From NCBI RefSeq assembly GCF_024521635.1, contig NW_026250417.1, positions 744,001 to 808,000 of the forward strand: a stretch of 64,000 nucleotides of DNA, written 5' to 3'. Under the pieces are notes generated by a model. The model saw only the letters and a list, made by a program, of their open reading frames with translations, was not told the origin of the DNA and searched no databases. The stretch is from Tricharina praecox (lineage: Eukaryota). The translations under genes were made by a program, and so were the position numbers. Numbering within the stretch: the first letter of the stretch is position 1; each line of letters starts with the position of its first letter. Positions 1 through 64,000 of this stretch are shown here, one piece after another.

Positions 1-1514
1 GGCTGCATGCTCGTTGTCGACAAAGTCGAGGAGAGTCGCCGTGTCTTCCGTTCGAGCTCTCCCGGAGGATTAAAGCGATACCCGAGTGCCTCGGTGCGAA
101 TGCATGTAACAGGCTGAATGGCGAGAGAGGAACTTAGAAGTTCACGCCTGGAAGCTCTTGGAATAGAGTATTGTCAATCGAGACCTCTACTTGGTTCGAA
201 TTGCTACGGCAGTTGCCTCTGGAAGAGCTATGCTCGCCAAAATCCAGAACTTGGAATGTCATAATCCCCCCATCGAGATAGACATACGGGGTACACACGG
301 AAAGACGAGGCTTGGAACAGTGGTTTTGGAAAAATGGGCTTGGAATCGGCTCGGTGAATGGGGATTGCGAAGGAGCCACTCGGTTAGAGTTGCGATCTAG
401 TTCTCGGGAGATCGACAGTGGAAAAAAGTCTTGTCCGACCTTCCACCGCCACACTAAGCCGGCCCGCTTATCTACAGTTTTTCTTGCACCTGTCCGGGCC
501 TCGTCACGAGCGCTCACTTGCTCTCTTGGTTTTTGATCGGACCGGCCCAGTTAACGGCTGCAAACTGTTCGACCTACTTAGCCCTACAGATCGGAAGAAG
601 CAGGTACGGCTAGAGTTTTTGTTGATTTGCTCGATGGTCTTGCATGTTTAACGCCACCGGTATTTCAGCATGTACTCTACATGCCCCAGAATCGTCCGAC
701 TCGACAGCGGTGGGAGAAGACGCCGGATGGAGATGCTCGCGGAAGAAGGAGGGGCCGGGCCGATTCAGGCGAATACGCGGAGAAGAGATCGAAGAAGGGC
801 CAAAGATCGAGAGCGCAGGCTGGGGGAGCTGCAGAACTGTTAGATGCCCCGCATGAGCAGCAACGTTTGTTGGCTAAAAATAGCGCAGCATCCAGGGCTT
901 CGCCCCTCCGACTCGCAGCACACTTGACGATGTCGCCGACTCGCCGTGTATCTATCGCTTCGTCCAATCTGAGCTCGCTAAGCTTCTGGCCTGCTTCCGC
1001 TCCGGGAAGTTTTTTGCTCGTTTGGTGGCGATCGAGCACGCTTTGCAGCTTAGTCAACGGGCGAAGTGGGGCCATAAACGCGGCTCTGGCATCGTATATT
1101 CTCCCTTTTCCGGCGCACAGGAACCGTTCGACTCTGTAGATGTAGGCGGACCCGGACATAGAGAGTGAAAAAAAAAGGGAGCGAGAGGGAACTCTACTCT
1201 GGTGGGTCTGCTCACTTCTACCCGCCTCTTTGTCATACCCAGGTCGAACTTCGATTTTTGCAATACAGCGCGGCGGATCCTCGTTGCCCATCAGTCGTTA
1301 CTCTCCATACCTCCCCCGGCCCTCCTCCACGCTCGCGAATCCCCCCCCCCTAGTCTCCCACCGTCCAGCTAGCCGATCTGTCCGTGCCTTCCACGTTTCT
1401 CACCACCGTGATAAGTCCTACATATCTCCTCCTGCGTCCCGACAAGCCCAACTTTTTCTCGGGAGTCCGAAAGGCCCATCGCTAGTCGTTCTTGGGATCT
1501 TGTCTCCAACGACA

Positions 1515-4500
1515 ATGGCGTTCGCGTATCAGGGGTTCGGCTTCGGAGAGGTGCGATGCGATGCGCTCCCCCCCCCTCCTCTCCCCACCCCCCAACTGCG
1601 CTGCTGCTGCTTTCGTGAAGAAGCACTTCAGTGCAGAATCTCCCTTCCTCTTCATCCCCCAAAGCAAAGGAACCCGAGACCGTGTTGTGTGAGCGAGAGC
1701 GAGAGCGTGTATGTGCTGACTCTTGGGGCCCGGCATGCCTGCGATCCGTCTAGTTCTATAAAGCCCAACAGAAGCTGCAGGAGATCCTCGAAGCTTGTTT
1801 CCTCGGAGTGTTCGATGCGCCCACCACGTATCTGTCGCTAGCTCGGACTCTCGAAGGCCTGGCCGACAGGATCGAGCGCCTTCTTGACGAAAATGGAAAT
1901 CCGAACTCGTCGATATTGCGCGCCGACAACAAGCCGCCGGCACAGCAGATGCTGCGCATAGCGAGCCATGGCCTCATCGAGAGCCTCAACCACCTCGAAC
2001 GCGTGATACCCATCGACGAGGCCAGAAGGGACCCTGGGGATATGCGTGGTCACAATGTCGTGTACAAGCTGTCAATGCATGGCGAAGAGACCGTGCTGGG
2101 CGTCTTGACGGAAAAGTTCCGCTTTCAGACCTGGAAGTTAGATCTATTTTTCAAAGTGCTGCGCAAGTAAGACGGATTTTTTCAACTTCCGATTGCTTCT
2201 GTCGATCGTGTCTTTTCCTCGCCGTTGAAGACCTACTACGTGCTTCGTGGTGGTGATGGAGTGGTGGAGTGGCTTGCTGACGCAATCCCCACGATTAGGA
2301 GCAAAGTGTCGCAAACCCTCTCTGTCTACGATGGCGTTCAGAGACGCCTGGGAAAGCACTTCGAGGAGCTCGCCGCTCGGAAGTCGACGGCATCGTACAG
2401 CACCACGAGCAGCTACGGCGGAGCGGACTCCTCGGGAATCCAGGAAATCGACCTCATCCAGCGCTTCCAGGATGCGTGTGAGTTTGGCGGGAGTGGTCAC
2501 AATTTTATCTGGAAACTTAAGCCCGAGAGCACGCTCTTAATCACACTACACTGGGTTTTCAACGTAAGCCACAGCACATATATCTCCGGGTCTGTGGTGA
2601 TTGACGCCTGATGAATTCTCTCGCACACAGCTCAATCGAAATAATGACCCCAAGCAACTGCCCATCGAAGCCTATGTCAACCTTATGAAATGCTCCTGGT
2701 TGCTCAGGGTGACGACGCCCGAGGCCGGAGTTGAAGGTTTCTCGGATGAGGTGCGGACGATGATAGGTCTGCTCGGATGTGTGAGTATCTCCCACGTGTG
2801 GAAACGGTCGGATCATGCAGGGGTTAATGTGGGAACCACAGGATGTTGTGTATCGGCTTCAAGAATACTTTGACCAAGAAGTGGAACCGCCAACACCCCA
2901 GGAGCTGATGGAGCGTGGCAACTTTAGCATTTTCATTGACGGTATCAACAAGAAAGATATCGGTGCGGGTCTGGTGAGAACAGCAGTGCCGACAGCATTC
3001 CCTGGCGTTGAACCCGATCCGCCGCTCCGGTTGCCACTGCAAGTTGGCAACGGCGATTTCCACATGTCGGATTCGCCTTTCAACCGCTTCTCCCCCATCG
3101 AGGAGCCGGGCTCTGCAGGAACGGACTTGCGATCCAACAGTATGGACATCGACAAACGCCATCTGCCAGAACTTTCTATGGCATTGGCCGAGCAGCGCGG
3201 CGGCCCCTCGCGTTCCATATCTGCGTCCCCGTATGCCGGGGACAGAGATTTTCAAAACGAAAACGGCAGCAGCAGCGGGCCCTCCTCTCTTCACAGTGCA
3301 TCGAATTCTATATCGTCGCTCGGTAGTGCTCGGATGGGCCACCTCGGAGTCGGAGTCGGATACTCTCCGGAGTTTTTCCCTACGACGCAGCGCATAGGCC
3401 AGCCACATTCAAGGCCATCAACCTCGGGAACAAGTGGCCCGCCTGCCCCGCGGAAGCTCAAACCGAACTATAGCTGGAACGAAATTGTGGACAGGGAGAA
3501 TCTCGGCGTGAGACCGGGAGAGATAGAGATCCTTCCGAAGGATTTCGAACAGATGTGCGTTTTGGTCCTTCTCATGTCAACTAAGCCTGATTGAAAGCTG
3601 ACCTGGTTGAAGGCACTTGATGGCGTCGTACACTGGAGATAGGCATGGTCGGTGGGACAACTGCCGTGTCAGGATTTTCAAGTTGATGTCGGACAAGACA
3701 CTTCGGATGTTGACGCTGATGGATGGCTTGGAAGAGAGTATCGATCAGCGAGTCGGTGAGTGGCAAGCGTGGCAATCTTGGGTGGTCAGTGGTGGAGACT
3801 AAACAAGTAACTTCCATGTAGCATACGTCAAGGAGGCCGAACTTGTCCCAGATTATGGCTATCACCAAAACCACCCCATCATCTACATCCGCAAGACTCA
3901 CAAGCAGGATCCGTTCTTACATGGAAACCCTCGGAAGATTGCCGGAAAACCTATGCCACCGAGCAGTCTCTACTACAAATTCAAGACCGCTCGCGGTATT
4001 TACTCTCGTGGGCATGCTGCGGGTGGTTTCGTTTGCTGACCGGCCCATCAGATATGTTCAACTTTCAGTTCGCACTACTCGGAGAAGCCGTGGAAACAGA
4101 GTGCCAAGCCGTGCGCACCGTGCGCTTCAAGAAGAGCCTTCGTGACGGCGAACACAGCCACTACAAAGCGCGTATCCAGCTCTGGAGGGAGGTGGACAAC
4201 GACACGGAAGTTCTTGCCAGCGTCCCCAGCGTGGCGCCAACAGCAACCAGAGAAGCATGGGCGCGGCCGAACCTAAAAGTGCACACCACTCGCATGGTGA
4301 TGTATTGGGATGAAACCATCACCACTTTCTTCAGTCTGTCCCCTCCCACCTCTTCCTATCGGGCATCGATCTAACATGCGAGTAGTTACCGACTCCATCG
4401 ACATCGACATCCGCCACCAGCGGCGGTGCTCGGTCCGCATCCGGCCGAGCTCGCACAAAACGTTTCAGAACCCGACATCTGTAAAAGCCCGGACGTTCGG

Positions 4501-4765
4501 ATCCCGGGAGGCACCGGGAGGCTTCCGGTTGGACAAGAAGGGGCTTTTCCCGGATGACGAAGAGAGCTTTGATGATTTCAAGTGGTTTGAGATCGAGTTC
4601 AATAGTCAGGAGGAGATGAACAACTTCTTCACCGAGTTCAAAAAGGCGCTGAATCTGCGGCGGAGGGAGCGCTGGCAGATCGATGAGCTCAAGAGGTTGG
4701 CCGCTAGAGGCGTGCCGGCGGGCGCCGAGGTCACGGTTACCCCGTCGCAGGCTGTAAGGAGATGA
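1515..4765 (+). CDS. Multi-exon hypothetical protein: N-terminal HeLo/SesA-like helical domain, Ser/Pro-rich linker, C-terminal globular (possibly PH-like) region
   Basis: ATG at 1515 (MAFAYQGFGFGE), GT donor at 1551, TAG acceptor ending 1753, continuing in frame as FYKAQQKLQEILEACFLGVFDAPTTYLSLARTLEGL. Successive ORF-track blocks (1808, 2225, 2601, 2815, 3617, 4033, 4310) are separated by short intron-like gaps; stop at 4765. Some junctions are uncertain. Confidence 0.7.
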
Positions 4766-4948
4766 TGGGAGATGCATGGTAGTTAGCTGGCGGGCAGAAT
4801 TCTGGGACGTCTTTTGGCTGTTTGGCTCAACCACGATATTTTGGATTCGAGTGGATCTATTTTGCTTTTATTTTCGTTTTCTTTCTTTCTTTCTTTTCGG
4901 AGGGAATATGGTATGGTGTTTTGGGCGTCTCATTTCCTGCTTTATGAG

Positions 4949-5061
4949 CTCTCTCTCTCTCTCTCTCCCTCTCTCTCTCTCTCTCCCTCTCTCTCTCTCT
5001 CCCTCTCTCTCTCTCTCCCTCTCTCTCTCTCTCCCTCTCTCTCTCTCTCCCCCTCTCTCTC
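4949..5061. repeat. (CT)n microsatellite, interrupted by CCCT units
   Basis: Directly visible, downstream of the 1515-4765 gene. Confidence 0.95.
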
Positions 5062-5710
5062 ATCTGTGTTCTGTGTTCTGTGTTCGTATCTGCACCTTCG
5101 CGCGTCGGGGGCGTTCGGTTTTTCAAACTTCTTTTTTCTTTTTCTTCTTGATAGTTAGCCGTCAGTTCAGTTCGGGTGCGATGAACGAGGTCTGTATGAA
5201 ACCGAGCTGTGCAATAGATTCGAACTGTCTACATCACATAGTCATATGGCAAGAGGCGCTTGTGTGCTTGCGCATGCGCGTGGCGGGGGGAAGGCCCTGG
5301 ATCGGCAGTGCATAAACCGCCTACTCTATGTATGTACAGCTGCCCCACAGCGGGGCAGTGGGCAGTGGCTTGACTGCGTGTAGGACGACACTTCTTGGAG
5401 GAAGGTATGGCGATGAAGTGAGAATGACTTCTGCGAATGCTGTCTACATAGAGTGATTCCGCGAGTGAACATAGAGTTCATATGTCGAGTAAGGCTACGT
5501 CACTAACTAGCGTTGAGTTAAGCGGCTCTTCCCGCTCAGAACGACAGGCAGGCAGGAACATCATCTAGCTGCAGCTCCAATTCCATCTGTCGTCTCTCCC
5601 CACCACCCACCGTCGACCGCCCCGCCAACCCACCTACCACCTATCAGCTTTTCCAGCTGTACCAGGTGTACCACCGCCACTTCCATCACCTCACACCACC
5701 AGCCCCAACG

Positions 5711-5785
5711 ATGTCGGGCGGATGGAATACGATTGAATCCGATGCTGTCAGTTCTCGGATGCGTCTGCATACCTAGCTTGGTGTG

Positions 5786-5821
<36 letters not shown>

Positions 5822-6917
5822 GCTAACGTACCGTCGCCTCCAGGGAGTGTTCACATACCTCGTCGAGAACCTCGGCGTGAAGGACGTACAGTTCGAGGAG
5901 ATGATATCGCTGGACTCATCGTACCTACAGCAGCTTCCGTACGCTCCCCCGCCCCTCCCGTCCCCTCCCACCACCAACCCCACTAACCACCCCCAGCCCC
6001 GTCTACGGCGTAATCTTCCTGTTCAAGTACCCCGTGGGGGAGAGCAAACCCTCGGATGGCACTGCGGCGGATGGCACGTTCGACCCCGGGGCAGCCGAGA
6101 ACCTATTCTTTGCAAACCAGGTCATACAGAATGCGTGCGCGACGCAGGCGATCCTGTCGGTCCTGCTGAATCGTGCGGATATCGACGTCGGAAAGGACCT
6201 AAAGGATTTTGGAGAGTTTACGCAGGCGTTTCCGAGTGATGTAGGTTGCTTTTCCGTGATGGCGGGGGGATGGGGTGGGGTGGGGATGGGCTGGGGGATG
6301 GGGGATGGGAGAGTGGCGGGCTGATTTGGGTGTTGGGACAGCTAAGAGGCGAGGCGCTCTCGAACTCGGAGCTAATCCGGACGGTGCACAACTCATTTGC
6401 GCGATCGTCGCCGTTCGTGGACGAGGGGTCGCGGGCCGCGACGGAGGATGACGACGTCTACCACTTCATCGCGTACACCTCGCTGCAGGGCTCCTTGTAC
6501 GAGCTCGACGGGCTGCAGCCGGCGCCGATATCGCACGGCCCTTGCACCGACGCCGATTTCGCAGAGAAGATCATTCCCATCCTGCAGCGCCGCATAGGAA
6601 GATACCCTGCCTCCGAGATAAGGTTCAATCTGCTCGCGATGATTCAGGATCCGAGGGTCAGAGCGAGGGAGATCGGTGATGAGGATACGCTGGCACGTGA
6701 GGAGCAGAGGAGACAGGCCTGGCTCTGGGAGAATGAACTCAGGAGACATAATTTTGTCGGGTTCGTCCATGAGGTTGCCAAGGCGGTTGCGAGGAAGAAG
6801 TTGAAGGAGGGCGCGTTTGAGGTGTGGATGGGCCAGGCGAAGGAGAAGGCGAAGTCGAGGCACGCGAATAGGAAGCAGGCGGCGGCGGCGGCGGGAGGCG
6901 ATGAGATGGAGTACTAG
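5711..6917 (+). CDS. UCH37: Ubiquitin carboxyl-terminal hydrolase, UCH37/UCH-L5 type (peptidase C12), 4 exons
   Basis: [45 protein letters not shown] (catalytic Cys), YHFIAY (His), LYELDGL (Asp), C-terminal RRHNFVGF motif. Intron 1 contains a (GA)n tract at 5788-5818. Confidence 0.95.
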
Positions 6918-8608
6918 GATTCTACCTACATACTGCGGATATGCTCGGCGAGATCGCGAATCATGTCCTTCACTGTGTAGAGATCGTATAGCGTATACCT
7001 ACCTCATACTCGCACATTCCGTCCCAGCGATTGGCTTATGCATATGTTCGGGGGATGCTCTAAAAGGGGAAGCGTTTACATCCTGCCATAATATGTATGA
7101 TAAACCCAACGAACGAGATGTATGTACCGTATGCATGCCATATACGGGGTTTAAGAATAGTAATGAGATGTACCTACTACCTACTGCCTATCGTTGGCGA
7201 GACGAGGTGAGTGATTCAGGGACGTCGCAGATCTCATTGGTGTGGTTACAGGCGCAAAGACTGGGCAGTTTGATGATCTGACGGGTGTCTCATGCAAGCG
7301 ATTCGGCCGCGGGCTGTGAGTGTGTTGGCGTGAATGCTTAGCCTCACGAGGCAGGAAGGCACTGGGCAGCGCCTCGGGCTGGGTGTCGGACGTGGGCCGG
7401 GTGGTTGGGGCGGAAGAGAAGGGGGGAAGGGAGAAGTTGGCCGCGACGGTGGTCATGATGAAACGCCGGTAGTCACCGGCAGACGGCCGTGGTCTTTGCT
7501 GGCTTCCTGGCCTCGGGAGCGCGGAGTATGTGTGATAACTTCAACATCCACTCTCCCGACGCCACTCTTCCGGAGTCACCTGTAGGCCAGTTGTTGTGTA
7601 TTCTACAGCACATACTTCTGCCTGTCAATTCTGCTCTCCTGTAGATAACTACGGAGCACAGATATTCCGGCCGTTCCCTCCCTCGGGTTCGAGCACACGA
7701 CACGGCCTCTCCTCCGCAGACGCCCGCCCCCGCTCATCCCCGCCAGTGCCAGTGCCAGTGCCAGTGCCAGTGCCAGTCCGGCCGTAGTGCGGCTAGGCTA
7801 AGCCCTGCAACAGCGATAGTTACATAACCCCATGCGCCGCTGGGTACAGCGCCTCCAAGTCAAGTCCCCGTTCGTCCAAATCACGCCAAGGCATAGGTAA
7901 CAGTCCCACTGCCATCCATCCATCCATCCCTTCCCTTCCTTCTTCGCCTGCCTCGGAGCAAGCAAGCAAGGCAACAGAAAACAAAACCCTACATACCTAC
8001 GCCTATGCCTATGTCTGGGTCTGCGCTTTATGTGATCTATTCTACGTAACGTAACAGCGCGGATCTGACTTACTTCTCTCTTACGTACTGTGCTGCTGCT
8101 GCTGCTTGATCACTTTACTTTACTTTCTTTTGCTTTGACGAGCGAAACTGCTCACTCAACAAGAAGAGAAGGCGAAGGCGTTTCTTGCTTGTTCGCTCTT
8201 ATCCGGCAAAACCTCCGCAGCTGACACTGATCGGGCGAGTCGAGCTCTCTGAGTCTGAGCAACCACCACCACCACCACCACCACCACCACCACCACCAAC
8301 GAGTCAACGACGGCTCGCACTGCACTGCACTGCACCCATCACCCAACACCCACCACCACCCACGCCCACGCCCACACCAACCGACAACGACGACAACCTC
8401 CAACACCACCCTCCGCGCCGCCGCCGACGAAGAAAATCGAAAAGAAAAGCCGCGAACTTGGAAGCCGTCGCCTATTACGCAACCCTAAATGGCGGCCTCC
8501 CCACCGCGGCGACGCGCCCGGCCCACCCGCATCAGCAGCAGCAGCAGCTACTTCCCCGCCCCGCGCTACAGCCCGACCGCATCGGCGCAACAACAACAAG
8601 TCCACACA

Positions 8609-10189
8609 ATGCCGTACCTACTCGCCTTGCCCACACCATCGGCACCATCACCACCGAGCGGCGGCGGGGGGGATAACGGCGCAACCGGCCGCGGCATCAT
8701 AATCGGGCTGCTATCGGCGTTCGGCTCGGCGGCGCTGGTGGCGCTGGTTTTTGCGTTCATATACTTTTTGCGATACACCACGCGCGGCCGGATACTCCTT
8801 GATGCCCTGGGAAGACCGGGCGAATATGATGATGAGGCGCTCCGGGCAAAAGAGGAGGCTGAGGCTATGGAGAGAATGGATGAAATGGAGAGGTTGGAGT
8901 ATTTACGTGCTAAGTGTCAGTATTCTCCCTTTCTCTCGTGTGGGCGGTGTGGGCGGTGGGATGTTGGGTTGGGTTGGCTGGGGCTGATAAGAGGTGTGTA
9001 AAGCGTTCGTCGAGGCAAATCCGCCAGACTCGGTCCCGACGGATATAAGTTTGTCACAATTCCTGGCCATCCAGGAGAAAGGTGTATCGGCGTGGGAGTT
9101 CGAGGCGGAACTGGAGATTGCGAATTGCTTTGTTGAGGCGCGGACGGAGGTGGAGTTCTACGACTCGGTGTGTTCGGTCCAGAGCAATCTGCCCGTTCCA
9201 AAGCAGAATGAAGTTTACTATTGGGAGGCGAAATTGTACGACAAACCTGAGAACACGCTGGTTTCCATTGGCATGTCGACGAAGCCTTACCCGATGTTTC
9301 GGTTACCTGGTGAGCCTGCTTCGAAGGGGGTGGGAACGATTGGTGATCGATCGCCTACTGACTTTTGGCGACGGCAGGATGGCATAAGCACTCCCTCGCG
9401 TACACCTCGACCGGCCACCGCCGCCACAACCAACCTTTCGCGGGCACAGCCTATGGCCCCGCCTACATCCAAGGCGACGTAATAGGCGTTGGGTACCGAC
9501 CGCGCAGCGGTACCGTCTTCTTCACCCGCAACGGCAAAAAACTCGACGACGTAGCGCACGGGCTCAAATCCTTCAACCTGTTCCCGACGCTCGGCGCGAA
9601 CGGCCCGTGCACCGTGCACGTCAACTTCGGCCAGCTCGGCTTCGTCTTCATCGAAGCCAACGTCAAGAAGTGGGGACTCGCACCGATGAACGGCTCGCTC
9701 GCGCCGCCGCCGCCCTACGGCTCCGAGCACGGCAGCATCCTCCTCGAGGCCGGCCAGCGCGCCCCCGCCGACGGCGGCCGTGGCGGCGAATACTTCGACC
9801 ACGGCCGCGGCCGGGAATTCGGCACCGACCACCACCAGCCCACCTCCCCCGGCCCCGCCCGCAGCCCCAACGAAATCGGCCTTACAGACATCGAGCACCT
9901 GCACCACCACCACCCGCACCCGCACCAGCATGAGGTCGTCATCCGCGTCGAGCCGCCGCCCGACTACGCCAGCCACACCAGCGGCAGTAGCTCTGAGGGC
10001 GAGGAGGAGGACGCCGGCGTAGACGCCGCGGGAAGAAGACGCGCGAGGAGGGAGCGCGAGCGCGCGAGACTGCTCGGTCAGACTCCCGCGTATAAGGATA
10101 TTGTCCGTGAACGGAGTCCTGGGAATGGTGGCAGGTGGAGAAGCGGTAGTGCTCCTGCCGCTGCGGGACCAAGTGGGTCGCGTGCGTGA
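8609..10189 (+). CDS. SSH4: SSH4-like single-pass membrane protein with SPRY/B30.2 domain and PPPY motif (Rsp5 adaptor family), 3 exons
   Basis: TM segment GIIIGLLSAFGSAALVALVFAFIYFL; IQEKGVSAWEF; VYYWEAK; KPYPMFRLPGWH; GDVIGVGY; FFTRNGKKL; VHVNFGQ; APPPPYG. An in-frame upstream ATG at 8489 is an alternative start. Confidence 0.9.
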
Positions 10190-10878
10190 TGTTGCTACAT
10201 TATGTAGCTGGCAGGCTTCGCGTTATCTTCATTTTCGTTTTCTATTTTTCTTCAATGCATGGAGGTGGTATTGGTTCGTTGGTTCGTTGGTTGTATGGCA
10301 AAGGGGGGAGTTCTTGTGTGTTTTGCGTTTCCGTTGGCTGGTTGAGTCCAGAGAGTGGGTTGAGTGGGATTGGGATCATTCATTGCTGTTGCTAACTATT
10401 CATCATCATCATCATGACTCTCTCTTTTCTTTTTACTCTATTCTACTCTATTTGTGTGTGATCTCTGAGCTTCCTGCATGTTTGCATATATCTACTGGCT
10501 GTGATATGCTGTGCTGTGATATAGTGGGATGTATCTAGTGGGATGTAGTGGGATGTAGGTTAGTGGGGAATGGAAGATCATACGATGTCACCCGCAATTG
10601 GCACTTGAGACTTGAGGTGTATGTATGAAAACCATGGTATCGCATTCTTTAGGACGTATCCTACTATACCCTCCATCGCATCCCATCGCATCCCATCAAA
10701 GTCGTAAATCACAATCACAATCACAATCATCTCAAATACAAAGCCAGCCAAGCACACAAAGCCAATCAAGCCGCAAAGCCACAAAGCCAAAAAGCCACAA
10801 AGCTATCACACGTAACAAAGACTACCTATTCAAATGGCAAAAAAACCCACCTCCCAGTGAGAACAAGCAGTCAAACAA

Positions 10879-12610
10879 TCACAGCACGCCCTCGACGACC
10901 TCCGCGCCCCTCGCCTCGGCCGGCTGGGGCATCTGCTCATCGTCATCACGCTCCCTCTCCGCACGCTCCCTCTGCTCCCTCTCCTCGCGCTCCCTCTGCT
11001 CCCTAGACCTTACCTCCTCCTGCTGGCGCTCGATAGCATTGACGTGGCGATCATGCCATCCGGGCACCAAACTGGCCATGAAGATCATCACCGCGCGCTC
11101 CGCGTTCCTGATCACATCGCGCATGCGGTCCTCTTGGCGGTTGATCAGTAGCTGGGCGGTATTTGCTGGGTTGAGTGGGTGCTGCTGCTGCTGCTGCGGG
11201 TTGTTTCCGGGTGGTGGCGGGTAGATAGCCTCGACGAGCGGCCGCACAATGTCGTTCATGATGCCGGTCTGCCAGATGAAGATGATGACGGCGATGGAGC
11301 CGAGGTACAGGGTGCGGCGCCAGCCGCCGTTGCCGGTGAACAGGATCACGAACACGGTGAGTTTTAGTGCGAGCCAGAGGTGCGCTGCGCGGTCGCGGAT
11401 CAGGTGCTGTAGGTTTATGCGGCGGGCCGGCGGGTGCTCGGCGTACAGGGCGCGGCGGAGCTCCTCCATGTGCCGTGGCGGAGGTGGGACGCCATTTGGG
11501 TAGGGGTTGGGGTTGAAGCGGGGAGGGGGGAGGGCGGTGTTGGGGATTGCTGGGGGGAGGTGATTGGAGAAGTAGCGGGGTGGGGCTTGGGCGCTGCCGA
11601 CGGGGCCAACTAGAAGGGAGTGCGGCCGGCCGAGACGGTCTTGGAGGAGGAAGACGGCGCTGCTGGAGGGGATGGCTCGTTGCGAGATGTGCAGGGGCGC
11701 GGTGGCGAGGCCCTCTTCTTGGTCGAGTTGGCGGAGCTCGGCGAGGAGTTCGCGACGGCGCGCGGAGGTGTCTGGGCGCGGGGAGAGCGGCGTGTTGGCG
11801 GTGGGATTCACACTGTGCAGTGGTGCATCCAGATTGGCTGCCGGCTGCTCCAGCGTTGGTATCGTAGGAGAAGCCGAAGCCGGCGCCGTAAAGCTCGTCG
11901 ACGGCTCTCCGCCAAGCGGGCGCGTCCCACTGGCAGGTACTCGCGCCTGCGCACCCGGAAGCGATACACCGCTGCTCACCCCAAAACTCACGCTTCCAGA
12001 TCCTCCGGCATTCAAAGCTGCCCTCTCCGCACGTAGCCGTTCCAGAATCTCAGTTTGAGCTCTCACTGTCTGCCGCAGCTCCCCCATGGACATCGGTCCA
12101 CGGTCCAGTCCCGGGACCAAGCCAGTGAACGGGCGTAGCAGTGGATTGTTAGCTATGTGCGCGGGAACAGGAGGTCGAGATGAAGTCGAGGGTAGGATTC
12201 GAGTCGGCTCCTGCGCCTGCGCTTGCGGACGGAATGCGGCGGTCGTGGTTTGGGCGGTGGACACGTGCGGCGGAGGACTAACGACCAGATGCAGCGTGTG
12301 CACCTGCTGCTGCTATACGTCGAACGGGTCAGCAAGCTTGCATGTTGGGTACAGTACAGGAGCTTACGTCTCCGATCAGAGCATCCTTGACAGTACAGCT
12401 CCCGTCCAGTATCTTGCCCCGGTAGATCACGCGCTGCTGCTCCAGCGTTGGGTTGGATTCCAGCGAGGCTTTGATCAGTAGCTTTAGCGCGTTGATGGTT
12501 GTGTTGCCGTCGACCGTGTAGGCCAGGTCAGCGGGCACGCCGGGGGAAGGCGACATTATCTTGAGGCTGATCTGGGAGGCGTTGGCACTGGGGGGAGGAG
12601 TGCTTGCCAT
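10879..12610 (-). CDS. Ubiquitin-like-domain ER membrane protein (HERP/Usa1-like), 2 exons
   Basis: N-terminal UBL (ISLKIMSPS...QQRVIYRGKIL...HTLHLVV), long Pro-rich linker, TM hairpin HLWLALKLTVFVILFT...IAVIIFIWQTG, and FMASLVPG near the C-terminus. Confidence 0.8.
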
Positions 12611-13788
12611 GGTGGCTACGGGTGGGGGTTAGGGGGTTGGTGTGAGCTTGAAGATGGATTGTCGGGCGGGTTCGGGAGCTGTGTGTGAGGTAGACTTTGA
12701 GGTGGAGAGTACACGTAGAATGATTGCGGTAGTTGTGGTAGCTGTGGTAGCTGTGGTAGTTGTATTTGTTTATGGAGCTCAGTGTTTGCTTTGAATATTG
12801 TAGTGGGTGGATTTGGTTAGTGCGTGTTGCGAGAGCAAGAAAGGTGCGGGTGCTAAGGTAGGCTGCCAAAGCAGTAGAAACGTGCTGTTCTCGGGCCTTT
12901 TGCTGCAGGGCCGACGGATATTTGTCTCCACCGTGTCATCTCGTCATCGAGCGAGAGCGACGACATCTTTGCCGGCCTTCTTGCTCGGGTAGCTATCGCG
13001 TGTTACCCGGTCGGATAGCTGGTCGAGTGCCAGTTACCCGGCTGTGTGCTTCGATCCTGCTCATTGCGCTCACAGTCAGGCCGCCAATCGCTACTGCGGA
13101 CCGTTGTGTTCGGATTGACTGCTAGGAAGTCTGATGACCTGGTCAATACCTCTTCTCCAAAGCCTCGTCATGTCCGTCTTCCAATGTGAATATCTTCATC
13201 GACCCACCACAGCAATCGTCACCGTCGGCGTCGTCCCCGGAATGCCTGCTATTCACGCAGAGACACCCCGGAAAGGGGCCCATGTCCCGCCCGCGTGGCT
13301 GCATGGAGTATAGCCGAAACCCCTCCACCACCTCACTGCTGGGCATTCGTCCCTGTGTGGTGCACATCCCAAGAACGAAAGGAAGGAGAGTTACGCGGCC
13401 TGCTGTCAGTCCTGTGGGGAGAGCGAACAATAGTCTCCATCTACACGTAGATATTACGCCTTCCCTTCGCCTCATATCCGTCCGATCCTCCTCGACCATA
13501 ACTCCGCCGCCAATTCGATATCCTGCTGTCCCGTCGACCTTCAAAACGATAACCCCCCGTACCAGTATATATCCGTGCACTTCTATTCACTCGTTTCGAC
13601 CGCAAACAGCAACACAAGGCTTGGATTGTAGACCGATGATTCACCGGATCTCTTGGCTCTGTGTTGTCCTCGATTGAATCCATCCACTCCTTAGCCAGCT
13701 CCCCCGACGTTCTTTGTCCTCTCCAGCTCGCCTAGTCGAACGCTGCTGTTCCACTGCGCACACACTCGATCCATAGCAACCATCCACT

Positions 13789-16400
13789 ATGTTACAACTC
13801 CGAGCGCTGGTTACTCCAGCTTTCGCCAATCGCTTCTTCACCGCGTACACCTGCGCCATCGTCTTTGCCGTTATCCTCCGATACTGCTTCTTTGGTCTGC
13901 ACCCTCCGCATTAGGCGCAGTGTCGCGTGCCCTCCCCCAAAACCTAACTTTGGGCCGGCCAGAAACTAAAACCGAAACTGAGACTGACTTCGACAGATGC
14001 GCGGGATCCCTCGAAATGCGGCGCCCTGATGAATGAGGGCGTGTGGCTCGACCAACCTCTCGAGAAACATAGCGACTATGTGCCCCGGGAATGGCAGCCG
14101 CCCGGGTGCATGATCCACAACTACAAGCCGGCGGACATCTCGACGTGTCTTTCCGGTCGCCGCGTCGTGTTCGCCGGCGACTCGACGATCCGACAGCTGT
14201 TTTGGGGCGTGGCGAAGGCGCTCGATAAGGATGTCGACATGAGCAAGGCGGAGATGCACTCGGACATCACCGTGGAGCATGCCGGGGTCACCATGGAGTT
14301 CTACTGGGACCCGTTCCTCAACTCGACCTCTACCAACCGCGAGATTGATATGTTTGAGGGCGATAAATACTACCGCGAGAACTCGAATAGAGCCGCCTTG
14401 ATGCTCATGGGATCTGGGCTGTGGTATGCCCGGTTCGAGACGGTCAATGGTATGAAGAAGTGGAAGGACAACATCGATGGGATCGCGCAGCACATGCGAT
14501 ACGGCAGGAAGACGACGGATCTGACACACCAGGATTTGCTGTTGCTCGCGCCTGTTCCTGTCCCGGCGTTTGAGAAGCTCAACGAGGATCGTCGGAGGAC
14601 TATCACTCCCCAGAAGATCTTGGAGATGGACCAATACCTGCAGCAGCTGTCGGATATCCAGGGTATCGATGTTGTGTGGGCTCTGGCTGTCATGACTCGG
14701 GCCATGCCACAGACTTTCGAGAAATCCGGACTTCATTTGGTCGATTCGGTAGCGACCAAGCAGACGGATTTGTTGCTCAACCTTCGATGCAATGCCATGC
14801 TCCCGCCGAAGTATCCCTATGACAAGACTTGCTGCATGATGTATGAGCCTCCGAACTATCAGCAGTGGGCGGGTTTATTCATTGTGCTGGCCGTTCTTCC
14901 CGTGATGTCGTATCTTAGAAGCAAAGGTGTGCCCATCAACATCTCTTCGGTCCATCTCAACTAATATGGTGGCAGCGGAAGCGAAAGGAACTAGCCCCCC
15001 TCCATGGTTGCCGTCCGACAAGATTACACATGCCCTGCTTGTGTTTGGGCTTTCAGTCGCATACTGCTTCTACGCGGACCGTACGCAGGTGTTCAACAAG
15101 TTCCACAAGCATTACACCACGTTCGGATTCCTGAGCATGACGCTGACGTGGCTTGTCATGGGATATCTTACCGTTGGAAGGTCGGCCATCAATGTCCCCT
15201 CGCAGCCATTCCTGTCCCGCCACCAGACGGACGAATGGAAGGGGTGGTTGCAGTTTGCGATCCTCGTCTACCACTACACCGGGGCTTCCAAGATCCCGTG
15301 GATTTACGGCTTCATCCGAATCACAGTGGCGGCATACCTCTTCATGACTGGATACGGCCATGCGGCGTACTTCTACAAGAAGGGTGACTATTCGTTCAAG
15401 CGTGTGGCTGGTGTTCTCATCCGGCTTAACCTCCTCAGTTGTGTTCTCCCCTACATGATGAAGACGGAATACATCTTCTACTACTTTGCCCCGTTGGTAA
15501 CTTTCTGGTTCATAATCATCTACATCACCATGCGCATTGGATCTCAATACAACGGCAACATGCGCTTCCTTGTGTCTAAGATCATTGTTTCTGCCTTCCT
15601 AACCGCGCTGCTCGTCAAGTATCCCGGCGTGCTGGAGGCGCTCTTCGAGATCCCGCGTGTCATCGCCGGCACGCAATGGAACGTTGCAGAATTCCGATTC
15701 CGTCTCTCCCTCGATATGTGGATCGTGCACATCGGCATGCTCACGTCTATCCTCGCTGCAAAGCTCAGTGACGGCTCCTCACCCTACTCCGGCAACCTCC
15801 CCCGACTCCGCATATACGCCATCAGCGCCTCCTGCGTCTCCCTCCCCCTCTTCTTCCTCTTCCAGACCACGCGGGAGACAAAATTCATCTACAACGGGTA
15901 CCACCCATACATCTCGTTCATCCCGATCCTATCCTTCGTCGTGCTCCGCAACGCCACACCCAAGCTCCGGAACTGCCACTCTTCCATCTTCGCGTGGCTC
16001 GGGAAGTGCTCGCTGGAAACCTTCACCCTGCAGTTCCACATCTGGCTTGCCGCCGATACGCGCGGCCTGCTGGGTCTGAACCTTACCGGCGCCTACGGGA
16101 GAGGCACGAACTTTGCCCTCGCCACCGCGCTGTTCCTGTTCACGAGCCATTGTGTCGCTGGCGCCACGCAGGACCTGACTGGTTGGATCATGGGCGTGCC
16201 GGAGCCGAAGCAGGCGTTGCCGACTTCGAAGGAGGAGGCGGATAAGGACCGGGCCGAGAAGGGCCTGGGGCTGAAGGTGAAGTGTGCGATTATTTTGGCG
16301 GGGTTGTGGGCGCTTAATATGGTATATTCCGGATCTTTCTTGGGGGTGAGAGGGCGGGAGGATTATGGCTAACTAGCGATATCAGACATACACCCCGTGA
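13789..16400 (+). CDS. CAS1: Cas1p/CASD1-family O-acetyltransferase (SGNH-like domain plus multi-TM acyltransferase domain); unrelated to CRISPR Cas1
   Basis: Exon 1 MLQLRALV...RYCFF splices to DARDPSKCGALMNEG; FAGDSTIRQLF; FLSRHQTDEWKGW; AAYLFMTGYGH; YYFAPLVTFWF; GKCSLETFTLQFHIWL; short last exon ends TGA at 16400. Confidence 0.92.
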
Positions 16401-16939
16401 GAGAGTAGTGTATTGAGTAATCGGGCGGATGTGTAGATTCCGGTAGATGAAGTTTCTTGTACGATTTGAGTGTACGATTACTATTGGAGTGGGTCTTTGG
16501 ATCGGGTCATTGGATCATGTATTGAGTAGACGCTGGTGTTGGTACTCGTATGTACTGGGTCCTATGCAGTGCTCGTTTCGTTCGTTTCGTGGATAGCGCA
16601 TCATAGCTGGACACTCGTAGCAGATTCAAGTGACATGATTGTAGGCCTTATCGACGACTTTTGACTGAAATTGGCCAAATTAGAATACAAAATGAAATCT
16701 ATGGCCCGGATAAACCATGCACACATAGTATAAGCTCCCGCCGGTAGATAGATGCCATATAAAACCATCTGGGATAATTGCCGAACGAGACATGCACATG
16801 CAAGTACACAGCAGGAATCACCGAATCGGCAGGCCGCCGTTGTCTGCCTGAGAGCGGAGTAAAGACAGCACAATAGCAATAAATACAGCGCGGGTGAGCA
16901 GTCCCTCCTCCCTCCTCCCTCCCACCGCTCAGCTCAGCC

Positions 16940-18071
16940 ATGCGCCCAGCACGCATCCTATATCTCGCCGCGCTCCCGCTCGCGCTCGCGGCCAGCCCGG
17001 ACGCCGACACAGGCGCCGACACGCCGCACTACTGCAGCTACATCTACGTGGGCGGTTCATACGCGCCGTCGCCATCCAACTTCAGCGAGCGCGTGCACAG
17101 CGGGCAGATGTACGTCGAGCGTCTTACCCCCTCCCTGTCCCCCCCCCCCCCCCCCCCCCACTTGCGCCCATCCTCCTCCTCCACGGCAACGCGCAAACCG
17201 GCACCAACTTCCTAACCACGCCGAACGGGCGTTCGGGCTGGGCGTCGCACTTCCTTTCCGCCGGGCACACGGTGATCCTTCCGGACCAGACGTTCCGCGG
17301 GCGCTCGCCGACCCCCTCAGGATGCTGGCTAGTGGAGTACTCGGCCGAGTTTATTGCGCGGCAGTTTACGGCGCCGCGGGGGTGGCCGCAGGCACAGCTG
17401 CATACCCAGTGGCCCGGGGCGGGAACCCCCGGGGACGAGGTGTTTGATAGGTACTATAAGAGCACCGTGCCGTTTGAGGGGAATGGTACGCTGCAGCAGG
17501 AGCGGATGCGGGAGGTGTTGTTGGAGTTGGTTACTGGCGAGGAGGTGGGGGATAGCGGGGTAGTGGTAGTCGCGCATTTACAGGCGGGGTTGTTTGCGTG
17601 GGCGCTTGCGGATGCGGTGCCAGGGAGGGTGAGGGCGCTCGTTGTCCTGGAGCCGAGTGGGCCGCCGTTTAGGGAGAGGGTGCGGAGTACGGCTCCCGCG
17701 AGGAGGTGGGGGGCGACGGATATTCCGCTGGTGTATGAGCCGCACGTCGTGGATCCTGAGACGGAGTTCAAGTTGGTCGAGGTCGGGCTGGATACGCCGG
17801 GGAATGCGAGCTGCTTGTTGCAGCGGGAGGCGCGGTTAGGGCGTTAAAGAGGCTGAGTGATGTGCCCGTGCTGCTGGTCACCGCCGAGGCGAGTTATCAT
17901 GCCGTCTATGATCACTGCACGGTGGCGTTTTTGAGGCAGGCCGGGGTTAAGGTCGAGTGGATGAAGCTGTTGGAGAAGGGGCAGCGCGGGAATGGGCATA
18001 TGTTCTTCATGGAGAAGGATAGTCGCGAGGTGTGGAAGTTGGTGGAAGAGTGGATCACGGGATTGAAATAG
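16940..18071 (+). pseudogene. Secreted alpha/beta-hydrolase (lipase/esterase-like), disrupted by two frameshifts and loss of the catalytic Ser
   Basis: Signal peptide MRPARILYLAALPLALA, GQMYVERL, frame change in the C21 run (17139-17159) to PILLLHGNAQTGTNF...DQTFRGRS, nucleophile elbow reads AHLQAG, second frame change near 17830 before VRALKRLSDVPVLLVTAEASYH...GNGHMFFMEK. Confidence 0.8.
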
Positions 18072-18218
18072 AGCAGCAGACGGGAGCGCGACGGGAGCTA
18101 AACAGCAATCAATAGTGTGTGTATATTGATCCTATGAAAGTCTTGATTTCGATATCTAGAGGAAAGTGAAAAAACGTGGACTCATATACGTGCGAGAGCC
18201 AGTCCTTCAATCTCCGGC

Positions 18219-18953
18219 TTACGCCCTCTTCTTGCCCCTCATGTTCTTCCTCCTCTGGCGGATCATGTGGGTGTACTGGTTGTACAATCCTATCTCTGTC
18301 AGCAGTCGTCCCCTCCTCGGAGTAGTGATTCACTTACCAGGTCCGTATGTGGCCAGAATAGCAACCAGAACCCAATAGTAGGTTTCGTTCTTCGCGTAGA
18401 CCTCCGGGAGCGCACGGAAGATACACCACGCCTCACTACCGGCACCAAGGGGATACAAGATGAAAAAGGTATTGTACCTCAACCAGTTGAGGACACCGCC
18501 GCTGCCGCCAGACAGGTTGATCACGTAGTAAGTGTAGCGACAGACCTCGGTGATGCTCCAGGCGATGAGCATGGACGTGTAGGCGTTGCTCTGCTGGGGC
18601 GCCGAGAACCGGTCGCAGACGCCCCACACGAGGAGCAGACGCGAGGCAACCTGCAGGATCGTGGTCGGCAGCGAGGAGCGGAGGAGCCCGAACGCGATGT
18701 GGAAGATCTCGAGGATCGCGAGCGTCTGCACCCATTTCGTGTAGTCGCCGAGGGATTCGTGGATGTGCGTGGGCCCGACGAGAGGGAGCAGGAGCACGGT
18801 TCGCCCGAGGACGCCGGCCCAGAGCGCCGCGGAAAGGGCGTTGTAGGCTATCAGGCTGGAGGGACGCGCCGGGTCAGCATGTGGGAAGGTTTGTGGGGTG
18901 TCGTGGAGGAACTACTAGCGCGTGGAGACCGAGGCTGTTTTTCTACTCTCCAT
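18219..18953 (-). CDS. PHS1: Very-long-chain (3R)-3-hydroxyacyl-CoA dehydratase (PTPLA family), 3 exons
   Basis: RYLIAYNALS, VQTLAILEIFH, TILQVASRL, AWSITEVCRYTYY, WLRYNTFFILYPLG, YTHMIRQRRK. Confidence 0.95.
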
Positions 18954-19378
18954 TGTGGGTGTGTTGGGTAGGTGATTGGGATGCGGAGTTATCGGTGAGA
19001 TGTGAAGAGAGTGTGGGGTGAAGGTTGTGGGGTTTATAGGGATTACGATTGCGAGCGAGGCCAGGTGTTTTTTTTCGTTGGGAAGAACCGTTGGGCCTTG
19101 GGATATGTAGGGCCGGCTGTGGTGAGAACTGGACACTCCGGAACGGGGAAACGATCATCCGGCCAAAAATCCAACACACAATATATCGCAGTGACGATAG
19201 ATATTCCGATGAAGTCGGTCGTTTTACTTTCTTTTTTCTCAGTGCACAGCTATTCCCGGTTCACAAAATACCGGTATTTCCATCCTCAAGACTCGGACCA
19301 TCCGATTCGGATTGCTTATGCTGATCTTGTCTTATAACCTCTTATCATCACCATCATCATCATGCGCTGCTCAGTTCT

Positions 19379-19882
19379 TCAGTCGGATCCGGATTGCTCA
19401 TCGGGTCCGGACTGCTCATCGGGTCCGGACTGCTCATCGGGTCCGGACTGCTCATCGGGTCCGGACTGCTCATCGGGTCCGGACTGCTCATCGGGTCCAT
19501 CTTCAACCGGTGGTAACTCTTTTTCGGGAGCTGAGCGCTTCGGCCAGCTGAAATCCGGGCGCCAGCCGAAATCCGGGCGCCAGCCGAGACTCGGACGCCA
19601 GCTGAGATCCGGACGCCAGCCGAGATCCGGACGCCAGCCGACACTCGGCCGCCAGCTAAAATCCGGATGCCAACCGACACTCGGACGCCAATTGAAATCC
19701 GGATGCCAACCCCCCTCCGACACCCAGGTTGTAATTGCGGGCTGATAGATCTTGGTTGGATCGCTACAACCGGCGAAGTTGCAGGGCCCGGAATTGCTGG
19801 AGCAGATGCCGGACAGATTGCATAGCATGCAGCTGCCCAGCAGGACTGCCAGGGTCCCCATGAATCGTGATTGCGGCTGCAT
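19379..19882 (-). CDS. Small orphan repeat protein (167 aa): hydrophobic/Cys-rich N-terminus, 9 W[RH]P[DS][FVL][GSN] repeats, KR, 6 GPDEQS repeats; candidate secreted peptide precursor
   Basis: Open frame from ATG 19882 to TGA 19379. Both arrays have an 18-nt in-frame period, and the Trp array keeps W and P while other codons vary. A branch point/acceptor (CTAAC...CTACAG) lies just upstream, suggesting a 5'-UTR intron. Confidence 0.7.
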   Translation of the reverse strand: MQPQSRFMGTLAVLLGSCMLCNLSGICSSNSGPCNFAGCSDPTKIYQPAITTWVSEGGWHPDFNWRPSVGWHPDFSWRPSVGWRPDLGWRPDLSWRPSLGWRPDFGWRPDFSWPKRSAPEKELPPVEDGPDEQSGPDEQSGPDEQSGPDEQSGPDEQSGPDEQSGSD

Positions 19883-20857
19883 CGGTTCGTGTTTCGTGTG
19901 CCGTGTGTCGTGTGTCGTGTGTCGTCCTGTAGGAGTGTTGGTTAGTGGAGGCGAGGTATGGTAGGTATCAGACGGGTTGGAGCACGGTGATTTGCTATAT
20001 GGCCTGGAAAGACTCGAGATGAAGGATGAATTATGAGTGATGGTGATGGTGCATTCAACTTGCTCCGCTCTATATGAAGTACCTAAACGACTGGTGAATA
20101 CAACCACAAAGGTTAATGCAGAGGGAAGGTGGAATGGGGGCACGTAAGGTATTCCGGCGAGTGGTGCCGGGAGTCTGAATGGGAGGACGACAATGAACGT
20201 GACCGGCTGGGTGAATCTAAATCACTCGACAGGACCTGGCGAATGGTGGCAGCAGGAGCTATTGGGAGTTGTGTATCCACCTCCCGGCGGTTTGCTTGCG
20301 CAACCTATTCACACATAACCGTCTCACCCTGCCGCACAACAACAAACAAGCGTTTGTTTCATAATGAAGCATTCGACCTATCTACGCAGATCAAGGCATA
20401 TCACCAGGACCCGAGTCCCTTCCCGATCAACGATAAAACAAAAATCACAGCGCGGATCTCCCCAAAGCCGCCAAAGACAATTAGAAAACGCACCAAGGGT
20501 AAACTCGAATCCACCCCTGCCCTCACCGTGGTCAGAGGCCGCCCGTGAGTGATCTTCCATGCCTTACACTTGCTTACTCTACACACATACATCATACCGG
20601 TACATGCCATCCAGGCTCCAGCAACCAAGTTGCAGATCACAGCCGCGCTTACTTCCTTCCTTCCTTACTTAATTACTTACGATCCAGATCCAGGTACGGT
20701 ACGGTACGTCGGTACCTTATGTACCCAGGTATCCACCGAAATATCTTCCAGATCCGCGCTTACGCTCGACTGCACACTGTACCATGTCGATCGTCGGGCG
20801 CGGTATAACCACATAACCACATAACCACATACCTAGTACAGTACTAATAGTACAGTC

Positions 20858-21133
20858 ATGCTCTCGCAAGACATGACAAGGCTCGAACAACATATCATCT
20901 CACAGTTTACTGACCGGACGATGGAGGATCGCAGTGCCTTATCTGCTATATCACAAGCGAAAGCGAATGGCAAGGCCGGGCCAGGCCACCGTGGCGTTGT
21001 TGGATTTATATATGGACGGATCGGGGAAATATTTCTCTGGCCTTGGCTCAGGAACTGGAACGAGAGCATGTATGCATTTCCTCCGATTACGTGTTGACAG
21101 TGCTGCTGCCGGTGCTGCAGGGTCGGGTCGTGA
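20858..21133 (+). CDS. Possible small hypothetical protein (~74 aa, 2 exons)
   Basis: ORF MLSQDMTRLEQH...WLRNWNES with GTATGC donor at 21070 and CTGCAG acceptor ending 21120, giving ...SMVGS*. No recognisable domain. Confidence 0.3.
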
Positions 21134-21410
21134 CTCGTACGGCGGCGGAGGAGGTATCTACACTTACATTTGCGCTGGGCGCGGGGCAGCAGGTAGGCAC
21201 ATATCCAGGTACGGCATCGTAAAAAAAAACGGTAGGGTATGTACGCATTGTGAAACTGAGTAAAGCACGCGCGACATCGGCAGGATACCTAGGTTACATC
21301 ATAAGAGTTTATCCCCTGCTCTCCAACCAACCCGTTTCCACAGTCACGACCCCGGATGAATGTATCACGTATCATGTATGATATGTACGATGTGTATACC
21401 CAACCGCGAA

Positions 21411-22337
21411 TCAGTACAGGAAAAGCCTATCCTTCGCATCCTGCACCACCCAGTCAAGCCCTTCGAACAGGTTTTCGCCTGTCATGGCGCTGCAAGGCAG
21501 GATCGTCCATTTGTGGGACTTGATGTCGTCGAGTCGCAGGCCCTGGATGAATCGTCAGCTTCGCGGTTCTATCTGTAGACGAAATTACGGTGCTCTGTAG
21601 GAGCTTCATGATCCTCACGTGCGTCCTGATGCCCAGCGATATCAGGGGGAACGTGGGGGTGGAGGGGGGTATCGAATGCCTACCTCTCGGATCTCCTGAA
21701 GGTCCATACACCCACTAACATCGGTCTTGTTGGCGAAGACGAGCAGACTGGCACCGAGTAATCTCTGCAGCACGTACCATAGTCGGCAAAACCGTCTTCA
21801 GCTAGAATCGAGAGGGAGGGCAACGTACATACCTCTTGCTGAAGCAGGCCGGCAAGCTCCTCGGCACAATTTTCGAGACGGAAACGGTCGGTGGCGTCGA
21901 CAACCCAGATCAGCGCATCCGTCTTTTCGAAGTAGTTGCGCCAGTAGCTTCGCAAAGTCTTTTGGCCGCCGACATCCCCTTTGGCCGCGTGTTAGCTTCT
22001 TCTTCGATGCGGGAAACGAGAGCCCCCCCCCGTAGCGGCTTCCACCACTCACAGATGTTCAACTTGTAGCTATAGATATCACCGGATTAGCTACCGGCCA
22101 CAACATCTATCGCCCATCGCGCGGCCGAACACACGCGGACGGACGGACGGCGCATGCAAGCACGCACCCTTGGTAGTCGATAGTCTTGATGATGAATCCC
22201 AGCGTGGGACTGACGGTATTGACGTCCTCGTTCATGATGCACTTGACAATGGTAGTTTTCCCCGCATTGTCGAGGCCGAGCATCAGCACGCGCATCTCCT
22301 TGTCCTTCAGCTGCGCCTTGCGCAGGATGGAGAGCAT
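21411..22337 (-). CDS. ARL2: ADP-ribosylation factor-like GTPase 2 (Cin4/Alp41 orthologue), 5 exons
   Basis: [35 protein letters not shown], micro-exon [41 protein letters not shown]. Confidence 0.97.
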
Positions 22338-23420
22338 TGTTACTGGGTTACGGGTGGTTACGCGGGAGTTAGGTTGTCGGCAGAGGGAAGTGGGGAGGGT
22401 GGGCTTGCAAGTTGTAGGTTGTGCGAACAACGTTGGAACTTGGAGCTTGGAAACGACAAGCGCAAGCGAGTGGTGGGGTGTTAGTTACTGGCACGTTGCC
22501 GGCAGCCGCACCAGCGAACCAGGTGTTCGTGCCAAGGGAACGCATCGCTCGCAACGTGGTCAATGCGTGGTCCAATGGTGCTACATGGCGTGCTACATAC
22601 ACAGCCTTCAAGTTCAAAGTTCCAAGTGTTCCTTGCCTCAGCCATATATAACCGGAGACATGTATATTCTACATAGATTCATGGAGTCTACAGTACGGCA
22701 TGACAAGATCCGTCATCCCAGTGCCCACCGGTTCGCCGTCAGAGAGTAAAGTATTGACGGGCTCACCGGTCCCCCCGATCCCGCAAGTATTGACGGTCTC
22801 ACTCCGGTTCGGACTCCCGGCCAGGAGATAGAGTATATGCGCCTGCCAGAACATTCTAGAAAATTACTACAACGGAAGACTCGAGGGTTGCTTGGGAAAC
22901 GGAGGACGACTCTTCACGAAATTCGAAGCTCAGCACGTCTTTGTAACATTAATTGTCTATACTAAATAGAGTGTTGCCGAACGATGTAAGACCGCAAATC
23001 AACAGATTCAACAGAATTAAAAGCACCATAGAACCAACGGAACCAGAAGAATTAACAGAACCAGCAGAACCGATCGAAAGAAACAAAGTGAAGCCAAAGA
23101 AAAACACGACACAGAAACGCCAGCACACTCATGTATACCCACCGTCTAGTCCATACCCAGTACCTAATGCTGATGAAGCCCCGCGGCCATGCAAGCAAGA
23201 CAAAAAGACAAAGATAGAAACCGAAACCCCGTGAAAACAAAAAAAAGGAACGAGACATCCCAAGGCAAACAGAACCCTCAGCGCCAACTCTAAATCCTCC
23301 TCTAGATCTTCCATCAGACACACGAACAGGCGAATGGGCGTTTGGCGCTCGTCAGGCAGTCCTGTAACTAGCAGCCGTATCCCAAAAACAGGTGTGGCGC
23401 GGTAGGGCTACCACTCCACC

Positions 23421-24251
23421 CTAGGCGAGATCACCGGCGAGGTACTGCGAAATCCTTGTCCACTTCCACTCGCCATTATTGACCCAGCCCGCATGCTGCC
23501 GGGCGAGATCGAGGTAACCCTTTCCCGCGGCGAGGCGGCGCTGCTTTGCGATGTCTCCGCCGGCATCGTAGGTTTCGAGGGGACGCACGGCGAGCTGTAC
23601 GCTATGGCGTGTGATAGCGCCCCAGGTCTCGGCGAGCTCGCGCAGCGTGCACGCGTCGCCCGAGATGACGATGCGGTCGGCGAGCTGCCGCGGCTCGTGC
23701 CGGCTGATGCTCGCGATCGCCATGCCGACGTCCTTGGTCGACGTGAAGCTGATCTTGGGGTCCGTCCGTCCCCCGCACTGCGGCATCACCGCTTCGATCC
23801 GCCGGCTCGATAGCATGATCCCAAAGTGCGTGTGGTTCGTCATCGCCGGCTCCATCAGGATCCCGCAGAACAGCTGCACCGTCTTAAGGCCCCAAGAGCG
23901 GGCTCGCTGCGCGTGTGCCTCCTTCGCAGAGAGCTCGGGCTCCGGAGTGTAGCGGGAGTGGTCGAGGTCGCTAGCACGCCGATGTTAGCAAAGTCCGAAT
24001 CGATGAGGTGAGAGTAGAAATTCCGGCGGAGGAATACGACTGTTGTTTTTTTTTTCTGTTTCCTCCGCCCGGAAGCTCCTGTAGAATTTGTGGAATCCGA
24101 TAACTTACTATTCAGAAGGTATGTACAATCTAACCCTGGCTCTTGCTGCGGCGTATGCAAGGACGTCCCAGGTGTGCGGGCAGACTGTTGCCGTATGTCA
24201 GATAAATCTGCCTTGCACACACGAAGACCTCGGAGGAGCCACTCATGAAGC

Positions 24252-24311
<60 letters not shown>

Positions 24312-24735
24312 GGGGGGGGGGGGTTGTTTTCGAGAAGGAAAAAATAAGGATATCGAGATGTTGCATTCATGCCGCCCAAGGGATTGTGTGTTGTGTGTGT
24401 ACTTACATCCTATGAGATTCACCAGCACATCGACACCTTCGAGGGCCGAATCCAAAGATTCGGGGTCATTGTAATCGACGAGGAGGTAAAGGACCTATTG
24501 CGGGGAGATTCCATCCGTTAGCTTTCCAACATACACCATTAGATGTCTGTGAGTGAGGGAGGAGGGTCGTCCATACCGGTTGCCGTGCAGAGACTCTTCT
24601 CACGTTCATGGGATCTCTGGTCAGGACTCTGACGGAGTCGTAGTAGTTTCCGAATTGCGCAGAGACGAAGGCCGCCAATGTGTCAACTCCGAGGAGGCCG
24701 TGGTAGCCGGCGATTGCAATGGTTTTTCGAGACAT
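23421..24735 (-). CDS. NmrA-like/isoflavone-reductase-like NAD(P)-binding protein, 4 exons
   Basis: IAIAGYHGLLG Rossmann motif, VRVLTRD, VDYNDPESLDSALEGVDVLVNLIG, VRLYIPSEY, ISFTSTKDVGMAIA, ISGD. Confidence 0.85.
24254..24323. repeat. (AG)n microsatellite fused to a G23 homopolymer, inside an intron of the NmrA-like gene
   Basis: Directly visible. Confidence 0.95.
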
Positions 24736-27032
24736 TGTTGATGTGATTTGTTTGGTGGTGGATGGGTTTGTTTGGTGGATGGGTTTGTTTGGTGGATGGG
24801 TTGGGTGAATTGGCTGAATGAAGAGGTGAAATATATGTATGAGACCTACTTGGGGGTGAATGGAGCGGCGAAACTGATGATCTGATTATATGCTGCTGCT
24901 GTCTGATTCTGTCTGATGCTGTCTGCTGCTATCCAATTCTGTCTGCTGCTGTCCGAATGAGTATATACTCTACGATTGATGTCTGGGTAGTGTTATATCT
25001 TTGAGGCTCAAGCGTATGGGAGGTTTTATATATACACCTATCGGCTTGAGTCACTGTCCGGCAATGGGAAGGGCATTGGGCACAGCCAGCCAGCCGGCGG
25101 GGCAAATCAGGTATCAACATGATGATGATGATGATGTTCGAGTCCTACGGTACACACATACGCTTAGCCCACCACCGTTCTTTCCTTAGGTTTTACGGAG
25201 ACCCAAGTTCCGGTGATGGGGATTCAGTCTGTCAACGTCAGCACTGCACGCCATCCAGCTGCTCTGTTGCCGAAAGACAGGATCAAGGTATCGCATTGCG
25301 ATTGACACGGAGAGGCAAACATCCATGGGCTCAGGCTCAGGCACAGTCTGTATCTACATGCCCTGCGAGTTGGCTGGACGAACAGAACCGACTGGCTGAC
25401 TGACTGACGCCCAGTCTCCGCCGGGCAATCACTAGCATGTCACCAAGGCGGGAGAGACAAACAAAAATGACGTCCATGGTATGTACCATACGAGGCCAGC
25501 ATGAAGTTACGAACCGTGATCTTCTAGCACACTCTTGCACCCAGCGAAAGCGTGTTTCATCATCACAATGCAATGCGGCTTCAGTAGGTAGATACATGCA
25601 TAGGCAGGTATTATGCGCTAGAGAATTATGCCCGCCCGCCTGCCTCCTTGCCTTGTCCGCACCGCACCGCATTCAGAACGGCGATGCTCGAGCCAAAGCC
25701 AAAGCCTTATGTGAAAGCACGTGTCCAACAAGATCCAATCAAGCCACCTCTGCTGCCGCCTGATCTGATCCCAGTGTCTCGTCCGTATGCTCACGATAGT
25801 TCAGCTAATGCATCTCGTGGTTTTGACTACGGCCCACCGGACTACACGCACCCTATATGGAGGCTTTATTCAAGCAAAGTCTCCGACTGGATATGAGTGG
25901 CAAAATCGAGCTATGCCCTCTAGGTTAGCATATTCAACGTCAACTTCAGGGAGAGAGGCTGAAATCACGGGCCCTACCGGGATTGTGCCCTTCGATGTTG
26001 ACGGCCAGGGTAGCCACGCCAGCCAGCGGTTCCTCCCCATGCACGTTTGTGTGTATCTCGGCCTGCATCTATCTGGCTGCTGGCGGGGTGCATTGGGAAA
26101 TCCAAAGCAGATCTGAGACGGCCGTTTGGTTCGGAGAGATCCAAGGGTACCTGGGTGCTTGCTTGCATGCTTGCGTGCGCAGCCCCAAACGTACCGGCGA
26201 TCGCGGGCTGAAATGTGCGGTGCACTGTGCTTTCCGAACCTAACCGTTGGTACATAATCTACTAATATCACTTTCCGCAGCCTGCACGTTAATGCGTGCG
26301 AACCGATGGAAGATTCCATCTGCGTATGTAAAGCGAGACGAGGGAGGGGGAGGGAAAGGGAGGGGCAAGTCATTATTAGGTCTTACCTAGTAGAGGTTGG
26401 CGAAGTCATTATTAGGTATTACCTATTAGAGGTTAGCGATGTTTGCCGGATGCTTGCGTTAGATCCCATCATACCCGCCTTGCGATGAAGCTGGGAAGGA
26501 GTCTTGAGGAGAGAGATAGCCGAACCACCCTCCGCTACCAGACCGGTAGTTACTAGAGTATAGTTCCCAACTGTGCCCTACCAGATTCCGTCACGGATGA
26601 TTTATGCCCCACCATATTCCATCACGGATGATTTATGCCCCATGGATGGGATAGTTAGTAGGGCTGATATCAAACGAAACGCCGTCGTTCAACAACACGT
26701 GCTCAACATGCACAACGTGTATGTACCTCAGAGAAGCACTCGCTTGGAAGGGTATCCGCGTGGTAGTTAAACGCCCTTTTCTTTTTCCACTACCTATATG
26801 CATACTACTAACTGACGAATGAATGAACGGCCGGCCTCAGAGGCTCAGTCCAGAGACCCCTCGGTCATTACTGTGTTTCAGCTTTTTTCGCCGAAGCAAG
26901 CGAGAGACGGGCGAATTCAAAGCCCGCGATTCGCTAAGAGTAACGGTGTCGAACAGTCATTATGCGGCTCCCACAAGAAAGATAGAAAGTCGCGGGTATC
27001 TTTTCAGGCCGCTAGTGCGACCCAGCATGGTT

Positions 27033-27184
27033 TGCATGCCCCCAAACACGTGCATGCCCCCCAAACACGTGCATGCCCCCAAACACGTGCATGCCCCCAA
27101 ACACGTGCATGCCCCCAAACACGTGCATGCCCCCAAACACGTGCATGCCCCCAAACACGTGCATGCCCCCAAACACGTGCATGC
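27033..27184. repeat. 18-bp minisatellite TGCATGCCCCCAAACACG x8 plus a partial copy
   Basis: Near-perfect tandem array; the second unit has one extra C. Confidence 0.95.
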
Positions 27185-27902
27185 GCAGTATGATGAGTTA
27201 CCGCACGATCTGCCATCATCCATGGTCTGTTCCTAGAACTCCCCTGTAAAGTTCCTCACCTTGGTACCGGTTGGCGCTAGTTAACTGGCTAGGTAGCTCA
27301 AGATCGATATAGTTACATATCTCCTACCGGTATGTAGGTCAGCGTCGAGTGTTCACTACCATACTACCGTACTACTGCTCAGGTTCCTGGTTCATTGCTA
27401 TTTACAATCATACCCTGACTTACGTGGGAGAGGGAACCATGTATGATGTACGACATACATATGTAGGAGGGGTAGCTACGCTATTCTGCGGGGTAGCTGG
27501 TATATGACTGTAGGACAGCCCCCAATACTATGTATAATGGCTAAGGGAGGGCCATGACGACCCTGACTAGAGTACATCATACTCACCACTACTACATACT
27601 CCCTCCTCCGCCAACGGACAACCAACCAGCCAACCTCACGATCGTATACACGGTACCTAACAACCGGAACAGCCCAATTCCACGCGCCTCACTCCTCGGC
27701 ATCATGCCTTTTTGCTTTTCTTGCTTTCAGGCAGGGGATTCGTCGTTTCCCGTCGAGTCGGTCGAGTCGAGTCCTGATTTTAAGGCCATCATCTAACCCT
27801 GTGACGAAAGATGGGGAAAGCAATGGGTTGGAATGGGTTGGAATAGATTATAGACGTGCGTACATAGTCACTCGTATTTTATCGTGAGCGGCGGGGGGTT
27901 AG

Positions 27903-28238
27903 TTACGTGCGATATCTCTGGCTCGCGGCGATCACTCGGTCAGGCCCCACCCGCAGCCCATGGCGGAGGCAGTGGAAACCCAAGCCCAAGATACCGGTAG
28001 AGATGCCTATGGATTCGTATGTTCCAAGTACGATACACATTTGCGCAAGTATTTTTAGTCCTCGCGAGTTCCCATGGTACCGGACTGCGCAGTGCGCATA
28101 AATATCCAGATTCTCGGCCGGATCGGAGTGCCAAGTGGTGATTGCGGGGTGGTATGTGTCCTGCGGAAATTGACAGAGACTGTCGGATTCCCACTCTCTC
28201 AACCAGAGTATTGTAGAGTCTACTTTTCTCCTTGACAT
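27903..28238 (-). CDS. Small orphan protein (111 aa) sharing the YxPAITTWxS motif with the 19379-19882 ORF
   Basis: MSRRKVDSTILWLREWESDSLCQFPQDTYHPAITTWHSD...; TATATAAA on the minus strand near 28378-28385 and a CTAAT...TGCAG branch/acceptor just upstream of the ATG; hydrophobic segment in the C-terminal half. Confidence 0.55.
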   Translation of the reverse strand: MSRRKVDSTILWLREWESDSLCQFPQDTYHPAITTWHSDPAENLDIYAHCAVRYHGNSRGLKILAQMCIVLGTYESIGISTGILGLGFHCLRHGLRVGPDRVIAASQRYRT

Positions 28239-29142
28239 CGATGCAGAATGAAGCTGGTGGGCACTGCACATACAATTAGGTGGATATCAAGCGGCCTCAG
28301 CCTTCAGGGTTAAAGCCCGCTACATAAATGGGCAGAACGGCCAAGGCTACGTATGAAGACTGAATTCTGATCCAGAATTTATATAAGACTTTGATCATAT
28401 GTGAGCACGAATCTTCATCTAAGAGATTTATCATTGTCCATGAGGCCCATAATGAAGACCGCGATTGTTACGCATTGGTGTGACATGAATGGAGATCATG
28501 AGATGTGCAAAAAAGGTTCCTTTCACGGCCAAGTCCTCCGCACTGAGCAGGGTGAACTCGATCGATCATCGGCGGGCCGCATCTTGGTGTAACCTGAATT
28601 TATTCCCCACTTCCCGCCCATGCCATTCTGTCATTGTGGACTCGGACCCGGGCGTTTTCGCTTCGCTTTCGTGAAGATATGATACCTGTATATTTCTACT
28701 CTGTTCTGGCCTTCATGTCTTGCGACATTCACGAGAAACCGTGGCAGCGGATCTCTGCAGCGTGGTGGTGGTGATGGTCCTGCAGAATCAAACCCCCGCA
28801 TATGCCTTCATATTATTGTAGACCGTTCTTCCGTATCCTATGGAACAAGCCCACGTTGTTTACACTTACGCTCTCTTTCGACTCGGTCCGCCAGCCGTAA
28901 TAGAAACCTTCCATCTCTCTCCGACGGTCCTGATACGTGCCCGCCTCTAGATACTCTATCGCTACCGATAGCGGAGACTTTCCCGCCAGCCGGAGGCTAA
29001 CTAGACTGCCCCGCTATCGTCGCAGGCGAAATCGCGGGGTCTCGTTTATAAGAGCATAACCTTCCCGCAGAGACTTTCTGCAAATCGAATTGACCATATA
29101 GATACATACTTTCGCCGCCCTGTACGGTATACTTCTTCCGCG

Positions 29143-30774
29143 ATGGATCCTAACGCCTACTCCGAGTTCCACGCCTTCACCACCCCGGCCATCGCCGCCC
29201 TCTCCTTCGACGCCGCCACCTCCCGCCACATCCCCTTCCGCGCGCGCACCCGGCACCGACACGCAACCTGGGCGCGCACGCACTTCAGCCGTCCGGAGCT
29301 GTACCTGCAGCCGCGTTCGATCCCGGAGCTGCGGCTGATCGTCGACCTCGCGCGGAAGCTGGGAAAGCATGTTGTCGTTGTGGGCTCGGGACACTCGCCC
29401 AGCGACCTGACTTGCAGCGCGTCGTGGATGGTGAACCTAGACGAGTTCCACGGCGTGGTGGCGGAGGAGCCGGAGAGCCGTGTGATTACTGTGCAGGCGG
29501 GGATGCGGCTGCGGGATCTGATCGTGGAGCTCGAGGCGCGCCGGTGGGCGATGCCGAATCTCGGCAGCATCACCGACCAGAGCATTGCCGGCGCCATCGC
29601 GACTAGCACCCACGGCAGCAGTCTCAAGCACGGCATCCTGAGCGAGAGCGTCGTCGCGCTGACTATCATGCTCGCGAACGGGAAGGTCGTCGAGTGCTCG
29701 CGCGAGCGCAATGTGGATCTGTTCTGCGCGGCGCTGGTCTCGCTCGGTGCGATCGGGATCGTCGTCCACGTCGCGTTCCGCGCTGTTGCCGAGTATAAGG
29801 TCCGCTGGGAACAGGAGGTGGTCAAGCTCCCGAGGTTCTTGAAGTCCTATGATAGCGTGTGGGATGAGAGCGAGTTTGTGCGCTGCTGGTGGTTCCCGTA
29901 CTCCGAGCGGACGATCGTCTGGCATGGAAAGAAAGTGGAGGAGGAGATTCAGTCGCCGCCCGAGAGCTGGTACGGCGCGAGCTTTGGACGGTATACCTAC
30001 GAGGCCCTGCTGTACCTTGCCATCTGGTTCCCGAGCACGATGCCGTACGTGGAGCGGTTCGTGTTCAAGATGCAGTACGGACTGGAGGAGGGAGTCAAGG
30101 GAAGTGCCGTGGAGAACAGCCACCAGGCATTGACCATGGACTGTCTATTCTCGCAATTCGTGAACGAGGTTCGTCCCACCACCTACCCGCTTCATCGCGG
30201 CAACAGCTAACCAACTCCGGGGGAACAGTGGTCGATCCCGCTTCACAAGGGGCCCGAAGCCATCACCCGTCTGGAGCACTGGCTCAACGGGCGCAGCGAG
30301 CTCTCCGGCATCCCCATTTCGTCCGCCGGTATTTTCGTGCACGCGCCCATCGAAGTCCGCGTCACCGACTCCAGCACTTCCAGCAACCCCCGCGCCTACC
30401 TGGACCAATCCATCGCTGACGGCCCGACCCTCTACCTCAACGCGACGCTCTACCGCCCGTTCCTGCGGAACATCCCCGAGTGGCGCCGCTACTACGAGGC
30501 CTTCGAGTACCTGATGAAGGACCTGGGAGGAAAACCCCACTGGGCTAAGAACTTTGTCACCCCGACCGCGGACGACGTGTGGAGCATGTACCCCGACATG
30601 GAGAAGTGGGTGCGCATCAGGGAGAAGTGCGATCCCACCGGCGTGTTCGTGGGCGACTGGCTGAAGAGATGCATTCTTGACGGCCAGGAGGCAAAGAGGG
30701 CCGTTGCCGAGGAGAAGGCTGGAGAGGGAGACGGAGGGTTTGTGGTCGTTGGCGATGATGGCCAGGAGATTTGA
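29143..30774 (+). CDS. ALO1: D-arabinono-1,4-lactone oxidase (FAD-linked), 2 exons (intron 30169-30228)
   Basis: TWARTH, VGSGHSPSDLTC (FAD-binding His), NLGSITDQSIAGAIATSTHGS, SLGAIG, MDCLFSQFVNEW, HAPIEVRV, LYLNATLYRP, GGKPHWAKNF. Confidence 0.95.
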
Positions 30775-31881
30775 GATTTGATCTCCCATCATTCTCCGGC
30801 CCCCGCCCCGTCTGTTCATACCTTTCTTTGGAATTTTCATCGGGCGGTTTTTTCTTCTTTTTTCTTCTTTCTTTTTCATCGGCCAGCTTATTTCCCCACT
30901 CTATGTATGGTGGTCGGTACCCTTTTCTGGGTTGTTTTACCACGGCGTTTGATGTTTTTACAACGATGGGATTCGGTTTAGGGGGAATGCCCAAGTCTCT
31001 GACGAACTGTATGTACATAAGTAAGCAAGACACACTTCCGCAGGCTGCAGGAATAGCATGTAAGACAAGACAGGATACGGGTGGTCACTGGTCATGTGCA
31101 TTGTACGCATATTGTTTCACATTCACCGAGCACCTCTGTGAGTGAGCAATGAGCATGCCATGCGTTTTGTTTTGTTTCGTGGCTGGCCTAAAACCATAAC
31201 ACTGGGGGAACATCCTCACGAGTCACCAGTTGATGATGCGTCAAACTAAAGCAAAAAATATCAATTCAATGATTTTCACATCCACCCATTGCCATCCAAT
31301 CCAATCCTATCCCATCCCATGCAAACCCGTTCAGAGTCACTAGAAATACATCAAGAGAAAGAAAAGATAGTGTAACGTTCCCATACACGACGGCGACGAC
31401 AAGCAAGCCAAGCTCCAACGAGCAGGCTTCAGGTCCAATCCAGCACAGCAATTCGGACCACAATTCATGGGGGGCGGAACCATTCACCCAGCCATGTGGG
31501 GAGGGCAAACAGGAAAGAAAGAGACAAAAAAGGTCTAAAGGGAAGGAAACGGAGGGGTATAGGCAAGAATAAGCCACTGTTTACAAGAAACACAACAGGA
31601 GTTATCTGTCAAGGAATGAAGCCATCGGGATGCACCAAAAATTGAAATCTCAACAAAAAAAAGGACGAGGAAAACCAACCAGCGCGCCCCAGCACCCGCT
31701 CTGTAAACAAAAATGCAAAAATGATAACCTGTAGGAAAAGGTTTATGAGGTGAAGAAAAGAAAAAGAAAAAGGGAGTAAACCAATCGGTTGCTCATGAAC
31801 GGGCTGGAGGGGACTGGCTGATGGCTGTAGCAGCACCAGCATATTTTACACTTGGTTCGATCATTTTCATCGAGAACGTAT

Positions 31882-34800
31882 TCAGACATTCATTGCCTCC
31901 ATGGCTTGTGGAAGTCCCATCAGCCCCAGACTTGGCTTCCCCGATGGTTGCCACAGCGCGGGAATCTTGGCGTCGTCCCAGGTCCTGAAGAGCGCCTTAA
32001 ACTCCTTTGGTGCGTCGCCCAATATGACGTTGCCCGCTGGGATGAAAGGTCTGTTTTCTACCGATGTCGCAAGAAGGGCGTACTCCTGCGTAAACTGGAG
32101 TGCTGCCTGGAATTCTTCCCGCCTGGACTGGGATTGCGATCCGATGACACTGTGATGTTCGATCAGTATACACGCATATAGCAACAGTAGGGGGTTAGAC
32201 CCACATGTAAAACTCGAAAAACGCATCGGCCACGTAGATTTCACGAGGATCCAGATCGTCCTGACAGAACGGCGTAATCTCGATCACCTTACATGATGTC
32301 AGCTTCATGCACAACGTACGACAAAACAGATAAACTTGCCTTTGACTGCATTTGCAGATTCACTTTGAAAAGCCTAGCAGCATACTTCTTGCTAGAAGGC
32401 CTTAGGTTCCAGTAATCGGCTGACTGGACCTCGAAGCGCCCGCCGAGAGCCTCCCAGAAGGACTCTGGCTCCTCTCCTTCCAAACACTCGACAAGTTCAC
32501 CCAGTCCAGATATCTCAAATCCGACGAGCCGTGCCACTCCAACCTCATCCGGCATGGCACCCTTTCCTTTCCACAGATAGACAGCTGCCCCTTGCCGGGA
32601 GAGAACATACGAAAACCCGGAGCAAAGACTCGAAGCGTCAAGGTCAACCTCATCGAATGCCACCCCGCCAAAGAAGTTCCTCCCGCAAAGCATAAATGAG
32701 CTATCGATAGGTGAATCGTTGTCCCGGGTACCTCGCCGTGTTACGAGGATGCCGCCGATAGCGTGGAAAAACGTCGCATTCTCACGGCCTTGCTTCAATT
32801 GAACCTGTACTAACGTAAGCAAACAAACATACGAACGAAGTCGAAGGGGCAATTACGAGTCTCCCGCCCTCTTGCCTTGCCGCCTTGCGTGCGAATAGCT
32901 GGGCATCCTCAATTTCACTTTCGGAAACCATGGATCCGCTCCACAAGTACACCTCCGCCTCGTTCTTCCCGAATGCATTCTCAAAGCGATGAGTGCACAG
33001 ATACATGCAGTTGTCAAAGAAAACATGATGCTGTTCCTTGGGAATAGGAGTGAGTCTGCCATAGCCGTCGATGTCGGAGACTTCAAAGTGTGTAGTCTTC
33101 ACCTTCTCAGCCGCGACAACCGGGTTAGATGCAAGAATACTCATAATGTCGAAGTCAATCTTATTGGCACGGGATGAAGGGCCTGTGAAGAATTTGGACA
33201 ACAATTGGGTGTCATCATTTTCGGCAGCACTAATATCCGGCGTCGGCAGCAAAGGTGAAACAGATCTTGAAAAAAGCCTGGGCATCGGCTTCTCATCGTC
33301 ATCTGGCTCCATCACTGAGACAGGAGCTGATAGTCCTGAAAATCCCGAGATTCCAAGGCTCTTTCTATCGCTATCACGCTTGGGCAACCTGATGGGCGAC
33401 ACTCCGGCGCTTGTGATGGAGTCCACCAGGTCATGGACTATGACTGGCGAAGACTTCAGTGCACTCAATGAGGGCTCTCGGGTAAGCACGTTTGCAGAGG
33501 GTGTCTTGATAGGAAGCGGGGTTTTAATCGCAGACTCCTGCACTGTCGCTGGCTCAATGGAGAACTTCTCATTCTCTTTAAGGCTGGAAGCGGAAATATT
33601 TCTCAGGACTGGCGACTTGGCGGGGGTAGGTGACTTCGGCTTTTCAGGCTTAGGGAAGGGACTGCATACGACCGGGTCCACTGTTAAGGTGCTCTCTGGC
33701 TTGGAATCCTCTGTAGCAGGTTGATCGACCTTGGTCGGTGCCCTCCTCTTAGGCCCTCTAACTCTTCCTTTGGTGATCTGTAACGATTATTAGCCATAGA
33801 ACTAGAGCTGTAGGTATTCACATACATGATTGAGGGGAACCGCGGATTGCGCAGAACCTCCAGTTGATTTGGATGCATCCTCCGCACCTCTCGACGACCT
33901 AAAGGCATTCCCGCTCGCAGCCGTAGGTGGTCCTCGTGACAACAGACCCAAAAGGTTTGGATTGAACCTTTCCGCAAGTGTGCCTTTCTTCACAGGCTCG
34001 ATCTGTGACGGGGAGAACCTCTTCTTCTCAGGCTCTATCCGTACAGGAGCGAACACCTTCTTCTCGAGCGCCGAGGAGGGTAAGTTCTTCTCGAGCACTG
34101 AAGATGGTAGCTTTTTATCGAATACTGAAGGGAAGACCTTCTTCTCGGTCACTGGCGAAGGAGTCTTCTTCTCAGTCACTGGCGAAGGAGTCTTCTTCTC
34201 GAACACAGATCTCAATTCCACGGGAGTCTTAGATCTCGGCTCAAAGGGTCCAGGAGTTTTGGATCTCGTTTCCACCGGTCCGGGAGTCTTGGGCCTCATG
34301 TCCGCCGGTCCGGGAGTCTTAGACCTAGTTTCCACCGGTCCGGGAGTCTTTGGCCTCATGTCCGCCGGTCCGGGAGTTTTAGACCTCGTTTCCACCGGTC
34401 CGGGAGTCTTTGGCCTCATGTCCGCCGGTCCGGGAGTTTTAGATCTGGGTTCCATTGGTCCAGGAGTCTTAGATCTTGGCTCCACCGGCGAAAATGACGA
34501 CGACGTGGGTTTCACGGGGGAGTCTGAATGTCTGAGCGAGCCCTTCGCAGAAAGCAAGCTCTCCTTCAGGGGATCTATTTTCGGCGCCTTTTGGACTCCT
34601 CCCGTATTGTTCAGATTCGCCTTCCCAGCCAGAATATTGTCCTTCAACTCGTTGGGCGCCCTGTAGTTCTGTGTTCTTGTCGATTTCAACCGTGACATTG
34701 CATTGAGGAACGGAAGCTCTTCCTTCTCATCGCCTTTACCGGAATGCGGGCGAGGTTTCAACGAAGCGCGGAAGTTGATCTGTTCCTTTGGTTTTGATGT

Positions 34801-36490
34801 AGGTTTGGCGGAAAGGTCAATCATAGAATTCCTATTGGATCCGGTCGACGACGGCAATGTATTCGTTCGGTTAAGACCATAGATGGCTGGCTTATCAGCA
34901 GCCGACAGCTTCTTTTCTGTGTCATCATCCCTTTTGTACGAGCCCGTTGTCTCGGGTGCATTCTTCTCATTCGCTTTTTTCAACGACTCGTAAGAAGGTA
35001 TTGGGTTTGGATATAGAATGGGAGTCTTAGCAGGAAGCACCGGGGGTTGGCCGAATGGCGAGAGTTCAACAGGTTTTGGTTGTGGCTTTGCAGGCGCCAT
35101 CGGGGGCTGAGGATTGTCGGTTCCCTTCTTCAAAGCAGTCTCCAGCCAGGACGATTTGGTTGGGCTCCATCGTTTGGGCTCAAAGGTTTTCCCAGGAGAA
35201 GCCGGTGGAGTGCTATCTCGTCGTGAGTATCGATTTGTGAGTCCTTCGGACGTGGTGTTAGAACGACCGCGGATTGGTTTGGCGACGGGTTCTGCTTCGG
35301 GCTCGGATGAAAGGTCTTCGGGAGCAGGAGTTGATCCCCTAGATGTTGGCAACAGGACCGGCTCATTGCCTCTGGCAAACACCGAGTTGCTCCTCGAATG
35401 ACCACTACCACTGCTAACTGACTCCGCCCTACTTCCATATCTCTTGTGCATGGATCCTTCCCTTTTCAACCTCGCACTCTGTACAAAGCCACCAACACCT
35501 TTTGTTGGACTTGGGGTACGGTCCCTCGAGTCAGGTGAGAGGCGTTCTTGACTCGGGCTCATCAGGGGAGCGGCACGAGAATCCTCGACTTCAAATCGAC
35601 CGGAAGCATTGCTAGCTATTGAAGGTGATCGCGCAAGATCCGATGGCGGAAATCTCTCAGACTTGAGGGAACCGCTTCTAGCGACTCTTGTAGTTGACAG
35701 AGAATCGAATGCCGTACGTGGAGAAGCTTTCTGGAGTTCTGGGATCTCGGCCTGCATGATGCTGCTATCACCAGAGGACGGTGACATCCCGGGCAGGGAC
35801 ATTTTAGAAACACTTTCCATCCTCTCCTCTTCCGCTTTCCTTAGAGCACCGGATGTAGCAGCCCGTTCCCGTGTTTGACTGAACCATGTGGGCTCCTTCG
35901 ATTGAAGGTTCGCAGTGATCTGGGCTCGACTCTTTTCTGGTGAATCCGTCGATTCACCAGCATTAGGAGATGAAGGTGATAACTTCGGCAACCCCCCATA
36001 CACACTGCCATGGAAGGATTTTGGACGACGCTGCCAGGAGAGTGTGGGTGTCCGTCTCAGAGGAGCTTCGCTACTGGTTGTTTCAGTGGCATCAGTAAGC
36101 TTCCCCGTCAACTTCGCCAGTGCCGCATTCGTGCCGGTATCAACGCGTTCGGCGGTATCGTCGCTATCCCGGGTTTCAGGTCGGGAGACAGCGGATTTCA
36201 GGCTAATCGGAGTTCCACCTGGCGAGTCCTTCTGTGGCGAAAGAGAGCGAGCTCGTTCTGCGGGCGTGGTACATCATCAGCCAACCATCGGTAGTGGTGA
36301 ATTGGATATCGATAGAATCTTCAAGAAATAAATACGTACCGTCTCGCCTAGCCCGTCGGGCTTCTCGCCCGGCCAAGATCTCGGCTTCGAGCTGCCTCGC
36401 CCTATCGGCATCCTCCTTGTCTCGTTTATCGCCCAATTCCCGTATCCGCAAGAGGAACTCGCTAACATCTGCACCGCCGTCTCCTTCCAT
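31882..36490 (-). CDS. DUF4045-domain protein with C-terminal gelsolin/villin-like repeats (putative actin-associated), multi-exon
   Basis: N-terminus DVSEFLLRIRELGDKRDKEDADRARQLE; SPTKGVGGFVQSA, RWSPTKSSWLETAL; C-terminal VYLWSG, KQGRENATFF, SLCSGFSY, VYLWKGKGA, EGEEPESFW. Confidence 0.85.
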
Positions 36491-37584
36491 AGCGGTCGTG
36501 TAGGCGGGAACAAGAAGGTGAACCGTAGCAAAACCGGAGAAGTATAAACCTCCTAGGGCTGATGAATAAGAATATGGAGTTGAATGAGGCAGAGACGAGG
36601 GGGGTGTCCGAGGAGGGAAGAATCGTTGAAGCTGAAGTTCGGTAGATACGGAAAGGACGGCGGGTCGAAGCAGAAGGAGAAGGGAGTGTTGTGCTGCTTG
36701 CGAGATGCAGAACCAAAAAGCAGGAAAGGTTGAAGATCGAGGAAGTTCCGCTTTGGTCGTCGAGACCGGGAGGGGCTCTGTAATACTGGGGTTGCGAGCG
36801 CTGATCTGAGCTTTGGCGTCTTGGCTCCACTAGCCACGTCACGTGTCGTATAACAACTCCAACCGGCGGGTGCAACACGCGGAAGTAAACAAATAGGTAA
36901 TGCTGAGACACCGATTACAGAGAATAGGGGTTATAGCCGCCCGAGACGAGCGCCGTAACAAAGTTCGATATATGGTTTGCCTGGTCGTTCAGCGTTAATT
37001 CCTTGTGCCCTCAGAGCGTCCATCTGCGATCACTCGCCATTGCGCCTAGGCTACTAGTCGGTGCCTGCGTGCAAAATCCCTCAGCTTGGAAGGTCCAGGC
37101 ACGAAGCAGAAGCAGAAGATGTCAGCGTGGCAACAAAGCCTTCGCATCACTATCTACGGCAGTTGTATCCCGAGAAGAAATTTGGCCAATAGTATCGTCG
37201 GCAATTAGAATAAAATCCAGGATCAATGTAGTTGATGCTCAACTTGAGCTGAGGTCTGCATATGCATACCGCGCCGCTGAAATTGAAACAAGCAAAACAA
37301 TGATAGATACTCGGGCATTGCCTTTTTGCCAATCAAACGGACGCATTTCTTTTCGCTGGAGTGTGCAACTTTCTCGCTAAATAGGACCGCGATTCTCTCA
37401 AAGAGGACGTCTGAAGGGCTCACTATCGATCGAAAGAAAATGGAGTTATCCTCGACCGAGAGTAGAGCTCTGGGAGAATCAAGCTTCATGATGATTTTAT
37501 AGCCCACATACAAGAATATTACAGGAGTTTGGTTCATGGATTAAGCATTCTGCTCATCCCTACGACAATTAAACTCCATCCATT

Positions 37585-40500
37585 CTACCACGCAATCCTC
37601 GCAACAAACCCCTGCGGCCATCCCCTTATCACAAACTTCCTCATCTCATCAAGCAGCAACAGAACAACTCCAAAAGCTGCAGGGAGGAACCAGTACTCAA
37701 GAGGTATAGTTGTAGATCCAATCAAGTCCTGGAAGAACGGGATGTAACAGACTGCACAATGTTAATGCCATTCAGCCATGCCAGGGAGAGAGAGGGCTTA
37801 CAGATAAATACGATGATGATACCACACCCAATTGCGGGGAAAAGGTATAAGTTCCTGGAGTAGTACGGTCCCAACGGCGGCATTTGCGTGATACTCAACC
37901 GTCTCGTCCTCGTAGCCATGAGGTTAAAGAATTGCCTGTATACACAACTCATCAGCAGCGATTCACCCTTTCCTCCATCGGTGGGACATACATGACAACA
38001 AGCGTAACGAAGTACACTGAGCTGGCCTCATTCACCGTCCTGGTGATGAAATCAGGATCGTACTTGGAGTCGATATTCCCGTAAGATAGCCAGACTGCGG
38101 AGAATGGTAGGCCCTGGCGTTGCATGTACCAGAAACTCATTGCCATGCTGCAGACACACTCGATCATGCCGATGCAGAAGTAGGCGTGGAAGATTAGTTT
38201 GCCGTCGACAAGGTGCTCAGTGCGGTTGTTGCGCGGCTTGCGTGTGAGTGTATCGGACTCCGGCTGTTCATAGGCAAGGGACATGGCTGCTATGCAGTCG
38301 GTGAAACAGCAGATTACGATCATGAGGAAGGAAGACAGGATCTGTGGGAGCCCGAAGAGTACGTTGATCATAATGGGCCCTGGGCAGTCAGTTTATGATC
38401 AGTGAGTGGAAATAGAAATAGCTACTTACAAAGCTCACTGAAAGTTCCAGCTGGCAGGAGATAAGTGATTGTTTTTCGTAGATTATCTATAAGCGTATCA
38501 ATATCAGGGTCGTGACTTCTCTGACTTGGAACATGCATACCAAACACCGTTCTTCCAGCCCGGACAGCGCCGACAATCCCCTCGAAGCTGCCGAGAAGAA
38601 TCATATCCGCAGCCTCAATGGCAACTGCACTCCCGGAAGCCAGAGCAATTCCGACATCGGCTGCTTTCAGCGACTATTCGTACACAAATTAGTCAGTTAC
38701 AGTGCATCACGCAGTAGAAGCATCAAACTACCACGAACCGGAGCATCGTTAACACCATCCCCCGTCATTGCCACAACCTCACCCCTCTTCTGAAACTCCT
38801 TGACAATCCTCAACTTCTGTTCTGGCGTGGTCCGCGCAAACACAACCTCCTTATATCTCGATAATTGATCCCACTGCGCCTCATTCAACACAATCAACTC
38901 GGACCCTTCCAGGACGATGGCCCCCTGGAATCCCGTATCATTGTCGAACCACTCTTCATCCTTCTTCTCCTCGTGCTTAACATACTGCCTATCCAGCGAC
39001 GTAAAGTCTTCGACCGCAGCGGGAGGAACAGTAAGAATCCCACAGGAGCGGCCAATGGACTGCGCCGTGAGCTTGAAGTCACCAGTGACCATGAACACAC
39101 GGATACCCGCGCCGCGAAGGATCTCGATAACCCTTGGAATCTCGTCGCGGGGCGGGTCGACGATTCCCACTAAGCCGGCCAGTCTCATATCTGTTGCGGC
39201 TAAGGAAGCGACCTGATCGGCGAATTCGGCCGTGTTTGGAGCCCAAGGGAAGAGTGACTTCGGTACCCGCTTGCTGGCGAGGAGAATAACACGCTTTCCG
39301 TCCATAGCCCATTGTATCTGTGTCTGCTGCAGGTTCTCACGCCAGGCGGAGGTGAGCGCCGCCTGGGAATCGTCGGGTAGCAGCAATGAGCCGCACCGCG
39401 GGAGGAGGATGTCGGGGGCGCCTTTGATCATGAGGATACTTCACGGTCGAGCAATCAGTAACGGCAAACACTTCTGGACACAACCACTTACTGTTCACCG
39501 CAACAATCATCGCCTTCACCCACCACTTCGGCGAATAGCGAGAGCATGAACTTATTCTTGCTGTTGAATGGCACCTCGTAGATCCTCTTCCATTTATTCC
39601 GCAAGTCTGCTACTGGGCCCAAACTTTGCGCGAACCGCAGGATTGACTGGTCAGTGGCGTCGCCGTGGACTGTTTGCAGCTCCAAGGGAAGATGGAGAGT
39701 GGCTGCGTCGAACTCGCCGGCGTTACACAGCCCAGCGATGGCATAGACCTCGAGCATAGCTGGAGTAGGAGGCCCGCTGTGGGGGACTGTGTGCTTGTCA
39801 TAGCCGATGCAAAAGTCCGTGACGAACATCTTGTTCTATGGCATTGTCAACAACAATACGTCTAGAGCGCGAATGTACGCACGCACCTTCGTGAGTGTTC
39901 CAGTTTTATCCGAGCATAGCAATGACACTGAACCAAGCGTCTCGACCGTTGCGAGTGATTTGCACAGGATGTTATTTTTCCTCATGGAGTGCGCAGTGAT
40001 CGTAAGACACGTTGCGAGGGCAATGGGAAGACCTTCCGGAATGAAAGCCACCGCAACACTGACGCAGTCGACGATGAGGAGCGGAACATCGATCCACTTG
40101 GGATACGACCTCCGTAGCCAGGCAGCCCTGTGGTGGTTTCCGTCAACACTCTGCACCCATAAGACTAGAAGGAGCAACTTACCAGAGAATAATCACGAGA
40201 ATAACCACAAACAGCACCAGCCCGCCAATAACCATAACGAACCTCATAATCTCCCTCTGTAGTGGCGTCATTCCCTTGCGGGGGCGACTCGACAACTTCG
40301 CAATCCTTCCAAAGACCGTTTTGTCACCGGTGGCGACAACAATGCCAATGCCATTTCCGCTGACGCAGTGAGTACCTTGCAAAGCTATGCAACGGGTTTC
40401 GAGATAGTTGGGGTCAGTAGAATCGACGGTGGCCAGCGAAGGCTTTGATTCTCCTGTTCACTGGTCAGGTTCCCATCGAAGCTATCATTGAGCGCGAGGG

Positions 40501-41456
40501 CTTACCTGTTAAAACCGATCGATCGAACTTCAGGTCCATTGAAACCTCCAGCATCCTGAGATCGGCCGCAACCTTATCACCAAGCCTGACATAGAGGATA
40601 TCTCCAGGCACAAGTGCAGTCGATGGGACTTCAGTCTGGTTACCATCCCGCAGCACCAGACACTTATCCGGCAGCATGGACATAATTGAGTTCATAACCT
40701 TCGATGAAGAGTAATCCTGCCACGCATTGAATCCTGCCTGTATAGCGAAAACCAAGAGTAGCACAATACCGAGAGCTGCATTGGCAGGAGCGGGCGGATT
40801 TCCGAGAGGCTTCCATGCGATGAGAACGAGTATTCCACCAGTGAGGAGAAGTGAGCCGAAGCCGCCGAAGAAGTACATGAACAGCTTGTGGAGAAGACGC
40901 GAGGGAGGCGGTGTTGGAATGTTGTTGCCATACCATGAGACCAACTGTGGAATTTGGTCTGAACTGAGGCCGGTGGTGGGGGAGGACTGGAGACGCTCGT
41001 AGATATCCGGAAGAGGGACCACGTGCCATTGGAGTTCGGCGATTTCTTGAAAGGATTCATCAGATACCAGCGCCACGATAGGAGGAGGTATTCAAGAGTG
41101 AAATTATACCGTCGGCGAGTTCTTCGGCGTAGGATTTCTGCTTCACCTCCTGCTCCTTCTGCGATTCGGTACCGTCAAGCTTGATAGAGCTTCACCAGAA
41201 ATCAATCACATGCTTCCACGAGAATCCGCAAGAGGAGGAGGTAGGAGGTGAGGTTTCAATACAGTGCACGATATTCGACGGCCACCTGTGCCCCGAGGGA
41301 CCTGTCTCTGCTCAACCCCGAGGCCACACTCCTGATGGACATATCGGTGTACTGTCGTTGCAGTGGAAACCCATGACGAGCATTGACATTGTTTTCGACA
41401 TCTTGAAACTGGATGCGGGTTTGGTCTTTGCTTGCGGAGGTGATTTCGTCGGCCAT
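37585..41456 (-). CDS. P-type cation ATPase, Na+/K+-ATPase-alpha-like (probably the fungal ACU-type K+/Na+ uptake family), multi-exon
   Basis: DRSVLTGES, VAFIPEGLP, CSDKTGTLT (phospho-Asp), FNSKNKFM, KGAPDIL, DPPR, MVTGD, FARTTPEQK, MTGDGVNDAP, SLAYEQPESD; ends ARIAW*. Confidence 0.93.
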
Positions 41457-43087
41457 TGATGAAAAACGAGATTGAATGAATAGGTATTTTCTCTCTTCAC
41501 CCACTTCTAAGGCCTCTATATACAGCGAGGCAAATTTGCGGGACGTGGGTAAGAGGCCGCACGTGCGATGGTGAGATCCCTCTGTTACGGGCGCTGTAGC
41601 TATTGAGACATGAGGTTATTCATGACACTGCACTTGTCCCAGCCAGCCAATTCCCATCTCTGTCGCTCTCACAACTCAACCGAGTGACGACATTCAGCCC
41701 GAATGGCTATGCTTAGGCCTTCCTAAATTCTTCAAACCAGATGGTGGCTCCGACTGGCGATGTGGGTAAAATCACTCATATATCCAAACCATCGGTGCTC
41801 TCGGGCTGTGCAAGCTGCTGCAACGGCCTGACCTCCGCGCTGTCGTTCAGAAACAAGCTCACCGTGCAGATCTGGTAAATAAGCGCCCCCGCCTCGCTTA
41901 TGCGCGCCAGCTGCTGGATGGGGTTATGGTGCTCGAGTCGAGTGACCGGATGGAGGCATGAGCGGTGCTACCCTGGAATCTGTTGGTCACGATATTGCTG
42001 CCACTAGAACCGAGATATGAGCGATATTCGGATGGAAATTTTAAGGCCATATGCCGCGCCAGTGTTGTCGGTTTGGAGGAGCGGTCTGCTGTAATTGAAA
42101 ACTCCTGTTATTTGGTTCCCCTATCGAGGTATCCTGTGTATACCCGGCGGACTTCGCCTCTACCCCCATGCTGCCGCCTGTACCCGGGTCCTGTCACTTG
42201 CCATTGTCACTACCAGCTCCCCCCGCACCCACTCTGACCCAGCGGTACCTACTTTCTCTTTGGATGATAGTGCTGGGGAGTTCTGCCCACATTGGAGTCT
42301 GCAAATCAAACTGCCCATCACGAAGGAGTCCCACAAAGTGCAATGGCCTCAGTCAGAGAATTCCGCAACCCCAAGTTCGCCTCAGTCAATCCTGTGTCGT
42401 TTCCTGGCTAATGTTCGTCACTCGAACCAGCAGCGTCTTGGATTTTTGTCCTCACGATCCTACTACTGATATCCCCCAATACTCACAATTCCCTGGCTCG
42501 TTTCCAAAGAACCAGATCATCCAACCCAAAGAGATAGAAATCGTAGTAGCGATGTTGTTTTTAGTTGGGTTCCCGTCATAGCACCTACCGCCCGTTGGAA
42601 CGAGATACCTTTCCGTGGGAGCTTAGGGCTGTATTTGCTAGTCCTTCTCTGTCCACATGCCCGCTGCCCGCGTGCGCTCCTTTGCGAGCAGGCAGTGCTG
42701 CTCTGTTTCCCCCCTAAACCCCCTTGCCTTGCAGTTGCCAGTCGCGATTGTGAGTGTGATGATGGTAGATATACCGGTATTTTCAAGATGTACGAGACAA
42801 CGTGCGAAACAGCAGCTTATCGGTTGGCTCTGTGCTCCGCCGCAACATTGATTGCTACATGTTATCGATCGTCCCAGGAGATTGGTACCGAAACAGCATC
42901 ACAACACCCTTACAAAAAATTTCAGTAGTGTTCTTATCGGAATGCGGGGACATCGATACCACCGGAGTTTTGGTCTTTGATTCTGTTTGCGCAGGTTCGA
43001 GGTAACTAACAAGGGCTGCATTGCTGTTCCCCCTTGAAGAACGGACCAAACATCACCCTAGCAGATAGAGAAGATGGTCCAAAAACA

Positions 43088-43161
43088 TGATTTGACCGAG
43101 GCTCGATCTCGGGACCTCTCGTGTGTGAGACGAGTGTGATAACCAACTACACCATCAAACC
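43088..43161 (-). tRNA. tRNA-Val (anticodon CAC), intronless
   Basis: Reverse complement GGTTTGATGGTGTAGTTGGTTATCACACTCGTCTCACACACGAGAGGTCCCGAGATCGAGCCTCGGTCAAATCA folds as a cloverleaf with stem CTCGT/ACGAG around CT-CAC-AC; followed by a T5 run (Pol III terminator). Confidence 0.95.
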
Positions 43162-43284
43162 ACTTATGAGGATGGACCATGTGTTGGCCTACTCATACAA
43201 ATCTGCACGGTTGTCACTGATTACTCTTGAATAATCACGTTCGCTTTTCTCCCATAACTTATACATTACAAGCCCTTCCGCCAA

Positions 43285-45824
43285 CTACCGCCTTCCTTTC
43301 CCTCTCCCTTTCTTCGAACCCCCACCCGCATCCCTCTTATTCGCAGCCTTGACACCACCCCTCAGGCCTTTGGTCGCTCGGTCTGACTTCGTCTTCTTGT
43401 ACACTTTCTCCTTCTCCTCCTTCATCTCCTCGCGCTTCCTTTTCTTCCCGCTCATGGGAGTTTTCTTATCGGGTAGAGAAATCCCGTTGAGCTCGGCCTT
43501 ACTGACCTTCTTCGCCTCCGCCTTCTCACGCTGACTCTCAAACCACGTCCTCTTGGGACGTCCCTTGATCTCATCCTCGAACTTAACCAGGTTCTCAGTC
43601 CTCCGCACCTGCATTTCCATCGTCTGAATGAACTTCTCCTCCTTCTCCTCCTTAAGCACATCCTCAATCTCGTCTTCGAGAGCAGTGAGCTTCTCGTGCA
43701 CAGCGTTGACTGTATCATTGTCGAGGACGCGCGAGACGACCTTGGCGGATTGTGCCTGAGCGGCGCGCACGGCGGCCTTGACGACTTTGCGGTCGCTTTC
43801 GGAGGCGAGGGTGATGGCACGACCTGAGCGCCCAGCACGCGCGGTACGTCCGACTCTGTGAAGATAGATCTCGTGGGATTGCGGCGCCTCGAAGTTGATT
43901 ACGCAATCAACGTTTTTGATATCAAGACCACGGGAGGCAAGATCGGTTGCGAGCAGGTAGTCGACCGCGCCGTCACGGAAGGCTTCAACGGCTTTGACAC
44001 GCTAGGGAAGGTTAGCATGCTACATGGAGGGATCGGCGAGGGGATGGATTTTACCTGTTCCTGTGTCAAACTTCCGTGTAGCTCTGTAGCCTTGAGTCCG
44101 AAGAGCCCGAAAATGACGCGGATTCTGTGTGCAAGCACCTTGGAGCGGAAGAAAATGATGCATCGGGTGGTCACAAGCGTTTTGCAGATATGAATCAACA
44201 TAGCTAACTTCTGCTTCTCGCGCTGGGGCCTGATGCGGACGAATTCCTGCACCAATCCCTTGACGGTGCTCTTTTTGCGGTCCACCATGAGACGGACCGG
44301 GCGATTAAGGGAGAGTCTGATCAGCTTGTCGACGGAGTCGGTCATGGTCGCAGAGAACAGCATGGTTTGTCGGCTCTTGGGAATCGTGTTGATGATCTCG
44401 TTGAGCTCGTCGGCGAATCCGTCTTCCAGCATACGATCGGCCTCGTCCAATACCACGATCTCGATGGTTTCCACACCAAAGCCCTGAGAGTTGCGCATGT
44501 GGTCGATGAAACGACCAGGAGTGGCAAAGATGACATCGGGGCGTTTCTTGAGCTCAAGTTCCTGCACCTTGAGCGATAGTCCTCCTACCGCCAGAGCGAA
44601 TTTGATGTCGGTATACGCTGCCAGCTTGACTCCCACCGAGTGCGCCTGCATCGCCAACTCACGGGTAGGACACAGGATGAGAACTCTGGATGTAGGCACC
44701 TTCTTTGGTCGGTAGAGTAGTCGCTCGAGAATCGGCACTATAAACGCCGCCGTCTTTCCGGAACCAGTTTCCGCACCTCCAACGACGTCCTTGCCAAGTA
44801 GTGCCACAGGAATAGCTTTCTGTTGAATCAAAGTAGGTGCAGTGAAGCCGACGTTGGCGAGACCACGGAGGATAGGACGAGAGAGGTTCATGTTTTGGAA
44901 GCTCGCCGAAGGGTCGGGGTTAAAAGTGATCTCATCTTCAGGAGCAAAGTAGGCGGCCTTTTTAGCAGCTTCGGCGGCGGTCTCGGTATCCGATCCTTCG
45001 CGGTCAGAGCCAATATCGTCGGGATGGGGAACGTAGGAGGCTACAGATTCATCGTCAGAGTCTTCGCCCTTGTCCTCGTCGCCGTCGCCGCCCTCATCGT
45101 CCGAGTCCTTGGAGGCGTCCGAATTTTTTGTTGCGTCTTCGTCCTCCTCTGAATCTGCGCCCATGCCAAAACCGTCCGCAGCAATGTCCTCGTCGTCGTC
45201 TTCAAATCCTGCGAAACTCACTTCCGCCTCATCATCTCCATTTTCCTCGTCGCTCTCTCCACCCTCGTCCTCGTCTTCCGCCGCGCCTTCATCATCACCC
45301 TCTTCACTCTCGTCGTCGGCGAGTTCGGGTGCGTCATTATCAGCGTCGTCTCCGTTCTCCCCACCCTTCCCTTCCTGCTTCTTTTTTGCTGCCCTCCGCC
45401 GGATGATTTCGTCTATATCCACTCCTTTCTTCTGGTCCCTCATCGCCGCCTTTGCACCCTCAAATCCCCACCCATCGTACTCTCCGACAGCGTCACCCAG
45501 ATCACCTGCCTGGAACTCAAAATCCGAGTCCAACCCGCCATCGTTCGCCGCCTTCTTCTCCTTGCGCTCTACCACAACCTTCTTTTCCGTGCGCTTCCTT
45601 TTCTTCCCTCGCGACTCCTCCTCCTCCGGTTCGGGGGAAAGACTCGGGCTGATCTGCGCCCCGTCGTCAGAGTCGTCTTCGTCCAGAATCGGCACGTCTT
45701 GATCCGAGTCATCAATGGTCATAACGAAGTCGTTGGCGGCGGCCGGTGCGACTTTTGCATTTATCGTAGGCGATGCGCCGTCCCTCGAGGGAGTCTCATT
45801 GTTCTTGCGCTTTGATTTCGCCAT
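43285..45824 (-). CDS. DRS1: DEAD-box ATP-dependent RNA helicase DRS1 (60S biogenesis), 2 exons
   Basis: Acidic N-terminus, [66 protein letters not shown]. Confidence 0.95.
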
Positions 45825-46900
45825 TTTGTGTGGTGTGGTGGGGGTTCGTTGGTGGTGGGGTATAATTGTGGATGTCCTTTCGTTGCGAGAGAACTTCGAC
45901 TCTGAACTTTTTTTCGCAGAGCCGCAGGGATCAACGCCGCTAGCTTGGAGCGTGTCGTGCACGGGCTAACGCCGCAAGTGAGAGACATGTGGAAAATGAA
46001 GCTGTGCCTGTTCGAGATTCACAAACGATTACATGTAGTAGATATGGGTACTTTTTCGAGTGAATTACGGCGGTGATTGCTGAAGCAGATCTAGCCTTCG
46101 CTGCTGGTGGGAGGGTGATTTTCTGTGTCTCATCCACCTTGTGGTTCCTACGCCCGTCCGTCCAGTCCTCTTGGCTTCCCCGTTTTCGTGTCTTTGTCAA
46201 AATTGAACTGGACTGCGCACAATGCATTTTCAAAAGAGGAGAACCCGCTTCCTTCGAAGAACGGACCAGGCAGGACAGGTAAAGCTGACCGGCTCAGCCG
46301 TTTCTGCATTCCGACTGTCTCTCTATCTGCTACTTCTCCCCTTCATCTCCTACACCCCCTCCTTATCCATAGAGCACCTACCGTAGTCAATCGTCCGGAT
46401 ATATCCCCATACCGTTCAACCTGCCCCCACTACCACTACATTCATCACCATCCTCACTACCAAAACTCCCCATGCCCTTTCAATTTGCCCTGCTTAGTTA
46501 ATGCGCCTATTACGTACTCACAAGCGCACCAGAGGTATCCTCATAGAATAGGTCGATATACCGCCCCCTCTCGACCAAATCGACGTCATTCGTTGATCCG
46601 GAACCACCTTCAAATTGTTAGTTGATCTAGCATTCTAAAGTCCAATCCAATTTTCACATCCCCAAAAGACTTTCATTTACATCTGCCATTCTATATTTCG
46701 TATGTGCACCATACTGTGGTCGCTGAGATCGGACCAGTTGTTGGCCTCGCGTCCCTGCGCGTCCTTGTTTTGCTTTTGTTTCTATTTCCACATGGGCTGC
46801 TAACGAACTCCACGCCCTGCAGAAGCCCCTCGCGACGAAACCATCACAGACCTCGCCTTACACAACCACCGACCGCTCTTCCCTTCGCCCCCGATCCGTC

Positions 46901-49900
46901 ATGGACAACCCAGAATTACAAGCGCACCTGGCCGCTCTCGATGCCGAACTCGATGAGGGCGATATTACGCAGAAAGGATACGAGAAACGCCGCACACTCT
47001 TGCTCTCGCAGTTCGGCGTCAACGTCGGCTCCGGCAGCATCACCTCCTCCAATCCATCGCATCACTCGTTGCAACAATGGCGATACAGCGACGGATCTTA
47101 TCAAGGAATGGATTCGTCTTCGGTTGGTGGTGGGAGCCGGACATCTCTTGTGATGGGTGGAGCGCCGCAGCCGGACCGGAGTAGAGGCGGGGGAGAATAT
47201 GAGTCGGCTCCGGCCGGCACGAGATCAAGTTACTTACAGAGCGCGGCACCACCGCACATGAGGAGCAGCTCGAATAGCAGTTCGAGGTTATCGCCGCATT
47301 CACCGCATCATACCCGCGACGATTCGATGACGTTGCCGACTCAAGGCACTCACATCCGGAACTACAGCTCTGCATCGTCCAATCCGTCGGTCCAACAACA
47401 GCAGAGCTATGCGTACACGCCGCCGCATAACCACATGCAACTACCACCACAGATCGAATATGAGCAGTACGATGAAGGTCAGACACCAATGCAAGACCAG
47501 CCGGGAATGTCGGATTCGAGGACGAATACACTATTTGACGCGGGGGGCTACTTCTCGGACTTTACTGCCCAGGTCTACGAGCCGGGGAAAGACCTAAACC
47601 AGAATCGACCTCTGGAGAATGACTACAACCAGCCTATGATGCACCGCTATCCGGAGAACGCCGGATTCTCCCCCACTGCTGCTGTTCCTCCGCCGATGCT
47701 CAACACCAACGATATGCCGCCGCCAAGCGCCATCAACACCTTGATGCCGCTAGAACCACGGGATGTGCCATTCGCGGTCGATGACCCCCACAACAGGAAT
47801 ATTCCAATGTCAAAATTCGACAATATAGCCACCGTACTGCGGCATCGGGCTCGATCAATACCGAAACAGCAAGCATATGTCATCCTGGATACCAAAGGCA
47901 AGGAAGTCGCCGCCATCTCCTGGGAGAAACTGGGATCACGCGCAGAAAAAGTGGCGCAAGTGATACGGGAGAAATCAGGCCTATATCGAGGGGACCGCGT
48001 GGCGTTGGTTTACCGTGATGTGGAACTCATAGATTTTGCTGTCGCGTTGCTTGGCTGTTTCATTGCTGGTGTGGTCGCTGTTCCTATCAATAACATGGAA
48101 GATTATCCCAAACTCAACTTCATCTTGACATCGACGCAGGCGCATCTAGCGCTCACCACGGACAGCAACCTGAAGGCATTCCAGCGCGAGCTAACGACTC
48201 TGAAGCTAGCCTGGCCAAGGGGCGTTGAGTGGTGGAAGACAAACGAGTTTGGCTCCTTTCACGCCAAGAAGGGCGAGGAAGTCCCGCCATTGCAGGTTCC
48301 AGATTTAGCCTACATAGAGTTCTGGCGGGCACCTACTGGCGACCTACGAGGTGTTGTACTGAGTCACAGGACGATAATGCACCAGATGGGAACGCTCAGC
48401 GCGATCATAAACACTGCGCCAAGCAACAGTCGAGACACATTTGACACGAGCCTCCGTGACAAGACTGGACGGCCAGTCGCAGGCGGGCCTGCCGGAGAGA
48501 CGCTGGTTTCGTATCTCGACCCCCGACAGGGCATTGGACTGATCCACTCGGTCCTCATGACCGTATACGGCGGACAAACGACGGTGTGGTGCTCACAGGC
48601 CACCACAAGCGTGCCAGGTCTCTATGCCAACATCATCACTCGCTACAAGGCTACTCTGTGCTTGGGGGATTACCCGGCGCTGAAGCTCGTTGCCTACAAC
48701 TACCAGACCGAACCGTTTGCGACCAGGAACTTTCAGAAGAAATATCCGGTGGATTTCTCGTCTATAAAGTTGATGATGATCGATGCTTTGGTGGTTGACT
48801 CGGAGTTCCACGAAATCTTGGCGGACCGATGGTTGAAGCCCCTTGGTAATCAGAGGGCACGAGACGCTGTGGCTCCTATGTTGTGTTTGCCGGAGCATGG
48901 AGGGATGGTCATTGCGATGCGCGATTGGGTTGGTGGCGAGGAGAGGATGGGATTTCCCCTTTCCAAGCCGCAGGAGGAGGAAGAGACGATTGAGCCTGAG
49001 AGTCCCGTCGACCCGAAAACAAGTATACTCGGGAATGGATACTCGTCGTTGCTATCCAATCCCAAAGTTCCTGGCACTAAAGAGAAGAAGCCTCCCGAGA
49101 TCATGGAGGTTTTATTGGAGAGAGAAGCACTCAAAATGAATGACATCGTTGTCGTAGCGATGGGAGAAGAGGTTGAGAAGAGAGGAGAGGATGAGACCGC
49201 GCTTAGAGTGGGGGCATTTGGTTATCCTATACCGGATGCCACGCTTGCTATCGTGGACCCGGAAACCTCGCTCCTTTGCGCTCAGAACACGGTGGGCGAG
49301 ATTTGGGTGGATTCTCCGTCACTTTCCGGTGGATTTTGGGCGGCGCCGAAGCAGACCGAGACTATCTTTCACGCGAGGCCATATCGCTTTGAGGAATACA
49401 ACCCGCACCCCGTACCGGTGGAGCCGGAATTTCTGCGGACAGGGCTGTTGGGATGCGTTATTGAGGGGAAGATCTTCGTGCTCGGCCTCTATGAAGACCG
49501 ACTACGGCAGCGAGTGGAGTGGGTGGATGGGGAGCAAGCCGAGCAGCGGGAAGAATACCGATACTTCTTCGTGCAGCATCTCGTCGTCACGCTCATGAAA
49601 AAGATGTCGAAACTCTACGATTGTTCGGCCTTTGACGTGTGCGTCAATGATGAACATCTTCCGATAATCCTATTAGAATCACACGCTGCATCGACTGCAC
49701 CCACGGCCGCTGGTGGGGCAGCGAGACAATTGGATATTGCTCTTCTGGACTCGCTTTCGGAGCGATGCATGGAGGTACTCCTGACAGAACATCAACTCCG
49801 AGTATATTGTGTTATGATTACAGCACCCAGCAGTCTTCCGCGAGTCGTCAAGAATGGTCGCCGGGAGATCGGAAATATGCTCTGCCGAAAGGAGTTTGAT

Positions 49901-52534
49901 AGCGGCACCCTGCCCTGTGTCCATGTCGAGTTCGGAGTCGAGCGGGCAGTCCGCAATCTGCCAGTCGGTATCGACCCGGTAGGAGGCATCTGGTCCTACC
50001 ATTCCACCCGAGCACGGCAGGAGCTTCTGGCCAATCAGGAAAAACAATACTCGGGCGTGGATTACCGGGTGGTGGTTATTGACGACCGTACCTCAACGCC
50101 GCTCAGTAATTTCACATCGATAGTTGACCTTCTACAATGGCGGGTGTCCCGTCAAGCCGAGGAACTGTCTTACTGCACTATTGACGGGCGAGGCCGGGAA
50201 GGAAAAGGCATCACATGGAAGAAGCTAGATCTCAAGATCGCAGCAGTCGCAACCCAGCTGAAAAATAAATGTAGCCTGAGGGCAGGTGATCACGCGATCC
50301 TCATCTACACGCATTCGGAAGACTTCCTCTTTGCTCTTCACGCTTGCTTCTGTTTGGGCGTTATTGCGATTCCCCTTGCGCCATTGGACTCGAACCGACT
50401 CGCTGAAGATATTCCTGCATTCCTACACATGGTCGCGGACTTCAACGTCAAGTGTGTCCTGGTCAATACCGAGGTCGAAACACTCCTGAAGGGAAAGCCT
50501 TTGGCCATACATCTCAAGCAATCCGCGGGCGTGCTCAACGTCAAGGTTCCAATCGTCCATAACACGGCGAAAATACCAAAGAGCTCACAGGGCTGTCGCG
50601 ACTTGGGGTACACAGTTAACCCGGCATGGATCCAACCGGGGAGCGTGGCGATGGTTTGGACGTACTGGACTCCAGACCAGCGGAGGATTAGTGTTGCCTT
50701 GGGACACGAGACCATCATGGGTATCTGCAAGGTCATGAAGGAGACTTGCCAGATGACCAGTATGAGGCCGGTTATTGCGTGTGTACGGAGTACATCTGGA
50801 ATGGGATTCGTTATGAGTTGGTTGATGGGTATCTTCATTGGTGAGTTGGTACCTCGTCATTTACGGCGCTATGTGTCCATGTTCTGATCTTGTTTTGCCT
50901 GGCAGGTGCACCGACCTACTTGATTTCTCCCATCGACTTTGCCCAGAATCCAATGAGTGTATTCCTGACACTCTCGCGGTACAAGATCAAGGATACCTAT
51001 GCTACGCGACAGATGTTGGAACACGCAATCAGCACTATGCCGGCAAAGGGATTCACTCTACATGAGTTGAGGAATCTGATGATTACATGCGAGGGACGTC
51101 CACGGCCGGATGTATTTCAAAAAGTCCGGATGCACTTCGCGGCAGCAGGTCTTGACAGAACGGCCATTAATACGGTCTACTCTCACGTCCTCAACCCGAT
51201 GATTGCCACCCGGAGTTACATGAACATCGAACCAATTGAGCTGTGGCTTGATCCCAAAGCCCTGCGCCGTGGTCTCGTAATCCCCGTGGAACCTGATAGC
51301 ATGCCAGGTACCCTTCTCGTCCAGGATTCCGGCATGGTCCCCGTCCAGACGCAAGTAGCCATCGTCAACCCCGAAACCCGCCGGCTCTGTCACACGGGCG
51401 AGTATGGCGAGATCTGGGTCGTGTCTGAGGCTTGTGTTCAGAGCTTCTACAACTCTAAGGATTCGATCGATATTGAGCGTTTCCAGGGGAAGATCGCTGA
51501 TGGCGATATGACCCTTTACGTCCGCACTGGAGACCTTGGATTCCTACACACCGTTTCTAGGCCAATCGGACCGGGACAGACCTTGGTTGAGATGCAGATT
51601 CTGTTCGTCCTCGGTGGCATCGGTGATACGATCGAAGTCAACGGCTTGCAGCATTTCCCTATCGATATCGAGAGCAGTATTGAGCGGTGCCATCGGAATA
51701 TCGTTCCCAGTGGGAGGTTTGTCGCCCTCTTGCCCCTCGTATCTTCACCCTAGCTAATCCGTCCTCTCCAGCGCCTGCTTTCAAGCCGGGGGACTCGTCG
51801 TCATCCTAGTAGAGGTCCACGTCAAGTCCTACCTCGCGTCGATGGTGCCTGTGATTGTCAACACCATCCTAGACCAACACCAACTTGTCGTCGACATCGT
51901 CGCCTTTGTCAGCAAGGGCGACTTCCCACGTTCTCGTCTCGGGGAGAAGCAGCGCGGAAAGATTCTCGCATCGTGGGTAACCCGAAAGATGCGAACAATC
52001 GCACAGTTTGGAATTAGAGACACCCACGGCAGCGGCGGCGGCATGGGCGGCTTCGGCCTCGGTGGTGCAGGCAGTAGACCCGCCAGCTTCCTCCACAGTC
52101 CGCACCCTCACCCTTCGTCAATGATTAGCGAGCCGATCATGGAAACACCCACTGTCGAGAGCAGCAGTGGCAGCACACCCACGCAATCCCTCGACTCCCA
52201 GCCGCCATCGTTGGACGCCGTCGAGCTCCCGGCAGGCACGACATGGCAGAGGATAGAGCTTCCGGCTATGAACTTTGAGGATGATCCTGATCTCATCACG
52301 CCCACACCACGCACTTATGCAGAACCACAGGAGTATTCCGAGGCCACGCCGGTTCTCCCGCCAAAGAACCCGAGGAGAATGAGTACCGCGCAGAAGAGCA
52401 CTGTTAGTAGCGGTAGCAATGCCGAGTATCCTACCGAGGCCCTGCTACAGATGAAGCTGGACGAGGAGAGCAGGGAGGGACAGGGGGACAGGTTGCCGGG
52501 TGCGCATGGAGCGGGATGGGGGATGGCGATGTAG
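46901..52534 (+). CDS. CPS1: CPS1/DIP2 (yeast Cmr2-like) protein: DMAP1-binding domain plus two acyl-AMP-ligase-like domains, 3 exons
   Basis: LDAELDEGDITQKGYEKRR (DMAP-binding), DLAYIEF, FLRTGLLG, YWTPDQRR, VRTGDLGFL, FPRSRLGEKQRGKILASW; introns near 50842-50905 and 51717-51771. Confidence 0.93.
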
Positions 52535-54759
52535 GAAGATTGGGATACCTAGATTTTCGTTTCTTTTCAGTTTTTTGTTTTGTTTTTGCGTGGGGCGGCG
52601 GATGATTGTTTGCAGGCGTAGGTATTCGTTACTTTTGTTGATTCCTTTTTTCTTTGAGTGGCAGTGGGTCTGGCATGTCCGAGTACCTTGAGTACCTTTC
52701 GATGATACATACATATGTTGGCGAAGCGGAGCGTGTTTGTTGGGGGGCATCATATGGTATCCGGAGAAGTTATTGCTTGCTGCAAGCAGTGGACAATAGG
52801 GGCGACGTGATTTCAAACATGTGATATCACTCCGCATTTGTCGCTCTGCCACTGTACTTTCGATCGTACATGGGTTGATTAAACAAAAAACAAATCATAG
52901 ATTCGATGCACTATGTATCAGTCTATCACAGCACTCCCCCCTTCCCCTCCCCGCGTGCCCCCAACTTATCTGAAGCTGCAAGCCTGCAGGCCTGCAACAC
53001 CCATACATAACACGGTTAACTATACCGAGGATCAAAGCTGCAACTTGAGTCTTGTGCGCGCGTGCACACTTAAAGTGCACTCTACTATATGTATGATGTG
53101 CCTTTATTTAAGTTAAAGATGTGCCTTGATGTGCCTTGATGTGCCTACCTACTCTAAAGTAGGTATCCCGACTCCGGAACGTCCCGACGGATCCCGATTC
53201 CCGACGGCCGAGATTATCCGTTCACCTGACAGGCTCACATCTCACACCTCACACCTCATATGTAGAGGTGACGGTAGGATAATCATGACGGGGGGCGGGG
53301 TGGTGGGAGGGGGGGAAAGGGCAACGGTCAATCGGTTGGGATTGCGGTGGATAGATGGGGTGGGTGAGGGTGGGGGGATGAGAGGTGTGCATGGAGTACA
53401 CATGCCCTCCTCCTTCAGCCAGGTACATACATACAAAACCCAATCCAGCGCTCGTGATACCGTACCTCTGTACTTTATTCACATCTCACGAGCCACCAGT
53501 ACTCGAAACGGGGGTGCATACGAGTACATACTGTACCAGCTTGGTGGCTACATAGGTAGGTATTCCGCGCCGCCACCGATGACCGTTCTAGGCTCTACAT
53601 AGCTCTACATAGGCACGAGTGTGCTGAGTGCTGAGTTCCGAGTGCTGAGCTACATGCCGTGCTCCGATATACATTGATGATTGGGCATGTATATCTGTAT
53701 ATCTGTATATATCTGTGTGTATATATAGGTGTATATCGTGACTTAGGTACATATGATGGCCATCAGACACAGACACCTATCGGCGCTGGCAGTCCGTACA
53801 TACTTACCGTACATACGAGTGCTCACTGCTTACTGCTTACCCGTGTACGGTATGTATTGTGTCGTGACTTATATACGGCTGCAACATGAGACACCGCGCG
53901 GCCTATCACGGCCCGCGCGGTGTGCGGTGTGCTCGCACGCTTTCCTGCTGACGACGACGCCGTCACGCCGTCACGCCGGACGTGCTATACATACACCATA
54001 CCGTATATACGCTATATGTACAATGCGGTGTCTCTTCTCTTCCCCCATTCCCCCCGCACGCACGCCCAGACGAAGCCACGGTAAATGATGAATCCACACG
54101 ACATGCTGCTGCTACTGATGCCGCCGGAATTCCAATTCCCGAATGGCTGGCCGCCACATCTCGTTCCGGACCGGAGTAGTGGTTTTGGTGATGCCCCCCA
54201 TGCCAGGTCCCCCTCCCCACGCCGGAGGGTGGATTGCTTCCGGTAATAGATTGACGAACTCGTGGAGAGGACGTTGAATGCTGTGCTGTGCTGTGTTGTG
54301 CTGTGCTGTTACCTGTATACGCAATTAAGTACTTACCTATGTACGAGCGCTCTATCCGTAAATGCCCATTGCCCATTGCCATTGCGACTGTGAACTGTGA
54401 ACTGTGGTTTCCGGGTCCGCATGTATGGACGGGTGTATCGTGATGTGCCGTGATGTGCTGTGCCTTGATGTGCTGTGCCATGATGTGCTGTGAAATAGAC
54501 GGTCCCCCCCCACGGGCCCGCCGAGAAGCTGGTTCGATTCCGATTTGCCGTTTTGCGGTGTACATAGGTGATGGATTGAGACCTGGGGTATTCGAGTACA
54601 TGCCGGTACATGCCGGTACATGCTGGTACATGCTGGTACATACACGGAGGGCGTGACAGGCCATGATCGAGAAACTAGCTCCAGCTCCAGGGGGGAGAAC
54701 GACAGAATGGATAAGGTAGAACAAGTGGTGTAGTTTACAACCCTCATCCATCAGTGTTC

Positions 54760-54953
54760 GTGTCCGTGTCCGTGTCCGTGTCCGTGTCCGTGTCCGTGTC
54801 CGTGTCCGTGTCCTTGGTGTTGAGTTTGCACGCAAACTCTCAACCGTCACCCGTCACTTGTGTGCCTGTGTCCGGACTCCGAAAGTCAACCACGGTATCC
54901 TATTGGATAGTCCAGTCCAGTCCAGTCCAGTCCAGTCCAGTCCAGTCCAGTCC
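54760..54953. repeat. (GTGTCC)9 at 54760-54813 and (AGTCC)9 at 54909-54953
   Basis: Directly visible perfect microsatellites. Confidence 0.95.
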
Positions 54954-57900
54954 GGCAGCGGCAGCGCGGAAACCACCACCACGACCACCTGATCGGCGAT
55001 CGCCCCGCAGGCCCGCGGCCGGTCGGTCGGAAAACGTTCCGCACGTGATTTGCTGGCCGTTTTCGTGTGTCTGGTACTCTATCTGCTCTACGGTACCGTA
55101 TCTGGGGCTATCTGTGTGTGGGTGGGGGGGCGGGGAGAGGCGGACGGGACACGCGGTGGGGGCCAGCAGGTAGTTGGGGTCGATGGGCCCGCCACGGGGG
55201 ATGCATGCCGTCGCGAGCTGGCCATCACGCCAACAGTAGCAGCAGCAGCAGCAGAGCGCTGTCAGACAGACAGATAGCCAGACCAGATCGCGGCGTAGCG
55301 TCGTTTAGTAGAGCAGATTCGACTGGAGTCCGGGAGAGTAAGAGGTAACTGCCGTACACGTATGTATGGAGAGCCAGCGCTCCTCGCACTCCATCACCCT
55401 GCCCCCGCGATGTCACTCTATTCCGCTGCCAGCATCGATCGAGCAAGTATGTAGAGTACCGTATCTACCGTACCTATCACATCCAACCGCCTTTTTTGTG
55501 CTGTCCGTCCAACCATCCGTCCAACCGTCCGCCTGTCTGTCTGTAGTCCGTCCGTCTGTCGTGTCCGTCGGGTGTTGGAGCCGAATCTGTGCTGCATAAG
55601 GGGATCGGCCATTAGGAATTGTTCCCTCCCCATGCCACCCCACCCCTCACGAGTGCACGCCCATCATGGTTCCATCCGGATCCCTCCCATCCATCCATCC
55701 ATCCTGGGACGGTGGGACGGACCACGGTGGGGCCCCAATGTTTTTTTTAGCGACCCGCAACGCACCGCAACGCAACGCACCAGCCGGGACGGGGCTAAAA
55801 AAACTAGTCCCGATCGGAAATGGCGACGATTATGTACGGCAACAACAACGACAACAACTCGTCTCGTCTTCTCCCACAACTTCACGAACCCCTCTCAGCT
55901 GTTGGCGTGTTTTTTTCTTCTTCATTTTGTATTCTTATCTTTATATTCCTCCCCCGGGATCTGAACTGGTCCCGCGGAGGTCGATGGCCTGAAGCGTCAA
56001 CACACACACAAAAAAAAAAGGAGAAGAAACGTACGTATATACGGAGGATAGGAAGTATGTAGGCAACGGAAGGCACCGTGGAGGGGGAGTATGTACCGGT
56101 ACCAGTATGTACTCTACAGGGCTGCCGAGCCGCAGAAGGTGCCGCATGGGAATGTTTCACGGAGGTCCGGTGTTTCTATCATCTGGCACTCTAGAATACC
56201 TATTCTGCGCTATGTGGTGATGGAAGCACCACTATCTACCCAGGTTTATACTCCAGTACTAGCGGTGGGGATTGCGGATTGCAGATTGCGGACTGTGAAC
56301 TGCGGGCTCCCCTTCCAGCCCGCTCGTCTCTGCTCTGCCCCCTCAACAATACCGTATGTAGTGCTCATACCACCGTCCACTGTATATCACTCGCCAGAGT
56401 AAGTACCTTGATGGTCCTGGACGAGCAGTAAAAGGATTGGGGCTGTCCCCCGTGAACTCCCAATGTGTATGTACGTAGGCGTATCAACCCGGGCGCGAAG
56501 CACTGGAAGCCTATGTACCGTATTCTACACGGCACCGCAGTCCGCGGTAATTATCCCATGCGGAACCGCAACCCTGTGAGGTGAGAGCCGAAGAATCCGT
56601 CTTTCCCGCGGAGCTTACTGCGGGAGTTGCCGTAGAGTACATACACCACAGTAGTCCGCGAGCACGGTGATCACTGGTGACATCTTTTTTGGGGGACGAG
56701 CTATTATTTAGGTACCTGTTCCGGCCGGTCGAGGGAAGTGCCGTATGTACCTACCCACATACCCAGGTTCGAGCCGGTAAATCGCGCTCCTGACTCCAGG
56801 CTCCACAGCTCCACAGCTCCAGCACCGGCCGGCCGAGCGGGGCTGAGTCGCTGACAAGGGAGGGAGCCGAAACCCGGTCACCACGGTTCGCATTCTCGGG
56901 CCTTACAGGTTACCAGTAACCACGCCAGCGGATAGACCTGTGCGATGCGGCGTTGTTGAACGCCGATCGTCAAGCCAGGGTCTCTTCGCCGTCGGCACGT
57001 AGGGTATGCCCATGCCAGCATCCACATCCACATCCACAGCCGTTTCCTGTAATTGCAGAATTCGCCGGCGGCGGCGGCGGCGGCGGGGCTGTTGCGGATA
57101 CCTCGTCGCTGAGCATACCGTAGCTAGCCCCCCTCCCCTCTCCCCCCCCCAACGGCCCAACAGGCAGATCCGTGGAGCTGAAATTTTCCACGTTCAACCG
57201 TTTTTCCTAGTCCCACCCAAACGCCCCCCTCCCTCCTCCCAGATCCCCCATCCGAGTCATTCGCACGGGCACCACCCCGCTGTCCGAGTCATTTGCTCGT
57301 TCACTCGCTCGTCTCACGCGCGTGCGTGGCACGGTACCGGCACTAGCGCTCTACACGCGCATCCAGCTTCTCCTCGGGATGGGGCGTCGCCCGCGAAACT
57401 GGCTCTGGGGCTGGGACTGGCACTGGGCGAGGTGGGTGAGACAGCGCTCGCTCGCCGCTGTGATGCAGTGATATTTTCCTGGCGTAGGCACATACGGTAG
57501 GTTGGTAGAGTGGCATACTTGGGAGCCTCGGCGCCGTCGCCGGCGCCGGCTTCTCAGTCACCACCGCCCACCGCCCGCCAGCCCGTGAAAAAAAAAGAAG
57601 AAAGAAAGCACAGAAGCAGCGACCATATCTGTCTATCTGCCTACCTACTCTGAGTACCTATTAACCAGGTAAGAGCCTAGCGGCCCCACGGACGATAGGC
57701 CCGCGTTTCGCATCGGGGACTTCCCGGAGACTTCGTGGTGGTGGTGGTGGTGGACCGGTGGTCCGTGTGCGACTTTTTGGTCTCGCAGCTTGTTCCCGTG
57801 CTCGGGTTTTTTTTTGGGGGGGGGGGGGGTTTTTGGTGGGTTGGTGGGTTGGTGGGTTGGTGGGTTGGTGGGTTGGTGGGTTTTGAGGCTTAGAGTTGTC

Positions 57901-60900
57901 ACTGGTGCTGGTGCTGGTGCTGCTGTTGGCGCTGGGTCGGAATCGTCGCCGGCGAGCCGAAGACCGCTAGTGAGGGGCCGCTTGGCATTGATATTTGCCG
58001 ACTAGACGAGACGAGACGAGGAGACCTGGAGACGGAGGGCGCGGGTTCCGGCTTTTCTTTGCTTTTCTTTCTTTCTGGGCCTGGACCTGGGGTTTCACGG
58101 CGCCGACGCCGACAACGGTGTTCACTTCTCGACGCAGGACCTTGTCTGGACTCTGCGGGCGTTGATGCCTGTCGGGCCGCAGTCCTTACGAATTCGATGT
58201 CGGTGTCCGGGCTCTCTCCGCGGTGTACATACAGTACTTGGGTAGGCGGTTGAATCTAGGTTCTCCGGGTTCTCCAGGTTCTCCAGGCTTCAGGCAAAAC
58301 CCCGAGCCAGAACTTCAACCTGTACATACCGTACATACATCACATCGGTAAGCAATTACAAAGGGCACCCGGGAGCTACATACATTCACCCACATACCCA
58401 CATACCCACATCATACATACACACAACAAGGCCCAGAAAAACCCAAGATCTGCAACGACGTCAGGCAACATGCAGGACTTTTTAGCTTAACTAGCTTCCC
58501 ATAACCTTAAATGCGGACGGACGGGCCTGGGGTTCTCCCCGCGCCTCGTCTCGCCTCGCTCTTGGAAGCGATCATGATGGATGGGAGTCGGCGGATTTTG
58601 GGGGCTGAGTGGAATGGTTGGGAATTGGGACTGGTCAGTTGGGCTCCGTGGAAATACCATTTGCTACATGTTTATACTGTGTATACCGTGTACCGAATAA
58701 GTACCTGCCACACAGGACAGAGTACCGATTCCCGCGGCCCGGCCTCGACCATACTTTTATCCGGAAGGCAAACCCCAAAAAGTCTAGATCTGCTGTCTCC
58801 AGAATCTTACCGAAACCCCAGGTCTAGGCTTCAGGTTCATGGTGCAGGCTACATACGTTGGGGGAAATTCTGTACTCTATGTAACCAGGGAATACACACA
58901 TGGGGAAAACGGTTGAATGCTCATCTGCCATGAACCCTCCCCCTTCGATATCGGGGTTTCGGGGAGACCGAGGGACATTAGACAAGCCGGGGGAGGATAA
59001 AGAAGACACTCCTATGTACATACCGTGGTCCGTATGTACATACGGCACATATCTCCGGCCTACATTATGTAGGAGTGAGCGGGCCTGAGGGGGTGGGAGC
59101 CAAGCCCGCCGGGCCCGAATACGAAAATCGATGTCGACAACAGGCTTTTCTACCTATTCTTTTCATTTCTTTTCCGTCAACGTCGAGATGGTGACGATGC
59201 ACTCTACTCTAGCTGACTGCCTTTTGTCCATCCACATTAACCGTATGTACATACAACAGGTAGGTATGTTTCCCGGGTTGCAGTTTGTTCCTGCCTGAGG
59301 ACTCGGATGATATTGGGTGTTATGCACATGTCTTACGTACCTGTAGAGTACCAGGTCGGCGACCGGCCAGGCTCAGGTAGAGTAGAGTACCTACAGTACT
59401 CTATTCCATTCCGATCAGGACCTGCTATGTACCTGGACCTGCTACCTGGACCTGCTACCTGGACCTGCCAGCTGGACCTGCTACCTGCTACCCGGAGTCT
59501 GGGGGCTGTCGGGTAAGGCTTATTCACGAGTCACGACGGCTGCGTACGTACATAGCCGACCGTTTTTTCTCCGAGCTGAGCTGAGCTGAGACGAGCCGAA
59601 TGCGACGGTAGGTATGGGTCCTGGGGGTGCACAGTGCTCACAGGCACTTCTATCCGACCTCCGACCTCCAGCCGAAGCGGTGGACCGGTGGTTCCTCAAG
59701 GAGATCTCCCCTCCCCCCAATCCACCAGTGTGCATGAATGCATGCGGACCGCCGGCGTGTGCACCGGAACCAACTGGACAGTGGACATTCGCATGATTTC
59801 GCCGCTCTCCTAGTGTACTGTGTACAACACAGAGCGCCCTTGGCACGGCCACCCACACGCACACCCACCCACCCAGGTCCCACACCCACACATCTCTCGC
59901 GCTGGCTGGCTCGCTCGCTCGTCCGCGATCGCGGTGCGGTCGGTAAGACGGAGCGGGTAGGTACGATATGTACGAGATTTGGCCTTGTCCCTCCTTGTGT
60001 TTCCCTCCCTCCCTTCGGAACATACGGCAGAGACGGCTACCGACCGAGCGACTGCCAGGGGGGTGGACCACACAGCACAGTGCACAGCATTAGGTTTGAA
60101 CGGGCGGTAGGATCCGAGAGAGAGAAAACGGAAACAAGGCTTCAGATAGAGTGGGCTGCAAGCCAAATTGAGCCGATTCGATGTCGTGCTGGTGCTGCGG
60201 AATGAGCGCCGCCCCGCGTGCGTGGGTGTGTGATTCTCTATACTCTATGATGTACTCTACTTATATCGTGGTGCATAGAGTACTACATACTACTTGATGG
60301 GATTTTGCCAGAATTCCCATGTTTCCTTTTTCCTTTTCTGTTTCCTTCGTGGACGGTGGGAGATGGGGGAGGGGGTTGGATATCAGGTGTGTATACTATG
60401 ATGGTACCAAAGCCGAGAGAGGCCCAGGGCGAAGCTGGCCACGGCTATGGCGTGGGGGGAGGAGCACCTGCCTGGCCTCCTCGTCCTCCTCGTCCTCGTC
60501 CTCGTCCTCCTCCTCCGCACACGTGCCTCCTCTCCCCCTCGTGCTAACGAACGAACGAGCGGCGGACTTTATCTGGAGCAGGTCATGTAAAGTTATGCAC
60601 CTCTGTGGGTATGTATAAGGTATGCATGGTACATAACGTACTTTGCCCCCAGGAAGAATGTTGGCCGCCCAGCCGTCCAACCGTCCAACCGTCCAGCCAG
60701 CCATCCGGTCAGCGAGCCAGCCAGCCGACCAGCCCTCCGTCCATGCCATGCCGCAACGATTCCGAAGTCTCCGGGAGATCATGCACGTTGGCGATAACTA
60801 ATAAGGAACCACTCTACTCTATATCATAACAGGGGGGATCGATCCACCAGCAGAGAGACGCGAGCGAGTTTGTACCTGTGTGTAGAGTACTATAACTACG

Positions 60901-61444
60901 GTATGTACTCTACATAGCGTTTCTTTCCCAGTTACCTAACACGAGGAGGAGGAGGAGGCGGCAGGCCGAGCGAGCGAGCGAGCGAGCAAGACCAGAAAAA
61001 AACAGAAGAAAAAGAAAGGAAAAAAGGGATCGCTGGTTCAGGCCACGAGTCCTGCCTGACTCCTGCCTCCTCCTCCTTGTCCTCCTCCGTCGGCGCCGTT
61101 GTCCGTCGTCACCGAATACAGCACAGCACACGGCAATAGGTACCGTGGTATGAATCCCTCCCTGCGATAGGAACAAACCCCGCAGCCGCTGGCCGACGCC
61201 ACAAATGTACCTACATTCATGTACTCTACCTACCAGAGGTATAATACCGTTATTTATAGCCTTACAGGACCCCAACGTTGGTTTTTTCCCTCTTTCCCTT
61301 TCCTCTCTTTTCTTTCAATGACGGTTGTTGTTGTTACCTGTTGCTGTTGTTATTATTACCGTATTGTCGTAGCGGCACCATCCGCACTCGCTTCCGGCCA
61401 GGACTCGACAGTCGACTCCTCGCCGGCGGAGCATCCGAGATTTA

Positions 61445-62021
61445 TGGTTGGGGACACCTAAAGTAGGAGTGAAAAAATGCCCAACTCCACCCCCCGGTTT
61501 AACTCAACCACAACACCCAGTAAAATTAAAAGAGCTCTATAGCATGATAGAGAAAGGGTTAAGTAGGTCGCTATAGAAACTAAATAAAAATAAAGGTGTG
61601 GTAAATTAATTTAAGCGGGTTGAAAAAAACTGATTTGTGTGGGGAGGATTTTGGAATGTCGCAAATAATAGCATGCACTAAGACTCTAGCGCACTCTTAA
61701 TTTCCTAAAGCGATAGTACGAGTGACAGATGATGAGCCTTAAGCTCGAGCCTTGGCGCCGATTGATCATTGCTCACCCCGACTGAGCTCGCGCATGAGTG
61801 CTATTCGACTTGGACCTCCTCAGAGCACACGCAAATAGGTCAAAAATGGGGCCATATGGTCCAAAAATCTTTACAATTACGAAAATTACTTGCTCTGTAT
61901 TCGAAAAATTGCCTGCGGCGCATTTCTTGACCCTCATTTTGGCGTAGACACACTTAGTCACTCGTGATTTGTCAGCCAAATGAATGTCGCAATTCACTCC
62001 GGTTTTAGGCGTCCCCAACCA
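61445..62021. mobile_element. Non-autonomous DNA transposon (MITE, Tc1/mariner-like), ~577 bp
   Basis: Left end TGGTTGGGGACACCTAAAGTAGGAGTGAA versus reverse complement of right end TGGTTGGGGACGCCTAAAACCGGAGTGAA (25/29 identical). TA flanks both sides (61443-61444, 62022-62023). Interior is AT-richer than the flanks, with no transposase ORF. Confidence 0.8.
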
Positions 62022-64000
62022 TATGTACGGTAGAGTACTCTACCTATATGTAGGGCAGTCGCTGATCATGATATCACATCACTTCTCACCCACCGGGCCA
62101 CCCACCAGCCCACCCACTAGCCCACCGTAGACGGCGGTTGAGGTTGAGGTCCAACTTCCGAAACTTCTTTACGCACGCACACACCTCCCGACCGGTAGGC
62201 CTCCGGCTATATCCGTGGCGTGAAACGCAGAACGGAGTACGGAGAACGCAGATGCATAACCCATAACCCCCGTTCCCCATTAAAAAAACAGTGGAATAAT
62301 AACTAACTAAGAGGTATGAATGTGCAATTCGTGCGGTTTTGCACCTGGTGGAGCTCGTATCGCGGAGGTTGAGGGTGTTTACTTACCCCGAGATTCTGGA
62401 GGTGGGCGTGGGCGTGTGCGTGCGGCGTGCGGTAGGTGTGCGGCGTGTACGACACCAGGCATCGGGCATCGGGCAGCGGGCAGCAGGCAGCGGGTAGCAG
62501 GCTCGGTTGTCGGTTACCTACCGTACTCTACTCTACCGTACTTGACGACTCACTTACTTGCCTGGTGCCTGGTCTCGCCTGTTCTCCCGGTCTCCCATGG
62601 ACGAGGGAGGGGGGAGGGAGACGAACTTAGAGTTAAGGGTTGGGGGTAGTCGGCAGGAGGTCATCATGAATAGAGTATCTTTGTCAGACTGGGCGGGGGC
62701 CGCGGGGCCCCAGAGGACCTGACAATATCGTAATCTCAACTTACTCATGTCCTTGAATACGTACATAACTTTATCCTCCTCCCGTCGATAGGGCTGGCCG
62801 GCAGGCAGGCAGGCAGGCTGGCTAGATGTCCGGATGACTGGCTACTTGGCTGGCTGGCTCACTGGCTACCTGGCTGGCTCTCTGGATAGCTCTCTGGCTG
62901 TATGGCTGGCTGGCTGGCTCGCTCGCCCGGCCGGGCATGCACCCATATGCATAGGTAAAATATATTGTCATTTATCTGGCTGGTGGTACCGGTAAATCAA
63001 CCGTAAATTGTGCTATGTATGCATATGCGGTATGTGGTGGGCACTGGGAGCCTGGAAGCCTGAGGGTTAAACTGATGCTGCCCCGAAATATTTCCATCTC
63101 ACTGCATGGGCCACGGCTACTTTCTCTGGTACCTATCATACTATGGGTGAGCACTGAGCAGGAAGGTACCTACCTAACCTACCAACCGGCATGTAGAGTA
63201 CGGTAGCAGCCGTTCCTAACCACAGGTATCTCTCTCCTCATTCCGCATTCCGCATTCCGTATTCCGAGCCCGTCATTTGATTGGCACGAAGCGATCAAGA
63301 ACCAAGATTGGGTGGGGGCACTATACATGTGGTCGTGGATAGATCCGAGAACACAGAACACACAACACCATTTCAATTGCAGGGGGCCCCGCAAATCTAC
63401 AGTCATACAGTCAGTCAAAGGCAGATGGGTTGGTCAGTCACACAGACAGCATCTAATCTATTCTGCCCGCGAGTGCTCCGGAGTCTATGTATGCTTACCT
63501 GGCTGGACGGCTGGCTAGCTGGCTGGTCGACTGGCTGGCTGACTGGATGGCTGGCTGGCCGGTTGGCCGGTTGGCTGGCTGGCTCGCCGTGGGCCATTTG
63601 GCATGCCACGATGGCGGAGGGAGTAGGCCGATGGGCTTCAAATTTCAAGGTATGTGTGTGCCCCGCGTGATCTCGCCATGACAGCGGCGGGGGGCATCAC
63701 ATATAGGCATCCGGCGCTGTCAGTGGCCTACACGACCTCAGTCACATGGAGGCGGAAGTGTACTGGGTATCGTTAGTCGGTTCAACGTTGGGGGGATTTT
63801 GAGTTGACTTGACTCGTGCTCATCCAGGGCCAGTCCCTGCGCCTCGACACGGAACCTACCTGTGTCTACGTCTACCTTACATCTATTTCTATGTCTATTT
63901 CTATGTCTAAGTACTCTAAAGCATAACTATACGTTGGAGTGGACGTGGGCCGTGGCAACAATGGACCGACCGACCCCATTCCCTTCTTTCCACGCGCCGA

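Follow-up and report, generated by a model that had tools for sequence, protein, structure and literature searches.

A probably young, lineage-restricted gene for a small Trp-Pro repeat protein in a Pyronemataceae-like fungus

The locus, its protein and its matches

The window (the whole 64,000-nucleotide stretch of DNA that was analysed) contains a 167-codon ORF on the minus strand. Its translation is exactly the 167-residue protein of an earlier note on this DNA, here called P0001. The ORF is present as a single copy in a genome of 38 Mb and 104 contigs (G000), and no paralogues of P0001 were found in that genome. It lies between two spliced genes on the same strand, one for an Arf-family GTPase, which we take to be ARL2-like, and one for a PHS1/HACD dehydratase. 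The best named matches of the latter are from Sphaerosporella (74%) and from Wilcoxina, Geopyxis, Trichophaea and Pyronema (66–69%), so the host is Pyronemataceae-like, Pyronemataceae being presumably the family of these genera. The features are as follows; L009 and L011 are metagenome loci of close relatives, and P0162 is the protein encoded at L011.

21411–22337, minus strand: upstream neighbour, a spliced Arf-family GTPase gene (PF00025; splice joints; syntenic in L009 and L011)
19883–20250, minus strand: upstream non-coding flank, presumably promoter and 5' UTR (66% identical to L011, with 9 indels; contains a 7-bp microsatellite, 19887–19925)
19379–19882, minus strand: single-exon ORF for P0001, 167 aa long (present once in the genome; L011 orthologue at L011:1762–2310, tblastn E 1.7e-35)
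19796–19882, minus strand: residues 1–29, which may be a signal peptide or signal anchor (they include a basic residue, a hydrophobic core and Cys18/21/27)
19727–19795, minus strand: residues 30–52, linker (Cys34/39 and a conserved IYQPAI motif; 12-nt in-frame indel relative to L011)
19541–19726, minus strand: residues 53–114, Trp-x-Pro hexapeptide array (18-bp minisatellite; 11 Trp in register, the first unit degenerate)
19535–19540, minus strand: residues 115–116, KR dipeptide, unconserved (AAG CGC here, aligned with AAG CCC in L011)
19382–19534, minus strand: acidic Pro-rich tail, net charge -16; its (GPDEQS)x6 repeat is encoded by the other 18-bp minisatellite (19391–19498)
19217–19378, minus strand: probable 3' UTR (RNA-run contig 19217–19435; stop context GAC TGA homologous in L011)
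18219–18953, minus strand: downstream neighbour, a spliced gene for a PHS1/HACD very-long-chain 3-hydroxyacyl-CoA dehydratase (PF04387; splice joints)

The layout given in the earlier note is borne out by the translation. The hydrophobic, Cys-bearing leader is present; the ten Trp at exact 6-residue spacing occupy residues 59–113, and W53 (in TWVSEG) is an eleventh in register; the single KR is at 19540–19535; six GPDEQS units start at 19498; and there is no dibasic site between the Trp units. The array of residues 53–114 has a net charge of 0, plus two His, and the repeat block is 39–47% Pro, Gly and Ser in both species.

There is no strong splice donor in 19251–20000. The frame remains open for 113 codons upstream of the start codon, with no further ATG, but a longer N-terminus was rejected because L011 carries stops in that stretch. 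The best 12-residue hydropathy is 2.18 in P0001 and 2.72 in the L011 protein, compared with 2.32 and 2.53 for two evident signal peptides from the same genome. AlphaFold2 gave no confident fold (mean pLDDT 47, pTM 0.19, from a two-row alignment); the model, which places a helix at residues 5–23 with low confidence, was too poor to be of use in a fold search.

Further neighbours encode a Cas1 acyltransferase and alpha/beta hydrolase-like, NmrA-like and arabinonolactone oxidase proteins; no known peptide-tailoring enzyme was found among the 8 neighbouring ORFs or exons scanned. Elsewhere in the window, a long ORF at 33802–35820 (minus strand) contains coding repeats of 30, 27 and 36 bp (RSKTPGP-type units). 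To judge by the ORFs downstream of it, it may form the 5' portion of a gene for a gelsolin-repeat protein.

Protein searches found no homologue of the whole protein. An exact look-up of P0001 gave no match, and neither P0001 nor P0162 had a match in the ESM Atlas. The only Pfam hit to P0001 was PF07271 at 16 bits, below the cut-off of 40, and P0162 had no Pfam match. Among 5.8 billion proteins, 0 of 2782 candidates (91–293 aa) matched P0001 and 0 of 368 (127–2000 aa) matched a profile of the two leader sequences. There were also no matches in viral contigs (0 of 69 candidates), in prokaryote genomes (0 of 34) or in PDB sequences. The 1.84 billion cluster representatives yielded 39 matches to the repeats only (28 of the 39 were read), and none of these scored with the leader profile (best E 0.25). 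The best of them, P0002 (671 aa), is unrelated; its 12-residue repeats of PDFSW type, of which there are dozens, are presumably a convergent Trp-periodic repeat.

As no protein match covered the leader, loci were fetched from metagenomes by way of PHS1. Six were obtained – three close (90–92%) and three distant (49–59%). Two of the close loci, L009 and L011, extend upstream of PHS1, and the third, L010, does not. The three distant loci gave no match to the P0001 gene. The L011 orthologue is the sole homologue found outside this genome, in searches that covered protein collections, viral contigs, prokaryote genomes and the metagenome loci. P0001 and the L011 protein make up a protein family of two species that had not been described; the family is new in sequence and common in kind. 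A literature search, whose coverage left out most subscription papers, brought up no account of a protein of this sort.

Repeat arrays and the relatives

Both arrays have an 18-bp period in TRF: the Trp array (19543–19708) has 9.2 copies with 77% matches, and the acidic array (19383–19498) has 6.4 copies with 97% matches. Across the nine full Trp units, 9 of the 18 bases are variable, with three in each codon position. Pro is encoded by CCG in every unit, although the third base would be free to change. The earlier note had read invariant W and P among drifting codons as a sign of selection; the argument fails because the variable bases are spread evenly over the codon positions and CCG is fixed throughout. 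That the arrays have 3n periods says little: of 25 hand-listed TRF rows in the window with a period of at least 12 (coding and overlapping rows included), 14 are 3n.

Other repeats occur near the gene and elsewhere in the window. The 3' flank holds a degenerate version of the acidic-array unit (19301–19319), and the 7-bp microsatellite is just ahead of the P0001 start codon. A pure 18-bp minisatellite at 27033–27184 (8.4 copies, 98%) is open in all six frames and lies within plus-strand ATG ORFs of 124 and 137 codons, with no sign of a gene. A hairpin between the two arrays was considered and discarded, the best arms being 23–24 nt at only 71–74%.

L011 encodes a syntenic 182-aa orthologue, P0162, with 45% identity; this evidence is one sequence from one metagenome contig. 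The start codon and the hydrophobic leader are common to the two proteins, as are Cys18/21/27/39, the IYQPAI motif and the Trp at the head of the array (W53 and W59). In the leader, 20 of codons 1–29 are identical. Codons 1–59 differ by one indel, of 12 nt, while 9 indels fall in 304 aligned upstream bases, and the length of 7 of these is not divisible by three.

Beyond these codons the same Trp-x-Pro DNA has been amplified differently. The L011 array has 4.2 copies of a 45-bp, 15-residue unit and a net charge of +6 over 72 residues, and one of its Trp units has Cys in the Trp place. The position homologous to KR is KP (AAG CCC), and there is no dibasic site anywhere in the L011 protein. A functional KR site, as suggested in the earlier note, is not supported by the orthologue. 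The L011 tail is acidic, Pro-rich and non-repetitive, with a net charge of -11 and two PDExS motifs.

The L011 ORF stops at a TAG where a Trp unit would begin, and the codons that follow read R-P-K-P-W (L011:2302–2437). After the TAG and a 1-nt phase change, a PVEDGPD...ALD* segment is homologous to the end of the tail in the window, including its stop. An intron joining the ORF to this downstream acidic frame was sought and rejected – none of 10 GT-AG candidates had a branch-site match or a strong donor. The tail has therefore been truncated in that lineage, or the single contig contains errors. An A5 run at L011:2332–2336 is a candidate site for the phase change. The TAG may be a nonsense change, an assembly error or a site of stop-loss A-to-I editing, which occurs in Pezizomycete fruiting bodies. 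The earlier note had named frame-breaking indels in the arrays of relatives as the mark of a neutral minisatellite; the L011 leader and array stand in frame, and the disrupted frame is in the L011 tail.

L009 retains ARL2 and PHS1 with no trace of the gene between them by blastn, tblastn, nhmmer or profile search. The interval of about 3 kb (L009:2700–5670) is unrelated to the window and to L011, and G000 contains nothing that matches it; its GC content drops to 36–46% distally. It appears to be a replaced stretch in an otherwise syntenic block. An alternative allele was looked for there, and none of its 14 overlapping ORFs of at least 50 aa is similar to the gene. The dS of PHS1 across the three close genomes is 0.44–0.49 (0.44 for L011 and 0.49 for L009); they are about equidistant, so gain and loss of the gene cannot be ordered.

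Frame retention and transcription

The leader has a dN/dS of 0.81 (54 codons, Fisher p 0.36), and PHS1 exon 2 has 0.09. Changes in the leader fall almost evenly on the three codon positions (16/16/13), and its DNA is 73% identical to L011, against 66% for the flank. By these measures the leader appears to be under no measurable purifying selection at most residues.

Retention of the frame is a different matter. With 20000 neutral simulations of codons 1–59 at the observed flank indel rate, the ATG, absence of stops and frame were all kept in 0.08–0.13% of runs. ATG, open frame and phase were retained in 0.7–1.2% at half that rate and in 5–9% with no indels. The model uses 0.33–0.44 substitutions/site, an indel rate from one alignment and an assumed kappa. 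Four of the five Cys and the two Trp were retained in 0.6–2.3% of simulations, in a post hoc test. A crude signal-peptide rule is satisfied by P0001 and the L011 protein and by 7 of the 222 window ORFs of at least 60 aa, and it survives in 7–14% of stop-free neutral simulations. Retention of the frame under neutrality is unlikely (p about 0.001–0.01). The picture is one in which selection would act on frame and architecture rather than on most residues.

RNA data were available as assembled contigs for four runs, three of which have spliced contigs of both neighbours. The contigs are strandless, their depth cannot rank genes, and DNA may be present in such a run. In run X3, two perfect contigs fall on the locus, 19739–19896 (depth 2.4) and 19217–19435 (depth 4.2), and both end at the arrays; there is no cover in 20056–21595, and the neighbours' contigs have depths of 212–307. 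In runs X4 and X5 both neighbours are again covered by spliced contigs, and among the contigs listed there is none on the ORF, to which no evidential weight was given. None of the data sets listed as containing the sequence is recorded as RNA. These data are a weak hint of transcription. In PMC3778014, orphan genes of Pyronema confluens are described as short and of low expression, with more than 20% upregulated in sexual development.

Together, the L011 orthologue, the unlikelihood of neutral frame retention and the RNA contigs indicate that the ORF is probably a real gene, young and restricted to its lineage. The earlier note's general proposal, that of a real repeat protein, probably secreted and with arrays that stay in frame, is upheld to this extent: the L011 orthologue is in frame, and both proteins satisfy the crude signal rule.

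Known precursor classes and possible functions

KEPs are defined by at least three repeats, each of at least 8 residues, between KR, KK, RK or RR sites (PMC7329392, section 13); P0001 has one dibasic site and P0162 has none. KEPs and the dikaritin precursors of ustiloxin, phomopsin and asperipin-2a (PMC7329392, PMC9233826) are, like P0001, small proteins in which a signal-like N-terminus is combined with acidic segments and with imperfect tandem repeats that include Pro and an aromatic residue. P0001 is unlike them in its contiguous 6-residue units with no dibasic sites between, its unconserved single KR and its lack of a linked UstYa – the genome's only UstYa/DUF3328 match is on contig C61, and the window is on C12.

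MSDIN (amatoxin) precursors, processed by prolyl oligopeptidase (POP), have a 10-aa leader (PMC9233826), and the likeness there is that Pro could delimit 6-residue Trp cores in P0001. P0001 has no MSDIN leader, many cores rather than a single Pro-flanked one, a signal-like N-terminus and an ascomycete host. Furthermore, no prolyl oligopeptidase N-domain (PF02897) was found in a six-frame search of the possibly incomplete genome that ignored introns and may miss split exons.

Ascomycete alpha-type pheromone precursors (Ppg1, Ccg-4, PpgA) have KR-flanked copies with X-A/X-P spacers in front of each. P0001 is like them in being putatively secreted, small, repetitive and fast-evolving, with Trp-containing units. 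It is unlike them in having no KR-flanked copies and no such spacers, in a unit length that differs between two close species and in a locus that is missing from a third. The copy and spacer features are partly described in PMC7329392. No printed Pezizomycete pheromone sequence for comparison was found in the accessible sources, including parts of PMC13152902, PMC3864998 and PMC7898904 and 12 of the 17 supplements of PMC3778014.

The taxonomically restricted orphan small proteins of Pezizomycetes (PMC3778014) share with P0001 short length, rapid evolution and the lack of homologues beyond close relatives, and their low expression may have a parallel in its sparse RNA contigs; they are a category rather than a family, and no sequence link to it was found. 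P0001 is lineage-restricted in this sense, with one orthologue and other matches to repeats only. Elastin-, resilin- and prion-repeat-like proteins are self-assembling Pro/Gly-rich aromatic repeat proteins. P0001 resembles these in having aromatic residues and Arg at fixed spacing among Pro, Gly and Ser, Pro-x-x-Gly and no confident fold; the likeness is of composition only, with no homology.

The earlier note had offered three functions. Pro-directed cyclisation of hexapeptides, if taken as the work of a prolyl oligopeptidase, is disfavoured by the lack of a PF02897 match and by units of 6 residues in one species and 15 in the other. The antimicrobial Trp/Arg block, with its positive charge offset by an acidic tail, is a poor fit because the array has a net charge of 0 here and +6 in L011; the KR that would separate the two parts is also unconserved. 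The third option, a self-assembling repeat protein, is by inference the best.

The reading we favour, at a probability of about 0.45, is a young, lineage-restricted, secreted and disordered repeat protein that acts uncut as a multivalent polymer of aromatic and Arg stickers. A fast-evolving gene of the Pyronemataceae-like fungus would encode a small protein directed into the secretory pathway by its hydrophobic, Cys-bearing N-terminus. The mature part would be disordered, with Trp, Phe, Leu and Arg stickers spaced by Pro, Gly and Ser, followed by the acidic Pro-rich tail, which may keep the polymer soluble in transit. In-frame minisatellite turnover could freely change unit length and copy number. 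The uncut polymer, acting through aromatic and cation-pi contacts, might self-associate or coat wall polysaccharide or another surface, possibly at one developmental stage. The shared leader, Trp-x-Pro block and acidic tail, with units of 6 and 15 residues and no common cut site, suit such a polymer better than a set of fixed released peptides.

A less probable account, still to be taken seriously, is that the ORF is a proto-gene or a decaying gene, weakly transcribed, under little or no sequence selection and open by chance with the help of 3n-period minisatellites. The non-significant leader dN/dS, the absence of the gene in L009, the stop and frame change in the L011 tail and the very low RNA depth all agree with it, as do the 3n periods common in the window and the array at 27033–27184 that is open in all six frames. 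What speaks against it is that start codon, open frame and phase have all survived together; the Cys and Trp retention and the signal-like character add to this. Alternatively, the gene may encode a multi-core precursor from which a secreted Pro-specific or other protease, not Kex2, frees short linear or cyclised Trp-Pro peptides. This is rather improbable. Cuts after Pro would give hexapeptides of a shared pattern in both species (core S/D-F/V/L-G/S-W-R/H/L-P), and imperfect repeated cores after a signal-like leader recall precursor design. However, the spacer fragments are unlike between the species, there is no PF02897 match (with the reservation about split exons), no tailoring genes were seen among the tested neighbours, the sole UstYa lies on a different contig beside a precursor of its own, and the POP-processed MSDIN precursors (PMC9233826) carry a 10-aa leader. 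More doubtful again is the bolder form, a new fungal type of multi-core precursor with no Kex2 sites or linked UstYa, in which an unlinked Pro-directed protease would free and perhaps cyclise the contiguous Trp-Pro cores, while in-frame turnover of the minisatellite would adjust the set of peptides from one sister species to the other.

The N-terminus could also be an uncleaved, possibly acylated signal anchor that displays the repeats on a membrane. The 19-residue hydrophobic stretch (1.68 here and 1.97 in L011) has three conserved Cys and is predicted as a helix at residues 5–23. The N-terminus is more conserved than is usual for signal peptides. The small residues C-S-S before residue 30 form a plausible cleavage site in both species and count against tethering, for which we see a slim chance. 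Processing by Kex2, as in a pheromone-like or dikaritin-like precursor or an antimicrobial block freed from an acidic pro-piece at KR, is the least probable of the readings. It could draw on the signal-like leader, the repeats, the KR between array and acidic tail and the charge of the relative's array, and PMC3778014 puts the failure to identify pheromone genes in P. confluens down to their weak conservation. The array of P0001 is itself uncharged in sum, there is no dibasic site between its units, the KEP definition (PMC7329392, section 13) does not describe it, and the gene is missing at this site in L009. The orthologue, with no KR or any dibasic site, appears already to have largely refuted Kex2 processing, and a Kex2 peptide precursor is not supported by the sequences compared here.

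Lineage-specific secreted repeat proteins are common in fungi. This locus offers a clean case of a young fungal gene in which sister species have re-amplified the repeat block with a 6- or a 15-residue unit and yet preserved frame and architecture. It is useful for studying how genes arise and how repeats drive protein evolution in Pezizomycetes. Should the repeats be cut without Kex2, they would point to precursors that by definition escape KEP mining; should they assemble, the protein would be a natural Trp/Arg/Pro polymer.

The UstYa/DUF3328 gene on C61 (G000:C61 about 939300–942743, L026) is head to head with a multi-exon repeat precursor that carries a signal peptide and has nine near-identical cores ending in FYW, then RR. 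The two are apparently a canonical, undescribed dikaritin-type pair.
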